The notes: generated by a model not told the origin, from the sequence alone. Shown: positions 1-64,000, counted from the stretch's first letter. The stretch is DNA of 64,000 nt from a virus (IMGVR_UViG_3300021121_000001:51328-115327), one strand, 5' to 3'. Numbers and translations are program-made.

Positions 1-1
1 A

Positions 2-1639
2 CCTACCTGGGTCTCTCAGCCATATACTAGACTGTTCTTCAAGGAAAGCTGTATATCCATCAAACAAAGATGAAGCAACAGAACCTTTACCGGCAGCAAG
101 AGGATATGGACTAGTTCTACCATTGATATAAGTGTATTTGACACCTGGCATACCTTGGTTTTTAACCAGATAGATATTTGCTTTGTTATCAAAACCTGTA
201 GCAAATTCTACACCTTTAGAAGGCTCATATGCATTGGTAGAAGTAGTTTCTGTAACATCCATGATCATGGAAGTGTAAGAGAACTTAGGCAAACCACCAA
301 TTCTTTCCTCATCCATTGTTCTGTTAAATTCAGAATCAAGAGCAGGGTTGTGTTCAAATGAAAGATGACCAAAACCTGAAAGGAATACTTTGTTAAATCT
401 GTAACCTGCTTCCAGATTGTAAGCATCTGAACCTTTTATAATACCCAAAGATGAGTTATCAAGTACAGTACCTATTGCATTGCTTATTGCAACACCTGCT
501 TCAGTACAGATTCTTGTAAGTTCAATCATTGCACCTCTACCACACTGGAAATGAAGGTGACGATCAACATCAGCTATATCAGGACGATTTTTAAATATTT
601 GAGAGAATACACCTTTGATTATATCAAGAGAGTATTTAGGGATTGTAAGCCAGTTACCATTTTTCATTTGCTGATACAGACCTTGAGCAACTACTTTATA
701 GTTATTTCTTTGATCTTGCAGAACACCACCCTGACCATACATCAGTTGTCTTTCAGTATCAAGCATGAGTTGTTTGTAAAGCAACACTTCAATCATTGGT
801 ACAAATGATACAGGTTTGCTTTTATCAACTTTACCTTGACCATTATTATAACCAATTGCCACCATGAATTCTGGACTCTTAGGATCAAGATAAGGAGCAA
901 CACTTGCAGCAAACTGATTTGGATTACCCATACCAGAAATATTATCAAGTTTCAGACGTTGAGCAGAACCATGAACTGTCATCTTAACAGCTCTCTTGCT
1001 ACCAATTTTATGGAGGAGTTTGATAAAGCCTGCTGACTGGTTAATACCTGGAGCTTCTTCATCATATTTACCAATAGTGGAACCTACACTAAACAATTGA
1101 GTGCCTGGTTTCAGCCATTTCTTGTCTACATATTCATTTCTGTCATTTGTAACAAGTTTCAACTTGTAAACAAAACCATCTGCAATTCTTTGCTCAACAG
1201 AAATAACTACAAAATTTTGACCATCACGAAGATCAGCAGTGATAAGCTGATTGAGACCAAAAATAGGATCAAGATTACCATCACCAATTAGGAGTTCAAA
1301 TACTTGACCATCAATACCTGGTTTTGAATTGTCACCAGTGAGATCTTCTCTGATGGTTGGCATTTCCAAAGTATAAGGTACATCAAATGTGAATTCGCCA
1401 TCATCACCATTTACATAAAGGGTGTTTTTAGCAAGTTCTGTCATTTTCAACAGGGGAGTGTTAACCAGTTGAAACTGATTAAAAAGAGTGAGGATACCCA
1501 AGTGTTGTCTGTTAACACCTTCTCCACCTGCAAGCAAGTTCATTAGCTTATTTTCATCAGCAAAGTTACCTGCCATCCTATAGTCCATTTTTTCAAGGAC
1601 TATGTTATTACCAAAATTTTTAAATGTTCCTAATGCCAT
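2..1639 (-). CDS. Major capsid protein, crAss-like (partial, runs off window start; absent from ORF track)
   Basis: ATG at 1639 (MALGTFKNFGNNIV...). Manual translation of both ends lies in one frame and ends ...FDGYTAFLEEQSSIWLRDPGR, resembling the crAss MCP C-terminal W-x-x-D-P region. Synteny TerL-portal-scaffold-MCP. Confidence 0.85.
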   Translation of the reverse strand, partial: MALGTFKNFGNNIVLEKMDYRMAGNFADENKLMNLLAGGEGVNRQHLGILTLFNQFQLVNTPLLKMTELAKNTLYVNGDDGEFTFDVPYTLEMPTIREDLTGDNSKPGIDGQVFELLIGDGNLDPIFGLNQLITADLRDGQNFVVISVEQRIADGFVYKLKLVTNDRNEYVDKKWLKPGTQLFSVGSTIGKYDEEAPGINQSAGFIKLLHKIGSKRAVKMTVHGSAQRLKLDNISGMGNPNQFAASVAPYLDPKSPEFMVAIGYNNGQGKVDKSKPVSFVPMIEVLLYKQLMLDTERQLMYGQGGVLQDQRNNYKVVAQGLYQQMKNGNWLTIPKYSLDIIKGVFSQIFKNRPDIADVDRHLHFQCGRGAMIELTRICTEAGVAISNAIGTVLDNSSLGIIKGSDAYNLEAGYRFNKVFLSGFGHLSFEHNPALDSEFNRTMDEERIGGLPKFSYTSMIMDVTETTSTNAYEPSKGVEFATGFDNKANIYLVKNQGMPGVKYTYINGRTSPYPLAAGKGSVASSLFDGYTAFLEEQSSIWLRDPGR

Positions 1640-1659
1640 TTTGTATTATTATTTATGCT

Positions 1660-2805
1660 TTATTTAAATTTAAATCCTTGAGGAGCACCTGTTTGTTTAC
1701 GCTTTTCAGGTTCTTTGGATACTACTCCAGAAAGAGGATTACCGCCTTCTTTTAGAAAATTAAATTGCTTTTTTGTAGCTTCTGCTTCTGCAATCTTTTT
1801 ATCTTCGTAAGCATCCATGTTCTTGATGAACTTCAGGAACTTCTGATATTTTTTAGGATCTTGGTTGATTTCATTCATCCTCACCATGAATTCAGAATAT
1901 TTATTTCCTTGATTGTCTTGAAATTTATAATCGTATATAAATTTATCAAGTTCTTTTTTTTCTCTTTCAGCAAGATTGGGATCTTTATAAATATTTTCCC
2001 TAACTGCTTTATTAAAAGCCTCTGCTCTTATTTTTCTATCTTGAGCAATTGCTTCTTGCTCTTTTATCATCTCTTCTCTTTCAGATTCTATAGCTGAAAC
2101 CAATTTTGATTTACAGTCTTCAGCTTCTTCTTTAAAATCAGAATCACCGGAATCTTTAAGTCTTTCTATATGTCTTTTGATCTTTGCATCGCTCCAATCA
2201 ATAGATTTGTAATATTCTTTTATGGCTCTTTCCTGACCATATTCATCAGAAGTATCAAGAGAGGAAACTTCTAATTGTTGTGTATAATTACCAACAAAAT
2301 CATCTACTGTACCTCCTGCTTTTAGAAAATCTACAAGTTGATTTGCAGTATCTGGAAATTGTGATCTTTCTTCAAAAATAATTTCTTTTGCTGAATTTTC
2401 TGCTTGTGCCTTCCAAAGAGCTTGAAATGTCTCTTCAGAATAGTCTATGTCCTCCCTTCCTTCAAAATCTTTCCAAACTTCTGTCTCTACAAGAAAATCT
2501 GCAAAAGCCTTATAGTCAACCTTATCAGCACTTAGCTTTTCAGGTTCTTCTTCTTTTTCTTTTTCAGATTTTTTATTGTTTTTATTAAAAAAACCAAGAG
2601 GGTCATGAGCATCATCTTTATCATCCTCTTCTTCAGTTTCTTCAATAACTACATCTTTAGGTTTTTCACCTTCATCTGTAGCTACTGGTTTAGCTTTTTC
2701 TTTATCTTCTGAATTGGGCTGAATTGCTCCAGGGAATTGTTCAGGGTTAATTTGAATACCCTCATCTTCTCCGAAGTAGAAGGGTTCTACGTTAACTTTT
2801 GACAT
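1660..2805 (-). CDS. Acidic/coiled-coil protein between portal and MCP (putative capsid scaffold)
   Basis: 381 aa with a very acidic N-terminus; position matches the conserved crAss-like gene upstream of MCP. Confidence 0.65.
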   Translation of the reverse strand: MSKVNVEPFYFGEDEGIQINPEQFPGAIQPNSEDKEKAKPVATDEGEKPKDVVIEETEEEDDKDDAHDPLGFFNKNNKKSEKEKEEEPEKLSADKVDYKAFADFLVETEVWKDFEGREDIDYSEETFQALWKAQAENSAKEIIFEERSQFPDTANQLVDFLKAGGTVDDFVGNYTQQLEVSSLDTSDEYGQERAIKEYYKSIDWSDAKIKRHIERLKDSGDSDFKEEAEDCKSKLVSAIESEREEMIKEQEAIAQDRKIRAEAFNKAVRENIYKDPNLAEREKKELDKFIYDYKFQDNQGNKYSEFMVRMNEINQDPKKYQKFLKFIKNMDAYEDKKIAEAEATKKQFNFLKEGGNPLSGVVSKEPEKRKQTGAPQGFKFK

Positions 2806-2914
2806 ATACTATATTTGGTTTGTAATACAATTATACAAAAAATTATACAATTTAACAAATAGAGTGTATTAAATAATGTACACCCTATGTTTAGCTTTAT
2901 TGAATAATTTCTGT

Positions 2915-5758
2915 TTATTTTTTAAGATTTGGTTTAATTTTTATTTTTTGTTTTTCAAGCTGAATTTTCTTATCTGCAAGTTTTTCATCTCTTTTTGCTT
3001 TTTCAGCAGAAAGCTTTTCTTGAGACTTATTCTGAGCCTGGATCTGTTCAAGTTTTTTATTTTCAATAGCCAGCTTATTCTTCATTTCTTTTTCTTTCAG
3101 TGCGGCATCCTGTTTCTTAAGCTCATGTTCTGCCTGGAATTTATTCTTTTCAAGTTCATGCTTTCTATGATTATTCAATTGATCTGCAAGAAGGGACTGC
3201 TGTGCAATTGCTGCCCTTGAATTCATATCTTCTTTTTTAATATCAATTTCTGTTTGTTTTATAAGTTGACCTGTAGTGTTTTCATCAGGATTGTAAGACC
3301 CTTCAGCAGCAATTCCTTTAAGTTTTTCCAGATTGAGTTTGTTATCTCTGTCAAGTTGGTTTTGTTCAGCCTGAAATTGTCTTTGCTTATCAGCTTCCTG
3401 TGCAGCAGCCTGCGTTTGCTGTTGTTGCATTTGCTGCTGCTGTTGCTGCTCTTCTTGTTTTTGTTTTTGCTGTTGTTTTTCCTGATCTTCCAATTTCTTC
3501 TGTATATCTATAAGGCTATCAAGTCTTATTGTTTCTATCAGTTTAGACATAGGCATCATAGACTGGTTATTTTTAAGAAGCAATTGCTCCACCATTTCTT
3601 TCCTTCTAACCTGTTCAGCAGAATTAGTTAAATACACTCCAAAATTTCTTAGGAGTAAATCATCAGATGCTATTTTGATAAATGCCTGTCCAAGATCTGA
3701 AGTTGTATATTGTTTTACAATATCTCCCTTTCCTTTTGATTCTACATATTGGGAAAGTTCCAAAAGCATTTGAAGTTTCCTTCTTCTGTAATTTGAAAAC
3801 TGTTCAAAATATATTTCTGTAATAGCATATGAGTTGTTTATAGCTGCTTGAGTTGTCCCAACTTCAGCAGACTGCATTACATTTCCTTGTCTTTGTGGAG
3901 ATATTCCAAGCTGCATAAACCCTTGTTGTTCAACAAGCATTGCAAGATTTATAAGTCTTTGTATCCTGTCAGATTCATCCATATCCATCACCTTCAAACC
4001 ATATTGCATGGATTGAGATTGGGCAGAAGTAGAATCATCTACAACAGCAAGACCAAGATTACTTGCAATTGTCATAAATTTCTCCTGTGCTTCCTCTCCT
4101 CCCCAATCTTTAATATTAGGAAGAAGAGAGGCACCCATAATAAAAAACTTACCATTGTTCTTTTGAGCAACATGATATGCCTGATTATAGAAAGCATTTA
4201 CAAGTACTTGATATGGCTTAAGGAGATCCACTACAGATTGACTTCTTCCATTTCTATTATTGAAAATACTTCCTATAACGGGAAGTTTACAATCAAATAT
4301 GAATCTTGGGTCATTTCCCCTGAATTGAAATTCCATAGGGCGAATATCTATATAGATGGCATTCCTATCTTCAGAAGTTTGCATCTTTTGATAGTTGACA
4401 TTTATCTTTATCCCTTGCCAAACTTCTGTTATCCAAGTCCAAGTAATTGTATTTGGTTCATCTGCATCTTTAAAAGATTCCTTTAAGACTTCAACACCAA
4501 ATATCTTTGGATCAAAGAATTCATCAACTATTTTAGTTATAATTTCCCCAGTTTCAGGATTTTGCAAATTCACTTTTCCAATCTTTCTTTGGGATTTCCA
4601 ATAAGCTTGAGTAACTTGTACAATGTCTGCCTGAGTGAATATATAATTTGTTCCATCTGTTCCAGGATAAAACCCAAACTGAGGAATACCATAAGGAGAT
4701 GCAGATATATTGCTTTCTCCTACAGCCTGTCCAACCCCTGTAACCAATGTATCATATTCCCTGTAGTCACCAAAAGGATATAAAGTTGCATTGAATGCTT
4801 CTTTATATACTGAACCCTGAGATTCTCCTTTTTGATATTCTGGGTAGAGGGCTTCTATTTGATCCCTTGTCATTCTCCATCCAAAATAATCTAAAATTTC
4901 TGTTTTAGACATATATAAGATCCTTCCACAATATGCAAGATCTTCTACATTTTTATTTTGCGTATTATATTGGTAGAATACAGTGAGAGGATTCCAGGTT
5001 TCAATAGCATACCCGGAATTGGTTAAATAAACATGTGAGAATGATCTATCCACCACACACATGTCATAAAATTCATTTATGTCTTGTTCTTTTACTCTAA
5101 ATCTTTCCAGGTCATCAGAAAGAGTGGCTTGTCCCCAATGTTCAGCAGCACTTCTGAAATCATATGTAAGGTATTTTTCTATTGATTGAGGTGTCAGTTC
5201 CTGATACTTTTCCTCTATTGCTTTTTTATAATCAGCTTCTTCCTGCTGATCTTTAAAATCATGTTTATTAACATCAATGCCTTGACTGGCAAGTTTTTTT
5301 GTAATTTCCTGATTTATATTTTCTTTAAGATATGACCATACAAGGTCAGATTTAATTCTTAGTTTCTCATTTGATGTTTCTGTATCTTTTGCAACAACTC
5401 TTACAAGATCAGGTCTTTTTATGAATTCTCCTACGAGAAGTTTTACAGCTTTTGTTGTTACATCGTAATGTTTCAGGAAAGAGGGGAGTTTCATTTCCTG
5501 ATATATCATAGTGGAAAGATCATATGCGTCAAAACTATCAATATAGTCTTCCACATTGAATCTTCCTTGCATTATTTCATAATTCTTTCTTAGTTCTATA
5601 TTGTTATAAAATGAATATCTTCCTACAGATTCAAGAGCATCCATGCTGTCTTTCATCCATTTGGTATATCCATTTTTATCTTTTTCCTTTTTAAATTTAA
5701 CGTCATAACTAACTTGCTGGGAAGGAAGAGAGCTATTTACCGGGCGATTATATAACAT
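2915..5758 (-). CDS. Portal protein, crAss-like, with long Q/K/E-rich coiled-coil C-terminus
   Basis: 947 aa downstream of TerL; WxSxRKIG and EVWQGIKI segments typical of crAss portals; poly-Q tail. Confidence 0.85.
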   Translation of the reverse strand: MLYNRPVNSSLPSQQVSYDVKFKKEKDKNGYTKWMKDSMDALESVGRYSFYNNIELRKNYEIMQGRFNVEDYIDSFDAYDLSTMIYQEMKLPSFLKHYDVTTKAVKLLVGEFIKRPDLVRVVAKDTETSNEKLRIKSDLVWSYLKENINQEITKKLASQGIDVNKHDFKDQQEEADYKKAIEEKYQELTPQSIEKYLTYDFRSAAEHWGQATLSDDLERFRVKEQDINEFYDMCVVDRSFSHVYLTNSGYAIETWNPLTVFYQYNTQNKNVEDLAYCGRILYMSKTEILDYFGWRMTRDQIEALYPEYQKGESQGSVYKEAFNATLYPFGDYREYDTLVTGVGQAVGESNISASPYGIPQFGFYPGTDGTNYIFTQADIVQVTQAYWKSQRKIGKVNLQNPETGEIITKIVDEFFDPKIFGVEVLKESFKDADEPNTITWTWITEVWQGIKINVNYQKMQTSEDRNAIYIDIRPMEFQFRGNDPRFIFDCKLPVIGSIFNNRNGRSQSVVDLLKPYQVLVNAFYNQAYHVAQKNNGKFFIMGASLLPNIKDWGGEEAQEKFMTIASNLGLAVVDDSTSAQSQSMQYGLKVMDMDESDRIQRLINLAMLVEQQGFMQLGISPQRQGNVMQSAEVGTTQAAINNSYAITEIYFEQFSNYRRRKLQMLLELSQYVESKGKGDIVKQYTTSDLGQAFIKIASDDLLLRNFGVYLTNSAEQVRRKEMVEQLLLKNNQSMMPMSKLIETIRLDSLIDIQKKLEDQEKQQQKQKQEEQQQQQQMQQQQTQAAAQEADKQRQFQAEQNQLDRDNKLNLEKLKGIAAEGSYNPDENTTGQLIKQTEIDIKKEDMNSRAAIAQQSLLADQLNNHRKHELEKNKFQAEHELKKQDAALKEKEMKNKLAIENKKLEQIQAQNKSQEKLSAEKAKRDEKLADKKIQLEKQKIKIKPNLKK

Positions 5759-5852
5759 GTCTTTATTATATTTACTTTATATAACTCTATTTTAATCAAA
5801 AAAAAGTAATAAATAAAACTTATAATTGATTTCAGTTAAAACTATTATAAAT

Positions 5853-7913
5853 TTATTTTCTCATCCATCTTGGAAGTTTGTTGGTTTTATCTTGAAAATC
5901 AAAAACATTTGTTTTCTTTTCCAAGTTTCCAAAAGGAGTTTTGAATATTTTTCTTGCTTCTCTTTGAATATTTGTATTGTTTGTAGGAATAGAATTAGCA
6001 AGAGGATATTTTATATCATAGTATTTGGCAAGTGTAATAGCACATCCAAATGATATTATCGAGTCATAGTTTCCATTATGCACCCCTTTTCCGGATATTT
6101 TTCCTTTATAATTTTTCATTTCTTCCAATAGCATGGGATCTTTTATTCTGCTAACCCCTAATGTTATTTCTTCTTCTCCATCTTCTGTAACACTTATAAG
6201 TTCCTCATTGGAATATTCCACCATTGCATCCATATAATGTCTTTGATTAGTTGTAGTTGCAGGAAGTCCTTTCTTACCCTTAAAGGAGGATTTTTTACTT
6301 ATTTCTGTCACCATATCAAAAGAGTTTGCAAGGAAAAATCCTTTTCTTTTCATGAAGAAATATTGAAAGATGGAATTTTCAGAAGCCTCTGGAAGAACTC
6401 CTTCTGTTGCTCCATAGTATTCTGCAACAAGTAAAGCAAGTTCATGGGCTTCAGAAAGTTCTTTTGGTCTTCCTCTATATGATGCAACAATGCAATTCTT
6501 GTATTGATCCAAAGGAGAAATCATTCTTTTAAACACTGTAATTGTAAAAAGGGAAACAACGCTATCATTAGAATCATTATTGTTAATTGGGTCAATACCA
6601 ATACAATAAGTAAATTTAGGAGCTTCCTGTATAGGGTGTTCAAAAATAAGAACGGGAGCATCTTTATTATCTTGGGGTTTTACTGGAAATTTGGATATTG
6701 GTTTTTTATCTGAAAATTTCCATGCAACTTTTCCATTTATATCTCTATAAAAATCCACATAGGTAGGTTCATAATAATTTTTTATCCATTCTTGTTGTTG
6801 TTTAATAGCATCTAAAGGAAATTTATTATTTGATTCTGTCAAGAATAGCTCAAATCTATTCTTTGGATGATACATTGTTAATTTAAGAAGATTGGTGGTG
6901 TCATTTGAATTAGAAGCCACAAGTCTTTCAGCATCAATCATTTTTTCTGCTCTTTCTAAATTTGTAACCTTGATATTTATTTTAGAAAGGTTTTCACATT
7001 CAGGTTTATCCAAATAGACAGAAAGAGGAACATCATCTTTTGGAAAATCATGTGCAAAATGTCCTGAAATAAAAACAGATGTCTTCTTTTCAGGTTCATC
7101 GGGAACATTCACAGCAAGAAAATTATAAGAATCTGGATCTTCAAATACTGTTCTGGCATCATTGGCTTTATTCATATCTCCTGATGTTCCAAATGCAAGA
7201 GGAGAACATCTCCATCCATAAGGAGTGGCAAAACCTGGAATAGCTCCTGAAAAAGCAGCAAGCCAATCCCCCTTTCCTATCTCATCTATCACCATAGAGA
7301 ATGGAGAAAGACCTGCAAGTGCTTCTGTATTCTTACCTCCATCTAAGTTTCTTATAGGAATAGAACTCCAGGGAATTCTTTCTCCTGATAATGTTTTTTT
7401 ACCAAATGTAACCTGCTTTGTCCATTTGTCTTCAATTCTACCATGTTTAAAAGCATGGGGTAGTCCTCCCAAAGCTTCTTCACACAAATCTGTTATAACT
7501 TTAATATCTGGCTCATTAAGTCCTGCTATTACATTCTGAGTACCCTTGTAGAATGTTGCCCTGTGTGTTATATAAGAAGCTTCATATACAGATTTAGCCA
7601 AACGCCTTGATCCTAATATACAAAGTCCTTTTTTTTCCTGTTCTGCTTTTCTAATATAGGAATCTATAAGCCATTCATTATCTCTTAAATAAGGGTTGGC
7701 AAGTTTTCTAATCACTCTCCCATCCTCAAGAATGTCAAGCTGACATTTAAAAAAATTAAGATGGTAGTAGAGAAACCCTGAAATATATACACCATCTATA
7801 TAAAGTCCATTTTTACATTTGTCCCTTTCAAGTTTCCAAAAAGCAGAAAACTCCTGAGAGTTAACGTCAGGAGTGTACTTTTGGTTTAGAATAAGTTCAG
7901 TTGAATTAATCAT
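5853..7913 (-). CDS. terL: Terminase large subunit
   Basis: Walker A-like GSRRLAKS, Walker B MVIDEIG, nuclease IGIDP; adjacent to portal. Confidence 0.9.
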   Translation of the reverse strand: MINSTELILNQKYTPDVNSQEFSAFWKLERDKCKNGLYIDGVYISGFLYYHLNFFKCQLDILEDGRVIRKLANPYLRDNEWLIDSYIRKAEQEKKGLCILGSRRLAKSVYEASYITHRATFYKGTQNVIAGLNEPDIKVITDLCEEALGGLPHAFKHGRIEDKWTKQVTFGKKTLSGERIPWSSIPIRNLDGGKNTEALAGLSPFSMVIDEIGKGDWLAAFSGAIPGFATPYGWRCSPLAFGTSGDMNKANDARTVFEDPDSYNFLAVNVPDEPEKKTSVFISGHFAHDFPKDDVPLSVYLDKPECENLSKINIKVTNLERAEKMIDAERLVASNSNDTTNLLKLTMYHPKNRFELFLTESNNKFPLDAIKQQQEWIKNYYEPTYVDFYRDINGKVAWKFSDKKPISKFPVKPQDNKDAPVLIFEHPIQEAPKFTYCIGIDPINNNDSNDSVVSLFTITVFKRMISPLDQYKNCIVASYRGRPKELSEAHELALLVAEYYGATEGVLPEASENSIFQYFFMKRKGFFLANSFDMVTEISKKSSFKGKKGLPATTTNQRHYMDAMVEYSNEELISVTEDGEEEITLGVSRIKDPMLLEEMKNYKGKISGKGVHNGNYDSIISFGCAITLAKYYDIKYPLANSIPTNNTNIQREARKIFKTPFGNLEKKTNVFDFQDKTNKLPRWMRK

Positions 7914-8220
7914 CTAATATATTTTTATTATCAAAGCCTTTTCTCATATCTTCCTTTTTAGCTTCTTGTTCCCTCAATTGTGAAATGGCAGTTATTATTT
8001 CTGTATAGTCCTTTAAAGCTTTACCAAGATCAGCTCTTTGCTGTTCCACTGTAGCAGCTATCATGTGAACCACTCCTCCTTTTGCAGTTTGTTTTAGAAA
8101 ATCCCTGTCTTTAAGTTTATCAAGGGGTCTTTTATCTATATACTCTTTCAATTCCTGAGATCTTTGTTCAAGCCATTCAAGTTCAAAATCTATATATGTA
8201 TTCTTTTTTGTTTTACTCAT
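7906..8220 (-). CDS. Helical protein overlapping terL start (terminase small subunit candidate)
   Basis: 104 aa, translationally coupled to terL; function by position only. Confidence 0.45.
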   Translation of the reverse strand: MSKTKKNTYIDFELEWLEQRSQELKEYIDKRPLDKLKDRDFLKQTAKGGVVHMIAATVEQQRADLGKALKDYTEIITAISQLREQEAKKEDMRKGFDNKNILDD

Positions 8221-8552
8221 TTTTTCAAATCTATATAGTCATAGTAAATCTTTTTAAAATCTGTAAAAGACACCAACAGAATAAAATCATACTCATTAGG
8301 AAATGCTATAAAAGTTCCCTCTATAAAATTATCTTCCTGATATATTTCCACTTTATTAGGCATAAAATAAAGAGGCTCACCAAGAGATTTTAGATTCATA
8401 ACCACTTTCATTGGTTCCCCATAAACTTTTTCATCTATCTGAATACCAAGTTTTTCTGTAAGACTTTCTTCTGAATTTGGAGAATTTTTAATCGCATAAA
8501 CGTAACATTCTATTACATTTGCTTCTTTTATAAACTTATGACTGTATTGCAT
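8217..8552 (-). CDS. Hypothetical protein
   Basis: ORF coupled to neighbours by overlapping stop/start. Confidence 0.6.
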   Translation of the reverse strand: MQYSHKFIKEANVIECYVYAIKNSPNSEESLTEKLGIQIDEKVYGEPMKVVMNLKSLGEPLYFMPNKVEIYQEDNFIEGTFIAFPNEYDFILLVSFTDFKKIYYDYIDLKK

Positions 8553-8886
8553 CTTTTTTGTAGTTATTTATAAATTCTTTAATTTTTTTAATTTCATCAC
8601 TGTCTGTAACGGAACTTGGTTTTTGAACTTCTTTCACAAGGGAATAATAAGTGTTTATTTCTGAAGGAAGTTCATCTAAAGATCCTGAAGCAACTTCCAG
8701 AAATATGTCTATTGTGTTAAACAGGGATATGTTCAACTCCTGAAGTTTTATAACTTTTAGTCCTAAATTTATTTTATTAGCTCTATCTACATTGTCAGAA
8801 CCAGGCAGCGTACTATTTAATTCTTTCTCTGAGGCTACGATCTGAGTGTAAATAGAGCTAATCTTTTCTATTAATTTAGTCTTCAT
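8536..8886 (-). CDS. Hypothetical protein
   Basis: Operon ORF; likely start MKTKLIEK. Confidence 0.6.
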   Translation of the reverse strand: MKTKLIEKISSIYTQIVASEKELNSTLPGSDNVDRANKINLGLKVIKLQELNISLFNTIDIFLEVASGSLDELPSEINTYYSLVKEVQKPSSVTDSDEIKKIKEFINNYKKDAIQS

Positions 8887-9094
8887 CTTCAAGTCCATTT
8901 TCAATTTTATAAATCTCTTTTTCCACTACACCAAGAAGCTCATTATCCTTCCATCTGAAGGGATGTACTTCATGTCCTATTGGGGAAACCAGATAGCTGA
9001 GTATTGCAGCTACAGATTCTTTCTGATTCAGCTCTATAAGAAAAGCTAATTTCTGTACAAGGATTGCCCTTTTTTGATATTCTTCTTTTTTCAT
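8876..9094 (-). CDS. Hypothetical protein
   Basis: Coupled ORF. Confidence 0.6.
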   Translation of the reverse strand: MKKEEYQKRAILVQKLAFLIELNQKESVAAILSYLVSPIGHEVHPFRWKDNELLGVVEKEIYKIENGLEDED

Positions 9095-9465
9095 TTTTTA
9101 GATTTCCATTTTAGTTCCTGAGGGTTTTCAGGGTTTGATATATTCCAGCTTTCCATTCCACAATCAGAAGAAAGGGAAGCAGTTTTCTTTTCTATGGGAC
9201 ATGAACAAATGGAACAATGAAAATCATCCCTATCTGTTTTATAATTTTGTTTATAAAGATCAAAATATTCTTTTGATGTCTGTGCATTTTTTGAATTGAA
9301 TGGACAGGTTTCACAAATACCCCTCCTGGTAATTATTTCCTGCATTTCCTCTTCCATTAGATTCTCATAATGGAGTTTTATGGAATTAACCCACCCTTCT
9401 ATTACTTTGTCTGCGTTTGCTATTCCTTTTGGAATAAGTTTCAAGTATTCTAAATATTTGCTCAT
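9091..9465 (-). CDS. Cys-rich putative Zn-binding protein
   Basis: CETC ... CSICSC ... C motifs. Confidence 0.65.
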   Translation of the reverse strand: MSKYLEYLKLIPKGIANADKVIEGWVNSIKLHYENLMEEEMQEIITRRGICETCPFNSKNAQTSKEYFDLYKQNYKTDRDDFHCSICSCPIEKKTASLSSDCGMESWNISNPENPQELKWKSKK

Positions 9466-9902
9466 AGTATTGCTTTATCTCCGTATTTTTTAATTTTCTT
9501 TTGTTTCCAGATCTCATTATTGTAATTCACTTGTTTTTTTATCTCATCAACTTGCTTCCAAAGAATCCTGAATTTTTTAAGATAGTGTTGATGTATACTA
9601 TATGCCCTAGTATCCGGAATAAGATAGGTGTCCTTATATTTTATCCTAAACCCTCTTATTTTATTAACCATTTTCCTTAAAAAGGATTTAGATTTTCCAT
9701 ACCTAAGACTGTATGTTCCAAGACCTGGGGCATATATATGTGGACTTGTAGAATTTACTAATTGTCTCTTCCATTCTTTCCAATATTCATCTGTAATAAC
9801 AAATAAAATATCCATAGGGTCTATTTTGTCAATGGATTCCTTAACAGGATTATCAGGATGTTCAAATATCTGACTGTTCAATATAGCTTGATTACCTCTC
9901 AT
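9462..9902 (-). CDS. Possible HU/IHF-like DNA-binding protein
   Basis: Basic protein; IYAPGLGTYSLR resembles the HU/IHF GFGTF turn; crAss-like phages encode IHF-like genes. Confidence 0.4.
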   Translation of the reverse strand: MRGNQAILNSQIFEHPDNPVKESIDKIDPMDILFVITDEYWKEWKRQLVNSTSPHIYAPGLGTYSLRYGKSKSFLRKMVNKIRGFRIKYKDTYLIPDTRAYSIHQHYLKKFRILWKQVDEIKKQVNYNNEIWKQKKIKKYGDKAIL

Positions 9903-10252
9903 TTTTTTATAAGTATTTCTATTTTAATTATATCAAGATCATCTACAGAAATATTAAAATCTGAAGCAAGCTCCTCTCCAAAATTATTTTTGGTTATGAT
10001 CCCATACTTCCTGAAAGAATGCACAAGGTTAGCAACAGAACTTTTGTTCTTGAGCAGCTTAGTTGTAATCAGTCCTTCCCTTGAAACTTTAGAATATCCA
10101 TTAACTACAAAATATGTAAGGGCATGGAGTTCTGTTTCAGACAAAGACAAATTCTTTGTAATAACTATAACCTTGACAAGCAGCTTTGCCATGTCAAAGG
10201 TGTTCTTTGTATTTATGTCGTCAATCTTTATCTTGATTCCCTTCATCTTCAT
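9899..10252 (-). CDS. Putative winged-helix DNA-binding protein
   Basis: LSETELHAL ... VANLVHSFRKYGII pattern. Confidence 0.45.
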   Translation of the reverse strand: MKMKGIKIKIDDINTKNTFDMAKLLVKVIVITKNLSLSETELHALTYFVVNGYSKVSREGLITTKLLKNKSSVANLVHSFRKYGIITKNNFGEELASDFNISVDDLDIIKIEILIKK

Positions 10253-10409
10253 TATAATTAAAATCTTCTTCCCAAATAAAAATCACTTCAGGAAAGAGGT
10301 TTTTTACCTCTTCCTGGTAAGGCTGTAAATCATAATCATTTACAATAACAGAATTTGTTTCCTCGTCAAAAGGAATATTCTTACTTATCAGATATTCTTT
10401 AAATGTCAT
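10221..10409 (-). CDS. Hypothetical protein
   Basis: Coupled small ORF (MTFKEYL). Confidence 0.5.
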   Translation of the reverse strand: MTFKEYLISKNIPFDEETNSVIVNDYDLQPYQEEVKNLFPEVIFIWEEDFNYNEDEGNQDKD

Positions 10410-10609
10410 AGTTTTTTTATTTCTTCTAATATAATTTCCCAATTGTCTATATTCTGGAATGGTGTATCCATATCATAAGAAGCATAAAGTCTTCCAAGCA
10501 TATATGCTTTTTTAGAAACATCATCCTTAAACCAATCAATCATTGGTTCGTTGTTCTTTTGATCAACAAATCCTTTTACATATAAAGACTGCAAAATATT
10601 ATTTTCCAT
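10406..10609 (-). CDS. Hypothetical protein
   Basis: Coupled small ORF (MENNILQ). Confidence 0.5.
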   Translation of the reverse strand: MENNILQSLYVKGFVDQKNNEPMIDWFKDDVSKKAYMLGRLYASYDMDTPFQNIDNWEIILEEIKKL

Positions 10610-12317
10610 ACTCATAATCAAGTATTTTACCCACCAGATCTGACCTGTGGTTCTCTTTTAACTTCACCCATTTAATTTCTTCAAATTTCTTTGACAATTC
10701 TATTGCATAGGAAAGCCCTGTAAAATGTTCTTTTGTATCCTGTTGTTCATTATCCCCATTAATAACTATCTTTCCTGTTTTGCCAAGTCTTGTAAGAATA
10801 GCCAGCATTTCTGCTTTTGTAAGGTTCTGAGCCTCCTCCACTATAAGTATATCCTCTATTGTCTTACCTCTGATGAACTGTACAGGAAGTGCATCTATAT
10901 GTTTCTTATCCACCAGCTCATCTATCTTAACCTTATCATAGCACTTGTAGAGATTCTCTATCAAGGCTTCCATATAAGGATTGAATTTATCATCCAGTCC
11001 ACCAGGTAAGTAGCCTAGTGTTCTGCCTACCTCAATAGCTGACCTTGTAACCATTATCTTGTCACACATCTTCTTATTAAGAAAGTCCAAAGCAGTGACA
11101 GCACCCACGAGAGATTTGCCGGAATTGTGTGTAACTGTAAAATCTTCCAACAAAAACAAATGATCTCCGTCTAACTCAAATCCAAAATATTCGTCAACTA
11201 TGTCTTTTTCCACCTTTATACCTGTATGACTTCTATTCTTAAAATTTGAACCTATTTCATTCTTTTTCCTTTCTATTTTTAAAGGTAAAAGGTCTGTAGG
11301 AGTTATAGAAATTCTATAAACATTGCAAGAATAAACAGAACCATCTTTTCTTTTCATCGTGGCTGTTTTTGGTCTTATATTTGTTTTATACCCAAGGGAT
11401 CTGGAAATAAAAACAATACCTTCTGACAATTCTTTTGATTTTAGAGTGAGTTCATAATATTTTCCACGTTTTACATAATGTCCATCACTATCCAATAGAC
11501 CTGAAAGTAAGGCTATTCTATTCTTCTTAGAATTATAAATATATTTTTCGGGAATGTATTTATTTTTCAGTTTAGATACATTTGTTATATTATAGAGTTT
11601 TTTAAACTCCTCATTGGAATTAAATTCTTTTTCGGGAATAACATATTTAAAATTGCCGCGATTAACAGCCCCTAAAGACTCTAAATAGACAATAATTTCC
11701 GGATCTGCTGCTGTTATTGTTTTTAAAGAGTCTGTACTGCCATCTCCCAACCAAAGTCCAAAATAGTAAGGATCTATAATTAAAGGTTGCTGTTCAAATT
11801 CAATACAACCTGAAATATACCCTTTTAATTGTTTTTCTACAAGAGATGTGCCTTTTAATTTAAGGTAATCTTTGATTGAAATATTATATACCACCTCTTG
11901 TTTTTCATGTATAGGGTTTTGTGAAAGATCTAGTTTTCTTTTATTATTTTCTGTTATTTTTGGATATTTAGCCGGAATAACTCTTTTTAAAGATAGTATA
12001 TGAGATTCATTTACTCTATAATCAATTCCTTTATTTTGCTTAACCCAGTACATTTGTTCAACACCTCTTTTAAGGTTTAGTACACTTCTAGGAGTGCTAT
12101 CCACCCCCATTAATTGATCCCCAACTAAAATATTCTGAACCTCCTTAAAAGTACCATCGTACATAAGAACTTTAGTGCCTTTACTAAGACATCCTGCCCT
12201 TCCTGTAATGATAACTATCTGATTCTCTATAATAAGCCTTTTGGCTTCTTTCTGTTCCTCATTAAGTGTAATAAGATACTTGATCTCATTCTTTCTTTCT
12301 CTGTTTGGCTCTTTCAT
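10599..12317 (-). CDS. phoH: PhoH-family ATPase interrupted by an intein
   Basis: GRAG|SGKS P-loop after intein removal; GYLPG, FIRG, EEAQN, LTRLG, GDxxQxD and HRS motifs; likely start MKEPNR just after a promoter. Confidence 0.92.
   Translation of the reverse strand: MKEPNRERKNEIKYLITLNEEQKEAKRLIIENQIVIITGRAGCLSKGTKVLMYDGTFKEVQNILVGDQLMGVDSTPRSVLNLKRGVEQMYWVKQNKGIDYRVNESHILSLKRVIPAKYPKITENNKRKLDLSQNPIHEKQEVVYNISIKDYLKLKGTSLVEKQLKGYISGCIEFEQQPLIIDPYYFGLWLGDGSTDSLKTITAADPEIIVYLESLGAVNRGNFKYVIPEKEFNSNEEFKKLYNITNVSKLKNKYIPEKYIYNSKKNRIALLSGLLDSDGHYVKRGKYYELTLKSKELSEGIVFISRSLGYKTNIRPKTATMKRKDGSVYSCNVYRISITPTDLLPLKIERKKNEIGSNFKNRSHTGIKVEKDIVDEYFGFELDGDHLFLLEDFTVTHNSGKSLVGAVTALDFLNKKMCDKIMVTRSAIEVGRTLGYLPGGLDDKFNPYMEALIENLYKCYDKVKIDELVDKKHIDALPVQFIRGKTIEDILIVEEAQNLTKAEMLAILTRLGKTGKIVINGDNEQQDTKEHFTGLSYAIELSKKFEEIKWVKLKENHRSDLVGKILDYEYGK
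11124..12191 (-). mobile_element. Intein (356 aa) with LAGLIDADG homing endonuclease in the PhoH Walker A
   Basis: Starts CLSKGTKV, ends FTVTHN followed by Ser; FGLWLGDG and LSGLLDSDG motifs. Confidence 0.93.
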
Positions 12318-12322
12318 AATTA

Positions 12323-12330
12323 CAAATATG
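12323..12330 (-). promoter_or_regulatory. Bacteroidota-type -7 promoter (CATATTTG variant) for the leftward operon
   Basis: TACATATTTG 5 nt before the phoH ATG, with TTTGG about 25 nt upstream. Confidence 0.5.
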
Positions 12331-12831
12331 TACAATAAATTCGACACTTCCAAATATATGTTAAACATTTTAACATATTTGTTAAAACATAGCCCCTTCT
12401 AATTAATTTCTAATTTAATATCCCCCTCCCTGTTTATTATTCTCAATTTAATAAATTCAATTTTTAAATATTTTTTGTGTGTTTTAATATGTTAAGCCCG
12501 TTATTTGAGACACCCCATATAGATTTTGAAAGTGGTGTTATGCCCCCACATGGAAGCAAGAAGGAGAAAACAACAAACAGCCAGATCTGACACCTGTTGT
12601 CTTAATGTTGATAGATATAGCATTTAAACCTACAAGCCTAGCCTTGTGTTACTTTTTGGGTTTAGATTTAGGGATGTTAAATACAAACAGCCAAATCAAA
12701 ACAGGACATGTAGTCTTATTTTAGATTTGGTATAGCATTTAATTTCTATATAGCAAATTTCTGACACCTTTAGTCCTAATTAAGATATTTATAACTAAAA
12801 CCTTACGGTGTATAGGCAACCGACTGATAAT

Positions 12832-13260
12832 ATGGCTACTCAATCTCTCATCGCTCTTAGTATTACAAAGAGCAAAAACCCAAGTATTTTTATGGTGAAT
12901 ACTGCAAAGGGTGCTTTTACTGTTCGCAAACCATATTTGGACAAAAGGGGAATAATTGTTCAAGACATCTACAAATTCCCTGAACCAACTGTCGTTATTG
13001 TGGAAACCCACAAAGGCGATGTAAAAGACGAGAAAGGCAATATCATTACAAAAGGTGATTACATCTTCGGGTATGATGCTAATGGCAAACCTGCTCAAGC
13101 TCCTACAGACAGTTCTGTTCTGAATGAGAACGGAGAGCCAAGGTATCTCAAGGGAAGCACTCCTACCTGGGAATCTGATGGCTCCACTGTCAGAAGTTTT
13201 GTCTCTTTCCAAGAATTTAAGGCACAGCTTGAGCTTGAAAAGCTCATGGCTACAGCCTAA
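12832..13260 (+). CDS. Hypothetical protein (first rightward gene)
   Basis: Clean ORF MATQSLIAL..., followed by a hairpin. Confidence 0.75.
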   Translation: MATQSLIALSITKSKNPSIFMVNTAKGAFTVRKPYLDKRGIIVQDIYKFPEPTVVIVETHKGDVKDEKGNIITKGDYIFGYDANGKPAQAPTDSSVLNENGEPRYLKGSTPTWESDGSTVRSFVSFQEFKAQLELEKLMATA

Positions 13261-13269
13261 TTCCTAAGA

Positions 13270-13695
13270 CATTGTCACGTAATTCCTGAACAACAGGGGG
13301 TGACAATGCTTTCTTAATGATCAATAGTTTGATCAAAACTAAGACTTTTTGTATAAAGTATTAGTCGTTAAGACTTTCCTTTTAGTTCAGGGATGGACTA
13401 TTAGGAGCTATAGGACTTATTAGATGAGATAAATAGTACTGGTAATACTATGAAACAGTCTAATAGAATGAATAGAAGTTGGTCGTCTATATCAAATGGT
13501 TCAAAGACCAAAATAAGAATAGTACAATAATCGAACAAAACTATTCTTATAAAAGATACAGAGTTGGGTTTCCAGACTATACTCTTCGATAAATTATTAC
13601 TATTAAAAAATGAGGATATAGTAATGGTTCTATTGCTTGAACAAGATAGCAATCTGATAGACCAGCGGTCTCAGGAGATGAAACTTCTCCTAACT
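13270..13695 (+). ncRNA. Candidate ~430-nt structured non-coding RNA (strand assumed)
   Basis: About 10 consecutive inverted repeats with almost no spacer; no credible ORF. Confidence 0.45.
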
Positions 13696-13725
13696 TTTTA
13701 TTTAACCATTTAAAATCAATAAATT

Positions 13726-13929
13726 ATGCAAGAAACATTTTTAAGAGAAGAAGTTAGAAAAATAATTTGTGCTACAATAATGACTATGCCTAGGGTAGGT
13801 AAAGGCATTATTAAAGGAGATAACCTAGGTGATAGAGCAGCCAATGTTCTTGATGCTTGGGATTCTACTAAAGGTAGCACAGATCAATTTACGATAGTGG
13901 CAACAAATAATGCTATCAAAAAAGTCTAA
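13726..13929 (+). CDS. Hypothetical protein
   Basis: A-rich leader; followed by hairpin AGTTTAGCC...GGCTAAACT. Confidence 0.55.
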   Translation: MQETFLREEVRKIICATIMTMPRVGKGIIKGDNLGDRAANVLDAWDSTKGSTDQFTIVATNNAIKKV

Positions 13930-13974
13930 TTTAGTTTAGCCGGAGATAGTATCAAAGGCTAAACTTCTTTTATT

Positions 13975-14092
13975 TTTTCATAATTGATTGATTTTCAATA
14001 TTATGAATGTATTTTTATGTCACAAATATTTGTATAATTGTGACATAAAAGTATTATTTCTTTTTCATAACTTGTTGATTTTAAATATTATA
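13975..14092. promoter_or_regulatory. 13-bp palindrome flanked by two direct repeats, each holding an IHF consensus site
   Basis: TTTTATGTCACAA (14013-25) / TTGTGACATAAAA (14038-50); WATCAANNNNTTR on - strand at 13981-93 and 14068-80. Confidence 0.6.
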
Positions 14093-14356
14093 CAGGTATC
14101 TTGAACTCCAGTCAAGAAAAGGTTATCTTTTCTTAAGACTAGAACTATACAGTGCACTCCAGCTCTATAGCATAATTGTCACACCACTATAGATTTAACT
14201 TCGCTTTTATTTTGAAGTCTCTAAGCACCTTGAAGTGATCTCCTATCTTAAAGGCAAAATATGTCCATTATAAAGGTGATTTAATCCTTCTTCTCTCTGG
14301 ATATTATTCCAAGTTGATGAGGTAATTATAAGAATTTATTCTTAACTTAGGGACAT

Positions 14357-14475
14357 AAAAAAAGCCTGAAGATTTACCAACAGGCTCTAATTTGTCCTGC
14401 TGCTAAGGAAATCCTTAATTCTATTTAGATTTTCATCTAAATATATTAACAGTAGCAACAGACAAAATTTATATC
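14357..14475 (-). ncRNA. Candidate ~115-nt small RNA or attenuator leader
   Basis: TATCTTTG promoter at 14487-14480, long hairpin 14389-14470, terminator AGCCTG..CAGGCT-T7 at 14386-14357. Confidence 0.55.
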
Positions 14476-14614
14476 AATACAAAGATAATCAATTTATCTG
14501 TAACCACCTAAGGATTTAATTAGATAATTACTCTGTTAATATAAATAACATTTTTGACATTTCCAAATATAATCGGTAAATAGCCTTTATTTATCGGTGA
14601 ATTGATTCTATTAT

Positions 14615-14666
14615 AGAAAAAGTAGTGTTTTTTCCATACAAATACCAGAAAAAGTAGTGTTTTTTC
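14615..14666 (+). repeat. Two exact 20-bp direct repeats AGAAAAAGTAGTGTTTTTTC (32-bp period)
   Basis: Copies at 14615-14634 and 14647-14666. Confidence 0.85.
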
Positions 14667-15289
14667 ACTACTCATCAAATCTCCCAAGACCTTTAGCAGC
14701 ATTAAGTTTGAGGCACATTTCCTTTGATTTCCTTCTTATTATTATTTCAGAAGAGTTGAACAATTAAAATGTCTGACACCTATAGTCTTAATATTGGTAT
14801 GTTAAGCTAATGTTAAGAGTTTTATGTTTTTATAAAAAATAAAAATAAGAAACCCCCTTACATATACTTCATTTTTGTAATACCAACATTGATTATCAAT
14901 AAGTTATGATTTTTATAAACGCTTTATTTTTTAGTTTGCAATGTTAACTAAATCTTAAGAGGAAATATCTCCTCAAATGACGTTGGAAATTTTTTAACTC
15001 AAAAAAACACTTAAAATATTGATTGTCAATGCTTTAAGTCAAATTCTTCTTCAATAGAATTATTTTTCTGTACTTTGGTACGAAATATGAAAAATAAATG
15101 AAGTTAGTTTGTTGAAGAAATTGTGTCGTTTGCTTAAACATTATGTTAAAATTGTGTTAAAATGAGGCTATTGCTAGAAAACAAAAAGGCTTTTAAAAGA
15201 AAAAAAACAAAAGAAAATATCAATTATTCTCAATATTGAAAAAAATACATTAATATATACAATTTATAACTTTAAAAACAACTAAACAA

Positions 15290-15520
15290 ATGAAAAAAAC
15301 TTACGCCTTTTCTATTTCCTATTATGAGGAAAGAGATACCTTTATTGTAAAGGGAGAAAATCAACAACTTGCTTTTGAGACTCTGAAAAAGTCTAAATAC
15401 AAAGATACCGATGTAAAAGATAACAATGTAAATGTATTTGCAGGAATAACTGTAGAAAATACAGATATATCTGATTGGAATATTACAGATATAACAGACC
15501 AAGAATGCATTGGTTTCTAA
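15290..15520 (+). CDS. Hypothetical protein
   Basis: A-rich leader, followed by a terminator. Confidence 0.65.
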   Translation: MKKTYAFSISYYEERDTFIVKGENQQLAFETLKKSKYKDTDVKDNNVNVFAGITVENTDISDWNITDITDQECIGF

Positions 15521-15522
15521 AT

Positions 15523-15564
15523 GGTTTACTGGAGATAGAAATGTCTCTGGTAAACCTATTTTTT
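15523..15564 (+). terminator. Rho-independent terminator
   Basis: GGTTTACTGGAGA..TCTCTGGTAAACC plus T-tract. Confidence 0.7.
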
Positions 15565-15587
15565 AACTTTTTAAACCATAAACAAAA

Positions 15588-15788
15588 ATGAAAAATCTAC
15601 TAACCTTTCTTGTCTTCTTCTTTACCTTTATGTTCTTTTTCTTTCTGATATCATCTGTAGGCGCACTTTGGTTTCCTTATGCAGATGTTATAACAGATCC
15701 TTCGTGGTTTGCTATCTACTGTACAGTGTTTGGATGGTGGATGGCAGGAATTGTAGCAGACGAGTTCTACGAAAATCTTCCGGAGTGA
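15588..15788 (+). CDS. Small two-TM membrane protein
   Basis: Two hydrophobic stretches. Confidence 0.65.
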   Translation: MKNLLTFLVFFFTFMFFFFLISSVGALWFPYADVITDPSWFAIYCTVFGWWMAGIVADEFYENLPE

Positions 15789-15892
15789 TAATAAGGAATC
15801 ATTAGGTTAGGTTGTTAGAATTACAACATTTAAAACTACTTCCTACGGAATACCGCATTAGTAACCTTTTGATTCCCTTTTAAAACAAAAAA

Positions 15893-16048
15893 ATGAAAAA
15901 ATTTGAATATTTATCAAAAATCTGGACCTATACTGAATTTTCAAATCAAGCAGATAGACTAGGTGATTTAGGATGGGAGTTAATTACCGTATTACATAGA
16001 AGCAATATTGATTATTTTACTTATTATTTTAAAAAAGAAAAACAATGA
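15893..16048 (+). CDS. DUF4177-like small protein (51 aa, below ORF-track cutoff)
   Basis: MKKFEY...RLGDLGWELITV...YYFKKE. Confidence 0.6.
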   Translation: MKKFEYLSKIWTYTEFSNQADRLGDLGWELITVLHRSNIDYFTYYFKKEKQ

Positions 16049-16293
16049 AAATATTTCAATTTATTCTGTATCCTCTTATATTCATATGGGGATTTTGGGG
16101 AGGGTACATTGCAAGAAATCAAGAAATAGAAAATCTAAAACACCAAATAGATACATTTCCGGAATCTTATGATTACCAAATAGAAACAAATCTAAAAGGA
16201 TACACTATTTATGAAGGTAGTAGACCTGTCTCATTTGTAAAATGGAATCAATCTCAAACTTTTGACAGCATCATCATAAAAGACAATCTTTAA
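16045..16293 (+). CDS. Membrane-anchored hypothetical protein
   Basis: N-terminal TM helix. Confidence 0.6.
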   Translation: MKIFQFILYPLIFIWGFWGGYIARNQEIENLKHQIDTFPESYDYQIETNLKGYTIYEGSRPVSFVKWNQSQTFDSIIIKDNL

Positions 16294-16312
16294 TTAACTT
16301 AAAAACAAAGCA

Positions 16313-16468
16313 ATGGAAAGAAAAACATTCCTCTTTTATGAGAAGAATGGTAGTGGCACTCTCACAATATCAGCAATGGACTTTGATGATGCCATACTTC
16401 AGCTTAACGAAATGGTAACATACCCAATAGAGTGGAGATGTGATAATGATGAAGGGGAAGACGAATAA
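16313..16468 (+). CDS. Small acidic hypothetical protein (51 aa)
   Basis: AAAAACAAAGCAATG leader, open frame to TAA. Confidence 0.5.
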   Translation: MERKTFLFYEKNGSGTLTISAMDFDDAILQLNEMVTYPIEWRCDNDEGEDE

Positions 16469-16816
16469 ATATTCCCTCTGCAATTTTATTATGAAACATT
16501 TCCCTCTTTTATTCGTATAACAAATAAAAAACAAAGCAATGTATCAAATATATGTAAACCAAACAAAAGTATTTGAATCTGATAACTATCTTAAATATCT
16601 TAATACACTTGAGATGTTAAGTAAATCTAGTTGGAGAGATTCAATTATTTAAAATTACAAAACAATGAAAAGAAAACAAGAACTTGAAATTCTAATATCT
16701 GCTGTTAGTGAAAAACTAGGAGATGAATTAGTAAACTTTCATAAAAAGTTTCTACAGAAGAAGGCGCATTTCCACAAATTGGTTATCAGAGTATAAACCT
16801 ATAAAAACCATAGAAG

Positions 16817-17122
16817 ATGAAAGAAAAGAAAGAAAAGTCTGGAACAAGTGTTACTTATTTTAAAAATGGAATAGTTCTTAGAAAAAAGAACAAAAGATTT
16901 GAAATATACGAACTTCCTGATCATTTTCAAGGTCGTGCTATTGAACTAAGAGCTTTTACTACAATAGATCCTAAAGATGCTGAACAGTATCGTAAACAAG
17001 GAGCTCATGTTTTTAGAGATAGAGTAGCAGTTACAAGGCTTACTCTTACAGAGGAAACCTTCTACGAAGTTTGTCACTCAAGTCTGGAGTTTCTTAAAAT
17101 GAAACGAACAGGCGAAATATAA
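16817..17122 (+). CDS. Hypothetical protein
   Basis: ORF on coding strand. Confidence 0.6.
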   Translation: MKEKKEKSGTSVTYFKNGIVLRKKNKRFEIYELPDHFQGRAIELRAFTTIDPKDAEQYRKQGAHVFRDRVAVTRLTLTEETFYEVCHSSLEFLKMKRTGEI

Positions 17123-17287
17123 TCTTAAGAGCACCGGATACTCACCTTTTTGATTAATGTTTGTGCCATTGTTATCCTTCTTTGCCTTACAATAGTTTCG
17201 GCAATAAATGGAGATATTTTGGTAGATTATTGATTTTCTATTTATGAATGTTAACATTTTTATATTATCTAAAACTCTTTCTGAAAA

Positions 17288-17614
17288 ATGAAAAAACAAG
17301 ACAGAATTGCCATGTATAAAATGGCTTTGAGAGACTACACAATATGTAAGTATCTGCCTTTTCTGAAAAGTTTCTACAGAACTGAAGACGGTCTTTGCCA
17401 TTATTTTATTAAGCTTTCTATAGACTGGCAATTACCTGAACTTAAAGAAGCTTATTATGAAATTTATAAACACTGGCCTTATGCATGGTGGTTTAAGATA
17501 GGCGAAATCAAACCAAGGATAGAGATCCTTAAAAAAGCTATTGAACTGGCTGAAAACAAAACAGAAAAAGAGGAGGCTATACTTCTGGAAAAATGTGCTA
17601 TTTATTTACAATAA
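17288..17614 (+). CDS. Hypothetical protein (paralog of 22139..22495)
   Basis: YKxAL..GxCxYF..LPEL..WW..RI..LKxA shared. Confidence 0.65.
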   Translation: MKKQDRIAMYKMALRDYTICKYLPFLKSFYRTEDGLCHYFIKLSIDWQLPELKEAYYEIYKHWPYAWWFKIGEIKPRIEILKKAIELAENKTEKEEAILLEKCAIYLQ

Positions 17615-17655
17615 AAACAATTAATTCATATTTTTTTAACAAAAACCAATAAAAA

Positions 17656-18261
17656 ATGCTACCAGCAATTAAACAAGAAGACCTTCTAAATGAAGGCATT
17701 GAGATCAAAGTTACGCAAAATGACGTAATAGACATGATTGTATCTGAACAGATACAGAAAATACTTTCAGAATTGGAAACACTTAATCTGAAGTCAGAAG
17801 AACTTATTAAAAAACATAACAATTCAAAAGTTCTAAAAGTAAAAGCACCTAAAGGTGCAATTGAAATTAAATGTTATCAAACAAAAAGTGAATGTAGTAA
17901 TTATTCTATTTTTTCAATTCAAACAACTGAAAGAAATTCAGGAAAGATTGATATTTCCAGAGATTCAACTAGACTTTATTCTTCTGTGGAGCAAAATAAC
18001 AGATATGAAATAACTATTGACGGAGTTTTGTTTGAGGGAAGAGTTTCTAAAACTGTTTCAACTAATTTAAGTGAAAAATTTATATCTGAGGTTGAAGAAC
18101 ATAATAAAAATGTACAATCTTTTCTCGATAGATTTCCTAAAGGAATAGATGAAAAAGCTGTAACAAAATTAATAAAAGCTCAATTTACAAAACAAATTGT
18201 AAAAAGTACTTCTAAAGATTTTAGAGGTCAGCTTGCTCAAAGTTTTGGTATTTCAATTTAA
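17656..18261 (+). CDS. Hypothetical protein
   Basis: 201-aa ORF. Confidence 0.7.
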   Translation: MLPAIKQEDLLNEGIEIKVTQNDVIDMIVSEQIQKILSELETLNLKSEELIKKHNNSKVLKVKAPKGAIEIKCYQTKSECSNYSIFSIQTTERNSGKIDISRDSTRLYSSVEQNNRYEITIDGVLFEGRVSKTVSTNLSEKFISEVEEHNKNVQSFLDRFPKGIDEKAVTKLIKAQFTKQIVKSTSKDFRGQLAQSFGISI

Positions 18262-18271
18262 AATCAATAAT

Positions 18272-18520
18272 ATGAACGCTGTACAACAAGCCATCAAAGA
18301 AGGCAGATTGCAATTTTTTGCAAACGGGAGTTATAGATATACTCCAACTCAAGAATATCTAAACAAATTTAAAAGAGAAAAAGCAAAAGCTGTTTCTTAT
18401 TTACAGGGTTTGAAAGATGCTGTAGACAAGCTTGATCGCCTTGACAAAGCTTTTCAGATCGCCAAAGAAAGAGGAAAAAGGGTTTCCCATGTTTCCTTTA
18501 ACAGGATACATCTTGTTTAG
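18272..18520 (+). CDS. Hypothetical protein
   Basis: Likely start MNAVQQ; TAG stop. Confidence 0.6.
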   Translation: MNAVQQAIKEGRLQFFANGSYRYTPTQEYLNKFKREKAKAVSYLQGLKDAVDKLDRLDKAFQIAKERGKRVSHVSFNRIHLV

Positions 18521-18615
18521 CAGGGTGAGAAACTGCGAATAGTTTTTCTTACAGTTTACTTGAGATTAGACTAACAAAATCTCTAAATTTTTTTAACAAT
18601 TTTAACAATTTTAAC

Positions 18616-18981
18616 ATGCAAACAATTGAATTTAAAAGACTGTTCAAAGCAGCAAATCTGAAAAACTTTTCTGTACTTCGCGTAAACACAAATGGTTATC
18701 CATTTGTCACTGTTATGAATGCAAATAACAGGGCAACAAATCTTTATTTCTCTAAAAATGCTTCAGGACTTGTTCTTGATACATTTGGAGAAGGTAAATC
18801 TGTAAAAAACTATCTGCAAAGTGCTTCTGTTGTAAAAACAGAAAATGAAGCAGGAGAAATGCGTTACAAGATCACCAGCCAGGGAGAATATGAGACTTTT
18901 GAAGATGTAGAAACAGAAATAGATTTTGATTTGGCTCTTTTTGCAAAAGAGTTTGAATCTCAAACTGTAACAACAGCTTAA
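18616..18981 (+). CDS. Hypothetical beta-rich protein with acidic tail
   Basis: ORF followed by a strong terminator. Confidence 0.7.
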   Translation: MQTIEFKRLFKAANLKNFSVLRVNTNGYPFVTVMNANNRATNLYFSKNASGLVLDTFGEGKSVKNYLQSASVVKTENEAGEMRYKITSQGEYETFEDVETEIDFDLALFAKEFESQTVTTA

Positions 18982-18993
18982 TTTTTTTAACTT

Positions 18994-19032
18994 AAAGCCC
19001 TGTAAGATTTAACAATTTTACAGGGCTTTTTT
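18994..19032 (+). terminator. Rho-independent terminator
   Basis: AAAGCCCTGTAA..TTACAGGGCTTTTTT. Confidence 0.8.
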
Positions 19033-19046
19033 AATTATATTGCATC

Positions 19047-19244
19047 ATGAAAAGTCCAATGCAGGAATTGATTGAGATGTATGAAATAGATGAATCAGAT
19101 CAGGAATATTTTCTTGAACTTGAAAAACAAGCTATTATAGATGCTGTAAATAAAAGTGAAAAGATCAAATATATAACAATATTTGAAAGTGATAATTATC
19201 AAACACCGGGAGAGATTTATTATAACCAAACATATTCTTCATGA
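19047..19244 (+). CDS. Hypothetical protein (paralog of 26436..26654)
   Basis: QEL..EKxxIxxA..YYxxTY. Confidence 0.65.
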   Translation: MKSPMQELIEMYEIDESDQEYFLELEKQAIIDAVNKSEKIKYITIFESDNYQTPGEIYYNQTYSS

Positions 19245-19552
19245 TAAAAGCAATTTGTATAGATGATTCTGACAAACCCAAAGAAATACCACAAAGCAAA
19301 TGGCTTAAAAAAGATTCAGAATACACTATTATTAAAGTGACAGTTCATTCTAATCAGAAAAACATTCAAGGATGTGAACTATCAGAAATATCTTTAGATG
19401 AATCATGCCTTCCTTACGAATACTACAAACTATCAAGATTTGCTATAGCTTTGGATGATATGCAGAAATTAATAGAATTGGCAAAACTATCATCAGAATT
19501 ATCAGATGAACAGATAGAAAAACTTCTTGAGAAGGAACTTTTATTGAATTAA
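19241..19552 (+). CDS. Hypothetical phage protein
   Basis: Coupled ORF. Confidence 0.65.
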   Translation: MIKAICIDDSDKPKEIPQSKWLKKDSEYTIIKVTVHSNQKNIQGCELSEISLDESCLPYEYYKLSRFAIALDDMQKLIELAKLSSELSDEQIEKLLEKELLLN

Positions 19553-19701
19553 AAATTTAAAAGCCTCATTTACTGAAAAGTAGTGTTGTTCAAAATATTA
19601 AATCAATTAAAAATTAAAAATTAACTGAGGGGTTATTTCTAGGTTTGGTAGAATTGCATCAGGTAGTCTGGTGAGGCTTTATTTTAAAAAAAATTAATAC
19701 A

Positions 19702-21216
19702 ATGGAAAAAGAATTTAAAAAAGGAGATATGGTACTTATTCTCCAAAAATCCATATTTGGAGGAGAAGATCTTACAGGCTATGTGTGTGAGGTTTATAGA
19801 AGCACTGCTAGAACACATTCAACACTTGAGATAAAAGTAGAAGGTTTGCCTGGAGTAAATGCTATATCTTACGCTTTTGCAGAATCTGAAGTAAGGCTTC
19901 TTAAAAGTAAAGAAGAAATTCAGGAAGCCCTTCTTAAAAAAGCTAGAGAGCTTTATCCTATAGGAACTGTGTATGAATCAGTACAGGGATTTAAACATAC
20001 AATTAACACTATGGATTGGAAGCCAAGTCCTGTAGGTAAAGTATATGGACCTGACGGTCAAGGCTCTCTTTACTTAGATGGAAAATGGGCTAAAATTATA
20101 GAGAAAGTAGACTATTCTTCAAAGCAAGAACTTCTTGAAAAAGCTAAACGGGACTATACTATTGGAGTGAGATTCAAAAGTTTAGAAAGTGAAGGACTAA
20201 TAAGAGAAGTTACGCCTTACTCAGGTCATACAGGATGTACATGGTATGTTGGTTCTGATGGAGTAGTGAGATCTGATAATGGTATTGGGGATGGCAAAGG
20301 TTGTTCTAATCCTGCTATTTATAAACCTAATAAAGGTTGGGCAGAAATAGTCTACACTCCTGAAAAATCTCAAGGATCGCCTAAAACTATTTGGGATGAA
20401 TCTATAGTAGGTAAGAAACTAAGAGCTATAGTAAACTGTCCTGCTAATACAAATCATAAAAAAGGTGATATAACCGTAATGAAAAGACTGGATGGAAATA
20501 CTTTTACTGATGAAAAGTGGGGTTTTGCATATGCTGCAAAGGATATGTCACGCTATTTTGAATTAGTAGAAGAATCTGTTCAAAAATACAAAGTAGGAGA
20601 TAAGGTAAAAATAATTCATAAAGATGGCTTTCCTGCTCATTGTTTTAAAATAGGAGATGTAGTTAAAATAGTTACAATAGGTGATGAAAAAAACAATTTC
20701 ATTTTAAGAGGAGTTGATTGTAGTCAATTTGTACCTATGAGTGACATGGAACCTTTTTGTGAAACTGTAGAAACAGAAAAACCAAATAAAGAAGCTTTTG
20801 AAAACTGTAAAATATGGATAGGCGATAGTGAAGAGCTCTCTAGGAAAGTTCAGGAAAAACTTTTTGAGCTAGGTTTTGTCTGGGCAACAGACACAAAATC
20901 TAAATACTATCATGTTAATACTTCAAATGGAGTGTGTTTTCTTACTAGCGATAAAAAAATAACATGGGGAGATATAGATTCTTTTCAAAAAAAGAATCAT
21001 AAACAAGTATCTTTAGAAGATCTTGGTATATATGATCAAACATCTTGTGTAGCTCCGGAAACTTCAGTGGTGCCTATTTCAAAACCTGTTAAAAAGACAG
21101 TACAAACAGATGTAAGAGTAAGTTCTTACACAACTGTAGTACTAGACCTTCCAAAAACTCAACCAAAGAAAATAAAACAAGTAGTTCTTTTAAACAACAA
21201 AACAGTAACAATTTAA
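19702..21216 (+). CDS. Mosaic multi-module hypothetical protein with internal repeats
   Basis: Two LLxKAxxxYxIG...WAxI modules and KxGDxV (KOW/SH3-like) modules. Confidence 0.75.
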   Translation: MEKEFKKGDMVLILQKSIFGGEDLTGYVCEVYRSTARTHSTLEIKVEGLPGVNAISYAFAESEVRLLKSKEEIQEALLKKARELYPIGTVYESVQGFKHTINTMDWKPSPVGKVYGPDGQGSLYLDGKWAKIIEKVDYSSKQELLEKAKRDYTIGVRFKSLESEGLIREVTPYSGHTGCTWYVGSDGVVRSDNGIGDGKGCSNPAIYKPNKGWAEIVYTPEKSQGSPKTIWDESIVGKKLRAIVNCPANTNHKKGDITVMKRLDGNTFTDEKWGFAYAAKDMSRYFELVEESVQKYKVGDKVKIIHKDGFPAHCFKIGDVVKIVTIGDEKNNFILRGVDCSQFVPMSDMEPFCETVETEKPNKEAFENCKIWIGDSEELSRKVQEKLFELGFVWATDTKSKYYHVNTSNGVCFLTSDKKITWGDIDSFQKKNHKQVSLEDLGIYDQTSCVAPETSVVPISKPVKKTVQTDVRVSSYTTVVLDLPKTQPKKIKQVVLLNNKTVTI

Positions 21217-21239
21217 AAACAAACAAAAATTCAAAAAAA

Positions 21240-21644
21240 ATGGCAAAAACACCAACCAACAAGTCTGTAGAGAAAGCAATCACTAAAACCTCTTACAGAG
21301 ATCTGATCACTATGAGTGATAGCCAAGTTCAAGCAGAACAAGTAGATTTCTCAGTAGAAAGAGCTGAGAACAGTATTGAAAAAGCTATACTGGATGTAAA
21401 AGGCCAGTATATAGACAAGATGTCTGCTGTAAAATCAGCAGAATTGAAAGTGTCTGATGCTCTTAAAGCTGTAGAAAAAGCTAAAAGAGCTGTGCCTTTG
21501 GATCCTAATGCCCTTATCAGAACTTTCCAAGCTGCTAAACAAGCTGACCTGGATCTTGAAGCAGCTCAGGAAGATGCTTCAAATGTGCTTGCAGTTCTGG
21601 ATTTTCTTCAGGTAACTCAGGAAGAACTTTTTCCTAACGCATAA
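21240..21644 (+). CDS. Coiled-coil hypothetical protein
   Basis: Ala/Glu-rich heptads; terminator follows. Confidence 0.7.
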   Translation: MAKTPTNKSVEKAITKTSYRDLITMSDSQVQAEQVDFSVERAENSIEKAILDVKGQYIDKMSAVKSAELKVSDALKAVEKAKRAVPLDPNALIRTFQAAKQADLDLEAAQEDASNVLAVLDFLQVTQEELFPNA

Positions 21645-21662
21645 TTAATTCACTACTTGTTT

Positions 21663-21694
21663 CCCTCCTGTACTAACCTTACAGGAGGGTTTTT
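21663..21694 (+). terminator. Rho-independent terminator
   Basis: CCCTCCTGTA..TACAGGAGGG-TTTTT. Confidence 0.8.
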
Positions 21695-21707
21695 AAATCT
21701 TAAACAC

Positions 21708-21977
21708 ATGAAATACATAGTAATACCAATTTCAAAATTTATATACAGACTATTTCTTACAATTCTCTATACATCTTATCTAGTCATTGTAGCAATTGTG
21801 AGCATTCTATGGACTTTAGATACAGAAGTTCTGTATGATTTTCATGTAGAATTGAGTGAAACAATTATACATGAATATAGTTTGTATGCAGAACGAAGAC
21901 ATTACAAAAACTATTTGTGCGCTATTTGGAGAATAGGAAAGTATACAATTGGTAAAAGCCCTAATATTTATGATTGA
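21708..21977 (+). CDS. Membrane protein
   Basis: Likely start MKYIVIP; TM segment. Confidence 0.55.
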   Translation: MKYIVIPISKFIYRLFLTILYTSYLVIVAIVSILWTLDTEVLYDFHVELSETIIHEYSLYAERRHYKNYLCAIWRIGKYTIGKSPNIYD

Positions 21978-22179
21978 ACCTGAAGAAATTATAACCTTTG
22001 AAGAACTACATCACCGATTAGCTAAAAGATCCTTAACTAAGTATAAGGGCAATATAACTCACGCCTCTAAAGCTATGGGAGTTTCAAGAAGATGTATGAA
22101 AAGATGGATGAATAGTTTCAAAATAGACATTAAAGAATATGAAAATAAACACCGTAAAACAAAGACTAAAGCTGTATAA
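21970..22179 (+). CDS. Fis-type HTH protein
   Basis: SLTKYKGNITHASKAMGVSRRCM matches the Fis HTH pattern. Confidence 0.7.
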   Translation: MIEPEEIITFEELHHRLAKRSLTKYKGNITHASKAMGVSRRCMKRWMNSFKIDIKEYENKHRKTKTKAV

Positions 22180-22495
22180 AAAAGCTTTAAAGGATTTTGA
22201 AAAAGAGTTATCTGGAATAAATGACATGAAAGATACTTTAGATCGTAACGACTCCGGATTTTGCACATATTTTTATATTAACGAAAGTATAGTTGATATT
22301 AGCACTCTTCCTGAATTGTACAAGCAAAAACCAAAAAAAGGATATAAAAGCATATATAAAATTATTGAAAGGGGTAAAATAAAAACTCTTTTCCATAGAA
22401 GTTATTGGTATAAACCAACAAATATCAAAATAAGAATAAGAGATCTAAAAAGAGCAGTAGCTAATTGTGAACAAAAAATAAACCCAAAACAATGA
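22139..22495 (+). CDS. Hypothetical protein (paralog of 17288..17614)
   Basis: Shared motifs. Confidence 0.65.
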   Translation: MKINTVKQRLKLYKKALKDFEKELSGINDMKDTLDRNDSGFCTYFYINESIVDISTLPELYKQKPKKGYKSIYKIIERGKIKTLFHRSYWYKPTNIKIRIRDLKRAVANCEQKINPKQ

Positions 22496-23058
22496 TAAAA
22501 GACCTGATAAAACTGCCTGTACAGGTAGTATGTTTAGAAACTGGCTATGCTGTACATGACGAAGATTTAAAGATGTGGATTGCAGTAGGTGATAAAGACC
22601 TAGCCGAAGCCCTCTGCACCCTAATCAACGCTCACAATGCTGATGTGGGCAAACTGGCGGAGGAGTATGCCTATAAAATGTACCCTAAAGTAGATGACCA
22701 TGCCAATGTAAGAATGAGGCAAGCGTTAAGAGAATCGCTCATAGATGCCGTCCTCTACGGATCAACCCTAAATAGTGGGGCTAATGATACTCAACCTGCT
22801 CCCCTCCGTCCTCTCAGAGAACTGGCAGAAGATAAAGAAATGTGCGAGGAAATTGCGAGGTTGTGCAATCCAGAGAAAAAAGAAGTATTTGCAGTGTCAA
22901 GTGGTAATAAATTTGTCAAACTTGTAATGGAAGATTACGATTTGATAGTTTATGAAAACGGTCAACTGGAATATGCCGATGATTTCGGAAATCAAACACC
23001 TGATAACACATTTGCCATCTGCGCTCTTATTTCATCAAAATATAAAATTGGAGAATGA
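22492..23058 (+). CDS. Hypothetical protein (GC-richer block)
   Basis: Coupled ORF. Confidence 0.65.
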   Translation: MIKDLIKLPVQVVCLETGYAVHDEDLKMWIAVGDKDLAEALCTLINAHNADVGKLAEEYAYKMYPKVDDHANVRMRQALRESLIDAVLYGSTLNSGANDTQPAPLRPLRELAEDKEMCEEIARLCNPEKKEVFAVSSGNKFVKLVMEDYDLIVYENGQLEYADDFGNQTPDNTFAICALISSKYKIGE

Positions 23059-23321
23059 AAGTATATCAAACTGATGCTGGATTAGGTTATATGCAATTAG
23101 CATTTCTAGTCTGTTTAGAAAAAAGCGAAAATGGATATAACTACTTATGTATAGATACTCAGCTTATAGGTGAAGATGACAATATGTATCAAATAGGTAA
23201 CATCGTAAAAGACTTAGAGGGTATTTATGTTCAAGAAACTAATTATGACATAACTCAAAGCCCACTGTATAATACTTATCTATTCAAATTCTTTTTAGAA
23301 AATTATAAACTTAACCAATGA
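23055..23321 (+). CDS. Hypothetical protein
   Basis: Coupled ORF. Confidence 0.6.
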   Translation: MKVYQTDAGLGYMQLAFLVCLEKSENGYNYLCIDTQLIGEDDNMYQIGNIVKDLEGIYVQETNYDITQSPLYNTYLFKFFLENYKLNQ

Positions 23322-23689
23322 GAGTAACCAAAGAAATAGCCGAAGCCTTGAAAGATATAGGGTATGATGTGACGTGTGATGGATTCTATTACCGTGACCA
23401 CACCATAGGAGCGTTTGAAAGCCAGGAATCGCAAAACTTTAATGCGTCCCTAAATAAAATCTCCGCCCCCACAGTCTACGAAGCAATTGAATTTACTGAT
23501 AGTAAGGGGGTGTATGTAGAGGTTTATACAGAAACATACGATGACGCCACAGAAATTGCAGGTTTTAAATACAGCATCTATGCTCCAACAAGATCTGGCG
23601 GTAGTATGACACTTTACCCCACCCGTCTCGCCGCCTACACAGCAGGTCTGCCGATAGCAATTAATCATATAAAAAATAAGAAAGGATGA
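23318..23689 (+). CDS. Hypothetical protein (same family as 28415..28831)
   Basis: AxxLxxxG...ISAPxxxxA. Confidence 0.65.
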   Translation: MRVTKEIAEALKDIGYDVTCDGFYYRDHTIGAFESQESQNFNASLNKISAPTVYEAIEFTDSKGVYVEVYTETYDDATEIAGFKYSIYAPTRSGGSMTLYPTRLAAYTAGLPIAINHIKNKKG

Positions 23690-24042
23690 CTAACGAAGAA
23701 CTAGAATCAGCGATTAAAACCGTAATGGTGTTTGATGGATGGGAACTGAAATCCGCTAATGGGGTATCTTACTATGAGAATAGTGAAGGTTTATTAATTT
23801 TTGAATACGAAATATTGGCAAAGTATCCCATTCACGAAGATTGGCGTTTGCTCCATCCTGTATGGGAGAAGTTTAGGGATATGTTAGATGAAATTATGAA
23901 AATGGACTTATCTGTTTGGTTGGAGTATTATAAGCATAGAGCAACGGTTAGCACACAAATTTCATTTGGCACCCCTCTCGAAGACTTCACTGCCCTACAC
24001 TCTGCAATAGTATGGTTTAACTCTATAAATAAGGAGGGATGA
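23686..24042 (+). CDS. Hypothetical protein
   Basis: Coupled ORF; DWxxLxPVxEK motif. Confidence 0.6.
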   Translation: MTNEELESAIKTVMVFDGWELKSANGVSYYENSEGLLIFEYEILAKYPIHEDWRLLHPVWEKFRDMLDEIMKMDLSVWLEYYKHRATVSTQISFGTPLEDFTALHSAIVWFNSINKEG

Positions 24043-24257
24043 AAGATAAAGAGCAAAAAGACGTAAGGTTAGTAACGTGCAATTATTGCGGATTGGTAAA
24101 TAGTTGTGGTGAACCAAAACCATCTGAAAAACTAGGCAGTAACCGAAAAGATAGATGGCGCACAATATCAATAGTGAGTTATGCTGATTATCAAGATAAA
24201 ATTGAAAAAGGTATGTGTTTTAACCTAAATCACAGAAAAGAAAATCCACACGATTAA
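24039..24257 (+). CDS. Small CxxC protein
   Basis: Coupled ORF. Confidence 0.5.
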   Translation: MKDKEQKDVRLVTCNYCGLVNSCGEPKPSEKLGSNRKDRWRTISIVSYADYQDKIEKGMCFNLNHRKENPHD

Positions 24258-24455
24258 CTAACAAACCCGCGCAGGCAACGGTAAATCCTGTATGAAAGAT
24301 GAACAAAAAGCTAATTCAAAGAATCGAAGAAATATTTACAGCAAAGCTACAAGCTAAAACTGGGTGGGGTAAAAATGAAATATTGATACTCTATAAAGAA
24401 TCTGTTAATGAGGCTTGCCTTGAAATGATTAACTAACTTCTAAAACCACCAAACC

Positions 24456-24890
24456 ATGACCGACATCAAACAATACCTGCCTTATTGTGTAGGCAGGAGA
24501 GCTTCCTTTAGGGATATAGAAACCAATTCAGCGACAGATGCAATTTTAACTTATGATGCATTATCTATATACGCAGAGGATAAAGATTACACCATCATCC
24601 CCCACATGCGAAAGCTAAGTAGTTTGACGGAGGAGGAGGCGAAAGAATTGCTGAAACGCGATAAAGACCATATTGAAGGTAATAATTACGGATGGATGGC
24701 TATCAAACCTGATAGAGTAACGTGTACAGTAAAATCCCAAAAATATGATTCATTTACAGCGAGAGTATATTTCAATTCTATGAACGGCGACCAATTCCAC
24801 TACCTCACCACAATCGGCATAGCATGGTGGGCTACTGATGATATGTGGGAGAGTGGGGCTTTGATTGAAATTAACCAGGAGCAAAAATAA
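24456..24890 (+). CDS. Hypothetical protein
   Basis: YLPY..PxxRxLSSLTEEE motif. Confidence 0.65.
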   Translation: MTDIKQYLPYCVGRRASFRDIETNSATDAILTYDALSIYAEDKDYTIIPHMRKLSSLTEEEAKELLKRDKDHIEGNNYGWMAIKPDRVTCTVKSQKYDSFTARVYFNSMNGDQFHYLTTIGIAWWATDDMWESGALIEINQEQK

Positions 24891-24894
24891 AAAT

Positions 24895-25137
24895 ATGAAA
24901 AAACTAATATTAATAGCTATAACAGGAATATTGTTAAGTTCCTGTAAATTAACTCCATCAGTAATTTGTGGAAGGTCTTATCCTATAATTGTTAGAAAAG
25001 AACTTGAAAATAATAACTATGGTAAGTTTTTCTATAAAATAGAAAGTTATAGTCCTGCTAGATCAACTTGTACTATAGAATTTTATTCAGATTCTGATTT
25101 CAATGTAGGCGATACTTTAAAAATAAACAAATTTTAA
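24895..25137 (+). CDS. Putative lipoprotein
   Basis: MKKLILIAITGILLSSC signal peptide with lipobox. Confidence 0.65.
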   Translation: MKKLILIAITGILLSSCKLTPSVICGRSYPIIVRKELENNNYGKFFYKIESYSPARSTCTIEFYSDSDFNVGDTLKINKF

Positions 25138-25140
25138 AAC

Positions 25141-25401
25141 ATGATAATCAGTATAATAATTATGTACCTTTTAGGGGTATTTTTTGCTTATTTAGCCGCA
25201 GGTTACGCTAATGACCTTAATGGAATACCTTACATTTCTTTTGGAGATTGTACAGCAAGCTATTTGAGTTTTATTGGCATTTTATTGCACATTCAAACAG
25301 AGTACGGTATGGGAAAAAATAAAAAACAAACATATCCGAGCCTAAAAAGATTTTTAAAAATTTTCAAACAAACAAAAAGCAATGAAAGACAATCAAATTA
25401 A
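25141..25401 (+). CDS. Membrane protein
   Basis: Two hydrophobic segments. Confidence 0.55.
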   Translation: MIISIIIMYLLGVFFAYLAAGYANDLNGIPYISFGDCTASYLSFIGILLHIQTEYGMGKNKKQTYPSLKRFLKIFKQTKSNERQSN

Positions 25402-25586
25402 AAGCACAATCACTGGTTTTAACCAGGATGGAACAAAAAGAGTGATTAGAGTGTGGGGAAATTATAACTACTCTCAGGGAGTAAAACTCATGCAAGATCT
25501 TGAAAAACACAACTATAAATCAGCATTAGTATCATGATAGTGGTGGAAAATATAGAAATGGATCAGGAACATAATATAAATTAATT

Positions 25587-26105
25587 ATGAATAGTAGATG
25601 TTGTAACTCAAAAATACAAAAAGACTATCTGGGAAATAAAAGGTGCAGCTATTGTATGTTAATAGCTGCACCAAAATGGAACTTTAGAATATTGTATATA
25701 TTTATATTTGGTATGATACTTATGGGATTTTCTGTTAAAGGTATAAAACCAAAAGATATTCCTAAATATAATATTTGCAGAGACAGTTGTGATGTAGAAC
25801 TTGAAGATAGTTGTATTCTTAAAGAACTAATTTCAGATAGTTGTATATTTCCGGAAATTGCATTAAAACAAATACACAAAGAAAGTAATTGGTATAAAAG
25901 CCAATTAACTAAAGAAAACAAGAATTTATTAGGTTTGAAATGTTCATGTCTTTATACAAAAGGATTTAAAAATGGACATAGTGAATATTCTTCTTACAAA
26001 AATTGTATAAAATGTTACACAATATTTTTTAATTCTTATTGGAATAAATATTTTAAAAATTACGCCGAAGATCCAAATTATCAAAAAAATATAACTAAAA
26101 TGTAA
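25587..26105 (+). CDS. Membrane-anchored glucosaminidase (GH73/FlgJ-like peptidoglycan hydrolase)
   Basis: QxxxESxW, NLLGLK and YAEDPNY motifs; TM helix near residues 33-50. Confidence 0.75.
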   Translation: MNSRCCNSKIQKDYLGNKRCSYCMLIAAPKWNFRILYIFIFGMILMGFSVKGIKPKDIPKYNICRDSCDVELEDSCILKELISDSCIFPEIALKQIHKESNWYKSQLTKENKNLLGLKCSCLYTKGFKNGHSEYSSYKNCIKCYTIFFNSYWNKYFKNYAEDPNYQKNITKM

Positions 26106-26111
26106 AAAATT

Positions 26112-26357
26112 ATGAAAAATAAGAGTATTTTGTGGACAATCAAATATTTAGGACTTGGAGCAGTGAATAATATAAAATATTGTAGTTTGTTTCCAAGAAA
26201 TAAGAAAAGAAAAGAAGGCATAATAGCTTATAAAACAACAAGAACAATAAAAGTTAATACTTATTTCCCTGAAAATTGGCTAAATTCTGATGAAGCAACA
26301 CGCTTAAAGCAAATTGGAGAAAATTTAATTGAAAACAAAATAACATGCAAAAGCTGA
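26112..26357 (+). CDS. Hypothetical protein
   Basis: ORF. Confidence 0.5.
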   Translation: MKNKSILWTIKYLGLGAVNNIKYCSLFPRNKKRKEGIIAYKTTRTIKVNTYFPENWLNSDEATRLKQIGENLIENKITCKS

Positions 26358-26435
26358 AATGGAAATAATAGGCGTAATTTTAGGAATAACGATTATAGTT
26401 GTAATAGACATAATTGTACAAAACATTAAAAGAAA

Positions 26436-26654
26436 ATGAAAACAGCATTACAAGAACTATTGGATTGGATGAACTCCCAAATGTTCATAAAACCAAAAGA
26501 TTTATATAGTAAAGTAAAAGAACTACTCCCAAAAGAAAAAGAGCAAATTGAAATAGCTTTTGAAGAAGGAATGTATAATGCAGCAATAGTCAATTTTGGT
26601 TTTGGAGATGAATATTACATTAAAACATACGAAACAGATGAAGAAATACTTTAA
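26436..26654 (+). CDS. Hypothetical protein (paralog of 19047..19244)
   Basis: Shared motifs. Confidence 0.65.
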   Translation: MKTALQELLDWMNSQMFIKPKDLYSKVKELLPKEKEQIEIAFEEGMYNAAIVNFGFGDEYYIKTYETDEEIL

Positions 26655-26874
26655 GCCTGAGGGGGATAGACTACAACTAACCTACGATACATTCTATGAC
26701 AATAGTTTGGAATGTGCTAGTTTTTATTTAGGACCGGGTATATATTACAGCTTTCCTAAGGATAAAAGATCTTCTAGCTGTATATGCCTTACTTTGAATC
26801 TTATATTAATTAACATAGAGCTTTGGATAATACTAAGGCGAGAAAACTATAACAATGAGACAAAAAGACTTTGA
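26638..26874 (+). CDS. Hypothetical protein
   Basis: Likely start MKKYFKP. Confidence 0.5.
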   Translation: MKKYFKPEGDRLQLTYDTFYDNSLECASFYLGPGIYYSFPKDKRSSSCICLTLNLILINIELWIILRRENYNNETKRL

Positions 26875-27250
26875 TGAAATAGCTAGAATGGTTGATATGG
26901 TTAGAAATAAAGAAGCAAACTTATCTTCTTTTGAAGATGGCTTGTTATTTATACTTGCTGAAACAGACTCAGCTTGGGATAAATTTACAAAGTTACTAAA
27001 CATAAGATACCGTATGCTCCAAAAACTATTGAAGGAATCAAACTTTCAATTATCAAGATCAGAAGTATTTGTGACGAATCCTAAATATCAGAAACCAAAA
27101 GATAAGACTTTTGTTCAATCAGAAATACATAAGCATTTTATTGATAATTGGGGGAAGATGGGCGTTGGTCACTGTTTTAAGAATAAAGAACAAGTTGAGC
27201 AGGAACTTAAAAATTTAATCATTAAAAAAATAAAGAATGAAACTACCTAA
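26855..27250 (+). CDS. Hypothetical protein
   Basis: Coupled ORF. Confidence 0.6.
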   Translation: MRQKDFDEIARMVDMVRNKEANLSSFEDGLLFILAETDSAWDKFTKLLNIRYRMLQKLLKESNFQLSRSEVFVTNPKYQKPKDKTFVQSEIHKHFIDNWGKMGVGHCFKNKEQVEQELKNLIIKKIKNETT

Positions 27251-28412
27251 ATACTTTGCAATTAAATGTCCTACAGATTATGAAACAAACGTACTATGGA
27301 CTAGATTCTTAAAATGGCTTAATAAGTATGGGCATAAAAATGGTATGAGAAGTGAATGGGATGGTGATTCTGTAGGTTGTTATTATGGTACAGAAAATAC
27401 AACTCAAGGTACTAATGTGTGGAGCAGAATATCTCAATTTGAAGAAGGTACTGTAGAAATAACTCTTGAACAGTGGGATGAAATTGTAAATGGATTTAAA
27501 CTGCCTGAAAAATGGTATTGTGTTATTACAAAAGAGAATCAAGAAATTTTGGAAAATTGGAGAAAATCGGTTTGTTCTGGAGATCATAAAAAAAATGTAA
27601 TTTTTTCTAAATATTGTGTTCTTTCTTCTCATTGGAATGATAACTCTTATTACTGGACTGGAGAACTTAAGCATTTAGAATCAAAAGGATACCAAGAAAT
27701 AACAACAGAACAGTTTATCAAACACGTTTTAAAACAAAAAGAAATGAAAGACACAATTTTGAAAGAGGGGGATATTGTTGAATTGTTAGATATAAAATAT
27801 ACGGTACGAAAACCTGAAGAACAATGGTATCTGAAGAATTCTTTTCCTTTAGATAATAGTGATGAAATTTTTATCAGGCTTGGTTTAAATAAACAAGTTC
27901 TTCAAAGAAAAACTTTAGGGTATTCTGGAGTAGGGGCTTTTCCAGAATGTGAAACTGCTGAAGATTTAACAAAATTTGTAACTGCTATCCAACAAGAAAT
28001 ACTTAAACAAGAAAAACAAAAAGAAATGAAAAACAGAACAATATCAGCAGCAAATGCTCAAAGAATAATCAATATCGCTTGTGAAAATTGGAAACAGAAA
28101 CTAGCTGCAAATTGGGGTTTTAATATAGCCCTGTCAAAAGATATAGAGATTTTAGAAGATTTTTATCAAGAAATGAGAAAAGCTTGTACAGATTCTCAAA
28201 ATGTTCTATTTGATGATATATTTGGAAAAGATGTAGAAGTATACCCTGATGGAACTCCTTGTTTGGTTAGAACATCTAATGCCGATACTTGGACTTTAAG
28301 ATATGCTAATGGTAAAGGAGAGTTCTATAACGTGGGTAGAAAATCTGGGACTTCCTCTACGTGGGTATACCACATGAAACTAGATATTAATAACCTTCCT
28401 GTAAATCAATAA
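27237..28412 (+). CDS. Mosaic multi-module hypothetical protein
   Basis: Two KLP...EITxEQ modules; KQKEMK junction twice. Confidence 0.75.
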   Translation: MKLPKYFAIKCPTDYETNVLWTRFLKWLNKYGHKNGMRSEWDGDSVGCYYGTENTTQGTNVWSRISQFEEGTVEITLEQWDEIVNGFKLPEKWYCVITKENQEILENWRKSVCSGDHKKNVIFSKYCVLSSHWNDNSYYWTGELKHLESKGYQEITTEQFIKHVLKQKEMKDTILKEGDIVELLDIKYTVRKPEEQWYLKNSFPLDNSDEIFIRLGLNKQVLQRKTLGYSGVGAFPECETAEDLTKFVTAIQQEILKQEKQKEMKNRTISAANAQRIINIACENWKQKLAANWGFNIALSKDIEILEDFYQEMRKACTDSQNVLFDDIFGKDVEVYPDGTPCLVRTSNADTWTLRYANGKGEFYNVGRKSGTSSTWVYHMKLDINNLPVNQ

Positions 28413-28414
28413 TT

Positions 28415-28831
28415 ATGACAGAACTATTTGTACCATACAAAGAAGCAAAAGATTTAAGAGACTTAGGCTTTAATGAAGAGTGTTTAACTACTTACTTAAA
28501 TGGTGAGTTAGAAACTAAAGAAATGTTTTTCTTTACACATACCTTTAGAAGTCACGAAACTCAAGAGTTTATATCGGCTCCACTATATTCACAGGCTTTT
28601 AAATGGTTTAGAGAGAAACATAACGCCCACTATGCAATAAGTAGATACCCACAAGGAGCTATCGAAGCTTCTAATAAAAATGGTGGGAATTTAAAAAAAT
28701 ATGGTTGGTATATATGTAAAGATGAATTAAATCCGTCTATACCTAAAGACGGCAGTGGTCAATGTGATACCTATGAAGAAGCTGAATTAACTTGCCTGAA
28801 AAAATTAATTGAAATAACAAAACAAAAATAA
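28415..28831 (+). CDS. Hypothetical protein (Bacteroidota-phage family)
   Basis: FVPYxxAxxLxxLGF..APLYSQAFKWFR..YEEA. Confidence 0.7.
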   Translation: MTELFVPYKEAKDLRDLGFNEECLTTYLNGELETKEMFFFTHTFRSHETQEFISAPLYSQAFKWFREKHNAHYAISRYPQGAIEASNKNGGNLKKYGWYICKDELNPSIPKDGSGQCDTYEEAELTCLKKLIEITKQK

Positions 28832-28832
28832 A

Positions 28833-29930
28833 ATGAAAAGAAAATTAGCAACAATAAGAAAGATCAGCAATTTAACACCAATTGAAGGTGCAGATAAAAT
28901 CGAATTAGCACACATAGATGGTTGGAAAGTTGTAGTAGCAAAAGACGTAAACCATAAAATAGGTGACTTAGTTGTTTATTGCGAAATAGATTCTTTCCTA
29001 CCAATTGAACCTGAGTTTGAGTTTCTGCGTAAAAGTAGCTACAAGAAATTAGTTGATGGTACTGAAGGATTTCGTTTGAAGACAATAAGACTGAGAGGTC
29101 AGATATCACAAGGACTTATTATTCCGTTAACAGATGCTAGCTCTTTATACATACGCAAAAAAGATCCTTTAATTGACTCTGAAGAATGGGTTGAAGGTGT
29201 AGATGTTACTGAATATTTGGGGATTGTAAAATACGAACCACCGATACCATCTGAATTAGCCGGTAAAGTTAAAGGATTATTTCCTTCATTTTTACAAAAA
29301 ACTGATGAAGAACGAGTGCAAAATTTAGCAAACAAATATCCAGAATGGGTAAAGTCTAATACTACATTTTATGCAACAGAAAAATTAGATGGATCATCTG
29401 CAACATTTTATGTAAGAAATGGTGAGTTTGGTGTATGCTCTAGAAATTTAGAACTTAAAGATTCGGGAGAATTTGTTCCGGGAATGGTTACTTGCGAAGA
29501 TGGTATCGAAAGACCTAAACAAGAAAATACTTTCTGGAAAGTTGCTCGTGAGATGCAATTGAAAGACAAATTGTTAGCAACTAATCGCAACATTTGTTTA
29601 CAAGGAGAATTAATTGGCGAAGGCATACAAGGTAATCCTTATAAGATTAAAGGACACACTGTAAAATTTTACAATGTATTTGATATTGATACACAGAAAA
29701 TATTATATTTTGATGATTTTGTTACTTTTATCACATCTCTCGGCTTAGATACTGTTCCAATACTAACACCGTTTATTCTTCCAAATACAATAGAAGAAAT
29801 ACTGAAATTAGCAGATGGTAAATCTTTCCTGAATCCAAACACTGACAGAGAAGGATTAGTAGTTAGATCAATTGATACTAGTATTAGCTTCAAAGCAATT
29901 AGTAACATCTTTTTATCTAATGAAAAATAA
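28833..29930 (+). CDS. RNA ligase, Rnl2/DRB0094 family
   Basis: N-terminal RKLATI..PIEGADxIE, TEKLDGSS adenylation motif, GELIG, EGLV, FKAIS. Confidence 0.9.
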   Translation: MKRKLATIRKISNLTPIEGADKIELAHIDGWKVVVAKDVNHKIGDLVVYCEIDSFLPIEPEFEFLRKSSYKKLVDGTEGFRLKTIRLRGQISQGLIIPLTDASSLYIRKKDPLIDSEEWVEGVDVTEYLGIVKYEPPIPSELAGKVKGLFPSFLQKTDEERVQNLANKYPEWVKSNTTFYATEKLDGSSATFYVRNGEFGVCSRNLELKDSGEFVPGMVTCEDGIERPKQENTFWKVAREMQLKDKLLATNRNICLQGELIGEGIQGNPYKIKGHTVKFYNVFDIDTQKILYFDDFVTFITSLGLDTVPILTPFILPNTIEEILKLADGKSFLNPNTDREGLVVRSIDTSISFKAISNIFLSNEK

Positions 29931-29975
29931 TTTGTTAAAACCTTTTGAATACTGAAAAAAAGTTATAATTACAAT

Positions 29976-30428
29976 ATGGAAAGAAAATTAGTTTACAATG
30001 CTATAAGAACGCCTGATGGGAAGGTTCTTGAAAGCTGGAGCAGACATGATTACAATGTCTATCAAGATGCTAATGGAAAAGAGTACATGATAGACGGAGG
30101 ACTGTCATATCATAGAAGATCTAACAATGGTGATGAGGTAGACCTATGTGTCTATTCAGACGAGCCTTTTGAAAAAGTAAGGCAGTTTGCCTCAAGAGCC
30201 GGTTATGGTAAGCCTAATTCTAAAGACTATGGTGTTTTTAAAATAACTACCTATCAAAACATGTCTGATGAATACGTAGCTAATGCCATAAGATTTTTAA
30301 AAGATCTTGAGCAGGATATGAATGCATTACATCCTAAGGGAGGCTCTTCAGTAGCTATAGAAATAGGCCTGCTTGAAAAAGAAGTTGAGTACAGAAAAGA
30401 ACATAACATTATAATCAAAGAAAATTAA
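29976..30428 (+). CDS. Conserved phage hypothetical protein
   Basis: NAIRTPDG..RHDY..YMIDGG motif. Confidence 0.7.
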   Translation: MERKLVYNAIRTPDGKVLESWSRHDYNVYQDANGKEYMIDGGLSYHRRSNNGDEVDLCVYSDEPFEKVRQFASRAGYGKPNSKDYGVFKITTYQNMSDEYVANAIRFLKDLEQDMNALHPKGGSSVAIEIGLLEKEVEYRKEHNIIIKEN

Positions 30429-30558
30429 AAAACAATGGAAGAATTACTGGAAGAGATCAGAGAAAATTCTGAATGGCTTGAAACCTCTGAAGGAGATGAA
30501 GTGGAGTGTATCTCTATTGAGAATCTAAAAGCAATACTTGAAAAATATACAATAATAC

Positions 30559-31611
30559 ATGAACTTTAGAGAAGAAATACAGGAAGAAGCAATACAAGTT
30601 GCTTTGAAAAATAATTATGGGGCTATTCAAATTCCTATGAGGGGAGGTAAAACTCTTGTAGGGCTAAGAATAATTGAAAATTTTAAAAAAGTTCTTGTCA
30701 GCTATCCTAATAAATCCATTTTTAACAGTTGGAAAGAAGATTCAGATAAATTTGACATTAGTATTGATCATGTAGACTTCACCACTCATGTTAGTTTAAG
30801 TAAAAAAGACTTAAAATCATATGACTGTGTAATGTTGGATGAAATACATGCAGTTTCAGTGGCAAATTGGGAATTTATTTCTGAAAATATTCCTGTAAGA
30901 ATGTATGGTCTTTCAGGCACTATGCCTGATAAAGGAGAAAAGCTGGATTATATGAATACATATTGTCCAATTATTTACAAAAAAACTTTAGATGATACAA
31001 CAGGTAAAACTAATAAAGATTATAAGATAACTGTACATCTTCTTGAGCCAAGTTCTGAAAAGAATATTGCTCTTAAATCTGGAAAGTTTTGGAGTGAAAA
31101 AGCCAAGATTAGGTTTTTTGAAAATAAATACAACCTTACAAGAAACTTTAATGAAATGTTGTTTTTAATAAGAGCTATTCAGGATAGTGTTACAAAGTTA
31201 GAATATATGAAAAAACTGTCTAATAAAATAGACAGAGGATTGTTTTTTGTAGAAACTTCTAAGCAATGTGATTTAATGGGATTTCCCAGTTATCACAGTA
31301 AGGAATCTAAATCAGAACAAAATCTAATAGATTTCAAAACTGAAAAGATTAACAAACTGGTGACAATAAATCAGCTTCAGGCAGGCGTTACAATACATAA
31401 TCTGAATGATGTTGTTATTCTTCATTGTTATAGTTCTAATAATAAAGCAGCACAGAAACTTGCAAGAGCATTAAATTATGCAGAAGACCAAATAGCAAAT
31501 ATTCATATTATTTGTCTGAAAGGAACAAGAGATGAACAATGGACAAGATCAGGACTAAAAGATTTTGACCCAAAGAAAATAGAATTTATTGAAATTAAAA
31601 CTCAAAAATGA
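30559..31611 (+). CDS. SF2 (DEAD/H-like) helicase
   Basis: GGKT, LDEIH, LSGT and QKLARAL motifs. Confidence 0.85.
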   Translation: MNFREEIQEEAIQVALKNNYGAIQIPMRGGKTLVGLRIIENFKKVLVSYPNKSIFNSWKEDSDKFDISIDHVDFTTHVSLSKKDLKSYDCVMLDEIHAVSVANWEFISENIPVRMYGLSGTMPDKGEKLDYMNTYCPIIYKKTLDDTTGKTNKDYKITVHLLEPSSEKNIALKSGKFWSEKAKIRFFENKYNLTRNFNEMLFLIRAIQDSVTKLEYMKKLSNKIDRGLFFVETSKQCDLMGFPSYHSKESKSEQNLIDFKTEKINKLVTINQLQAGVTIHNLNDVVILHCYSSNNKAAQKLARALNYAEDQIANIHIICLKGTRDEQWTRSGLKDFDPKKIEFIEIKTQK

Positions 31612-31859
31612 CATTGCAAATAACAAAAGAGCTATTAAGAAGAATAAAAAAAGAAAGCCTAACTCTTACAAGTTGGGCTTTTTTAATATCTTTGCACACC
31701 CAAAATGAAATTTTTGATCTTGATGATATTTCAGATTATGCATTTATTGCACAACAACTTGGGGTGCTGGGTTTTATAACGCTAAATGGGGAGGATACAG
31801 ATGATTTATATTGTCTTACAGAGAAAGGAAAAGAATTAATAAAAGAATTAAACAATTAA
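31608..31859 (+). CDS. Small winged-helix-like protein
   Basis: GFI...LTEKG wing motif. Confidence 0.5.
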   Translation: MTLQITKELLRRIKKESLTLTSWAFLISLHTQNEIFDLDDISDYAFIAQQLGVLGFITLNGEDTDDLYCLTEKGKELIKELNN

Positions 31860-31893
31860 ATATGGGATTATACTCCCGGTAAAATAAATTTAT

Positions 31894-33888
31894 ATGAAAA
31901 TAGATAAAACTAATTTAAAAATAGCTATTGGCGATATAGAAACTCTATATTGCTGTTCTATGTTTGGATTTTATGATTTTGAAAATGATAAATGGCATAT
32001 TTTTGAAATAAGTGAATTTAAGAATGACCTGTATGCATTTGTTAAATTCTATAATAGAGCAAACTGGGACAGAATAGTTTGGTTCAATGGAATAGATTTT
32101 GACACACAGGTCATTCAATTTGTCCTTAACAACTATCAAAAATGGTTTGATAACAGTCCTCTTGAAATATGCAAATTTATATATGATGCTGCTCAGAAAG
32201 TCATAGATGATAAAAATTATGGTATTTTTAATCAGTTTAGACAAGACTCAATTGAAATAAAACCTATAGATGTCTACACTATTTTAGGACTTGATAATGA
32301 AATGAGAAGAAGCTCATTAAAGAAATGTGCCTTTCAATTAGATGAAGAAGTTGAGGAAATGCCAATACACCATAGTGTTAAATCTTTAACTCTGAAAGAA
32401 TTGGAAGAAGTGAAGGAATATATGAAAAATGATATTCTTGTAACTTTACAACTTTTTAATATAGTTATTGGAAATACTTCTCATCCTCTTTACAAAGGAA
32501 ACAACCAATTAGAATTAAGAAATGATATTCAGGAGGAATTTGGAATTGATTGCTTAAATTATTCAGATATTAAAATAGGTGATGAACTTCTTAAATCCAA
32601 TTATGCAAAAGCAATAAAGAAAGAAGTTAAAGATCTTCCCAAAAAGGGAACTTTCAGAAAAGAAATAAAATTAAAATTCTGCATCCCTAAATATGCTGAA
32701 TTTAAAACTGAACAACTCCAAAAACTTCTAAAGGACACAAAAGAAAAAGTATTAAAACAACAGGAGAGCCATGAATCTAAATTTACATTTAGAGGTACAT
32801 CATACACTATTGGACTTGGTGGTGCTCATAGTGATAATACTAATGAGATTTGGAGTTCTGATGAAGAATATCAATTGGTTGATTTGGATGTTGGATCTCT
32901 ATATCCGGCTATTATTGTAAACAACAATTATTATCCATACCATCTTGGTAAAGAATTATTAGGAGTTTATAAGCAATTATATGAAAAGAGAATAGAGCTT
33001 AAACCTTTAGCCAAAAAAGACAAAAGAATAGCAGGTATTGTAAATGCATATAAATTGTCACTTAATTCGTCCTACGGAAAAATGGGTTCTATGGATAGTT
33101 GGATGTTTGATAAACAAGTTCAGATTAGTGTATGTTTAACTGGACAATTCTCTCTTTTGATGCTTGTAGAAGCTATGGAACTTGAAGGCATACATGTATT
33201 TAGTTTGAATACTGATGGCATCACTCTTAAATTACATAAAGATAAAAAGGAAGTATTTGAAAAGATATGTAAAGAATGGGAACAAAAAACACAATTTGTA
33301 CTTGAAAGGGTTGATTATTCTAAAATAATATATTCCACTGTAAATGATTATATTGCTATAACAAATGAAGGAAAAGTTAAAACTAAAGGTGATTTCATTT
33401 CTGATTTTGAATTATGGAAAAATAAATCAAATAGAGTTGTAGCATTGGCTCTTCAGGAATATTTTACAAAAGGTACAGATCCAAAAGAATTTATTACAAA
33501 TCATAAAAATATTTTTGATTATTGTATAATGTCAAGAGCAACAGGGGAACTTCATCTTGAACTTCAGGATGAAGGCGGAAATATCATTAAACTTAAAAAA
33601 CTTGTAAGATATTATTTATCTAAAAATTCAAACTGGCAATTATTTAAAAGAGGAACAGGATCAACAGGAAAACCAATGAATGTAAACCAGGCTGCTCCTA
33701 ATGAACTTGGAACTCTTTATGTTCAATATTATAATAAACATGAAGAAAAGCCTTTTGAAGAATATAATGTTGATGTAAATCAATATATTTATAAGGCATA
33801 TAAACTTATTGCAAAAATTGAAAAGAATAAAAAAGATAAGAATTTCATTGCAAGTTTGAATAATTGTAAACAAATCTCATTATTTTAA
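31894..33888 (+). CDS. polB: DNA polymerase family B (crAss-type)
   Basis: Exo DIET and FNGIDFD; polymerase DVGSLYP, KLSLNSSYG, NTDG. Confidence 0.93.
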   Translation: MKIDKTNLKIAIGDIETLYCCSMFGFYDFENDKWHIFEISEFKNDLYAFVKFYNRANWDRIVWFNGIDFDTQVIQFVLNNYQKWFDNSPLEICKFIYDAAQKVIDDKNYGIFNQFRQDSIEIKPIDVYTILGLDNEMRRSSLKKCAFQLDEEVEEMPIHHSVKSLTLKELEEVKEYMKNDILVTLQLFNIVIGNTSHPLYKGNNQLELRNDIQEEFGIDCLNYSDIKIGDELLKSNYAKAIKKEVKDLPKKGTFRKEIKLKFCIPKYAEFKTEQLQKLLKDTKEKVLKQQESHESKFTFRGTSYTIGLGGAHSDNTNEIWSSDEEYQLVDLDVGSLYPAIIVNNNYYPYHLGKELLGVYKQLYEKRIELKPLAKKDKRIAGIVNAYKLSLNSSYGKMGSMDSWMFDKQVQISVCLTGQFSLLMLVEAMELEGIHVFSLNTDGITLKLHKDKKEVFEKICKEWEQKTQFVLERVDYSKIIYSTVNDYIAITNEGKVKTKGDFISDFELWKNKSNRVVALALQEYFTKGTDPKEFITNHKNIFDYCIMSRATGELHLELQDEGGNIIKLKKLVRYYLSKNSNWQLFKRGTGSTGKPMNVNQAAPNELGTLYVQYYNKHEEKPFEEYNVDVNQYIYKAYKLIAKIEKNKKDKNFIASLNNCKQISLF

Positions 33889-33896
33889 AAAACAAA

Positions 33897-34154
33897 ATGG
33901 AAAAAAAACAGCTTTATCTTGTAGGAACGCTTACAAAAGAAAAACAAATAGATGCAAATGATGCAATATATGTTCATAATGATGAGGAAATAGAAAAAAT
34001 ATTTCAATCAGGAAGTTATGAAGAAGAAGAGAACTATTTTAGAATTCCTTTAAATTTGGAAGAACTGGAAGAAATATTTGTCAAAAGACAAATTGAATTT
34101 AAAAAAGTAAAGCATGGAACTGATACTAACACCAAAAATAATAGAAAGCATTAG
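33897..34154 (+). CDS. Hypothetical protein
   Basis: ORF. Confidence 0.55.
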   Translation: MEKKQLYLVGTLTKEKQIDANDAIYVHNDEEIEKIFQSGSYEEEENYFRIPLNLEELEEIFVKRQIEFKKVKHGTDTNTKNNRKH

Positions 34155-34668
34155 TATTCCAATTGATCAGTTTATATATCTTTGGCTTAGAAGTATAGAA
34201 GTAACTCCAAACTTTAGTTGCAATGTTCCTCTTATAATAGAAGGGTATTTATATCCTTCAGGGAACATTGCTCCTAAAGGAATGAGTTTTATACAAAATG
34301 TTTTAGGAAACGTGTATCATAAAGTAGACAATTATGAACAACTTCATAAAGAATTACAGGATAGATTGTTTGTTTTAACAGGAAAAAAGCAAGTTAAAGC
34401 AAATGGAAGCTATACATTCTTATGCAATTCTATAGATCTTAAGTCTAGGCTTACAAGGGTTATAACAAAATATAAACTGGCAGATTGGGAAAAAGTTAAG
34501 AAACTTCTACTTTCTCATGTTGAAAAAGCACACAACCAGAAATTTGATAAAGTTATGCTTATTCAATATTATATAGAAAAGAATGGAAATTCTAACTTAG
34601 CTTCTGATTATGAGAGTTTTACAGAAGAAAAAACAACAACATTTAAATCAAATCAAAAATTTGTATAA
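34114..34668 (+). CDS. Hypothetical protein upstream of helicase (loader/initiator candidate)
   Basis: Coupled to the DnaB-like gene; role by position only. Confidence 0.5.
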   Translation: MELILTPKIIESISIPIDQFIYLWLRSIEVTPNFSCNVPLIIEGYLYPSGNIAPKGMSFIQNVLGNVYHKVDNYEQLHKELQDRLFVLTGKKQVKANGSYTFLCNSIDLKSRLTRVITKYKLADWEKVKKLLLSHVEKAHNQKFDKVMLIQYYIEKNGNSNLASDYESFTEEKTTTFKSNQKFV

Positions 34669-35585
34669 TGGCAATTAAAAGTATAGCTGACGTAGTTAGA
34701 GAAACTGAAAAATACATTGATGATAGGAGAAAAGGAGTTATAAAATCCTATAAGACAGGATATTCTAAGTTTGACAATGCAAATCTTGATGGTTGGGAAT
34801 GGGGATCAGCTATAACTATAGGAGCCAGACCTAGTGTTGGTAAAACTGTATTCACCTCATGTTTGTTAAGAAATAGCTTTGATTATAATGATTTTAAAGA
34901 CATTGTAATATTAGAATTCAACTGGGAAATGGCAAGTAGGGTGTTATTGCTAAGAGAATTAAGTGCAGACACAAAGAATAGCTATAAGGATGTTATATCA
35001 GCAGGAAATATAAAAGTTACCGATGAAGCATTTAAGTATTATTCTGAAGTGCTTAAGAAATATGCAAATCTTCCTATTTATTATGAAGAAGAACCTAAAA
35101 CAGCTAAAGAATTTGCAGCAGTTGTTAGAAAATTCAGAGACAAACATAAAGATAAGAAGATATTGGTAAGAACTGATCACACTATTCTTGGCAGAAAATC
35201 TGCTTCTGAGGGAAATCAAACAGAGATGCTTTACAATCTATTCTTTGAAGGAAATATAATCAAGAAAGAATCTGATATTATATTTATTTGGCTTACACAG
35301 CTACAAAGGGATTTTGAAACAAGACAAGAGGATGGAACAGATAAAGCATTTCCAAGACAATCTGATGTTTTTGGTTCTGATGCTGCTGCAATGTATTCAG
35401 AATCAATAATACTTCTAAATAAACCCTCGCGGTATGGAATATCTTATTATGGGAATAGGGGAAGTGGTATAGTTGTAGAACAGAATGATCTTTTTGCTCA
35501 CATGGTAAAAAACAGAAACGGGGAAGGAGATATGATCCTTAAATACAAGACACAATTTGAAACAATGAGTATAACAGAATGTTAA
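34668..35585 (+). CDS. DnaB-like replicative helicase (ATPase domain only)
   Basis: GARPSVGKT, EM, DH, QLQR and KNRNG motifs. Confidence 0.88.
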   Translation: MAIKSIADVVRETEKYIDDRRKGVIKSYKTGYSKFDNANLDGWEWGSAITIGARPSVGKTVFTSCLLRNSFDYNDFKDIVILEFNWEMASRVLLLRELSADTKNSYKDVISAGNIKVTDEAFKYYSEVLKKYANLPIYYEEEPKTAKEFAAVVRKFRDKHKDKKILVRTDHTILGRKSASEGNQTEMLYNLFFEGNIIKKESDIIFIWLTQLQRDFETRQEDGTDKAFPRQSDVFGSDAAAMYSESIILLNKPSRYGISYYGNRGSGIVVEQNDLFAHMVKNRNGEGDMILKYKTQFETMSITEC

Positions 35586-35589
35586 AATT

Positions 35590-36000
35590 ATGACACAACA
35601 GGAAATTATAGAAAATTTAAAAACAAAATTTGGGGTAGAGACAAAGAATGCCTATCCTAAAAAAACATATTTGAGAGATGGATTTCCATTCATAGGTGTG
35701 TTTTCAAGTGAACTAAAGGAAGATTTTTATTTTTATGTAGAATATAGAAATGAATATTATAAACTTCCCTACAGAGAAAATTATAAAGAATACTACATTC
35801 CTGAAATATTTGATGGAAAAACAAAATATCAAATAGATATGAGTGATTGTATTCTTCTTAAAGAACCAGAGGAATATAGAGAACTTGAAGATGCTTCTTT
35901 TATGGGAGAAACAACATTAAGAGATGTTGCCTCAATCATCTTGAACAAGCCTGTTTCCAACAAGACTTGGCTTAATGAGATAATAAATTTAAAACAATAA
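35590..36000 (+). CDS. Conserved crAss-like replication-region protein
   Basis: C-terminal TLRD..I....PVSNKxWLN. Confidence 0.6.
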   Translation: MTQQEIIENLKTKFGVETKNAYPKKTYLRDGFPFIGVFSSELKEDFYFYVEYRNEYYKLPYRENYKEYYIPEIFDGKTKYQIDMSDCILLKEPEEYRELEDASFMGETTLRDVASIILNKPVSNKTWLNEIINLKQ

Positions 36001-36027
36001 TTGCTTTAAATTTAGTAAGATATTGCG

Positions 36028-36035
36028 TATATTTG
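36028..36035 (+). promoter_or_regulatory. Bacteroidota -7 promoter TATATTTG
   Basis: Consensus TAnnTTTG with TTG upstream, intergenic. Confidence 0.7.
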
Positions 36036-36058
36036 CAATTAAATAAAAAATAAAATAA

Positions 36059-36871
36059 ATGCAACAAGAAGAATTTAAACTGCCGGATGATGTACAAATT
36101 GCTACACAAAATAATCCAAGAGACCTTGTAGTAATTTCAATTCCTAAAATGGGAAAAGGTACAATTCTTGGAAGTTTTACAGAAAATCATAATGCTATTG
36201 TATTTGATTTGGAAAAAGGAGGGTATGAATATATAAATGCAAGAAAAATAAGCACATATATAAGTCAGGACACAACACTTACAGAAGCTTATGATAATTA
36301 TGTGAAATACAGAAATCTCCTTCTTCAAACCAAAGGAAAGTATGAATATCTCATAATAGATGGACTTTCAGATCTCGACTCTCTATCTATGATTGGTGGA
36401 ACATATCTTTTCATGGATAGTGTTATGGGTAAGACCTTTAACAGAAAAGATGGAAAGAAGTTAAAATATGGAGAACCTGGATTTATATTTGTTACAGAAT
36501 ATCTTAAAGATGGAGGAGGATATAAATGGACAAGAGATTGGTTTTTGAATCAAATAGAAATATTCAGACAAATATCTCCATATAGGATTTATGCAGCACA
36601 TATTTCAGACAAACTTCTAAGAGATAATGGAAAAGAAGAAGTTGCAGGAAGTGAAATATCTCTTACAGGAAAGCTTAAAACTATTTTTGCTTCTAAAGTG
36701 ACAGCTTTGGCTAAACTTGTAGCTGAAGAAAATAAGAGATATTTGAATTTTCAAGTTTTAAACGACTCAATTATTGCTGGCAGTCGTAACCCAAGGCTGT
36801 TTGGTAAGATATTAATATCTGATAAAATAGATAATAAAATAGTCACCTATTGGGAAAAAATATATGAGTAA
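36059..36871 (+). CDS. AAA_24/Sak4-like P-loop ATPase
   Basis: PKMGKG Walker A, DLEKG, IIDG, AH motifs; next to SSB. Confidence 0.75.
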   Translation: MQQEEFKLPDDVQIATQNNPRDLVVISIPKMGKGTILGSFTENHNAIVFDLEKGGYEYINARKISTYISQDTTLTEAYDNYVKYRNLLLQTKGKYEYLIIDGLSDLDSLSMIGGTYLFMDSVMGKTFNRKDGKKLKYGEPGFIFVTEYLKDGGGYKWTRDWFLNQIEIFRQISPYRIYAAHISDKLLRDNGKEEVAGSEISLTGKLKTIFASKVTALAKLVAEENKRYLNFQVLNDSIIAGSRNPRLFGKILISDKIDNKIVTYWEKIYE

Positions 36872-36907
36872 TTTAGAGATTTAGATAGTTTTTATTATAT
36901 TTATAAC

Positions 36908-37576
36908 ATGAAGTCAGGAATATACAGTATAACATGTCTTATTAATAATAAAAAATATATAGGTTATGCAACAAATCTTCAGAAAAGAAAAGGAAATCAT
37001 TTTGATGATTTAAGAGATAATAAGCATAGGAATAATCACTTACAAAATGCTTATAACCTATATAAAAAAGAAAACTTCTTGTTTGAAATAGTTGAATACT
37101 GTAGAGTAGCTGATTTATGTATTTTAGAACATTATTGGGCACATTTTTATGATGTTTGGGATAGGGATAAAGGGTATAATATTGATAAAACTAACCCTGA
37201 TGGGAAAGCCAAAAGATCAGAAGAAACTTGTAAAAAGATAGGAGATGCTCATAGAGGAAAATTTGTCACAGATGAAACAAAGGAGAAAATTTCTAAAAGT
37301 AAAAAAGGACAAACTCATACAAAGGAAGCTAAAGATAAAATTGGAATAGGCGCAAAAGGTAGGGTATTTTCTAAAGAATCTCTAGAAAGAAGAGCAAATA
37401 CTAGATCTATACCTATTATTCAATTATCTAAGAATGAAGAATTTATTAAAGAATGGAAGTCTGCTAAAGAAGCTAGTGAGTGTTTAGATATAAATCATAG
37501 AAATATATCTAGCACTTGTAGAAAAGAAAGAAAAACAGCAGGAAAATTTATTTGGAAATTTATAATTAAAAATTAA
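36908..37576 (+). CDS. Free-standing GIY-YIG homing endonuclease with NUMOD3 repeats
   Basis: SGIY..YIG..R..H, GYN, ETKEKIS repeats, NUMOD1-like C-terminus. Confidence 0.9.
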   Translation: MKSGIYSITCLINNKKYIGYATNLQKRKGNHFDDLRDNKHRNNHLQNAYNLYKKENFLFEIVEYCRVADLCILEHYWAHFYDVWDRDKGYNIDKTNPDGKAKRSEETCKKIGDAHRGKFVTDETKEKISKSKKGQTHTKEAKDKIGIGAKGRVFSKESLERRANTRSIPIIQLSKNEEFIKEWKSAKEASECLDINHRNISSTCRKERKTAGKFIWKFIIKN

Positions 37577-37582
37577 ACAAAA

Positions 37583-38524
37583 ATGAAAGTAAATCAAAAT
37601 CAGGGAAGTATTGAGAATATTAAATATGTAGGAGTTTCTGTTGTAACTCCATTGGTATTCAATCCTAACAGAGAAGAATTGGATAAAGTGCTTGGAGTTG
37701 AGAGAGCAGATGATTATGTACCTAAAGATGAATTTGTATATGTCAAAGAAAATGTAGAATTGAAACAAAAAGACAAAGAAGGCAATGAACTGGATAGTAT
37801 TTTTTGTGATCAACTCAACATCACTGTTTGGGTGAAAGAAGAAAAAACAAAAAAAGCTTTTCCTATAAATTTTACTATTTATAATGCTGAAGATGTTTCT
37901 TCTACAGGAAAGTACAAATTTGTCAATCAGCATGGTAAAAGTATTTATTGTGACAGCGCAGAAAATCTAAGCGAATATTTCACTCACACTCCAGGAAAAA
38001 TAAAACAACCTCTTGAATATAGAAAAGCATTTAAAGGAGAGGCTAATTTCCTTGAATTTCTTGCATCTTGGACAAATATAAATCCTTTTGACAATCAGAG
38101 TTCTTTGTTTGTAGAGGACACAAAAAAGTTTTGGGCAGGGAATATGAAAGAGCTTAACTCTATTCTTGTTGACTTTTCTACAAATTCTGTAATGGTTAAT
38201 TTTAATGTAAAAGTTAAGGAAGTTTCAGATGACCAAGGGAATACAGAAATAAAAGAATATAACAGAATAGCTACAAAAGCATTTTGTTCAGGTGGAATGA
38301 TGAAATATTTCAGGCAATATGCTAAGAATAATTTTAAGGATTTGAATGGAAAAGCTAAAATAAGTGGTGTAAGTATGTATAATTTGAATAAATTTGTAGA
38401 AGATATTTATGGAGACTATGGTGTAAAAGATCATACATTCAAAGGAGAACTTATAGAATATGATCCTAATGCAAATCCTGTTAATACTGATTCTGCAATA
38501 GTTCATGATGATAGTTCTTATTAA
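37583..38524 (+). CDS. Putative single-stranded DNA-binding protein (crAss-type)
   Basis: NPNREEL, S.TGK..FVN.HG, AFxGE motifs; acidic tail; lies between AAA and primase. Confidence 0.6.
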   Translation: MKVNQNQGSIENIKYVGVSVVTPLVFNPNREELDKVLGVERADDYVPKDEFVYVKENVELKQKDKEGNELDSIFCDQLNITVWVKEEKTKKAFPINFTIYNAEDVSSTGKYKFVNQHGKSIYCDSAENLSEYFTHTPGKIKQPLEYRKAFKGEANFLEFLASWTNINPFDNQSSLFVEDTKKFWAGNMKELNSILVDFSTNSVMVNFNVKVKEVSDDQGNTEIKEYNRIATKAFCSGGMMKYFRQYAKNNFKDLNGKAKISGVSMYNLNKFVEDIYGDYGVKDHTFKGELIEYDPNANPVNTDSAIVHDDSSY

Positions 38525-38543
38525 ATAAATTAACAAAAAATAT

Positions 38544-38579
38544 AAAGCCCCATAACAAATAAATTATGGGGCTTTTTTT
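38544..38579 (+). terminator. Rho-independent terminator
   Basis: AAAGCCCCATAA..TTATGGGGCTTTTTTT. Confidence 0.8.
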
Positions 38580-38589
38580 ATTAATTGAT

Positions 38590-39561
38590 ATGAAAATAGC
38601 TAAAAGAATTGATTTAAAAGAACTTATAGATACATATCTTTCTGACTTGGAAATATTTAACAGGTATATTGGAAATGTACAAATAGGAAATCCATTCTGT
38701 TCTCTACTTAGAACAGATAAAAATCCTTCATGTAACTTATATATATCTAAAAGCGGGACAGTGAGATATAAAGATCACAGTACAGGAGATAATCTTACAG
38801 CTATTAGTTATGTTCAGACTTTATTCAATTTGAGTTACCCAGATGCACTAAGAAAAATAGCTGCTGATTTTAATTTAAATGACCAGGAGTTTACAGCAAA
38901 GCCTATATTCAATTCAAAAAAACCTGAAATTGTAAAACAAAAAGTGGAAATAAAAATAGTTCCAAAGAAGTTTACAGAAGCAGATTTAGAATATTGGTCT
39001 AGCTTTGGTATTAGTTATGAAACATTAAAACTTTTTAATGTTTATTCTGTAGATAAGCTGTGGATAAAAAAGCAACCAATGATCATCAAAAGAGATGAAT
39101 TATGTTTTGCTTATTATTTTCCACAGTCCAATCATTTGAAAATTTATTTTCCATTAAGAAAAAAAGGAAACAAATGGTATAGCAATACAGATAATATCTG
39201 TGATGTTCAGGGATACTATCAAATGAACATAAAAGATACCAAACCAAGTATAATACTTACAAGTTCTTTAAAGGAAGTTATGCTGCTATGGGAATATGGT
39301 ATTAAAAGTATGGCAATTCATGGGGAACTTGCTAATTATGATGTTGATTTTATAAGGCATATTAAAAAATATTGCACTGAAATAAGATCTCTTTATGATT
39401 GGGATGAATCTGGATTTAAAGCAGGAAACAATCTTAAAAATCTTCATGGTATTGAAATGATAACAAAACCTGATGATTTACAATGTAAGGATATTTCTGA
39501 TTGTTTTAGACAAAACAAAGAAACAGCAATTGAATTTTTAAAAAGTATAAAACATGAATAA
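38590..39561 (+). CDS. DNA primase (DnaG-like, crAss-type)
   Basis: SLLRxDxNPSC Zn-domain region, YWxxFGI, TOPRIM YDWDESG, KDISD. Confidence 0.85.
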   Translation: MKIAKRIDLKELIDTYLSDLEIFNRYIGNVQIGNPFCSLLRTDKNPSCNLYISKSGTVRYKDHSTGDNLTAISYVQTLFNLSYPDALRKIAADFNLNDQEFTAKPIFNSKKPEIVKQKVEIKIVPKKFTEADLEYWSSFGISYETLKLFNVYSVDKLWIKKQPMIIKRDELCFAYYFPQSNHLKIYFPLRKKGNKWYSNTDNICDVQGYYQMNIKDTKPSIILTSSLKEVMLLWEYGIKSMAIHGELANYDVDFIRHIKKYCTEIRSLYDWDESGFKAGNNLKNLHGIEMITKPDDLQCKDISDCFRQNKETAIEFLKSIKHE

Positions 39562-40279
39562 ACTAAACTGGAATGCATTTAAAGACCTTATAGATGTTTC
39601 CTGGCACAAAGATCTGCAACCATTTATAGAAAGTAAAGAATGCTATGACATCTATCAGCATCTTAAAAGTTTGCCAAGAAATGAGGCAATACCAAAAAGT
39701 GAATTATTATGGAGACCTTTCCAAGAATGTAAGAAAGAAGACCTTAAAGTAGTTTTTATGGGATTGAGTCCATATCATACAAGATTCAATAACAGAGATT
39801 TTGCTGATGGCTTGGCTTTTAGTACACAACTTGATAAAACTCCCCCAAGTCTGGAACTATTATGGAATGCTGTAGAAGATGATTTAAAAAATAAAACACA
39901 TAGAGAAAAAGATCTTAAGTTTTGGGCAAATCAAGGAGTTCTTTTGCTTAATGCAGGAATGTCAACTTCTTACCAAAAAGCAGGAAACCATGTTGATTTA
40001 TGGCTGCCATTTCACAAATATATGTATGAGAATGTATATTCTAAACACAATGGATTGATTTTTATATATTTTGGGAAAGAAGCACAAAAACTAAACAAAT
40101 TAGAATCTCCTTTTATTCATTACAGTAAGAATGTAGAACATCCGGCAGCAGCAGCAAGACAAAATAGAGAATTTGCTCATGAAAATTTATTTTCCTGGGC
40201 GAATATGATTTTAAAATCAAATAATGGAATAGAATATCAGATACAATGGATACCTGATTCTGAAGATCTTCCTTTTTAA
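39554..40279 (+). CDS. ung: Uracil-DNA glycosylase
   Basis: GLSPY, ADGLAFS, QGVLLLN and HPA motifs. Confidence 0.88.
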   Translation: MNKLNWNAFKDLIDVSWHKDLQPFIESKECYDIYQHLKSLPRNEAIPKSELLWRPFQECKKEDLKVVFMGLSPYHTRFNNRDFADGLAFSTQLDKTPPSLELLWNAVEDDLKNKTHREKDLKFWANQGVLLLNAGMSTSYQKAGNHVDLWLPFHKYMYENVYSKHNGLIFIYFGKEAQKLNKLESPFIHYSKNVEHPAAAARQNREFAHENLFSWANMILKSNNGIEYQIQWIPDSEDLPF

Positions 40280-40458
40280 ATTAACAATTATGACAACAAA
40301 AGCACAAGTGCTTGTAGAATTAACAATAGAACACAATCCTGAAGCAGATATAAGTGTGATATTATCAGAAATGAATTATGATTTTGAATACAAAATAGAT
40401 TCTGATGGAATTTTTGCAGAGATTACAGATACTAAAATTTTAGAAACAGATTACTAAT

Positions 40459-40656
40459 ATGGAAATAAATATAGTGGAATTAGCAAGTGAAACATCTTTT
40501 TCATATGTTCAAAATCTTGCAGAGCAATTAAAAGAAGAACATTCTATAGAAGATAATGGAGAATTCTATTTTACTGAGAGGTATCAAGAAATATTTAACG
40601 ATGTCTATGATGTAATTTACAATTATATTGAAGAACAAGGATTTAAACAAAACTAA
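40459..40656 (+). CDS. Small acidic protein
   Basis: ORF; resembles 51245..51454. Confidence 0.55.
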   Translation: MEINIVELASETSFSYVQNLAEQLKEEHSIEDNGEFYFTERYQEIFNDVYDVIYNYIEEQGFKQN

Positions 40657-40874
40657 TGGAAGGAATAGAAAAAAGTTACGAGCTATTATCAAGAATAAAA
40701 TGCTTAAATCATTTTCATGAAATTAAATCATGGGTAAATGAGCAAATAGACTTGTTAGATAATACAGGAAAAACAGAATGGGAATATTGTGCCATTAAAT
40801 CAAGATATGACACATTGAAAGAATTTGAAAATATTATTAACGATAAAATAAAAGAAATAAAACCAAATGAATAG
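40656..40874 (+). CDS. Hypothetical protein
   Basis: Coupled ORF. Confidence 0.55.
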   Translation: MEGIEKSYELLSRIKCLNHFHEIKSWVNEQIDLLDNTGKTEWEYCAIKSRYDTLKEFENIINDKIKEIKPNE

Positions 40875-41909
40875 TTACCAAACAACAAAAAGCTTATTGC
40901 TTTCAACAGCAATGCCGGAACAAACAAGAACATATAAACCTGTATCTCATTCACAATTGATTGATCTTACACTAAATAGCATAGAAAAAGCAGGATTTAA
41001 ACTTGACAAAGAACTCTACTCTGCCACTTCTGATGGATCTAAAGCTAATGGCAGATACACAATCAGTAATGTTTCAGATAGTGAAATGCAGCTTCAAATA
41101 GGCTGGCAGAATAGTGTAGATAAGAGTCTTTCTCTTAAATTTGCAATTGGTTGTCAAATCTTCATAAACTAACATGTGAAGAATAAATCTCTTTAATTGA
41201 CTGGAAACCCCTTAGAGCTTTGTACACTCCTACAAACAGTAATGATTTGTGTATAGTAAAAGAGACAAAGATTGGGCAATCAGCAGCCAAGTGTCCTAAA
41301 ATTAGGACAAAGGTTCAACGACTATCCCTTATGGGAGTACACTTAAGTGAGTGGAAACAGGAGAATGCATTAAGCATGTGATATAGTCTGAACATATTAG
41401 AGATAATATGAGTAATTATTTACAAAATACAAATAATTACCTGTAATAATAACGAAATTACAGAAACATAATGATGTCAAAATGGGGTTGTTCATGGAGA
41501 TATGGGCAATTTCAAAAAGAAACATATGGGAGAAATACAGGAATTTACTCCAACTGCAATTACAGAATATATAAAACAAGCAGGAGAAACATTTGAAAAA
41601 ATCCAAAAAGAAAGAGATGCGCTTAAGAAAGTGGAAATAAGTCCAAAAGTAAGAGCAGAGCTTCTTGGAAGAATGTATTTTGAGCAGGAATTACTAAGAG
41701 CAGATCAAATAGGAATTATTAAGAAAGAAATAATTTCTCCTTCGCATGATTATAATTGCAATGGATCTGCATGGGAATTGTATAACTATTGTAATTTTGC
41801 ATTAAAAGATTCACACCCGGCAAGTTACTTTAAGCAGCATACAGAATTGCATAGATTTTTTGTAAATGAATCAGGACTGCTTGTAGATGCAGAAATGGAG
41901 TTGGTATAA
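40867..41909 (+). CDS. DUF932/DUF945-like protein, spliced join(40867..41165,41474..41909), 244 aa
   Basis: TYKPVSH and NSxDKS motifs; splicing restores QIFI-CQNG; C-terminal AWELYN. Confidence 0.8.
41166..41473 (+). mobile_element. Group I intron (308 nt, no ORF; P7.1/P7.2 present, IA-like)
   Basis: 5' exon ends in U pairing with IGS GTGAAGA (U.G); ACAT/ATGT P10; AATTGACTGGAAA, AATCAGCAG, GTTCAACGACTA, GATATAGTC core; terminal G; frame restored. Confidence 0.9.
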
Positions 41910-42020
41910 ATTTACTATTTTATTTATTTTTATATACCCTTTCAGGTATAAAAATACTATTTTTTACAAAAATAATACCGAGAGGGTATAATTTTATTTC
42001 AGAATCAAATTTTAAACATG

Positions 42021-42053
42021 TCCCCTATAACATATTTGTTATAGGGGATTTTT
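42021..42053 (+). terminator. Rho-independent terminator
   Basis: TCCCCTATAACA..TGTTATAGGGGA-TTTTT. Confidence 0.8.
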
Positions 42054-42064
42054 AATTAAATAAT

Positions 42065-42322
42065 ATGTGGTATTTAGATGTAAAACAAACAATATGGGAA
42101 AGAATTGCAATAAATTCTGAAGATGATTATTCTAAAATTGTAGAAATGCTGAAAGAAGGAAAAAGCATTGAAAATATTTATAATGAATATAATATGGATG
42201 AATGTGAAAGTGAAATTCTTTATGATACAGCTACAGAAATGGATATAAATGAAAATGATGAAAATAGCACCATAGAATTATTAGATGAAAACATGCAAAC
42301 TGTCTGGAAAAATGGAAAATGA
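42065..42322 (+). CDS. Acidic hypothetical protein
   Basis: ORF. Confidence 0.6.
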   Translation: MWYLDVKQTIWERIAINSEDDYSKIVEMLKEGKSIENIYNEYNMDECESEILYDTATEMDINENDENSTIELLDENMQTVWKNGK

Positions 42323-42515
42323 AAAAGCTTTAGAAATACTTCTAAAAATATGTGAAGAATCTCCAAAAACTGTAATAGATCATAATTGGGAGGATTATTT
42401 AAAAGATACGGAAACATTGGAAGCTATTTTAACAATAGCAAAACTTCCAAATTATAGAAAAGTGTTAAAATTCTATGAAGGATACACTATTGAAGAACTA
42501 ATAAACAAAAAATAA
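42312..42515 (+). CDS. Hypothetical protein
   Basis: Coupled ORF (MENEKAL). Confidence 0.55.
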   Translation: MENEKALEILLKICEESPKTVIDHNWEDYLKDTETLEAILTIAKLPNYRKVLKFYEGYTIEELINKK

Positions 42516-44797
42516 TGGAACAAATAGGTGTAAAAAGTGACATTTCAAAATTACAACAATTATTGGGAAGTAAACTGTATTCAGATAAATACAGTTTTAT
42601 TCAAGAGCAAATGCAAAATTCCACAGATGCAATGAGAAAATGTGGAAAAGGTGATGAACCTTTTCATGTAGGAATTAAAAAAGATACTGGCGTATTTACA
42701 TTTTTTATTAGAGATTTTGGCTGTAGCTTTGAAAGCATTGATGATTTTAAAAGACTCATTGGTACATTGCTGGAATCAAGTAAATCTCAACAAAAAGATG
42801 CAAGTGAAGGTCAGGAACTTGGCAAATATGGGATAGGCAGTATTGCCTGTGCAGCCTATAATAAAGAATGGAATTATAAAGTTTATAAGAATGGGAAAGG
42901 TTTTGATGCAAATTTGAAAGAAATTGATGGAAAAGGATTGTTTCTTGGATGTTCTGATTATTATGAAACTGAAGAAGTGGATGGTGTTTATTTTGAAGTT
43001 GAAATAAATACAGAAATTAATGAATTTTATGATAAGCTCATCCAGAAAGCAAAATATTTTCAAAATATAAAATTTGTATGGGATAGTGATACTTTGGCAT
43101 ATTTTAAAAGTAAATATTTCGATGTTTCAAGCATTATTGACATTAACCAAAGATTCAAAATAGTGAGATCTGAAGATTTTCAGTACAGTACTTTGAATGA
43201 GCTTAATGAAATGCATATTTGTTTGGATCAATACAGCTATTTTATAAATTGGACAGAAGCAGGAATAAATAGAATAAAATTACCAATAGCTCTTAGATTT
43301 AGTTTAAATGAATTTGAAACCAATCCTACAAGAGAGGTTATAACAATTGATGAGAGCTATAAAGAAAAGATCAGAAACAAGGTAAAAAAAGTAGCTAAAT
43401 ATTTTCTGGATAAATACAATGAAGAAAATCCAGTATTTGAAGCAGAAAATCTTAAAATATATGAGCAAGAATTAATAAGAAGAGATGATAAATCCATCAA
43501 GATTGCGAATAAAGTAATAGATATTGAAGAGTTCTGTAAAACATATACACATGGATCATTTAATCTCCCCACTTTTAAAAATATAACTCCTAAAACATTA
43601 GATGATTTTCATAGATTTATGAATTTTTACGGAAGAAGAGTGTATAATGTATCTTATAAAATAAGAAGAGGAACATTATTAAGAAATACAAGTCTTACAT
43701 GGAATGAAAGAAGTACATTTATTCTTACAAATAGAAGATTGAAAAGATTTGAACAGGACTATTTAAAAACAAAAAATGATACATTTTATATAATTGAAAA
43801 AAGTAAAAATGACATAGTTTTAAAACATGACGGAATTAATCCTTCTATACAAACGCATTTTAATATTGAAGAAAGGGATATAAATTCAGAGCATGAAAAG
43901 ATGTTTGAAGATTTCAAACTTCTAAAAGAAGAACATGATAAAAATGTGTTTCTTAAAATAGAAGATATTATCCCAAAAGATTATGAAAACACCCTTCCTA
44001 AAAAAGAAAAAAAGAAAAAGGAAAAGGTGGAGAAATCAGAAGAAGAAATATTTTTGAAATACCCAAGAAGACCTGAAAGATCCTGTTCATGGTTTGCTGT
44101 ATGGCAAGATGCTCCTGTAAAAATGAAAAATTTGAGCAGGCTTCCAAAACTTCATATTTATGGAACAGAATCTAAAAGAAAAGATTTAGAATCACTTTAT
44201 GTAAAATTTCAAAAAAAGGATACAAATTTACAAATAATAATGGTTAGCGAAAAAACAGAAAAAATGCTTAAACAGGAAAACAATCATAATTTCATTCACA
44301 TAGATGATTTGAAAAACAATTTTGGAGTTATTTCAAAATATGCAACAATGGGTTATATAAAGAGCCAAGTATCAGATATTGAAAATATTTTGAAGCATCA
44401 TGAAATAATAAAAACCTATATATCAAAACAAATAGGTGATGACATGAATGAACTGGATGTTTTGCTTAAAAAATATGATCCAGATGATATTTTTTATGGA
44501 TTTGAAAAAACTATAATTAAAGAGATTGTAGATTTTTACAACAACAATCCAAAACTTTATGATCAGAATATTTTAGATAAAGCAAATAAAGTTTTAAGAG
44601 TGGCATCTAAATTGGACTTTGTGACTCTTTTTGCACATGATATAAAAACACAAAGTTCAAGAAAGGATATTGCTATTAAGACAATGAATGATATTTGCAG
44701 ATTCAGACAAGTTAGGATGAATTGGGAAAATTATATATTGGATAAAATAGAGCCTGTTAAACAGGTTGTAATTGTAGAAGAGGAGGCTGAAGTATGA
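42515..44797 (+). CDS. rIIA-like protein with N-terminal GHKL/HSP90-type ATPase
   Basis: LYSDK..IQEQMQNSTDA, IRDFG, SSK, GKYGIG, PTRE motifs. Confidence 0.8.
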   Translation: MEQIGVKSDISKLQQLLGSKLYSDKYSFIQEQMQNSTDAMRKCGKGDEPFHVGIKKDTGVFTFFIRDFGCSFESIDDFKRLIGTLLESSKSQQKDASEGQELGKYGIGSIACAAYNKEWNYKVYKNGKGFDANLKEIDGKGLFLGCSDYYETEEVDGVYFEVEINTEINEFYDKLIQKAKYFQNIKFVWDSDTLAYFKSKYFDVSSIIDINQRFKIVRSEDFQYSTLNELNEMHICLDQYSYFINWTEAGINRIKLPIALRFSLNEFETNPTREVITIDESYKEKIRNKVKKVAKYFLDKYNEENPVFEAENLKIYEQELIRRDDKSIKIANKVIDIEEFCKTYTHGSFNLPTFKNITPKTLDDFHRFMNFYGRRVYNVSYKIRRGTLLRNTSLTWNERSTFILTNRRLKRFEQDYLKTKNDTFYIIEKSKNDIVLKHDGINPSIQTHFNIEERDINSEHEKMFEDFKLLKEEHDKNVFLKIEDIIPKDYENTLPKKEKKKKEKVEKSEEEIFLKYPRRPERSCSWFAVWQDAPVKMKNLSRLPKLHIYGTESKRKDLESLYVKFQKKDTNLQIIMVSEKTEKMLKQENNHNFIHIDDLKNNFGVISKYATMGYIKSQVSDIENILKHHEIIKTYISKQIGDDMNELDVLLKKYDPDDIFYGFEKTIIKEIVDFYNNNPKLYDQNILDKANKVLRVASKLDFVTLFAHDIKTQSSRKDIAIKTMNDICRFRQVRMNWENYILDKIEPVKQVVIVEEEAEV

Positions 44798-45030
44798 ATG
44801 AAATGATTTCTGAATTGCTTAATTCTGATATACAGGAAAATAGAGAATTGGGAAGTGCGCTTCTTAAATCAGAACATATTCCTGAAAAAGAAAGGGAATA
44901 TTTTATTAGTGCTTTAATTGAAAAATTCCTAAAAAATCAAATAGGAAATACAGAAGTACTCAAAAATGTAATAGAGGCGTATAATAATTTATCAAGTAAC
45001 AATATTAAAAACAGAATAGAAAAAATATGA
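44794..45030 (+). CDS. Small LLNSxxxE-motif (HEAT/ARM-like) protein
   Basis: ISELLNSDIQENRELGSALL; coupled to neighbours. Confidence 0.65.
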   Translation: MNEMISELLNSDIQENRELGSALLKSEHIPEKEREYFISALIEKFLKNQIGNTEVLKNVIEAYNNLSSNNIKNRIEKI

Positions 45031-45659
45031 TTAAAAATTATGTTGTGGGAGATATTCTGACAAAAGCAGAATATGGTAATATACAGAAAAAACTGCTAGA
45101 AAAAATAAAAAATAAAGCAGAATTAGGACCCGGTAATGTATATTTCTCCAAAGAAGTAAAAACATCAAGAAGGCAATTTCAGCAGGATAATCCAGAGAAT
45201 AAAATTGTAAAAGACAAAAAAGAAGCAAAATATCATATAGGAGGAGTTCCAGATGTTAGTTTTTATTTTGGTGCTGCTAATCAAGAAGAATTTAAAGAAT
45301 CTGATATGTCAGATCATTGGAGATATGGTAGATGGCAAAAGTTGAATAATATTATTGATTTTATTAATTCAGATGTTATTTACATACACCCTAAAAACAT
45401 AAAATTAAAAGCATCTAATGGAGAAATTCCAACTGAAATGATTGAAAAGATACAATTAATGCTGCAATCTCCAGATGTAGAAACTTTAAATCTTGGTTTG
45501 TCTATTCTTTTTGAATATGATCATGAGATAAATACAGATGTATTTTTAGTGCTGTTATGTAAAGCAAATTATAACACTTGGTGGAAAAGGAGTAAATCAA
45601 GAAAAACAGAACCCAAAATTAAATGGATAAAAGACAAATATTTAAACAAAAACTTCTAA
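45027..45659 (+). CDS. Hypothetical protein with C-terminal MLQSPDVE motif
   Basis: Coupled ORF directly upstream of MoxR. Confidence 0.7.
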   Translation: MIKNYVVGDILTKAEYGNIQKKLLEKIKNKAELGPGNVYFSKEVKTSRRQFQQDNPENKIVKDKKEAKYHIGGVPDVSFYFGAANQEEFKESDMSDHWRYGRWQKLNNIIDFINSDVIYIHPKNIKLKASNGEIPTEMIEKIQLMLQSPDVETLNLGLSILFEYDHEINTDVFLVLLCKANYNTWWKRSKSRKTEPKIKWIKDKYLNKNF

Positions 45660-45671
45660 AAAATTAAAAAA

Positions 45672-47176
45672 ATGAACACAGAATTAATACCTAGCGAAGT
45701 AGCAAATATACTAAGATATACAATTAAACAAAATGTAGATCTGTCTGAAAAAGGACATGCTCCGGTAGCTATAAATATTGAAGGTGAAGCAGGACTTGGT
45801 AAAACATCAGTGGTGAAACAAGTGTGTGCTGAAAATAAAACACATCATTATATAAGACTCAATCTATCTGAAATTGAAATTGGGGATTAACCAAAAAAGT
45901 CAAATTTTAAAATGTTAATTTATATATTTTGACTTACTAAGTCCCCGTTAAATTCTGTGAATTGCTGGAAAAGCCTAAAAGGGTCAATCAGCAGCCAAGT
46001 TTTATAGAAATATAAAAAAGGTTCAACGACTAGCGTAAGGAGTCTTAACAGGTGGTGCTGAAGATAGTAAAACGCCAAGAGCGCAGAAAAATAATTGAAT
46101 ATACCAATATTCTTAAATTATTTATGATATAGTCTGAACTACAGCTATAAATAAAACTGTAGAAGTAAAGGATAAAGAGCCTTTACGATAACAAAATGTT
46201 AGTTGGTTTTCCAAACATACAATATAAATTGTGCAAAGAAGAAAATTGTCTTTGGGTTGCAGATAAAATTCTAAATGATTTTATTCTTCAGGGTTATCAT
46301 GCAAATGGAGAAACAAGAATGTCTTATGCTAAACCTGAATGGCTTGTTGGAAAAGAAGATAAACCTGTTTGTCTTGTTCTTGATGACTTTTCTAGAAGTA
46401 ATCCATTGATGATGAACGCTTGTATGCGTATAACTGATGAGCAGGAAACAACTTCATGGAAACTGCCTAAAGGTTCAAGTGTAATTCTAACTTCCAATCC
46501 TGATGACAGTGACACAAGCTTTTCAGTTGTATCTCTGGATGAGGCTCAAAAAACAAGATTTTTGACACTAAAAATGAAAGCAAGTGTTAACGATTGGGCT
46601 TTAGATTATGCTGAACCGGCAGGACTTAGCAGTTCATTTATTAATTTTCTTCTTAAACATCCTGAAATTATTGAAGGATCAAGTAAAGATGATGATGGAA
46701 ATGCCATTAAGAAAGGAAATCTAAGAGTTTGGACTAAGTTCTTTCATCTATGTGAAGGTCTTGCTAATAATCTTTCTGAAAATTGGAACACGGTTTTCCT
46801 TCTTGGTCAAAATTCTCTTCCTGTAGAACATCTTTTGATGTTGAATAAATTTATTGAAAATAAATTAGATAAACTCCCTTCTCCTGAAGAGTTGCTAAAA
46901 GGTAAAGCAGAAGATGCGTTGGATAAATTGAAATCTGTAATAGGAACAGAAGGAAACAAAAGAATTGATATTTCTTCTATTTTGAGTAGGAGAATTATGA
47001 ATTATACTTTGGTGAATCATAAAAAATTCACTAAGGATATGGTGGATGTTTATGCTTCTATTATGGAAAGCAATTACATGTCTCCAGATCTTGTATTGCT
47101 TTCTGTTAAAAAGACAGCAAAACTGTTTCCTGATTTGATCAAAAGACCAAAGCTTATAGCATTATTAACACAATAA
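45672..47176 (+). CDS. MoxR-like AAA+ ATPase, spliced join(45672..45887,46199..47176), 397 aa
   Basis: GEAGLGKT, restored IGD|LVGFP, LVLDDFSR, TSNP, LDEAQKTRF. Confidence 0.9.
45888..46198 (+). mobile_element. Group I intron (311 nt, no ORF)
   Basis: Exon GGGGAU pairs with GTCCCC (45941-46); ACTAA/TTAGT P10; AATTGCTGGAAA, AATCAGCAG, GTTCAACGACTA, GATATAGTC core; ends in G. Confidence 0.92.
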
Positions 47177-47183
47177 TTAACAT

Positions 47184-47212
47184 AAAAGGGGCAATATTTT
47201 TTGCCCCTTTTT
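47184..47212 (+). terminator. Rho-independent terminator between MoxR and VWA genes
   Basis: AAAAGGGGCAA..TTGCCCCTTTTT. Confidence 0.75.
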
Positions 47213-47241
47213 ATTATTTTTGTGTCTTAAATTAAATTGTT

Positions 47242-47444
47242 ATGAGTGTTAAAGAAATGTTAAATTCTGATGATATAGAAACAGCTAATTAGCTGCAAAT
47301 ATATTAATAAAAGAAATGTCAACTAACGATTTGACCCTATTACTTGATAAGGAAGGTAAATACAAATTATGGTCAAAAAATGGAGATGAGGTTTCTTTGA
47401 ATTACACTCCTAAGTATTTACTTACTAAAAAACCAATAAAATGA
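47242..47444 (+). pseudogene. Frameshifted small MLNSDDIE-motif gene
   Basis: MSVKEMLNSDDIETAN then TAG at 47290; the -1 frame continues LAANILIKE... to a TGA overlapping the next ATG. Confidence 0.6.
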
Positions 47445-50095
47445 ATTACATAAAACAAGAAAAAGAATTACAGAATATAAGCTTTCAACTCTTAAATAGT
47501 TCACAGACAGTATTTTATGGAATATTTTTAACAGAAGTTAACAAATATTTCAATAAGAGAATACCTACAGCATGTCTTGCAAAACATGAAAATGCAAGAG
47601 TTCCTGTAATGTTATTCAATCCTGAGTTTTGGGAAACTTTGAATGAAAAGCAAAGGAAATTTTTGGTTTTGCATGAAACTATGCACCTTATAGATTCTTG
47701 CTTTACAATGAGCAGGAAATTTGGAATGGAATCACCTTTAGACAATATTGCAATGGATGCATCTATAAATTCAAGACTTATAAATAATTATAAAGAAGAA
47801 ATAGAATTTATAGAAGGAGGAATATTGCCAAAAAACTTCCCTGAATTAAAATTGGAAGAAGAAAAAGATAGTGTTTATTATTACAGAATATTTAAGGAAG
47901 CAAAAAATAAGAAAGAAGAATCTAAAGGGAAAGAAGATAGCAAGGCAGGAGAACCTGGAAATAAAAATGGAACTTCTGGTTGCAAAAATCTTGATGATCT
48001 TCTTGATAACCAAGAAAAAATTGATTCCCATCCCACGTGGTCACAAGTGACAGAAGGAATGTCAGATATAGAAAAAGAAATACTTAAAAGGGATATAGTA
48101 AATAGGCTTGAAAAAATAGCTGAAGAGGTAAGTAAGCAAAATGGAAATATTCCTTCTCATTTAGAGGGTGTACTAAAAAGTATACAGAAAATAAAAGAAT
48201 CTGTTAGTTGGAAAGCTTTGTTAAGAAGATTTGTAGGAAGTACAGTTTCTTCAGATATTATGGCTAACAGAAAAAGACCAAGTAGGAGATTTGAAGAAAA
48301 TCCTTCTACAAAATTTAAATTTAAAGTATCTGGTTTATTTGCTTCAGATTAAAAATTGGCATGGTTTTTGTGTTTTATATGTGGAACTATTTCTCATTAA
48401 AACTAACAAAAATTAAAAATGATTAAAAAAAGAAAAATATGGACAAAAGAAGAAGAAGAACTTCTTAAAAAATTGATAATTGATAAAAAAACAACTGTTA
48501 AACAACTAGAAAGTATTTTTAGCACCTTAAAATCAAACATTTATAGTAAACTAAAAAGATTAAATTTATCTTTTACAGATTATTCTTTAATAAAAAATAA
48601 AAATTATTTTATAAAAGATGATATTATAACTGATTATAAAAATGGTTTAAATTGCTATCAAATAGCTAAAAAGTACAATACAACAAACACTTCTGTTGCA
48701 AAAATATTAAAATTAAATAATATTAAAATCATACCTTATCATTTAAAAAGTGCTAAAAAATATGATTTTAATGAAAACTATTTTGATTTAATAGACACAA
48801 AAGAAAAAGCTTATTGGCTTGGATTAATATATGCTGACGGAAATATATCAAAAGATTCTTTAAGAATATCTTTAAAAATATCAGATATTGATATTTTAAA
48901 ACAATTTAAAGATTGTATAGAATATACAGGAGATATAAAAATAAGTAGAAAAAAAGATAATATTATTTATGGTAAAAAGTGTAATTTTGAAGATACTGCA
49001 ACTATAAATATTTACTCAAAGCATATTTTTAATACAATACAAAAGTGGGGAGTTGTTCCTAACAAAACACATTTATTAACTTTTCCAAGTTTTTTAAAAA
49101 AAGAATTAATTAAAAGTTTTATGTTGGGGTATTTTGATGGAGATGGTGGAGTGAGTTTAACAAAAAAAACAGGTGAAATTAACATTAGTATTATTGGGAC
49201 AGAGGCATTTATTTTAGAATATCAAAACATATTAATAAAAGAGTTAGGTTTTAAAAAAACTAAATTATATGAAAGATACCCTGAAAGAAATACAAATACT
49301 AGAAGTTTTAATTACGGTGGAAATAAACAATTATCAAAATTTATAAAATGGTTATATAAAGATGAACCAATATTTTTGTCCAGAAAATATAATAAATTAA
49401 TCAATAATGTCAAGAGTCCTATAAAAAAGTAATTTTTTATAAGTATGTAGTGAATTGACTGGAAACCCCTTAGAGCTTTGTACACTCCTACAAACAGTAA
49501 TGATTTGTGTATAGTAAAAGAGACAAAGATTGGGCAATCAGCAGCTAAGTATCCTAATTAAAGGATAAAAGTTCAACGACTATTCCAGTGATGGAAGTAC
49601 ACTCAAGTGAGTGGAAGTGCTACACACCCTTATGGGGTGATGATATAGTCTAATCTTATAGGAAACTATAAGCAGTTTAATAAACGAATATAAATTAACG
49701 ACTTATATTGAATACAAATGTCAAGTGGATCAGTTTCAGATGAAATGCTTGAATTATGCAATTCAGAATTATATAATGTCTGGAAAGCAGGGGGTGATAT
49801 TGATTATATTAGTTGGGATCAGGAGGTGGATTCAGCAGGAGCTAAAGAATATGATGGAAAATTAAAAATAGAAAGAACTCAATGTGGTGGTACAGATTTG
49901 AATTCTGCAATTGTCTATGCAAATGAAAATTATAAAAAAAATAATTGGAATTTTTGTATAATAACAACTGATGGATATATTCCAAATATTACAATAAAAG
50001 CTAAAATACCAACAATGATACTTATAACTCCTGACGGGGTTACAAATTTTGGAAATCCTTTTAATTACAAAGTAGTAAAAATGCAAAAATGGTAA
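47441..50095 (+). CDS. Metallopeptidase (HExxH) + VWA protein (DUF2201-like), spliced join(47441..48349,49721..50095), 427 aa
   Basis: LHETMH, NIAMDxxIN, RPSRRF; splicing restores MIDAS D|SSGS; GGTD, TDG. Confidence 0.85.
48350..49720 (+). mobile_element. Group I intron (1371 nt) carrying a LAGLIDADG HEG 5' of the core
   Basis: Core at 49445-49720 nearly identical to the 41166 intron; 5' U and 3' G junction restores the frame; IGS pairing is weak. Confidence 0.85.
48419..49432 (+). CDS. Intron-encoded LAGLIDADG homing endonuclease with N-terminal HTH modules
   Basis: YWLGLIYADG and FMLGYFDGDG; WTKEEE Myb-like start. Confidence 0.9.
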   Translation: MIKKRKIWTKEEEELLKKLIIDKKTTVKQLESIFSTLKSNIYSKLKRLNLSFTDYSLIKNKNYFIKDDIITDYKNGLNCYQIAKKYNTTNTSVAKILKLNNIKIIPYHLKSAKKYDFNENYFDLIDTKEKAYWLGLIYADGNISKDSLRISLKISDIDILKQFKDCIEYTGDIKISRKKDNIIYGKKCNFEDTATINIYSKHIFNTIQKWGVVPNKTHLLTFPSFLKKELIKSFMLGYFDGDGGVSLTKKTGEINISIIGTEAFILEYQNILIKELGFKKTKLYERYPERNTNTRSFNYGGNKQLSKFIKWLYKDEPIFLSRKYNKLINNVKSPIKK

Positions 50096-50562
50096 AAATA
50101 ATAGAAACAGAACAATTTGAAAAAGAAATAGAAAGAATCAAGAATATACCAAATGCATTTAAAACTCCTTATGACAGAGGTGTATTATTTGCTTTTGAAA
50201 AAATGATCAAGGATACAAAACCTTATACTTTTATAGAGGAAAAACCTATTATTTCATCTAATGAATCTGTAAAAGCAGAAAAAATAATAGAACTTTTTGC
50301 AAAAACAAGTAATTTAACAACTAAACAGATCAAGTCTAAAACAAGAAAAAGAGACATAGTGGAAGCAAGACATCTTGCAATTTATGCTATTACGTTTAAT
50401 ACCAAACTAACATTAAAAAAAATAGGTAAATTGGTTGGAGGAAGAGATCATAGCACTATAATTCATGCAATAGGAAGTGGAAAAAGATTAATTGAAATTG
50501 ATGGAAAAATAAATGAAATATTTTTTAATAATATGAGTATTATCAAAAGCTGGAAGGATTGA
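50089..50562 (+). CDS. Protein with DnaA C-terminal (domain IV) HTH
   Basis: SKTRKRDIVEARHLAIY..IGKLVGGRDHSTIIHA. Confidence 0.85.
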   Translation: MVKIIETEQFEKEIERIKNIPNAFKTPYDRGVLFAFEKMIKDTKPYTFIEEKPIISSNESVKAEKIIELFAKTSNLTTKQIKSKTRKRDIVEARHLAIYAITFNTKLTLKKIGKLVGGRDHSTIIHAIGSGKRLIEIDGKINEIFFNNMSIIKSWKD

Positions 50563-50593
50563 AAGGTTTTATTATATTTCTGATTATTTTTTA

Positions 50594-50601
50594 TAACTTT
50601 G
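50594..50601 (+). promoter_or_regulatory. Bacteroidota -7 promoter TAACTTTG
   Basis: Consensus match 4 nt upstream of the ATG at 50606. Confidence 0.6.
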
Positions 50602-50605
50602 CAAT

Positions 50606-50851
50606 ATGAACATTGCAGAAAAAATAAAACAATTGCTAAATTCTGAAAATGATTGGGATGTAATAACAGGTATTAAACAAATGATTCAAAGTTTTGAAAT
50701 AGAAACAACAAATGAATTAAAAGAAAAATATCTTGAAATTACACAAAGAGAGGTTTTAGAATTTGGCAATTATTTTGATTTTCCCAAATTTTGTAAAACT
50801 GGATATATGTTCACTCCTGTTAAACGTGAAGAACTTAAAATAAAAAAATGA
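50606..50851 (+). CDS. Small LLNS-motif protein
   Basis: EKIKQLLNSENDWDVITG. Confidence 0.6.
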   Translation: MNIAEKIKQLLNSENDWDVITGIKQMIQSFEIETTNELKEKYLEITQREVLEFGNYFDFPKFCKTGYMFTPVKREELKIKK

Positions 50852-51243
50852 AAAAAAGAACTCCTAGAAAAAATCTTGAAAGACCTCATAATATGGGGCT
50901 TTGGACAAAAAGTATGTTTTTTGGTAAAATAAGACAAGTGCTTAGAAATGGTTTTAGATATTATAAACCAATACAACAAGCTTTATTAGATGCCAGGAGA
51001 CCTTCTGAATCTGATAACAAGAAATTGAAATGGGAGTTTCAATGTGCTCATTGTTTAAAGTGGTTTGATAGGAAATCTGTAGAAATTGATCACAAAATAG
51101 AATGTGGTAGTTTGAAAGATTGGGAAGATGTTGTTCCTTTTATACAAAAACTTACAGCAGAAGATCCAAAAATGTATCAGGTGCTATGTAAAAAATGTCA
51201 TAAAGTTAAAACTGAGGAATATAAAAAATCTAAAATAGACTAA
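50848..51243 (+). CDS. HNH-type nuclease
   Basis: CAHC..IDH..QVLCKKCH. Confidence 0.8.
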   Translation: MKKRTPRKNLERPHNMGLWTKSMFFGKIRQVLRNGFRYYKPIQQALLDARRPSESDNKKLKWEFQCAHCLKWFDRKSVEIDHKIECGSLKDWEDVVPFIQKLTAEDPKMYQVLCKKCHKVKTEEYKKSKID

Positions 51244-51244
51244 A

Positions 51245-51454
51245 ATGGAAAACGAATTCAGATCAAGTATTGTAGCAGAAACAATTGTAGAACAAATACT
51301 TCCAAAGTATTTTAAATTCATTATTCATGAAAGTGAAATTGCTGAAGATGGGTCTATGACAAAACTCTATTCTCAATTAGCTGAGAATATTTATTATGAC
51401 GTTTATGATTTAATTAAAAAAGAAATTTATGCAGATAGTAAGACAAACCCCTAA
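51245..51454 (+). CDS. Hypothetical protein
   Basis: ORF. Confidence 0.55.
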   Translation: MENEFRSSIVAETIVEQILPKYFKFIIHESEIAEDGSMTKLYSQLAENIYYDVYDLIKKEIYADSKTNP

Positions 51455-52499
51455 AGAGGAATATAGAAAAATAGATGCTCTTAATCAGAGTATGCTTAAA
51501 GTATTTGACGAGAATCCTTCAACTTTTTATAAGTTGTTCATTCTCAAAGAGCCAAGAGAAGAAACTACTTCTCAGGCAATGTTAATTGGTGATCTTGTGG
51601 ATTTTTATTTATTGGAGTGCAGAGGAAATGAGGCTGAATTTGATTTTAAATTTGAAGATAAATTTACAGTGTTTCAGGGAACAAGAACAAGTGCACAGGT
51701 ATTTGATCTTGCAGATGAGATATTCAAACTTACAAAATCAAGCATTACAGAAGAAGGAGAAATCAGCAGCACTTTTGAATCAAGATTTGAAGAAGCTCTT
51801 AAAAATATACAAGCAGCAGGTAAATATAAAGGTAAAACTCCGGCAAAAGCTCTTGAGGATTTTGTAAATAACGGACAATCATATTTTGAAACTCTGATAA
51901 ATTCTATTGGAAAGAAAGTGGTTGATCTTTTTGTTGTTGAAAAAGCTAAATATCTTGTAAATCAGCTTCTTACAGATGATTTTACAAAAGATATATTTAA
52001 TGGAAATGACGATAGAGAATATCTTACCAAATTTGCAATTGAATTTAACTATAAAGGAGTGAATTGCAAAATGGAAGCAGATGCTATTGATATTGATCAT
52101 GAAATCAAACAAATCCAACCTTATGATCTTAAGTGTACATATGACAATGAGGAATTTAATTATTCTTATCTTAAGAATGGATATTATCTCCAACAGGCAT
52201 TTTATCATAAAGGAATAAAAGTATGGGCTGCTAAAAACAACATGTCTGATTATAGCATTCTCCCTATGAAATTTATTGTAGCAGACACTTCTAAAAACAA
52301 TAGAAGACCTTTGGTATATAAATTAAATTGGGTGCATACAGATCAGGGACTATATGGATTTACAAATAATGGAAGACATTATAGAGGAATAGATCAACTT
52401 ATGGGTGCTTTTATATGGGCACAGGAAAATGACATTTGGAATATTTCCAAAGAGAATTTTGATAACAATGGAATAGTTGAATTACAAGAATTCAAATGA
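51429..52499 (+). CDS. PD-(D/E)XK exonuclease (RecE/DUF3799-like)
   Basis: ALNQSMLK, KMEAD, DLK, YYLQQAFY. Confidence 0.8.
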   Translation: MQIVRQTPKEEYRKIDALNQSMLKVFDENPSTFYKLFILKEPREETTSQAMLIGDLVDFYLLECRGNEAEFDFKFEDKFTVFQGTRTSAQVFDLADEIFKLTKSSITEEGEISSTFESRFEEALKNIQAAGKYKGKTPAKALEDFVNNGQSYFETLINSIGKKVVDLFVVEKAKYLVNQLLTDDFTKDIFNGNDDREYLTKFAIEFNYKGVNCKMEADAIDIDHEIKQIQPYDLKCTYDNEEFNYSYLKNGYYLQQAFYHKGIKVWAAKNNMSDYSILPMKFIVADTSKNNRRPLVYKLNWVHTDQGLYGFTNNGRHYRGIDQLMGAFIWAQENDIWNISKENFDNNGIVELQEFK

Positions 52500-52620
52500 A
52501 ATATAAATTAAACAAGACAAGAATACTCATAATCAAAAAGTGGTTTAATAATTATGGAATGAGATACAATCCTGAAATAGTTTTCAGGAGATTTCAAATA
52601 AAGGAAAACTGGTAAATATA

Positions 52621-52663
52621 AATAGCCAAAGTCTTTGTAAATACAGGGGTTTTGGCTATTTTT
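52621..52663 (+). terminator. Rho-independent terminator
   Basis: AATAGCCAAA..TTTGGCTATT-TTT. Confidence 0.65.
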
Positions 52664-52684
52664 ACTTTCTAAAACAAATAAAAA

Positions 52685-53710
52685 ATGGCAAAAGTAAAGG
52701 CAGAAGAAACAGCAGACAAGATGAAAGAATTTCTTAGTTCTTTAAATAAGAAATTTGGCAAAGGTGTAATTGTAAATGCTGTAGAAGAATCAAATTATGG
52801 AGATGTAATTCCGGTTACATCAATTAGTCTTAAGAATGCTCTTGGAATTGGAGGATTTGCAAAAAGAAAACTATATACATTGGATGGAGATACTTCAGCA
52901 GGTAAATCTACAACAACTTATGACATAATAGCAAATTGTCAAAAAACTTATGGGGATAATTGTCTACTTATTGATAGAGAAGATGGATATACAACATTTT
53001 ATGGAGAACATCTTGGAATAGATAACAGCAAACTTACAACAGCTTGCCCAAAAACATTAGAAGATATGTATGATGTTGTAGTGGATTCATTAAATAGTGG
53101 GCTATTTGGATGCATAGTTATAGATTCTGTAACTTCATTTGCTCCAGCAGCAAGATTTGAAGGCTCTGTAGTTATGGGTTTGGAGGCAAGACTTAACAGT
53201 GATAAAATGAGACTTGTTATGGATGCTTTGAAAAAAAGCAATACTTGTCTTGTAATGATTCAACAAATCAGAGAAAAGATAGGGGGATATGGTGATCCTA
53301 CAACAGTTTCAGGAGGAAAAGCTATTCCTTTTTATGCTCATGTAAGAATAAGAGTGACAAGAAGTGAGATAGACAGGGAGAATAAACAAAACATCATGAA
53401 ATTTACAGTGATAAAAAATAAACTTGCTCCTCCTTTTAAAGTGGGAACAGTTGTTTATAAATGGGATGAGGGTTTTGATGTATTTTCTGAAATTGCAGAT
53501 CTGGCTATAGAATTTGGTGTTATAAATGTAACAGGAAGAACCTATACATTTCCTGATCTTCCTGAACTTAAAGTTGTTGGAAAAGCAAACGCAATACAAT
53601 ATCTTTCTGATAATGAAGAATATACAAGAACAGTTATAGAACCAAAAGTAATGGAATTTTTAAATAAAACAAATGTAAGGAACGAAGCAGTTTCTGAAAT
53701 AGCAAAATAA
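52685..53710 (+). CDS. recA: RecA/UvsX-like recombinase
   Basis: ALGIGG, GDTSAGKST, VIDSV, QIREKIG, GGKAIPFYA, KNKLAPPFK. Confidence 0.92.
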   Translation: MAKVKAEETADKMKEFLSSLNKKFGKGVIVNAVEESNYGDVIPVTSISLKNALGIGGFAKRKLYTLDGDTSAGKSTTTYDIIANCQKTYGDNCLLIDREDGYTTFYGEHLGIDNSKLTTACPKTLEDMYDVVVDSLNSGLFGCIVIDSVTSFAPAARFEGSVVMGLEARLNSDKMRLVMDALKKSNTCLVMIQQIREKIGGYGDPTTVSGGKAIPFYAHVRIRVTRSEIDRENKQNIMKFTVIKNKLAPPFKVGTVVYKWDEGFDVFSEIADLAIEFGVINVTGRTYTFPDLPELKVVGKANAIQYLSDNEEYTRTVIEPKVMEFLNKTNVRNEAVSEIAK

Positions 53711-53718
53711 TTAAAAAA

Positions 53719-53943
53719 ATGGAAGAAGAATTATATAAAGTATACATGTTAGGTTGGAAATTAGGAGGATATATTAAAAGTTGGGATTTGAATTTTTATA
53801 ATGAAAATCATAAAATAGCTTTTACAATGGGTATTAGTGATTATATAATTGGTGACGATGTTGAAAGTTTTGATAATCAGACTAAAAAACAAATTATTAA
53901 AAGAATAAAAAAAATAATAAGTGAAAATAGCATTAACATATGA
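53719..53943 (+). CDS. Hypothetical protein
   Basis: ORF. Confidence 0.5.
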   Translation: MEEELYKVYMLGWKLGGYIKSWDLNFYNENHKIAFTMGISDYIIGDDVESFDNQTKKQIIKRIKKIISENSINI

Positions 53944-54919
53944 CGATATACAATTGATTCCAGAGTATTCTGAAATACAATCAAGAAAAGACATTTCTTT
54001 AGATACAAAATTGACAATAAACTTTTCTATAAATATGCCTATTATAGCTGCTCCAATGCCTACAGTTTGTGGGTTGGATATGGCTATAGAATTAATGGAA
54101 TTTGGAGCAACAGGCTGTATTCATAGATTTATGTCTATAGAACAACAAGCAGATGTAGTTGGATGTCTATTAATGAATAGAATGCATTCCCCTATTGTAG
54201 CAGCAGTTGGTGCTACAGGAGACTATCTTGAAAGGGCTGTAGAGTTAATTAATAGTGGAGTGGATGTTATTCTTATAGATGTTGCTCATGGACATCACAA
54301 GAATGTAAAAGAGGCTATAAACAAAATAAAACCTTTATTTAAAGGAGATATTATTGCCGGAAATATTGCCACAGCTCAAGCAGCTATAGATTTACAGGAT
54401 TGGGGAGCAGATGCATTAAGAGTGGGAATAGGAGGAGGAAGTCTTTGCACTACAAGATTAAAAACAGGTTTTGGAGTGCCAAATGTTTCATGTCTGATAG
54501 ATATAATAAAAGTTGCAAAGGTTCCTGTAATTGCAGATGGAGGTATAAGAACAAGTGGAGATATTGCTAAAGCATTGGCTTTAGGTGCTTCAAGTGTAAT
54601 GATTGGCTCTATGATTGCAGGTACAACAGAATCACCTGGAAGTCTTATTAGAAAACCTAATGGGTTATATAAGAAATATGAAGGAGCAGCTTCATTTGAG
54701 ACCAAGATCAATAATGGACAGGCTGTTAGGAACATAGAAGGAGAAAGTACAATAATTCCATATAAGGGAAATGTAAAAGAAGTGTTGTCTGATGTTATAG
54801 ATGGAGTTAAAAGTGCCTTGTCTTATGCAGGGGCTAATAACTTAAAAGAATTTAAACCAAAATTTGTTCAGGTTACAAACGCAGGACATATTGAAGGTAA
54901 ACCACATTTAATAAGTTAA
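53921..54919 (+). CDS. guaB: IMP dehydrogenase/GMP reductase family enzyme lacking CBS domains
   Basis: ALTYDDIQLIP, IDVAHGH, catalytic GIGGGSLCTT, IADGG, EG. Confidence 0.88.
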   Translation: MKIALTYDDIQLIPEYSEIQSRKDISLDTKLTINFSINMPIIAAPMPTVCGLDMAIELMEFGATGCIHRFMSIEQQADVVGCLLMNRMHSPIVAAVGATGDYLERAVELINSGVDVILIDVAHGHHKNVKEAINKIKPLFKGDIIAGNIATAQAAIDLQDWGADALRVGIGGGSLCTTRLKTGFGVPNVSCLIDIIKVAKVPVIADGGIRTSGDIAKALALGASSVMIGSMIAGTTESPGSLIRKPNGLYKKYEGAASFETKINNGQAVRNIEGESTIIPYKGNVKEVLSDVIDGVKSALSYAGANNLKEFKPKFVQVTNAGHIEGKPHLIS

Positions 54920-55350
54920 TGAATTTAGTAGCATATAGTTGGGTATCAGAAGATAAGATACCAGAGGAAGCATTTGATCAGGATAAAGATATTTATGATC
55001 TTTTACTGATACTAGAAGAAGAAGCAGAAGAAAAGGCTCTTTTTATTGACAGGAACATAGTTATACATGAAGGAGGACTTTATGAAGGATTGTTCAAATT
55101 GGAACATTTTGAAAGGATAAAGCCTATATTTATAAATATGGAAAAACAAAGACTGATGAAAAACAAAACAGACAAAAAAGCAATGAAGGATTTGCTAAAA
55201 CTTACTTTTGGAGACAAGTGTAAATATGAAATTGATGAAAATTGTGTATATTTGTATGATAATGATCTTACAGAAAATGCAGAATTTCAAGATTTTCAAA
55301 ACAGTTGTAATTTTAAAGTAGTAAAATCCTTATTTGATGATAAAACCTGA
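54919..55350 (+). CDS. Hypothetical protein
   Basis: Coupled ORF. Confidence 0.6.
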   Translation: MNLVAYSWVSEDKIPEEAFDQDKDIYDLLLILEEEAEEKALFIDRNIVIHEGGLYEGLFKLEHFERIKPIFINMEKQRLMKNKTDKKAMKDLLKLTFGDKCKYEIDENCVYLYDNDLTENAEFQDFQNSCNFKVVKSLFDDKT

Positions 55351-55954
55351 TCTTTGTCCTGATGTACCATATAAGGACAATAAAACAATAAGATATTTAT
55401 TGCCAACTTTAGGAATGAGATTGGATAAACTGTCTATTATATTAGACAATGTTCATTTAAAAGCAATAGATATTTTGAGATATTTAGGACTGAAAGGAGT
55501 TTATCACTCCTGGAAAGACTGTCCAGATAAATGGGAAAATGAAGTTTATATGGTGTTTGTTCCAAAAGACAAAATATTATACACTAATTTTTATTCATTT
55601 TATGAATATCTCAAAACTCTTAATAATTTTGTGGGAATGTATCACGTAACCAATAACTTTATAGTGTTGGTTATGAAAATAGATTCAAAATACCAATTTG
55701 CTAAAGATGTTGTGGCAAGTGGATTATATAGCAAACTTGGAAAAACCTATGCTAATATATTTTTTAACAACAATGGGAAACTAACTAAAGAATTTCATAT
55801 TATTTGTCAGACAGATGAATATAGAAGAAAGATCGAGTTAGAATTAGGACTTCCGGAAGGACATTTAATTGGTTGTGAACTTGATGAGTTTTTCAATCCT
55901 GAAAATGAGGTGTTGGATTTAGAAAAATTAAATATTAAATTTAAAGACATATGA
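55334..55954 (+). CDS. Hypothetical crAss-like protein
   Basis: YLLP...GxYSK motifs. Confidence 0.65.
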   Translation: MMIKPDLCPDVPYKDNKTIRYLLPTLGMRLDKLSIILDNVHLKAIDILRYLGLKGVYHSWKDCPDKWENEVYMVFVPKDKILYTNFYSFYEYLKTLNNFVGMYHVTNNFIVLVMKIDSKYQFAKDVVASGLYSKLGKTYANIFFNNNGKLTKEFHIICQTDEYRRKIELELGLPEGHLIGCELDEFFNPENEVLDLEKLNIKFKDI

Positions 55955-56229
55955 TGGATCAAATTGTAGAAAATGTAAGACAGAAACTCCTTGATAGGAG
56001 TTCTGTTGGAATTAAGAAATATGGGACAACTATTTGGGATAATAATGATGAGAATTATCTAAAACATTTACAGGATGAACTTTTAGATGGAGCAAATTAC
56101 TGTGAACAAAAAATGAGACTTGGCGCATTCACTACAGATGTAATAACATTGATAGAAAATGAATCTCACGATCAAACTTTAGGAACAGAAATAAGAAAAA
56201 TATATAATAAACTAATAGAAAATGCCTAA
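55951..56229 (+). CDS. MazG-fold-like small protein
   Basis: RSxVGIKKYGTT..HLQDELLDGANY. Confidence 0.6.
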   Translation: MMDQIVENVRQKLLDRSSVGIKKYGTTIWDNNDENYLKHLQDELLDGANYCEQKMRLGAFTTDVITLIENESHDQTLGTEIRKIYNKLIENA

Positions 56230-56650
56230 AACCAATCTTAATGAACTTAGAGACTTTGTTGGAACTATAAATTCTCAAAATGGATTTAGCGACAGGGAAA
56301 TAAACATTGCTGAACTTGCTGCATTGATTACAACAGAATGTTCAGAAATGGTTGAAGCCAGCAGAATTGGAAAACATTCAGATATAGAAGCTTTTGAAGA
56401 TAGAATGAGTCAAATTAAAAATTCTCTTAACTCAAATCTATCTGAAGAAGAAAAAGAGAAAAGACTTGTTTCTGCTTTCAAACAACAATTTAAAAATCAC
56501 ATTAAAGAAGGTGTTGAAGCTGAACTTGTTGATTGTATGATAAGATGTTTTCACACTGCTTACAGACTTAATATAGATTTAGATAAATTGTTTGATCTGA
56601 TAACACATCATAATTCCATTAGAGGGTATAAACATGGAAAATTATATTAA
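56222..56650 (+). CDS. MazG-like NTP pyrophosphohydrolase
   Basis: LITTECSEMVEA..EAELVDCMIR..RGYKHGK. Confidence 0.75.
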   Translation: MPKTNLNELRDFVGTINSQNGFSDREINIAELAALITTECSEMVEASRIGKHSDIEAFEDRMSQIKNSLNSNLSEEEKEKRLVSAFKQQFKNHIKEGVEAELVDCMIRCFHTAYRLNIDLDKLFDLITHHNSIRGYKHGKLY

Positions 56651-56926
56651 ATGAATCAAATTGACATTAAAATAATACCAAATCTAAACAATAGACTAAA
56701 TTCTCTGAGAGCCATGTTTCAAGACATGGTTTCTCAGGGGTTTGGTAAATTTGAAAAAGATCTGTTTTGTATAAGTACAAATGTACAAATACAGCCTAGA
56801 AATCAGGATGAACAGATATTTTTAGGAATGCAAAATAATTCTAAATTGCAGGGAATACATACAAATTGTTACTGCTTAAAACCTGAAGATGATACAAAGA
56901 AAGAAGAAACTGTGCAAGGGGTGTAA
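56651..56926 (+). CDS. Hypothetical protein
   Basis: ORF. Confidence 0.5.
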   Translation: MNQIDIKIIPNLNNRLNSLRAMFQDMVSQGFGKFEKDLFCISTNVQIQPRNQDEQIFLGMQNNSKLQGIHTNCYCLKPEDDTKKEETVQGV

Positions 56927-57329
56927 TAAAGAAAAGTATATTTTCAGTAAGGGCTATTGCCAAAGTTGTGTTCCTAAAAAACCTCTTAAGAAGATAACAG
57001 AAAGAGGAATAGAGAAGAAAAAGAAAAAAGCAAGTTTAACTAAACAACTGTTTGATTTTTATTTATCTTTATGGGATGAAAGGGCTGATAAAAATGGAAA
57101 TGTGACATGTTTTGAGACAGATATTCTTATGTCCGGAACAATATATAGAAATAATATTTGCTGTTATAGTCACCAAATCCCTAAAAGCACACATCCTGAA
57201 ATGGCTTTTAACAAAAAAAATGTATTAATTGTTCTTCCTGATGTACATGCAAATTGGGAAGCAAATCCAAAATCCTGTGAAAAAATGTATGAATACACAC
57301 AAATTCTTAAAGACAAATATAAAATATGA
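56889..57329 (+). CDS. NinG/HNH-like Zn-finger nuclease candidate
   Basis: CKGC..CQSC, SHQIPK..N....H. Confidence 0.55.
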   Translation: MIQRKKKLCKGCNKEKYIFSKGYCQSCVPKKPLKKITERGIEKKKKKASLTKQLFDFYLSLWDERADKNGNVTCFETDILMSGTIYRNNICCYSHQIPKSTHPEMAFNKKNVLIVLPDVHANWEANPKSCEKMYEYTQILKDKYKI

Positions 57330-57632
57330 TAGAAATTAAAATAGAACATCCTAGTGGGGATGGAACATGGGTGATATTTACAGAACCCACTCCAAGACAG
57401 GAAGAAATACTGAAAGATTATATAGAATTGAAAAAGAAATGCAAAAAATAATATACTTCTTTAAAAGAATTTGGTATTTTAATATTCTTGAAAAGGCTTA
57501 TTACATACTTTTTGCAAATGCAGATCTTAAACTAGGGGAAATATGTGTTGGTACAAGAGGGGAGAAATTTCAAGTGCTTTCTAAACCTACTAGAGTATGT
57601 AAACATTATAAATACCTTATAATAAATATAAA

Positions 57633-57827
57633 ATGACAGAAAAACACAAATTAGTAGAAGAAATTATTACATTTCCAAATAGCTATGCGTTATTTAAAGA
57701 ATGCCTGAAAGAAGGAGCTTGGGATAAAAGTAAGCTGGAATACATGGATTTACATGAGCTAAAAGATTATTTGAGAGATATTAAAACATTTGAAAGAAAC
57801 AAAAAAAGACTAAATGGAGAAAATTAA
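57633..57827 (+). CDS. Hypothetical protein
   Basis: Coupled ORF. Confidence 0.5.
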   Translation: MTEKHKLVEEIITFPNSYALFKECLKEGAWDKSKLEYMDLHELKDYLRDIKTFERNKKRLNGEN

Positions 57828-59508
57828 AGTATTGGCTATAACCAATGAAGTTAGCGGAAGTCATTTTCATAGGATTAACTATCCTCTAAATAAAATAAAT
57901 GGACTTGATCTTGATGGCAAACAAATAGAAATAGAATTTAAAAAGTTTGACCAGGATGTTCTTAAAGGAGAATTTGATATTCTTGTTTTCCATTGGAGTT
58001 TGGAAGTTAGTGTCCAGGAATTAGGACAGTTACAGGCTAAAGGAGTTAAAATACTTTATAGTGTAGATGATTTTTGGCAATTTAGTGATACTCATCCTTA
58101 TTATACAAGTCCTATTGCTGTAAATTATGTACAGAATATGGTGATACAGAATTTGCTTCTTGCTGATGCTGTAATGGTTACAACTGAAAGACTTGCATTA
58201 CAAGTAATGAAATACAATACGAATGTAGCAATTCTTCCTAATTTTCTTGACCCTGCTGATTATTCTTTGGTTAAAACAGAAAGTGATAAACTTAGAATAG
58301 GACTATTGGGATCTGTAAGCCATGTTCCAGATTGGAAATTACTTAAGGGAGTTATAAATAGAATTGCCAAAAATAAGGAAATTGCAGAAAAATGTGAATT
58401 TTATATTTGTGGTGTAGATGAATCTGACCCGGCATGGAAAGAAGTTATAAAAATGTTTACAGTTAAAAAGAATCTGAAAGTTGTTATAAAAAATAGCTTA
58501 CCTGTAGACAGATATATGGAACTTTATAATGACATAGATGTTGTTTTGCTTCCTTTGGAATCTACAGAGTTCAATGTTTGTAAATCTGCATTGAAATTAA
58601 TGGAATGTACAATAAGTAAAACTATTCCTGTAGGAAGTATTTTATATACAGGAAAGGAACTTAAAGGAATAGCAGTGGCTGAAAGTGCTTTACAATATGA
58701 AGAAACAATTCTTAGGCTTCTTGATAAAACTCATAGAGATATTATTCTCAATCATATTGTTAATGTAAATCTTAAAGATGCTGATTTTCAGAAAAGATTT
58801 GAAAACACAAAATCTCTTATAGGTGCTTTGGTTAATGAAGATTTGAGTCCAAAAATAGATAATTTGGATATTTACAGTGTTGTTTATGACGAGAATCAAA
58901 TTGTAGAATATACAAAATATGATAATTCTGCTATAAGAATATTGGAACAAAAATCCTGGAGATTTGAATACAATCCTATTATTGATATTTTGAGCAAAGA
59001 AAACAAAGAATATATAGGAGTGTTTAGTTGGAAATTTCTGAATAAAACAGGAATTATGAAAAATATTCTTCTTAAAACTTTACAGCATAAAAAATTTGAA
59101 GAGTATGAATTTATAAATCTGTCAAGAAGATACTGGAAAACCACTAAAGAATATCTTGAATTCAGCTACAATAATCATCCAAAACTGGAGGAACTTCTTA
59201 AAAGAGTTCTTTTACATCTTGGAAAAGAATATAATTTCGACAAAGAAAACTATACATATTCCAACTTTTTTATAATGAAAACAGAAAATTATAAAGAATA
59301 TGTAGAGAAATGGGTGATTCCTGCTTTGGAATTTATGGAAAATGATAAAGAATATTTTGAAGATGCAAATTATGTAAGTGGTATAGCTCCTGAAAAACTA
59401 AAAGAAATGACAGGACTTGATCATTATACCTTCCACACTTTTGTATTGGAAAGATTGATTTGTTTTTATTTGCATGAAAAACAATTAAAAATTCTTAATA
59501 TTGTTTAA
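57814..59508 (+). CDS. Two-domain glycosyltransferase (GT-B/GT4-like N-terminus; DUF4422-like C-terminus)
   Basis: SGxxFHR..P, VDDFW, DAVMVTT, PNF, PL..FNxCKSxLKxME; C-terminal YSNFFIMK..FVLERL. Confidence 0.75.
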   Translation: MEKIKVLAITNEVSGSHFHRINYPLNKINGLDLDGKQIEIEFKKFDQDVLKGEFDILVFHWSLEVSVQELGQLQAKGVKILYSVDDFWQFSDTHPYYTSPIAVNYVQNMVIQNLLLADAVMVTTERLALQVMKYNTNVAILPNFLDPADYSLVKTESDKLRIGLLGSVSHVPDWKLLKGVINRIAKNKEIAEKCEFYICGVDESDPAWKEVIKMFTVKKNLKVVIKNSLPVDRYMELYNDIDVVLLPLESTEFNVCKSALKLMECTISKTIPVGSILYTGKELKGIAVAESALQYEETILRLLDKTHRDIILNHIVNVNLKDADFQKRFENTKSLIGALVNEDLSPKIDNLDIYSVVYDENQIVEYTKYDNSAIRILEQKSWRFEYNPIIDILSKENKEYIGVFSWKFLNKTGIMKNILLKTLQHKKFEEYEFINLSRRYWKTTKEYLEFSYNNHPKLEELLKRVLLHLGKEYNFDKENYTYSNFFIMKTENYKEYVEKWVIPALEFMENDKEYFEDANYVSGIAPEKLKEMTGLDHYTFHTFVLERLICFYLHEKQLKILNIV

Positions 59509-60343
59509 ACCACTGTCTGCTGAATATTTAAAAAAAAGGGGTAGTTGTTGCGGGAATTCCTGTATCAATTGCCCCTTTCCTAAAATTAACAAAATGAAAA
59601 TAGCGTGTTGTCTTATAATAAAAAATGAAAATGAGTATTTAGGGGAATGGCTGGGTCATCATACTAAAATTGGGATAGATAATTTTATTATTTATGACAA
59701 TAATAGCACTAACTCTGTAAGGAGTTTTTTAAGAAAAGATGAAGGTTGGTATCCTAATGTAGAAGTTATAGATTGGAAAGATGAAGAATTTAGAAGTCAG
59801 TCAAGAGCTTATTTGGATTGCGCTAAAAAATTTAAACAATATGACTATATGGGATTTTTGGATTCTGATGAATTATATCAATCAAAAACTATGAATATTA
59901 AACAGGATATTAAAGATCTTGAGGACAAATATGGAAAATTTGATGCATTGGGATTATATTGGCGTATGTATGGAGCTAATCCATATATAGAAAACCCTCA
60001 ACCAATGTCAGAATATAAACAATGGTATAAGCATCATCTTATTAAATCTTTCATAAATCCTAAAGTTATATTGGACTTTCCTAATCCTCATAAAGCTACA
60101 ATAGTTGGAAAATATATAAATGAATTTGGGCAAAATATAAATGGTCCTATAGGGACGCATAGTTCTGAAAATATCTGGATAAAGCATGTCTGGTGTAAAT
60201 CTCTTCCGGAATGGAAACAAAAAATAGAAAGAGGAGATGCAAATATCAGAAAAGTAAACAGAACTATGAATGATTTTTATAATCATACTGCTGCCTGTTT
60301 AAATAATGATAATGAAATGCAACAAGAAAAAACTGAATCTTAA
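59501..60343 (+). CDS. GT-A fold glycosyltransferase (GT92/GT2-like); possible N-terminal Cys-motif extension, alternative start 59594
   Basis: KNExxYLxEWxxHH..GIDxFIIYDNNS, Q..AY..C, FLDSDE, KS, H motifs. Confidence 0.8.
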   Translation: MFKPLSAEYLKKRGSCCGNSCINCPFPKINKMKIACCLIIKNENEYLGEWLGHHTKIGIDNFIIYDNNSTNSVRSFLRKDEGWYPNVEVIDWKDEEFRSQSRAYLDCAKKFKQYDYMGFLDSDELYQSKTMNIKQDIKDLEDKYGKFDALGLYWRMYGANPYIENPQPMSEYKQWYKHHLIKSFINPKVILDFPNPHKATIVGKYINEFGQNINGPIGTHSSENIWIKHVWCKSLPEWKQKIERGDANIRKVNRTMNDFYNHTAACLNNDNEMQQEKTES

Positions 60344-60551
60344 AAGTGCTAAAACAATACTTAAGGAAGCTTTGAAAAGTGGAAAGGGGTATAGAAAAGA
60401 GTGCAGGTATTATCTATGTGATATTTGTGAAAATGGTGTTTATCATCTAACATCTCAGGAAGAATATGATGAAAAAATACAAATACCTCTGGAAGAATTA
60501 GTACATAAAGAACAATGGGAAAAATTAATGGAAATAAAAAAGGGACTATAA
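60306..60551 (+). CDS. Small Zn-finger phage protein
   Basis: RYYLCDIC..YHLTS. Confidence 0.65.
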   Translation: MIMKCNKKKLNLKSAKTILKEALKSGKGYRKECRYYLCDICENGVYHLTSQEEYDEKIQIPLEELVHKEQWEKLMEIKKGL

Positions 60552-60564
60552 TTAGTCCCTTTTT
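60536..60564. terminator. Bidirectional terminator
   Basis: A-tract-GGGACTA TAAT TAGTCCC-T-tract between convergent genes. Confidence 0.8.
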
Positions 60565-60569
60565 CTTTT

Positions 60570-60854
60570 CTATATTTGGTTTGGTTGTTCTTTACTCCAA
60601 AAATCTTCTCTAAGCGTTTTTACAATTTTTCCATTTTCATCTGTAGTTTCTACAAGATCTGTATCAAAATAGTATCTCATATTGTCAGCTTTGAAATTTT
60701 CCTGTTTTATTAGACTTATCAAAGTATTAAGGGTGTCTACAATTCTCATAACATCAAAAAACTGTTGAAATGTCACCATTGCAGGAACATCTGTTTTAGC
60801 TGTAAAACCCAAAGGACTTTTTTCCACTTGTTCAGTTATTTCTTTTTCTTCCAT
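60570..60854 (-). CDS. Hypothetical protein
   Basis: Own promoter TATATTTG (60882-60875) and terminator. Confidence 0.7.
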   Translation of the reverse strand: MEEKEITEQVEKSPLGFTAKTDVPAMVTFQQFFDVMRIVDTLNTLISLIKQENFKADNMRYYFDTDLVETTDENGKIVKTLREDFWSKEQPNQI

Positions 60855-60874
60855 TTTATTGTTTGTTTAAGTTA

Positions 60875-60944
60875 CAAATATACAAACAATTTATCAATAA
60901 TCAAATTTTTAACAATTTAAAATCAAAAAAATGAAGTATATTTG
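60875..60944. promoter_or_regulatory. Divergent TATATTTG promoters (- at 60882-75, + at 60937-44)
   Basis: Exact consensus on each strand ahead of divergent ORFs. Confidence 0.65.
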
Positions 60945-60962
60945 CTTCATAAAATTACATCA

Positions 60963-61202
60963 ATGATAGAATACTTTAAAAGAACTCTAGGAGATAAAAT
61001 AATAGGACTTGGATATATTGACGTAGACAATCCAAAATCCTTATTTTTTCAAATGTTTGAAGATCCTGGATATTACGAAAATGAAAAAGTAGATTTTGAA
61101 GAATTCAAAATTCTCGCAAATAAATATGATTTTGAAGGTTTTAAGCCTTTTTATAATGCAAATCCATCATTTGGCTCTCATTTTCAAATAGTCTTGAATT
61201 AA
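60963..61202 (+). CDS. Hypothetical protein
   Basis: Start MIEYFK after promoter; overlaps the 3' end of the giant gene. Confidence 0.5.
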   Translation: MIEYFKRTLGDKIIGLGYIDVDNPKSLFFQMFEDPGYYENEKVDFEEFKILANKYDFEGFKPFYNANPSFGSHFQIVLN

Positions 61203-64000
61203 TTGATCTTCATCTCCTGCTTTCATGACTTTTTCTATACCTGTTACTTTATATAGTCTTGCTTTTGCTTTAGACTCTCCTTTTTTATACATTCCTGAAT
61301 CAGTTCTGTATTTTTCCTGACTGATTGTATATTTTATAAGATCTCCCCATGATTTTATTGTTTGCCAAATCATAGGAGAATCAAATATAAATTCACCATA
61401 CTGATAAGGGTTTAGAAATGTAGATGTTTCTGTATATAATCTTGCTGCTTGATAGAGAGCTTGATTTTCAGACCATGATTTATTTCTAAGTTTTTTATAT
61501 TTATCTTTATCATCTGGATCAAAACCAAAAGCAAAGCGAACCAATAAATAAGCCATTAATATAAATCCTGCATCTAATGTAGATTTTAGTAAAGCTTGTT
61601 TTTCACTATCAGTTAATTTAGCCCATTCACCTGTTTGTGACTTGCTTTCAAGTTCTCTGGCAAATAAATCCAATGTTTTTAAATAATATCCATGTTCTGC
61701 TCCCATTCTTGTGTTAAATCTGGCAGAAGATCTAAGTCCATATTTAGTTAGTTTTACATCAGATGCTGCTGCCCTATTTAAAAACATGGAAGTGAAGAAT
61801 CTTTTCATCATTATAAAAATAGACACCCATGTATAAGTTTCAGCTTCTGGTTTATCAATACCTTTTGCATAGTTACCATGTATTCTATTGTTATGATTTG
61901 CAATCATTTCTTTAAGTTGCTTAAACTTAATACCTATTGGAGACCATTCATCAGAAATTCCATCTTTTAGCTTTATTTTTCCATCTTTATCAAGTTCATA
62001 GGCTTGGTGGAGAGGTATTGTTCTGCCATTTTCATCAACTTTTATGGCATCCATATAAGCTAAAGCATTTACAGATTGAACAAACAACTCTCCCCATTCT
62101 CTATGATTTGAAAGCCAATGTAAAGCCAAAGCATCTTTTATTTTTGAAGATGATACTTTTTCTCCTATTTTATCTTCATGAGAATGTGATTGTACAAACC
62201 CATAAAGATCAAATAATTGTGATTGCAATGTTTTTTCACCTATTTTATTTTCCCAATATTCTTTCATAAATGAAGGAACATAATCTGAAAAGAATATAGT
62301 GTGAGCATTTGCAAGATTGGTGTGTGTAATCACTCCATTTGAAGCATTTATAAAGTTTTGTGTTTCAGCACTTATTACGTTTGCCAAAGATGCAGGAAGG
62401 TCATAAGCAATACTTTTAATAACTGTTAATTTTTTTATAAGTCCTACAACAGTTTCCAATAATTTACCTGCTTCCATTTTCTTTTCCTGACCCTCAAACT
62501 GTCTTTTTATAATGGACTGAATAGCTTCTGATCTTACATTTGTTTTTCCTTTTGGACTTCTTCCTTTTTTTCCTATTATTTTTTTACTTGTATCTACAGG
62601 AGTGTAGTCTTCATTTTTCAATACTCTTTCTAAAGAATTTGCAACAGGAGATAATTCTATAAGTTTTTGATTTATTTTTGCAGAGTGTGTATATTTCATT
62701 ACAGCCCTGAAAATATCCAATGAAACATCTTCAGCTTCTAATCTTCCTATGTATTTTATAGGAATTGATGTAAATTCATTTCCATATTTATCTGCAAAAA
62801 CATTTTCATAATTGCCCTCATCCTGGTTAAAGTCTGTAAGAGATGCAATTTTAGATTTTATTCCTGACCATACAACTGATGGAATATCAGAAGGTTTTTC
62901 CTGAAGCTCTTTAATGAGTTTCATTGTCCTTTCTGTTTTAGTTTTTCTTATTCTTGGAAGGTCTAAATAAAGTTTGTTTTTGTCAGGTATATTTTCCTGT
63001 GCTTTAAGCATGTATTTTGTATGTGCCTGAAGCAGTTTAAATAATACTTTATCTGTCTCACTTCTGCTATTTTCAAGTCTTTCATACTTCTTGTTTATAT
63101 ATTTATCAGTTTTACCATCTGTCTTTGGTAGATAGTTTCCGGCATTGTCAATAGTTTCTCCTACAATTTGTTTAGTTTTATATTCATCTTTAACAACTCT
63201 GACAGAATATTTTAAAGCAGGTTTTGTTTCAATATATTTAGGGTCATTTGGAATAATCCTATTCCATTGAAATAATCTTTGCCATTTCAGATCCTGTTCT
63301 TGTGTATCTGTATTAAAGTACTCCACTTCTATATGATTGGCATAAAACCAGTTCTTGAAATCGTCATTTTTTAAAAGTTGATTTAATTTATCTGATTCAA
63401 GAATTGGGACATATTCACCATTTTGATTTAAAGCTGTTTGTTCATTGCCTGATGCATCTATTGAAACACCATATTTTTGAGAAAGATTGTTAAAGGAATC
63501 TACATAGTATTCTGTAGGTATTCTCGATTGTAATTCTTTAAGTTTATCAAATAATACAGCAAGTCTTTTTTTAGCAGATTCTGAAAGACCATTACTCTTT
63601 TGTTCATTAAAAAGAGCTTTCATTTCATCTTTTTCTGCATTTGTTATAGTTTTCTGATTTAACTTCTCTATAAGTTCTGACAATCTTGATTGTTTTAAAG
63701 GAGAAAGTCCTGAACTTCCTGTTACAGATTGTTTTATTTCCTCCAGTCTTTCCATTGCATCTTTTATTTTTGCAGTGGCTTTTGCTGTTAATTCAGTTCC
63801 TACAGGTTGGTTATCTTCATCTCTATGACCATAAATGTTGCTAAGAATAATTTCCCATGTTTCTGCAAAATCTGTATTATCATCCCCTCTTAATACTAGA
63901 AATATATCATTTATCTCTTGTGTTATTTGTTGTCTTTCTTCATAGAATTTTTGAGAAATTACACTTCTTGTATTTTCATTATTCCATATTTCCATTTCTT
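61167..64000 (-). CDS. C-terminal part of a giant virion-associated/ejected protein (partial)
   Basis: At least 942 aa open to the window edge; helical, with a C-terminal hydrophobic segment and YxxxSGxYxKG, like large crAss ejection proteins. Confidence 0.6.
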   Translation of the reverse strand, partial: EMEIWNNENTRSVISQKFYEERQQITQEINDIFLVLRGDDNTDFAETWEIILSNIYGHRDEDNQPVGTELTAKATAKIKDAMERLEEIKQSVTGSSGLSPLKQSRLSELIEKLNQKTITNAEKDEMKALFNEQKSNGLSESAKKRLAVLFDKLKELQSRIPTEYYVDSFNNLSQKYGVSIDASGNEQTALNQNGEYVPILESDKLNQLLKNDDFKNWFYANHIEVEYFNTDTQEQDLKWQRLFQWNRIIPNDPKYIETKPALKYSVRVVKDEYKTKQIVGETIDNAGNYLPKTDGKTDKYINKKYERLENSRSETDKVLFKLLQAHTKYMLKAQENIPDKNKLYLDLPRIRKTKTERTMKLIKELQEKPSDIPSVVWSGIKSKIASLTDFNQDEGNYENVFADKYGNEFTSIPIKYIGRLEAEDVSLDIFRAVMKYTHSAKINQKLIELSPVANSLERVLKNEDYTPVDTSKKIIGKKGRSPKGKTNVRSEAIQSIIKRQFEGQEKKMEAGKLLETVVGLIKKLTVIKSIAYDLPASLANVISAETQNFINASNGVITHTNLANAHTIFFSDYVPSFMKEYWENKIGEKTLQSQLFDLYGFVQSHSHEDKIGEKVSSSKIKDALALHWLSNHREWGELFVQSVNALAYMDAIKVDENGRTIPLHQAYELDKDGKIKLKDGISDEWSPIGIKFKQLKEMIANHNNRIHGNYAKGIDKPEAETYTWVSIFIMMKRFFTSMFLNRAAASDVKLTKYGLRSSARFNTRMGAEHGYYLKTLDLFARELESKSQTGEWAKLTDSEKQALLKSTLDAGFILMAYLLVRFAFGFDPDDKDKYKKLRNKSWSENQALYQAARLYTETSTFLNPYQYGEFIFDSPMIWQTIKSWGDLIKYTISQEKYRTDSGMYKKGESKAKARLYKVTGIEKVMKAGDEDQLIQDYLKMRAK

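Follow-up and report, generated by a model that had tools for sequence, protein, structure and literature searches.

Two described phage gene pairs are among the systems closest to the locus analysed here. The N4 gp24/gp25 (vWFA) gene pair represents a conserved core of unknown function with middle-phase transcription (PMC4193335). In group 2.2 jumbo phages, a MoxR AAA+ ATPase is accompanied by a vWA protein that carries a fused zincin domain at its N-terminus, and the two were predicted to act as a chaperone-cochaperone system with proteolytic processing, for which a role in virion assembly was proposed (Iyer et al. 2021, PMC7824862). The same two-gene architecture was identified in a lineage of freshwater crAss-like phages, within a 64-kb stretch of DNA (hereafter the window) that constitutes the final part of a complete 115-kb phage genome. 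The zincin-VWA gene of the window matches N4 gp25-like genes in tblastn searches, the 'zincin-like protease fused to vWA' of AR9/PBS1 being also among the matches, and in phage ZC03 an ATPase gene is located directly upstream of the gp25-like gene, as is the case here. However, the N4-like loci are devoid of motif-bearing small genes, whereas around the pair in the window there is a previously undescribed family of small proteins, which changes fast and is united by one short helical hairpin. This family is absent from the jumbo phage study (PMC7824862), and in further contrast to that study the pair resides in a replication module, with genes for DnaB, primase, UDG, RecA and a PD-(D/E)XK protein nearby, and not among structural genes.

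The gene order proposed in the initial annotation was borne out: a gene for a 760-aa GHKL protein is followed by genes for proteins of 78 and 210 aa (p78 and p210), a split AAA+ gene, a broken small gene, a split HExxH-VWA gene and a gene for an 81-aa protein (p81) (Table 1). The run is not one clean operon as had been supposed, since terminator-like hairpins were found at 42020-42049 and directly after the AAA+ gene; the latter hairpin also explains weak chance matches to Rfam. The DnaA_C-type protein encoded between the VWA gene and p81 is a neighbour of the module, and its membership is only putative.

Table 1. Features of the AAA+/zincin-VWA locus, in coordinates of the window
Feature	Position	Strand	Basis or remark
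76-aa ORF	42285..42515	+	Occupies the slot of the ~100-116-aa motif family (a) of relatives
rIIA-like GHKL ATPase, 760 aa	42515..44797	+	tblastn to annotated rIIA; Atlas RIIA/HATPase_c_3 clusters
p78, N-terminal motif-like hairpin	44794..45030	+	Seven orthologues aligned (A6), motif block conserved
p210, N-terminal alpha/beta (BRCT-like) and C-terminal ARM/HEAT-like helical domain	45027..45659	+	Motif at DNA 45441-45557
AAA+ (MoxR/AAA_5-like) exon 1, Walker A	45672..45887	+	Pfam AAA, phrog_1297
Group I intron, 311 nt, without ORF	45888..46198	+	Rfam Intron_gpI 73.6 bits, E=4.4e-19
AAA+ exon 2	46199..47176	+	phrog_1297 E=3e-17
Terminator-like hairpin	47184-47211	+	11 pairs, then T run; directly 3' of AAA+ gene
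Frameshifted array-family gene, only one in the window	47242..47444	+	16-aa ORF 47242-47292, then 47289-47444 frame
Zincin (DUF2201_N, HExxH)-VWA exon 1	47441..48349	+	DUF2201_N 57.5 bits (cut-off 23.2); phrog_1314 E=9e-32
Group I intron, 1371 nt, LAGLIDADG homing-endonuclease ORF 48419-49432	48350..49720	+	Rfam Intron_gpI 80.9 bits on 49401-49672
VWA exon 2	49721..50095	+	Pfam DUF2201 E=1.2e-4; gapless junction against L002
157-aa protein, DnaA C-terminal HTH domain	50089..50562	+	Pfam Bac_DnaA_C E=8e-21
p81, marginal motif carrier	50606..50851	+	Leave-one-out HMM E=0.0026

For the AAA+ and zincin-VWA genes, the presence of a MoxR-type pair, which is N4 gp24/gp25-like, was supported by Pfam and phrog matches. 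Wherever the positions of both genes were determined, 0.1-2 kb separate the AAA+ gene from the zincin-VWA gene downstream of it. The AAA+ protein is too divergent to yield a GenBank phage match beyond the Walker A region, and no sequence match was obtained in the PDB. Its Walker A motif reads G-x-x-G-x-G-K-T-S, and partial Pfam AAA, AAA_3 and AAA_5 matches fall on residues 36-77 and stay below the Pfam cut-off (best AAA_3 score of 20.3 bits versus 27, obtained with the intron-less orthologue of relative L002); the nearest Atlas clusters, which provide a lead only, are viral AAA_5/AAA. In the window as well as in relatives L002 and L005, Walker B reads hhhh-D-D instead of the expected hhhhDE with its catalytic Glu. 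The zincin motif of the partner is intact (H-E-T-M-H). Its MIDAS motif D-S-S-G-S is created across the splice junction; exon 2 alone reaches 22.6 bits with Pfam DUF2201, below the cut-off of 26.4, and phrog_1314 covers both exons.

Three group I introns were identified, with 54.5, 73.6 and 80.9 bits versus a gathering score of 50 for Rfam RF00028, all of which had been missed by whole-window Rfam scans. A U precedes the 5' splice site, a G is found at the 3' end, and splicing restores the ORF. The spliced AAA+ protein is 74% identical to the uninterrupted 397-aa protein of L002 with a gapless junction, and the spliced VWA gene that had been postulated was likewise corroborated, an Rfam intron lying between its exons. 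The 311-nt intron matches crAssphage and Bacillus phage intron regions and has a core in common with the other two introns. In the G001 clade the 1371-nt intron recurs at 97-98% identity, and its ORF matches Pfam LAGLIDADG_3 and phrog_4645.

For the GHKL gene, the rIIA-like label holds weakly. The protein resembles T4 rIIA in size and in its N-terminal GHKL N-box and glycine boxes, and it is weakly yet consistently similar to numerous annotated rIIA genes as well as to the rIIA-like gene of the crAss-like IAS virus. In a tblastn search that matched 59 records in all, the rIIA-annotated records listed had E-values of 8e-5 to 7e-4 and 24-27% identity over residues 13-349, and Atlas 'RIIA protein' clusters scored 0.99. 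No Pfam or PHROG match was obtained for the protein of the window, and the L005 orthologue reached only E=0.073 with Pfam HATPase_c_3. T4 rIIA has an rIIB partner, whereas none was detected here, as had been noted before: the next genes encode p78 and p210, and an IAS-virus rIIB-like query, which is a weak test, found nothing in the genome. L005, among others, has an orthologue of the rIIA-like gene in the corresponding position, and L002 has none; the gene is thus dispensable in one relative, and its inclusion in the module was not sustained.

The shared motif defines a real family, but its sequence-based membership differs from that initially listed. The module comprises approximately 25-40 residues with the consensus M-L-x-S-x-D-x-E-[IT]-x-x-L-G-x-x-[IL]-L, and was found in more than 20 related phage contigs, distributed over four to five protein families that are otherwise unrelated, namely a ~105-aa protein (family (a)), the p78 type, a ~180-aa protein with a C-terminal module, the conserved p210 type with its BRCT-like and ARM-like domains, and a tandem array of 0-8 genes of 65-130 aa that combine an N-terminal module with a divergent beta-rich tail. 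Its N-terminal, internal or C-terminal placement, depending on the family, fits a shuffled domain. All carriers are encoded on the AAA+ strand within a few kb of the AAA+ gene and its zincin-VWA partner, with ~87 motif instances in 17 loci. In HHalign comparisons the families match each other exactly on the module (family (a) versus p210, E=2.2e-5; 180-aa family versus array, E=1.9e-5; array versus p210, E=1.7e-4 over 44 columns). The family is much larger than the four ORFs initially listed. Among 1.84 billion proteins, 90 representative clusters with a mutual identity of <=50% were recovered at E<=1e-3, nearly all of them 33-134 aa long with the module within residues 2-38.

That the similarity is a product of chance or composition in an AT-rich genome, with no real family behind it, could be suspected from the marginal outcome of leave-one-out tests with an HMM of the four segments of the window (p78, E=1.5; p210, E=0.047; p81, E=0.0026), and from the failure of an independent profile (A10), built without the small ORFs of the window, to recover p78 and p81 in the 115-kb genome. 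However, both matches of that profile in the whole 115-kb genome fall in this locus (p210, E=1.3e-13; 16-aa ORF, E=1.3e-5), and in a second complete genome of 169 kb all seven motif matches lie within 7.9 kb at the same locus; a six-frame search of the two genomes revealed no motif match elsewhere. Together with the HHalign values, the conservation over more than 20 loci and the 90 significant clusters, these results make chance an extremely unlikely explanation overall: it is refuted for p210 and the array and could apply to p81 alone. The proposed linkage to MoxR/VWA genes appears to be tight within this phage lineage, keeping in mind that most loci were retrieved through AAA+ similarity and that linkage is biased accordingly outside the two complete genomes. 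A general linkage to MoxR/DUF2201 genes was not found, as the MoxR-VWA loci of N4-like, Alishewanella and Alteromonas phages and the relatives with AAA+ at 36% identity contain no motif.

As relatives L005 and L006 have different arrays despite 100% identical AAA+ genes, array genes have been swapped between phages, which would be compatible with a DNA-level recombination or regulatory cassette that yields the peptide likeness as a by-product. This explanation is contradicted by the codon analysis and is almost certainly wrong. Identical module residues use the same codon in 59% of cases versus 58% expected, and the conserved Ser (95%) is encoded by TCN and AGY codons alike, which indicates selection at the level of protein rather than DNA; in addition, the module also occurs inside longer ORFs.

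Of the four ORFs in the window to which the motif had been ascribed, p210 and the 16-aa ORF stand beyond chance by profile A10, p78 is a probable member and p81 is marginal. p78 represents a conserved family whose motif is gapless and very similar, with weak profile support (HHalign E=5.5e-3 versus the array and 0.54 versus p210). For p81, HHalign gave E=0.047 in a different register. This gene sits 3' of the VWA gene, and in relatives L029/L030 the array is likewise downstream of the VWA gene. The small gene between the AAA+ and VWA genes was correctly recognized as frameshifted: a -1 shift restores a reading that lines up one to one with the residues of the N-terminal module in intact relatives such as L002:11876-12151. 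The shift corresponds to the loss of 1 nt from a T run, and intact relatives align through the break (92 aa in L002, 101 aa in L016 and 109 aa in L011); judged by its reading frames, the array gene that the window carries has been inactivated by a frameshift of 1 nt. The 76-aa ORF at the upstream end can be regarded as the counterpart of family (a) by position only, its motif being degenerate with an internal deletion (BLASTP E=0.08 versus L005:3585-3926, with a 12-residue gap across the first helix).

Structurally, the module is modelled as a helix-turn-helix hairpin of the ARM/HEAT type, in which a short helix and an S-x-D turn are followed by a longer helix. AF2 predicted the motif region as a confident helix-turn-helix, with pLDDT of 92-96 for the p210 blocks and about 90 for an array protein; in p210 (overall pLDDT 86.5) the helices span residues 136-146 and 151-161. 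The HEAT/ARM-like character suggested earlier is supported by these helices and by the superposition of p210 residues 130-210 on ARM/HEAT proteins including designed armadillo proteins (rmsd about 3 A over 70-80 residues), with VIA Z values of 4.9-5.9 that are in a range common for helical proteins. The BRCT domain of MCPH1 gave a VIA Z of 5.3 with p210, and BFVD matches of p210 were crAss-like virus proteins. No Pfam Arm/HEAT match was obtained at E<=10 for 11 members of the p210 family, nor for the small proteins. The motif resembles the armadillo H2-loop-H3 consensus; Armadillo/HEAT proteins are solenoids of repeats, whereas the small proteins described here carry one unit. The motif profile also weakly matches the repeated hairpins of P0071, a DUF4116 (PF13475) protein (DUF4116 E=1e-81), with a summed E=1.1e-4 over 7 stretches. 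This match consists of short sub-motif stretches only (profile positions 10-20), and the likeness is probably a convergent helical-repeat turn.

It is plausible, if tentatively and at somewhat less than an even chance, that the module is a common docking domain onto one shared partner encoded in the locus. Carrier proteins would use the module to bind this putative partner, which may be the AAA+/VWA machine or, through stacking of helices, p210 with its ARM-like domain. In the array proteins the variable tails would then recruit different clients, or else regulate remodelling or proteolysis in alternative ways. The common helical tag on adaptors or clients of a chaperone-protease system that was initially proposed is likewise a hypothetical role of the motif. 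Tethering motifs of AAA+ adaptors and the poxvirus ankyrin/PRANC proteins similarly combine a conserved docking element with variable target-binding parts in expanding families, a likeness of logic only, with no homology to the carriers described here. Array genes are gained and lost rapidly, which suggests that the clients may be host proteins engaged in an arms race, and this turnover is the only hint of a candidate role in counter-defence.

Several observations argue against docking and would fit paralogy without a shared partner, in which the module is the structural core of locally duplicating small genes, neighbouring genes gained pieces of it by illegitimate recombination, and the AAA+/VWA site is a hot spot where insertions of accessory genes are tolerated, with no functional tie. 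The array varies from 0 to 8 copies and is dispensable, as relative L015 has no array gene between its AAA+ and VWA genes. The motif is missing from the distant loci mentioned above, and a hairpin resembling a terminator stands between the AAA+ gene and the array and VWA genes. Furthermore, the clustering of paralogues may be explained through tandem duplication alone, and the conserved S, D and E may be mere structural caps at helix N-termini, as in generic ARM/HEAT hairpins or designed repeat proteins. Paralogy of this kind is considered slightly less likely than docking. In the p210 family alignments (A2/A5) conservation is highest in the module, and p210 stays next to the AAA+ gene in relatives whose AAA+ identity is as low as 57-59%. 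Protein-level selection maintains the module in families that share nothing else, and the array moves with the pair, either between the two genes or directly 3' of the VWA gene, where it is still adjacent in L029/L030.

A conserved N-terminus, a variable remainder and fast turnover are also the pattern of T4 internal-protein loci, and the N-terminal module of the array proteins might, like the capsid targeting sequence of T4 internal proteins, direct small proteins of variable sequence into the virion, to be injected. Such a virion-targeting signal is very improbable here, as the module occupies an internal or C-terminal position in three of the families, constitutes a folded helical hairpin inside a domain rather than a short leader, and is encoded in a replication module instead of among structural genes.

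Beyond the docking role favoured above, an unlikely extension of it is that the AAA+/zincin-VWA pair may be a retargetable phage machine for remodelling and proteolysis, with p210 as a fixed scaffold and the array proteins as interchangeable adaptors that would deliver host proteins, e.g. defence or replication-associated ones, via the hairpin for unfolding or cleavage. If this were true, the array would be the phage equivalent of adaptor families that expand, as the poxvirus ankyrin/PRANC proteins do, and the function of the N4 gp24/gp25-type core module would become approachable for the first time.

The motif that the initial annotation had seen in four ORFs belongs, in at least two of them, to a helical-hairpin module of about 25-40 residues (consensus M-L-x-S-x-D-x-E-[IT]-x-x-L-G-x-x-[IL]-L), a shuffled domain that is under protein-level selection, and is confined to genes around the AAA+/zincin-VWA pair, among them one tandem array of small genes with fast turnover. 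The ORF list at the locus was borne out, and was refined by introns and classification. A profile built from the window's four motif segments alone gave marginal evidence for the motif. Homologues of p210 (the 210-aa protein) led to the 33-kb contig L002, and alignment scans with p210 and the AAA+ protein led to more than 20 loci. A profile iterated over six-frame ORFs identified about 87 module instances in the first 17 loci, all encoded on the same strand as the AAA+ gene and no more than a few kb away from it, and the loci found later added further instances with the same pattern. Five kinds of carrier were distinguished: (a) a protein of 100-116 aa encoded 5' of the rIIA-like gene, (b) proteins of the p78 type, (c) a protein of about 180 aa with a C-terminal module, which is not present in the window, (d) proteins of the p210 type, where conservation is highest in the module, and (e) the tandem array, with the module at the start of each small gene. 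Profile-profile comparisons between the family alignments connected (a) with p210 (E=2.2e-5), (c) with the array (E=1.9e-5), the array with p210 (E=1.7e-4) and p78 with the array (E=5.5e-3); the values were E=0.54 for p78 versus p210 and E=0.047, in a different register, for p81 versus the array. The proposed four-ORF family thus stands for p210 and the broken array gene, whereas p78 is a probable member by sequence and the membership of p81 is doubtful. A 345-aa gene adjoining the AAA+ gene in a related locus (L031), taken by eye as p210-like, was rejected (HHalign E=0.025, wrong register).

An independent module profile (A10), built without the p78 and p81 families or the broken gene of the window, recovered just p210 and the 16-aa ORF at 47242 from the complete 115-kb genome, and in a second complete genome (169 kb) all seven of its seven matches lay within 7.9 kb. 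Against 1.84 billion representative proteins it gave 90 matches at E<=1e-3, nearly all of them 33-134 aa long and carrying the module at residues 2-38. Of the 89 representatives compared, 49 shared less than 50% identity (identity times coverage) with every sequence of the analysed loci. By these sequence comparisons the module family is real and large. At 50% identity the small-protein family makes up at least 90 clusters; it has no Pfam or PHROG model and therefore represents unannotated sequence space; full-text literature searches found no description of it. The module profile also weakly matches repeated hairpins of a DUF4116 protein (P0071, 407 aa), a resemblance that may reflect convergence or a very distant link.

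For the module itself, AF2 models predict a confident helix-turn-helix. The module helices occupy residues 136-146 and 151-161 of p210 (pLDDT 86.5), and in an array protein, modelled at pLDDT 74 overall and about 90 within the module, helices at 3-7, 12-24 and 30-40 precede a beta hairpin; this model had no structural match exceeding Z 4.2. The C-terminal domain of p210 can be superposed on ARM/HEAT proteins, designed armadillo proteins included, with modest scores (Z 4.9-5.9), and the Arm and HEAT Pfam models gave no match; the initial HEAT/ARM-like label therefore holds for shape and makes no claim of membership. A PDB profile search with the module returned only insignificant matches, to designed repeat proteins, and Foldseek of p210 against PDB returned nothing at E<=0.001. 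The C-terminal domain also follows a longer N-terminal region of another kind (P0069, 328 aa) and is present in a shorter protein (P0080, 138 aa), as a mobile domain would be. In the p210 model the N-terminal domain resembles a BRCT domain, with a modest match to MCPH1 BRCT (VIA Z 5.3, rmsd 2.2 A over 57 residues) and weak Foldseek matches to Sir4 H-BRCT and an RFC-PCNA complex chain; such a domain, if true, would be unusual in a phage replication-module protein.

Among 66 distinct module sequences, Ser is conserved in 95%, Asp in 86% and Glu in 89%, and conservation at the hydrophobic positions is 76-95%. Codons agree at 59% of identical residues, where codon usage predicts 58%, and the conserved Ser is encoded by both TCN and AGY codons; the conservation is at the protein level. 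Readings of the motif as a packaging signal, a chance likeness or a DNA cassette are minor rivals, unlikely or refuted.

The array varies from zero to eight genes across loci, and differs between L005 and L006, two loci with 100% identical AAA+ proteins; in two further loci, L029 and L030 (AAA+ identity 57-59%), it is placed 3' of the VWA gene. The small gene initially described as frameshifted proved to be the sole array gene of the window, inactivated by a frameshift equivalent to losing 1 nt from a T run. Decoding the TAG at 47290 as an amino acid would not restore the gene, since a TAA lies five codons further on. In L009, a 164-aa ORF carrying two module copies looks like two array genes fused into one.

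It is possible, and is tentatively preferred here, that the hairpin docks on a common partner encoded in the locus, with the variable tails supplying specificity. The main rival, in which the carriers are local paralogues functionally unconnected with the pair, is given a somewhat lower but appreciable probability. The linkage of the motif to MoxR/DUF2201 genes holds within this phage lineage; no motif was found in distant MoxR-VWA loci (N4-like ZC03 and Alishewanella and Alteromonas phages) or in relatives with 36% AAA+ identity. Searches of viral contigs for relatives of two representative proteins, P0093 and P0069, found none, and of 24 loci matching a degenerate DNA pattern for the motif core, none contained an AAA+/VWA gene or matched the motif profile.

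For the pair, the MoxR label could be kept only as MoxR/AAA_5-like, from weak profile matches, phrog_1297 and the nearest Atlas clusters; no PDB relatives were found by sequence, and GenBank phages gave a single match, at the Walker-A level. Walker A is present and Walker B is D-D: it reads hhhh-D-D instead of D-E in the window, L002 and L005, and the catalytic glutamate may be replaced. A terminator-like hairpin (47184-47211) lies directly 3' of this gene. The VWA protein, as initially described, has an intact HExxH, its MIDAS D-S-S-G-S is made by splicing, and its homologues include N4 gp25-like genes and the AR9/PBS1 'zincin-like protease fused to vWA'. The 760-aa GHKL protein was weakly corroborated as rIIA-like (tblastn and Atlas neighbours), with no rIIB found; a search for related loci with this protein returned nothing from viral contigs. 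The rIIA-like gene is missing from L002, and is therefore no obligate part of the module locus.

Three group I introns, related to one another, lie inside 9 kb. All exceeded the gathering threshold in Rfam scans of short (~330-nt) windows, whereas whole-window scans (gathering; also E<=1 over 9.4 kb) detected none of the three, a filter false negative that is worth heeding for other windows. The AAA+ and VWA splice junctions are gapless against the uninterrupted L002 orthologues, and the DUF932 junction (41165/41474) is likewise a gapless fit. The VWA intron ends are 97-98% identical to those in L018 (also L025-L028 and G001, a related genome), a clade in which the AAA+ protein shares only about 70% identity with that of the window, which fits recent homing between divergent phages. 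The AAA+ gene of relatives carries inserts of about 1.3 kb, sharing a codon with the window's intron (residue 72/73) in L009 and L014 and lying at residue 42 in L008; this gene appears from sequence to be an intron hot spot.

Features of the module locus and its relatives (window coordinates unless a related locus is named)
Feature	Coordinates	Evidence or remark
GIY-YIG endonuclease gene	36908-37576	free-standing
Group I intron in DUF932 gene	41166-41473	Rfam 54.5 bits
rIIA-like gene	42515-44797	
p78	44794-45030	
p210	45027-45659	
p210 N-terminal domain	45027-45420	residues 1-130
Group I intron in AAA+ gene	45888-46198	311 nt; Rfam 73.6 bits
Part of AAA+ exon 2	46199-46420	Walker B
AAA+ gene of L002	L002:10631-11821	Walker B
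Broken array gene	47242-47444	
Group I intron in zincin-VWA gene	48350-49720	1371 nt, with LAGLIDADG endonuclease ORF; Rfam 80.9 bits
Related VWA intron	L018:10039-11409	
AAA+ gene inserts	L009:5692-7001, L014:5749-7001, L008:5625-6911	
p81	50606-50851	
131-aa ORF	50848-51243	overlaps p81 end
GMP reductase/IMPDH-family gene	53921-54919	Pfam E=3e-97
Two-module ORF	L009:8032-8523	

The virus record is complete (115,327 bp, direct terminal repeats, ~30% G+C; the window is bases 51328-115327), and the module locus lies within the replication module. Pfam identified there a DnaB-like helicase, AAA_24, a GIY-YIG endonuclease, DUF932, a PD-(D/E)XK nuclease and the GMP-reductase-family gene, likely a nucleotide-metabolism auxiliary gene; a RecA-reading gene matches the RecA gene at the equivalent place in L002. 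The 131-aa ORF has a Cys/His pattern resembling HNH endonuclease, its sole Pfam match being a sub-threshold PHD zinc finger. The best match of the rIIA-like gene (crAss-like IAS virus), the introns (crAssphage intron regions) and the p210 model (crAss-like virus proteins) point to a phage of the crAss-like type, a lineage mostly met in JGI and ENA metagenome contigs.

In jumbo phages the pair is a predicted chaperone-cochaperone with peptidase (PMC7824862), and in N4-like phages it is a core module without known function (PMC4193335); full-text searches found no paper tying DUF2201 or crAss-like phages to MoxR in this way. The AAA+/vWA pair is conserved as an N4-like core module and recurs in jumbo and crAss-like phages with no assigned function. 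In a lineage where it sits amid proteins with a common docking-type hairpin, those of a fast-evolving array among them, concrete candidates for partners or clients are at hand, and the function of the pair could therefore become experimentally approachable.
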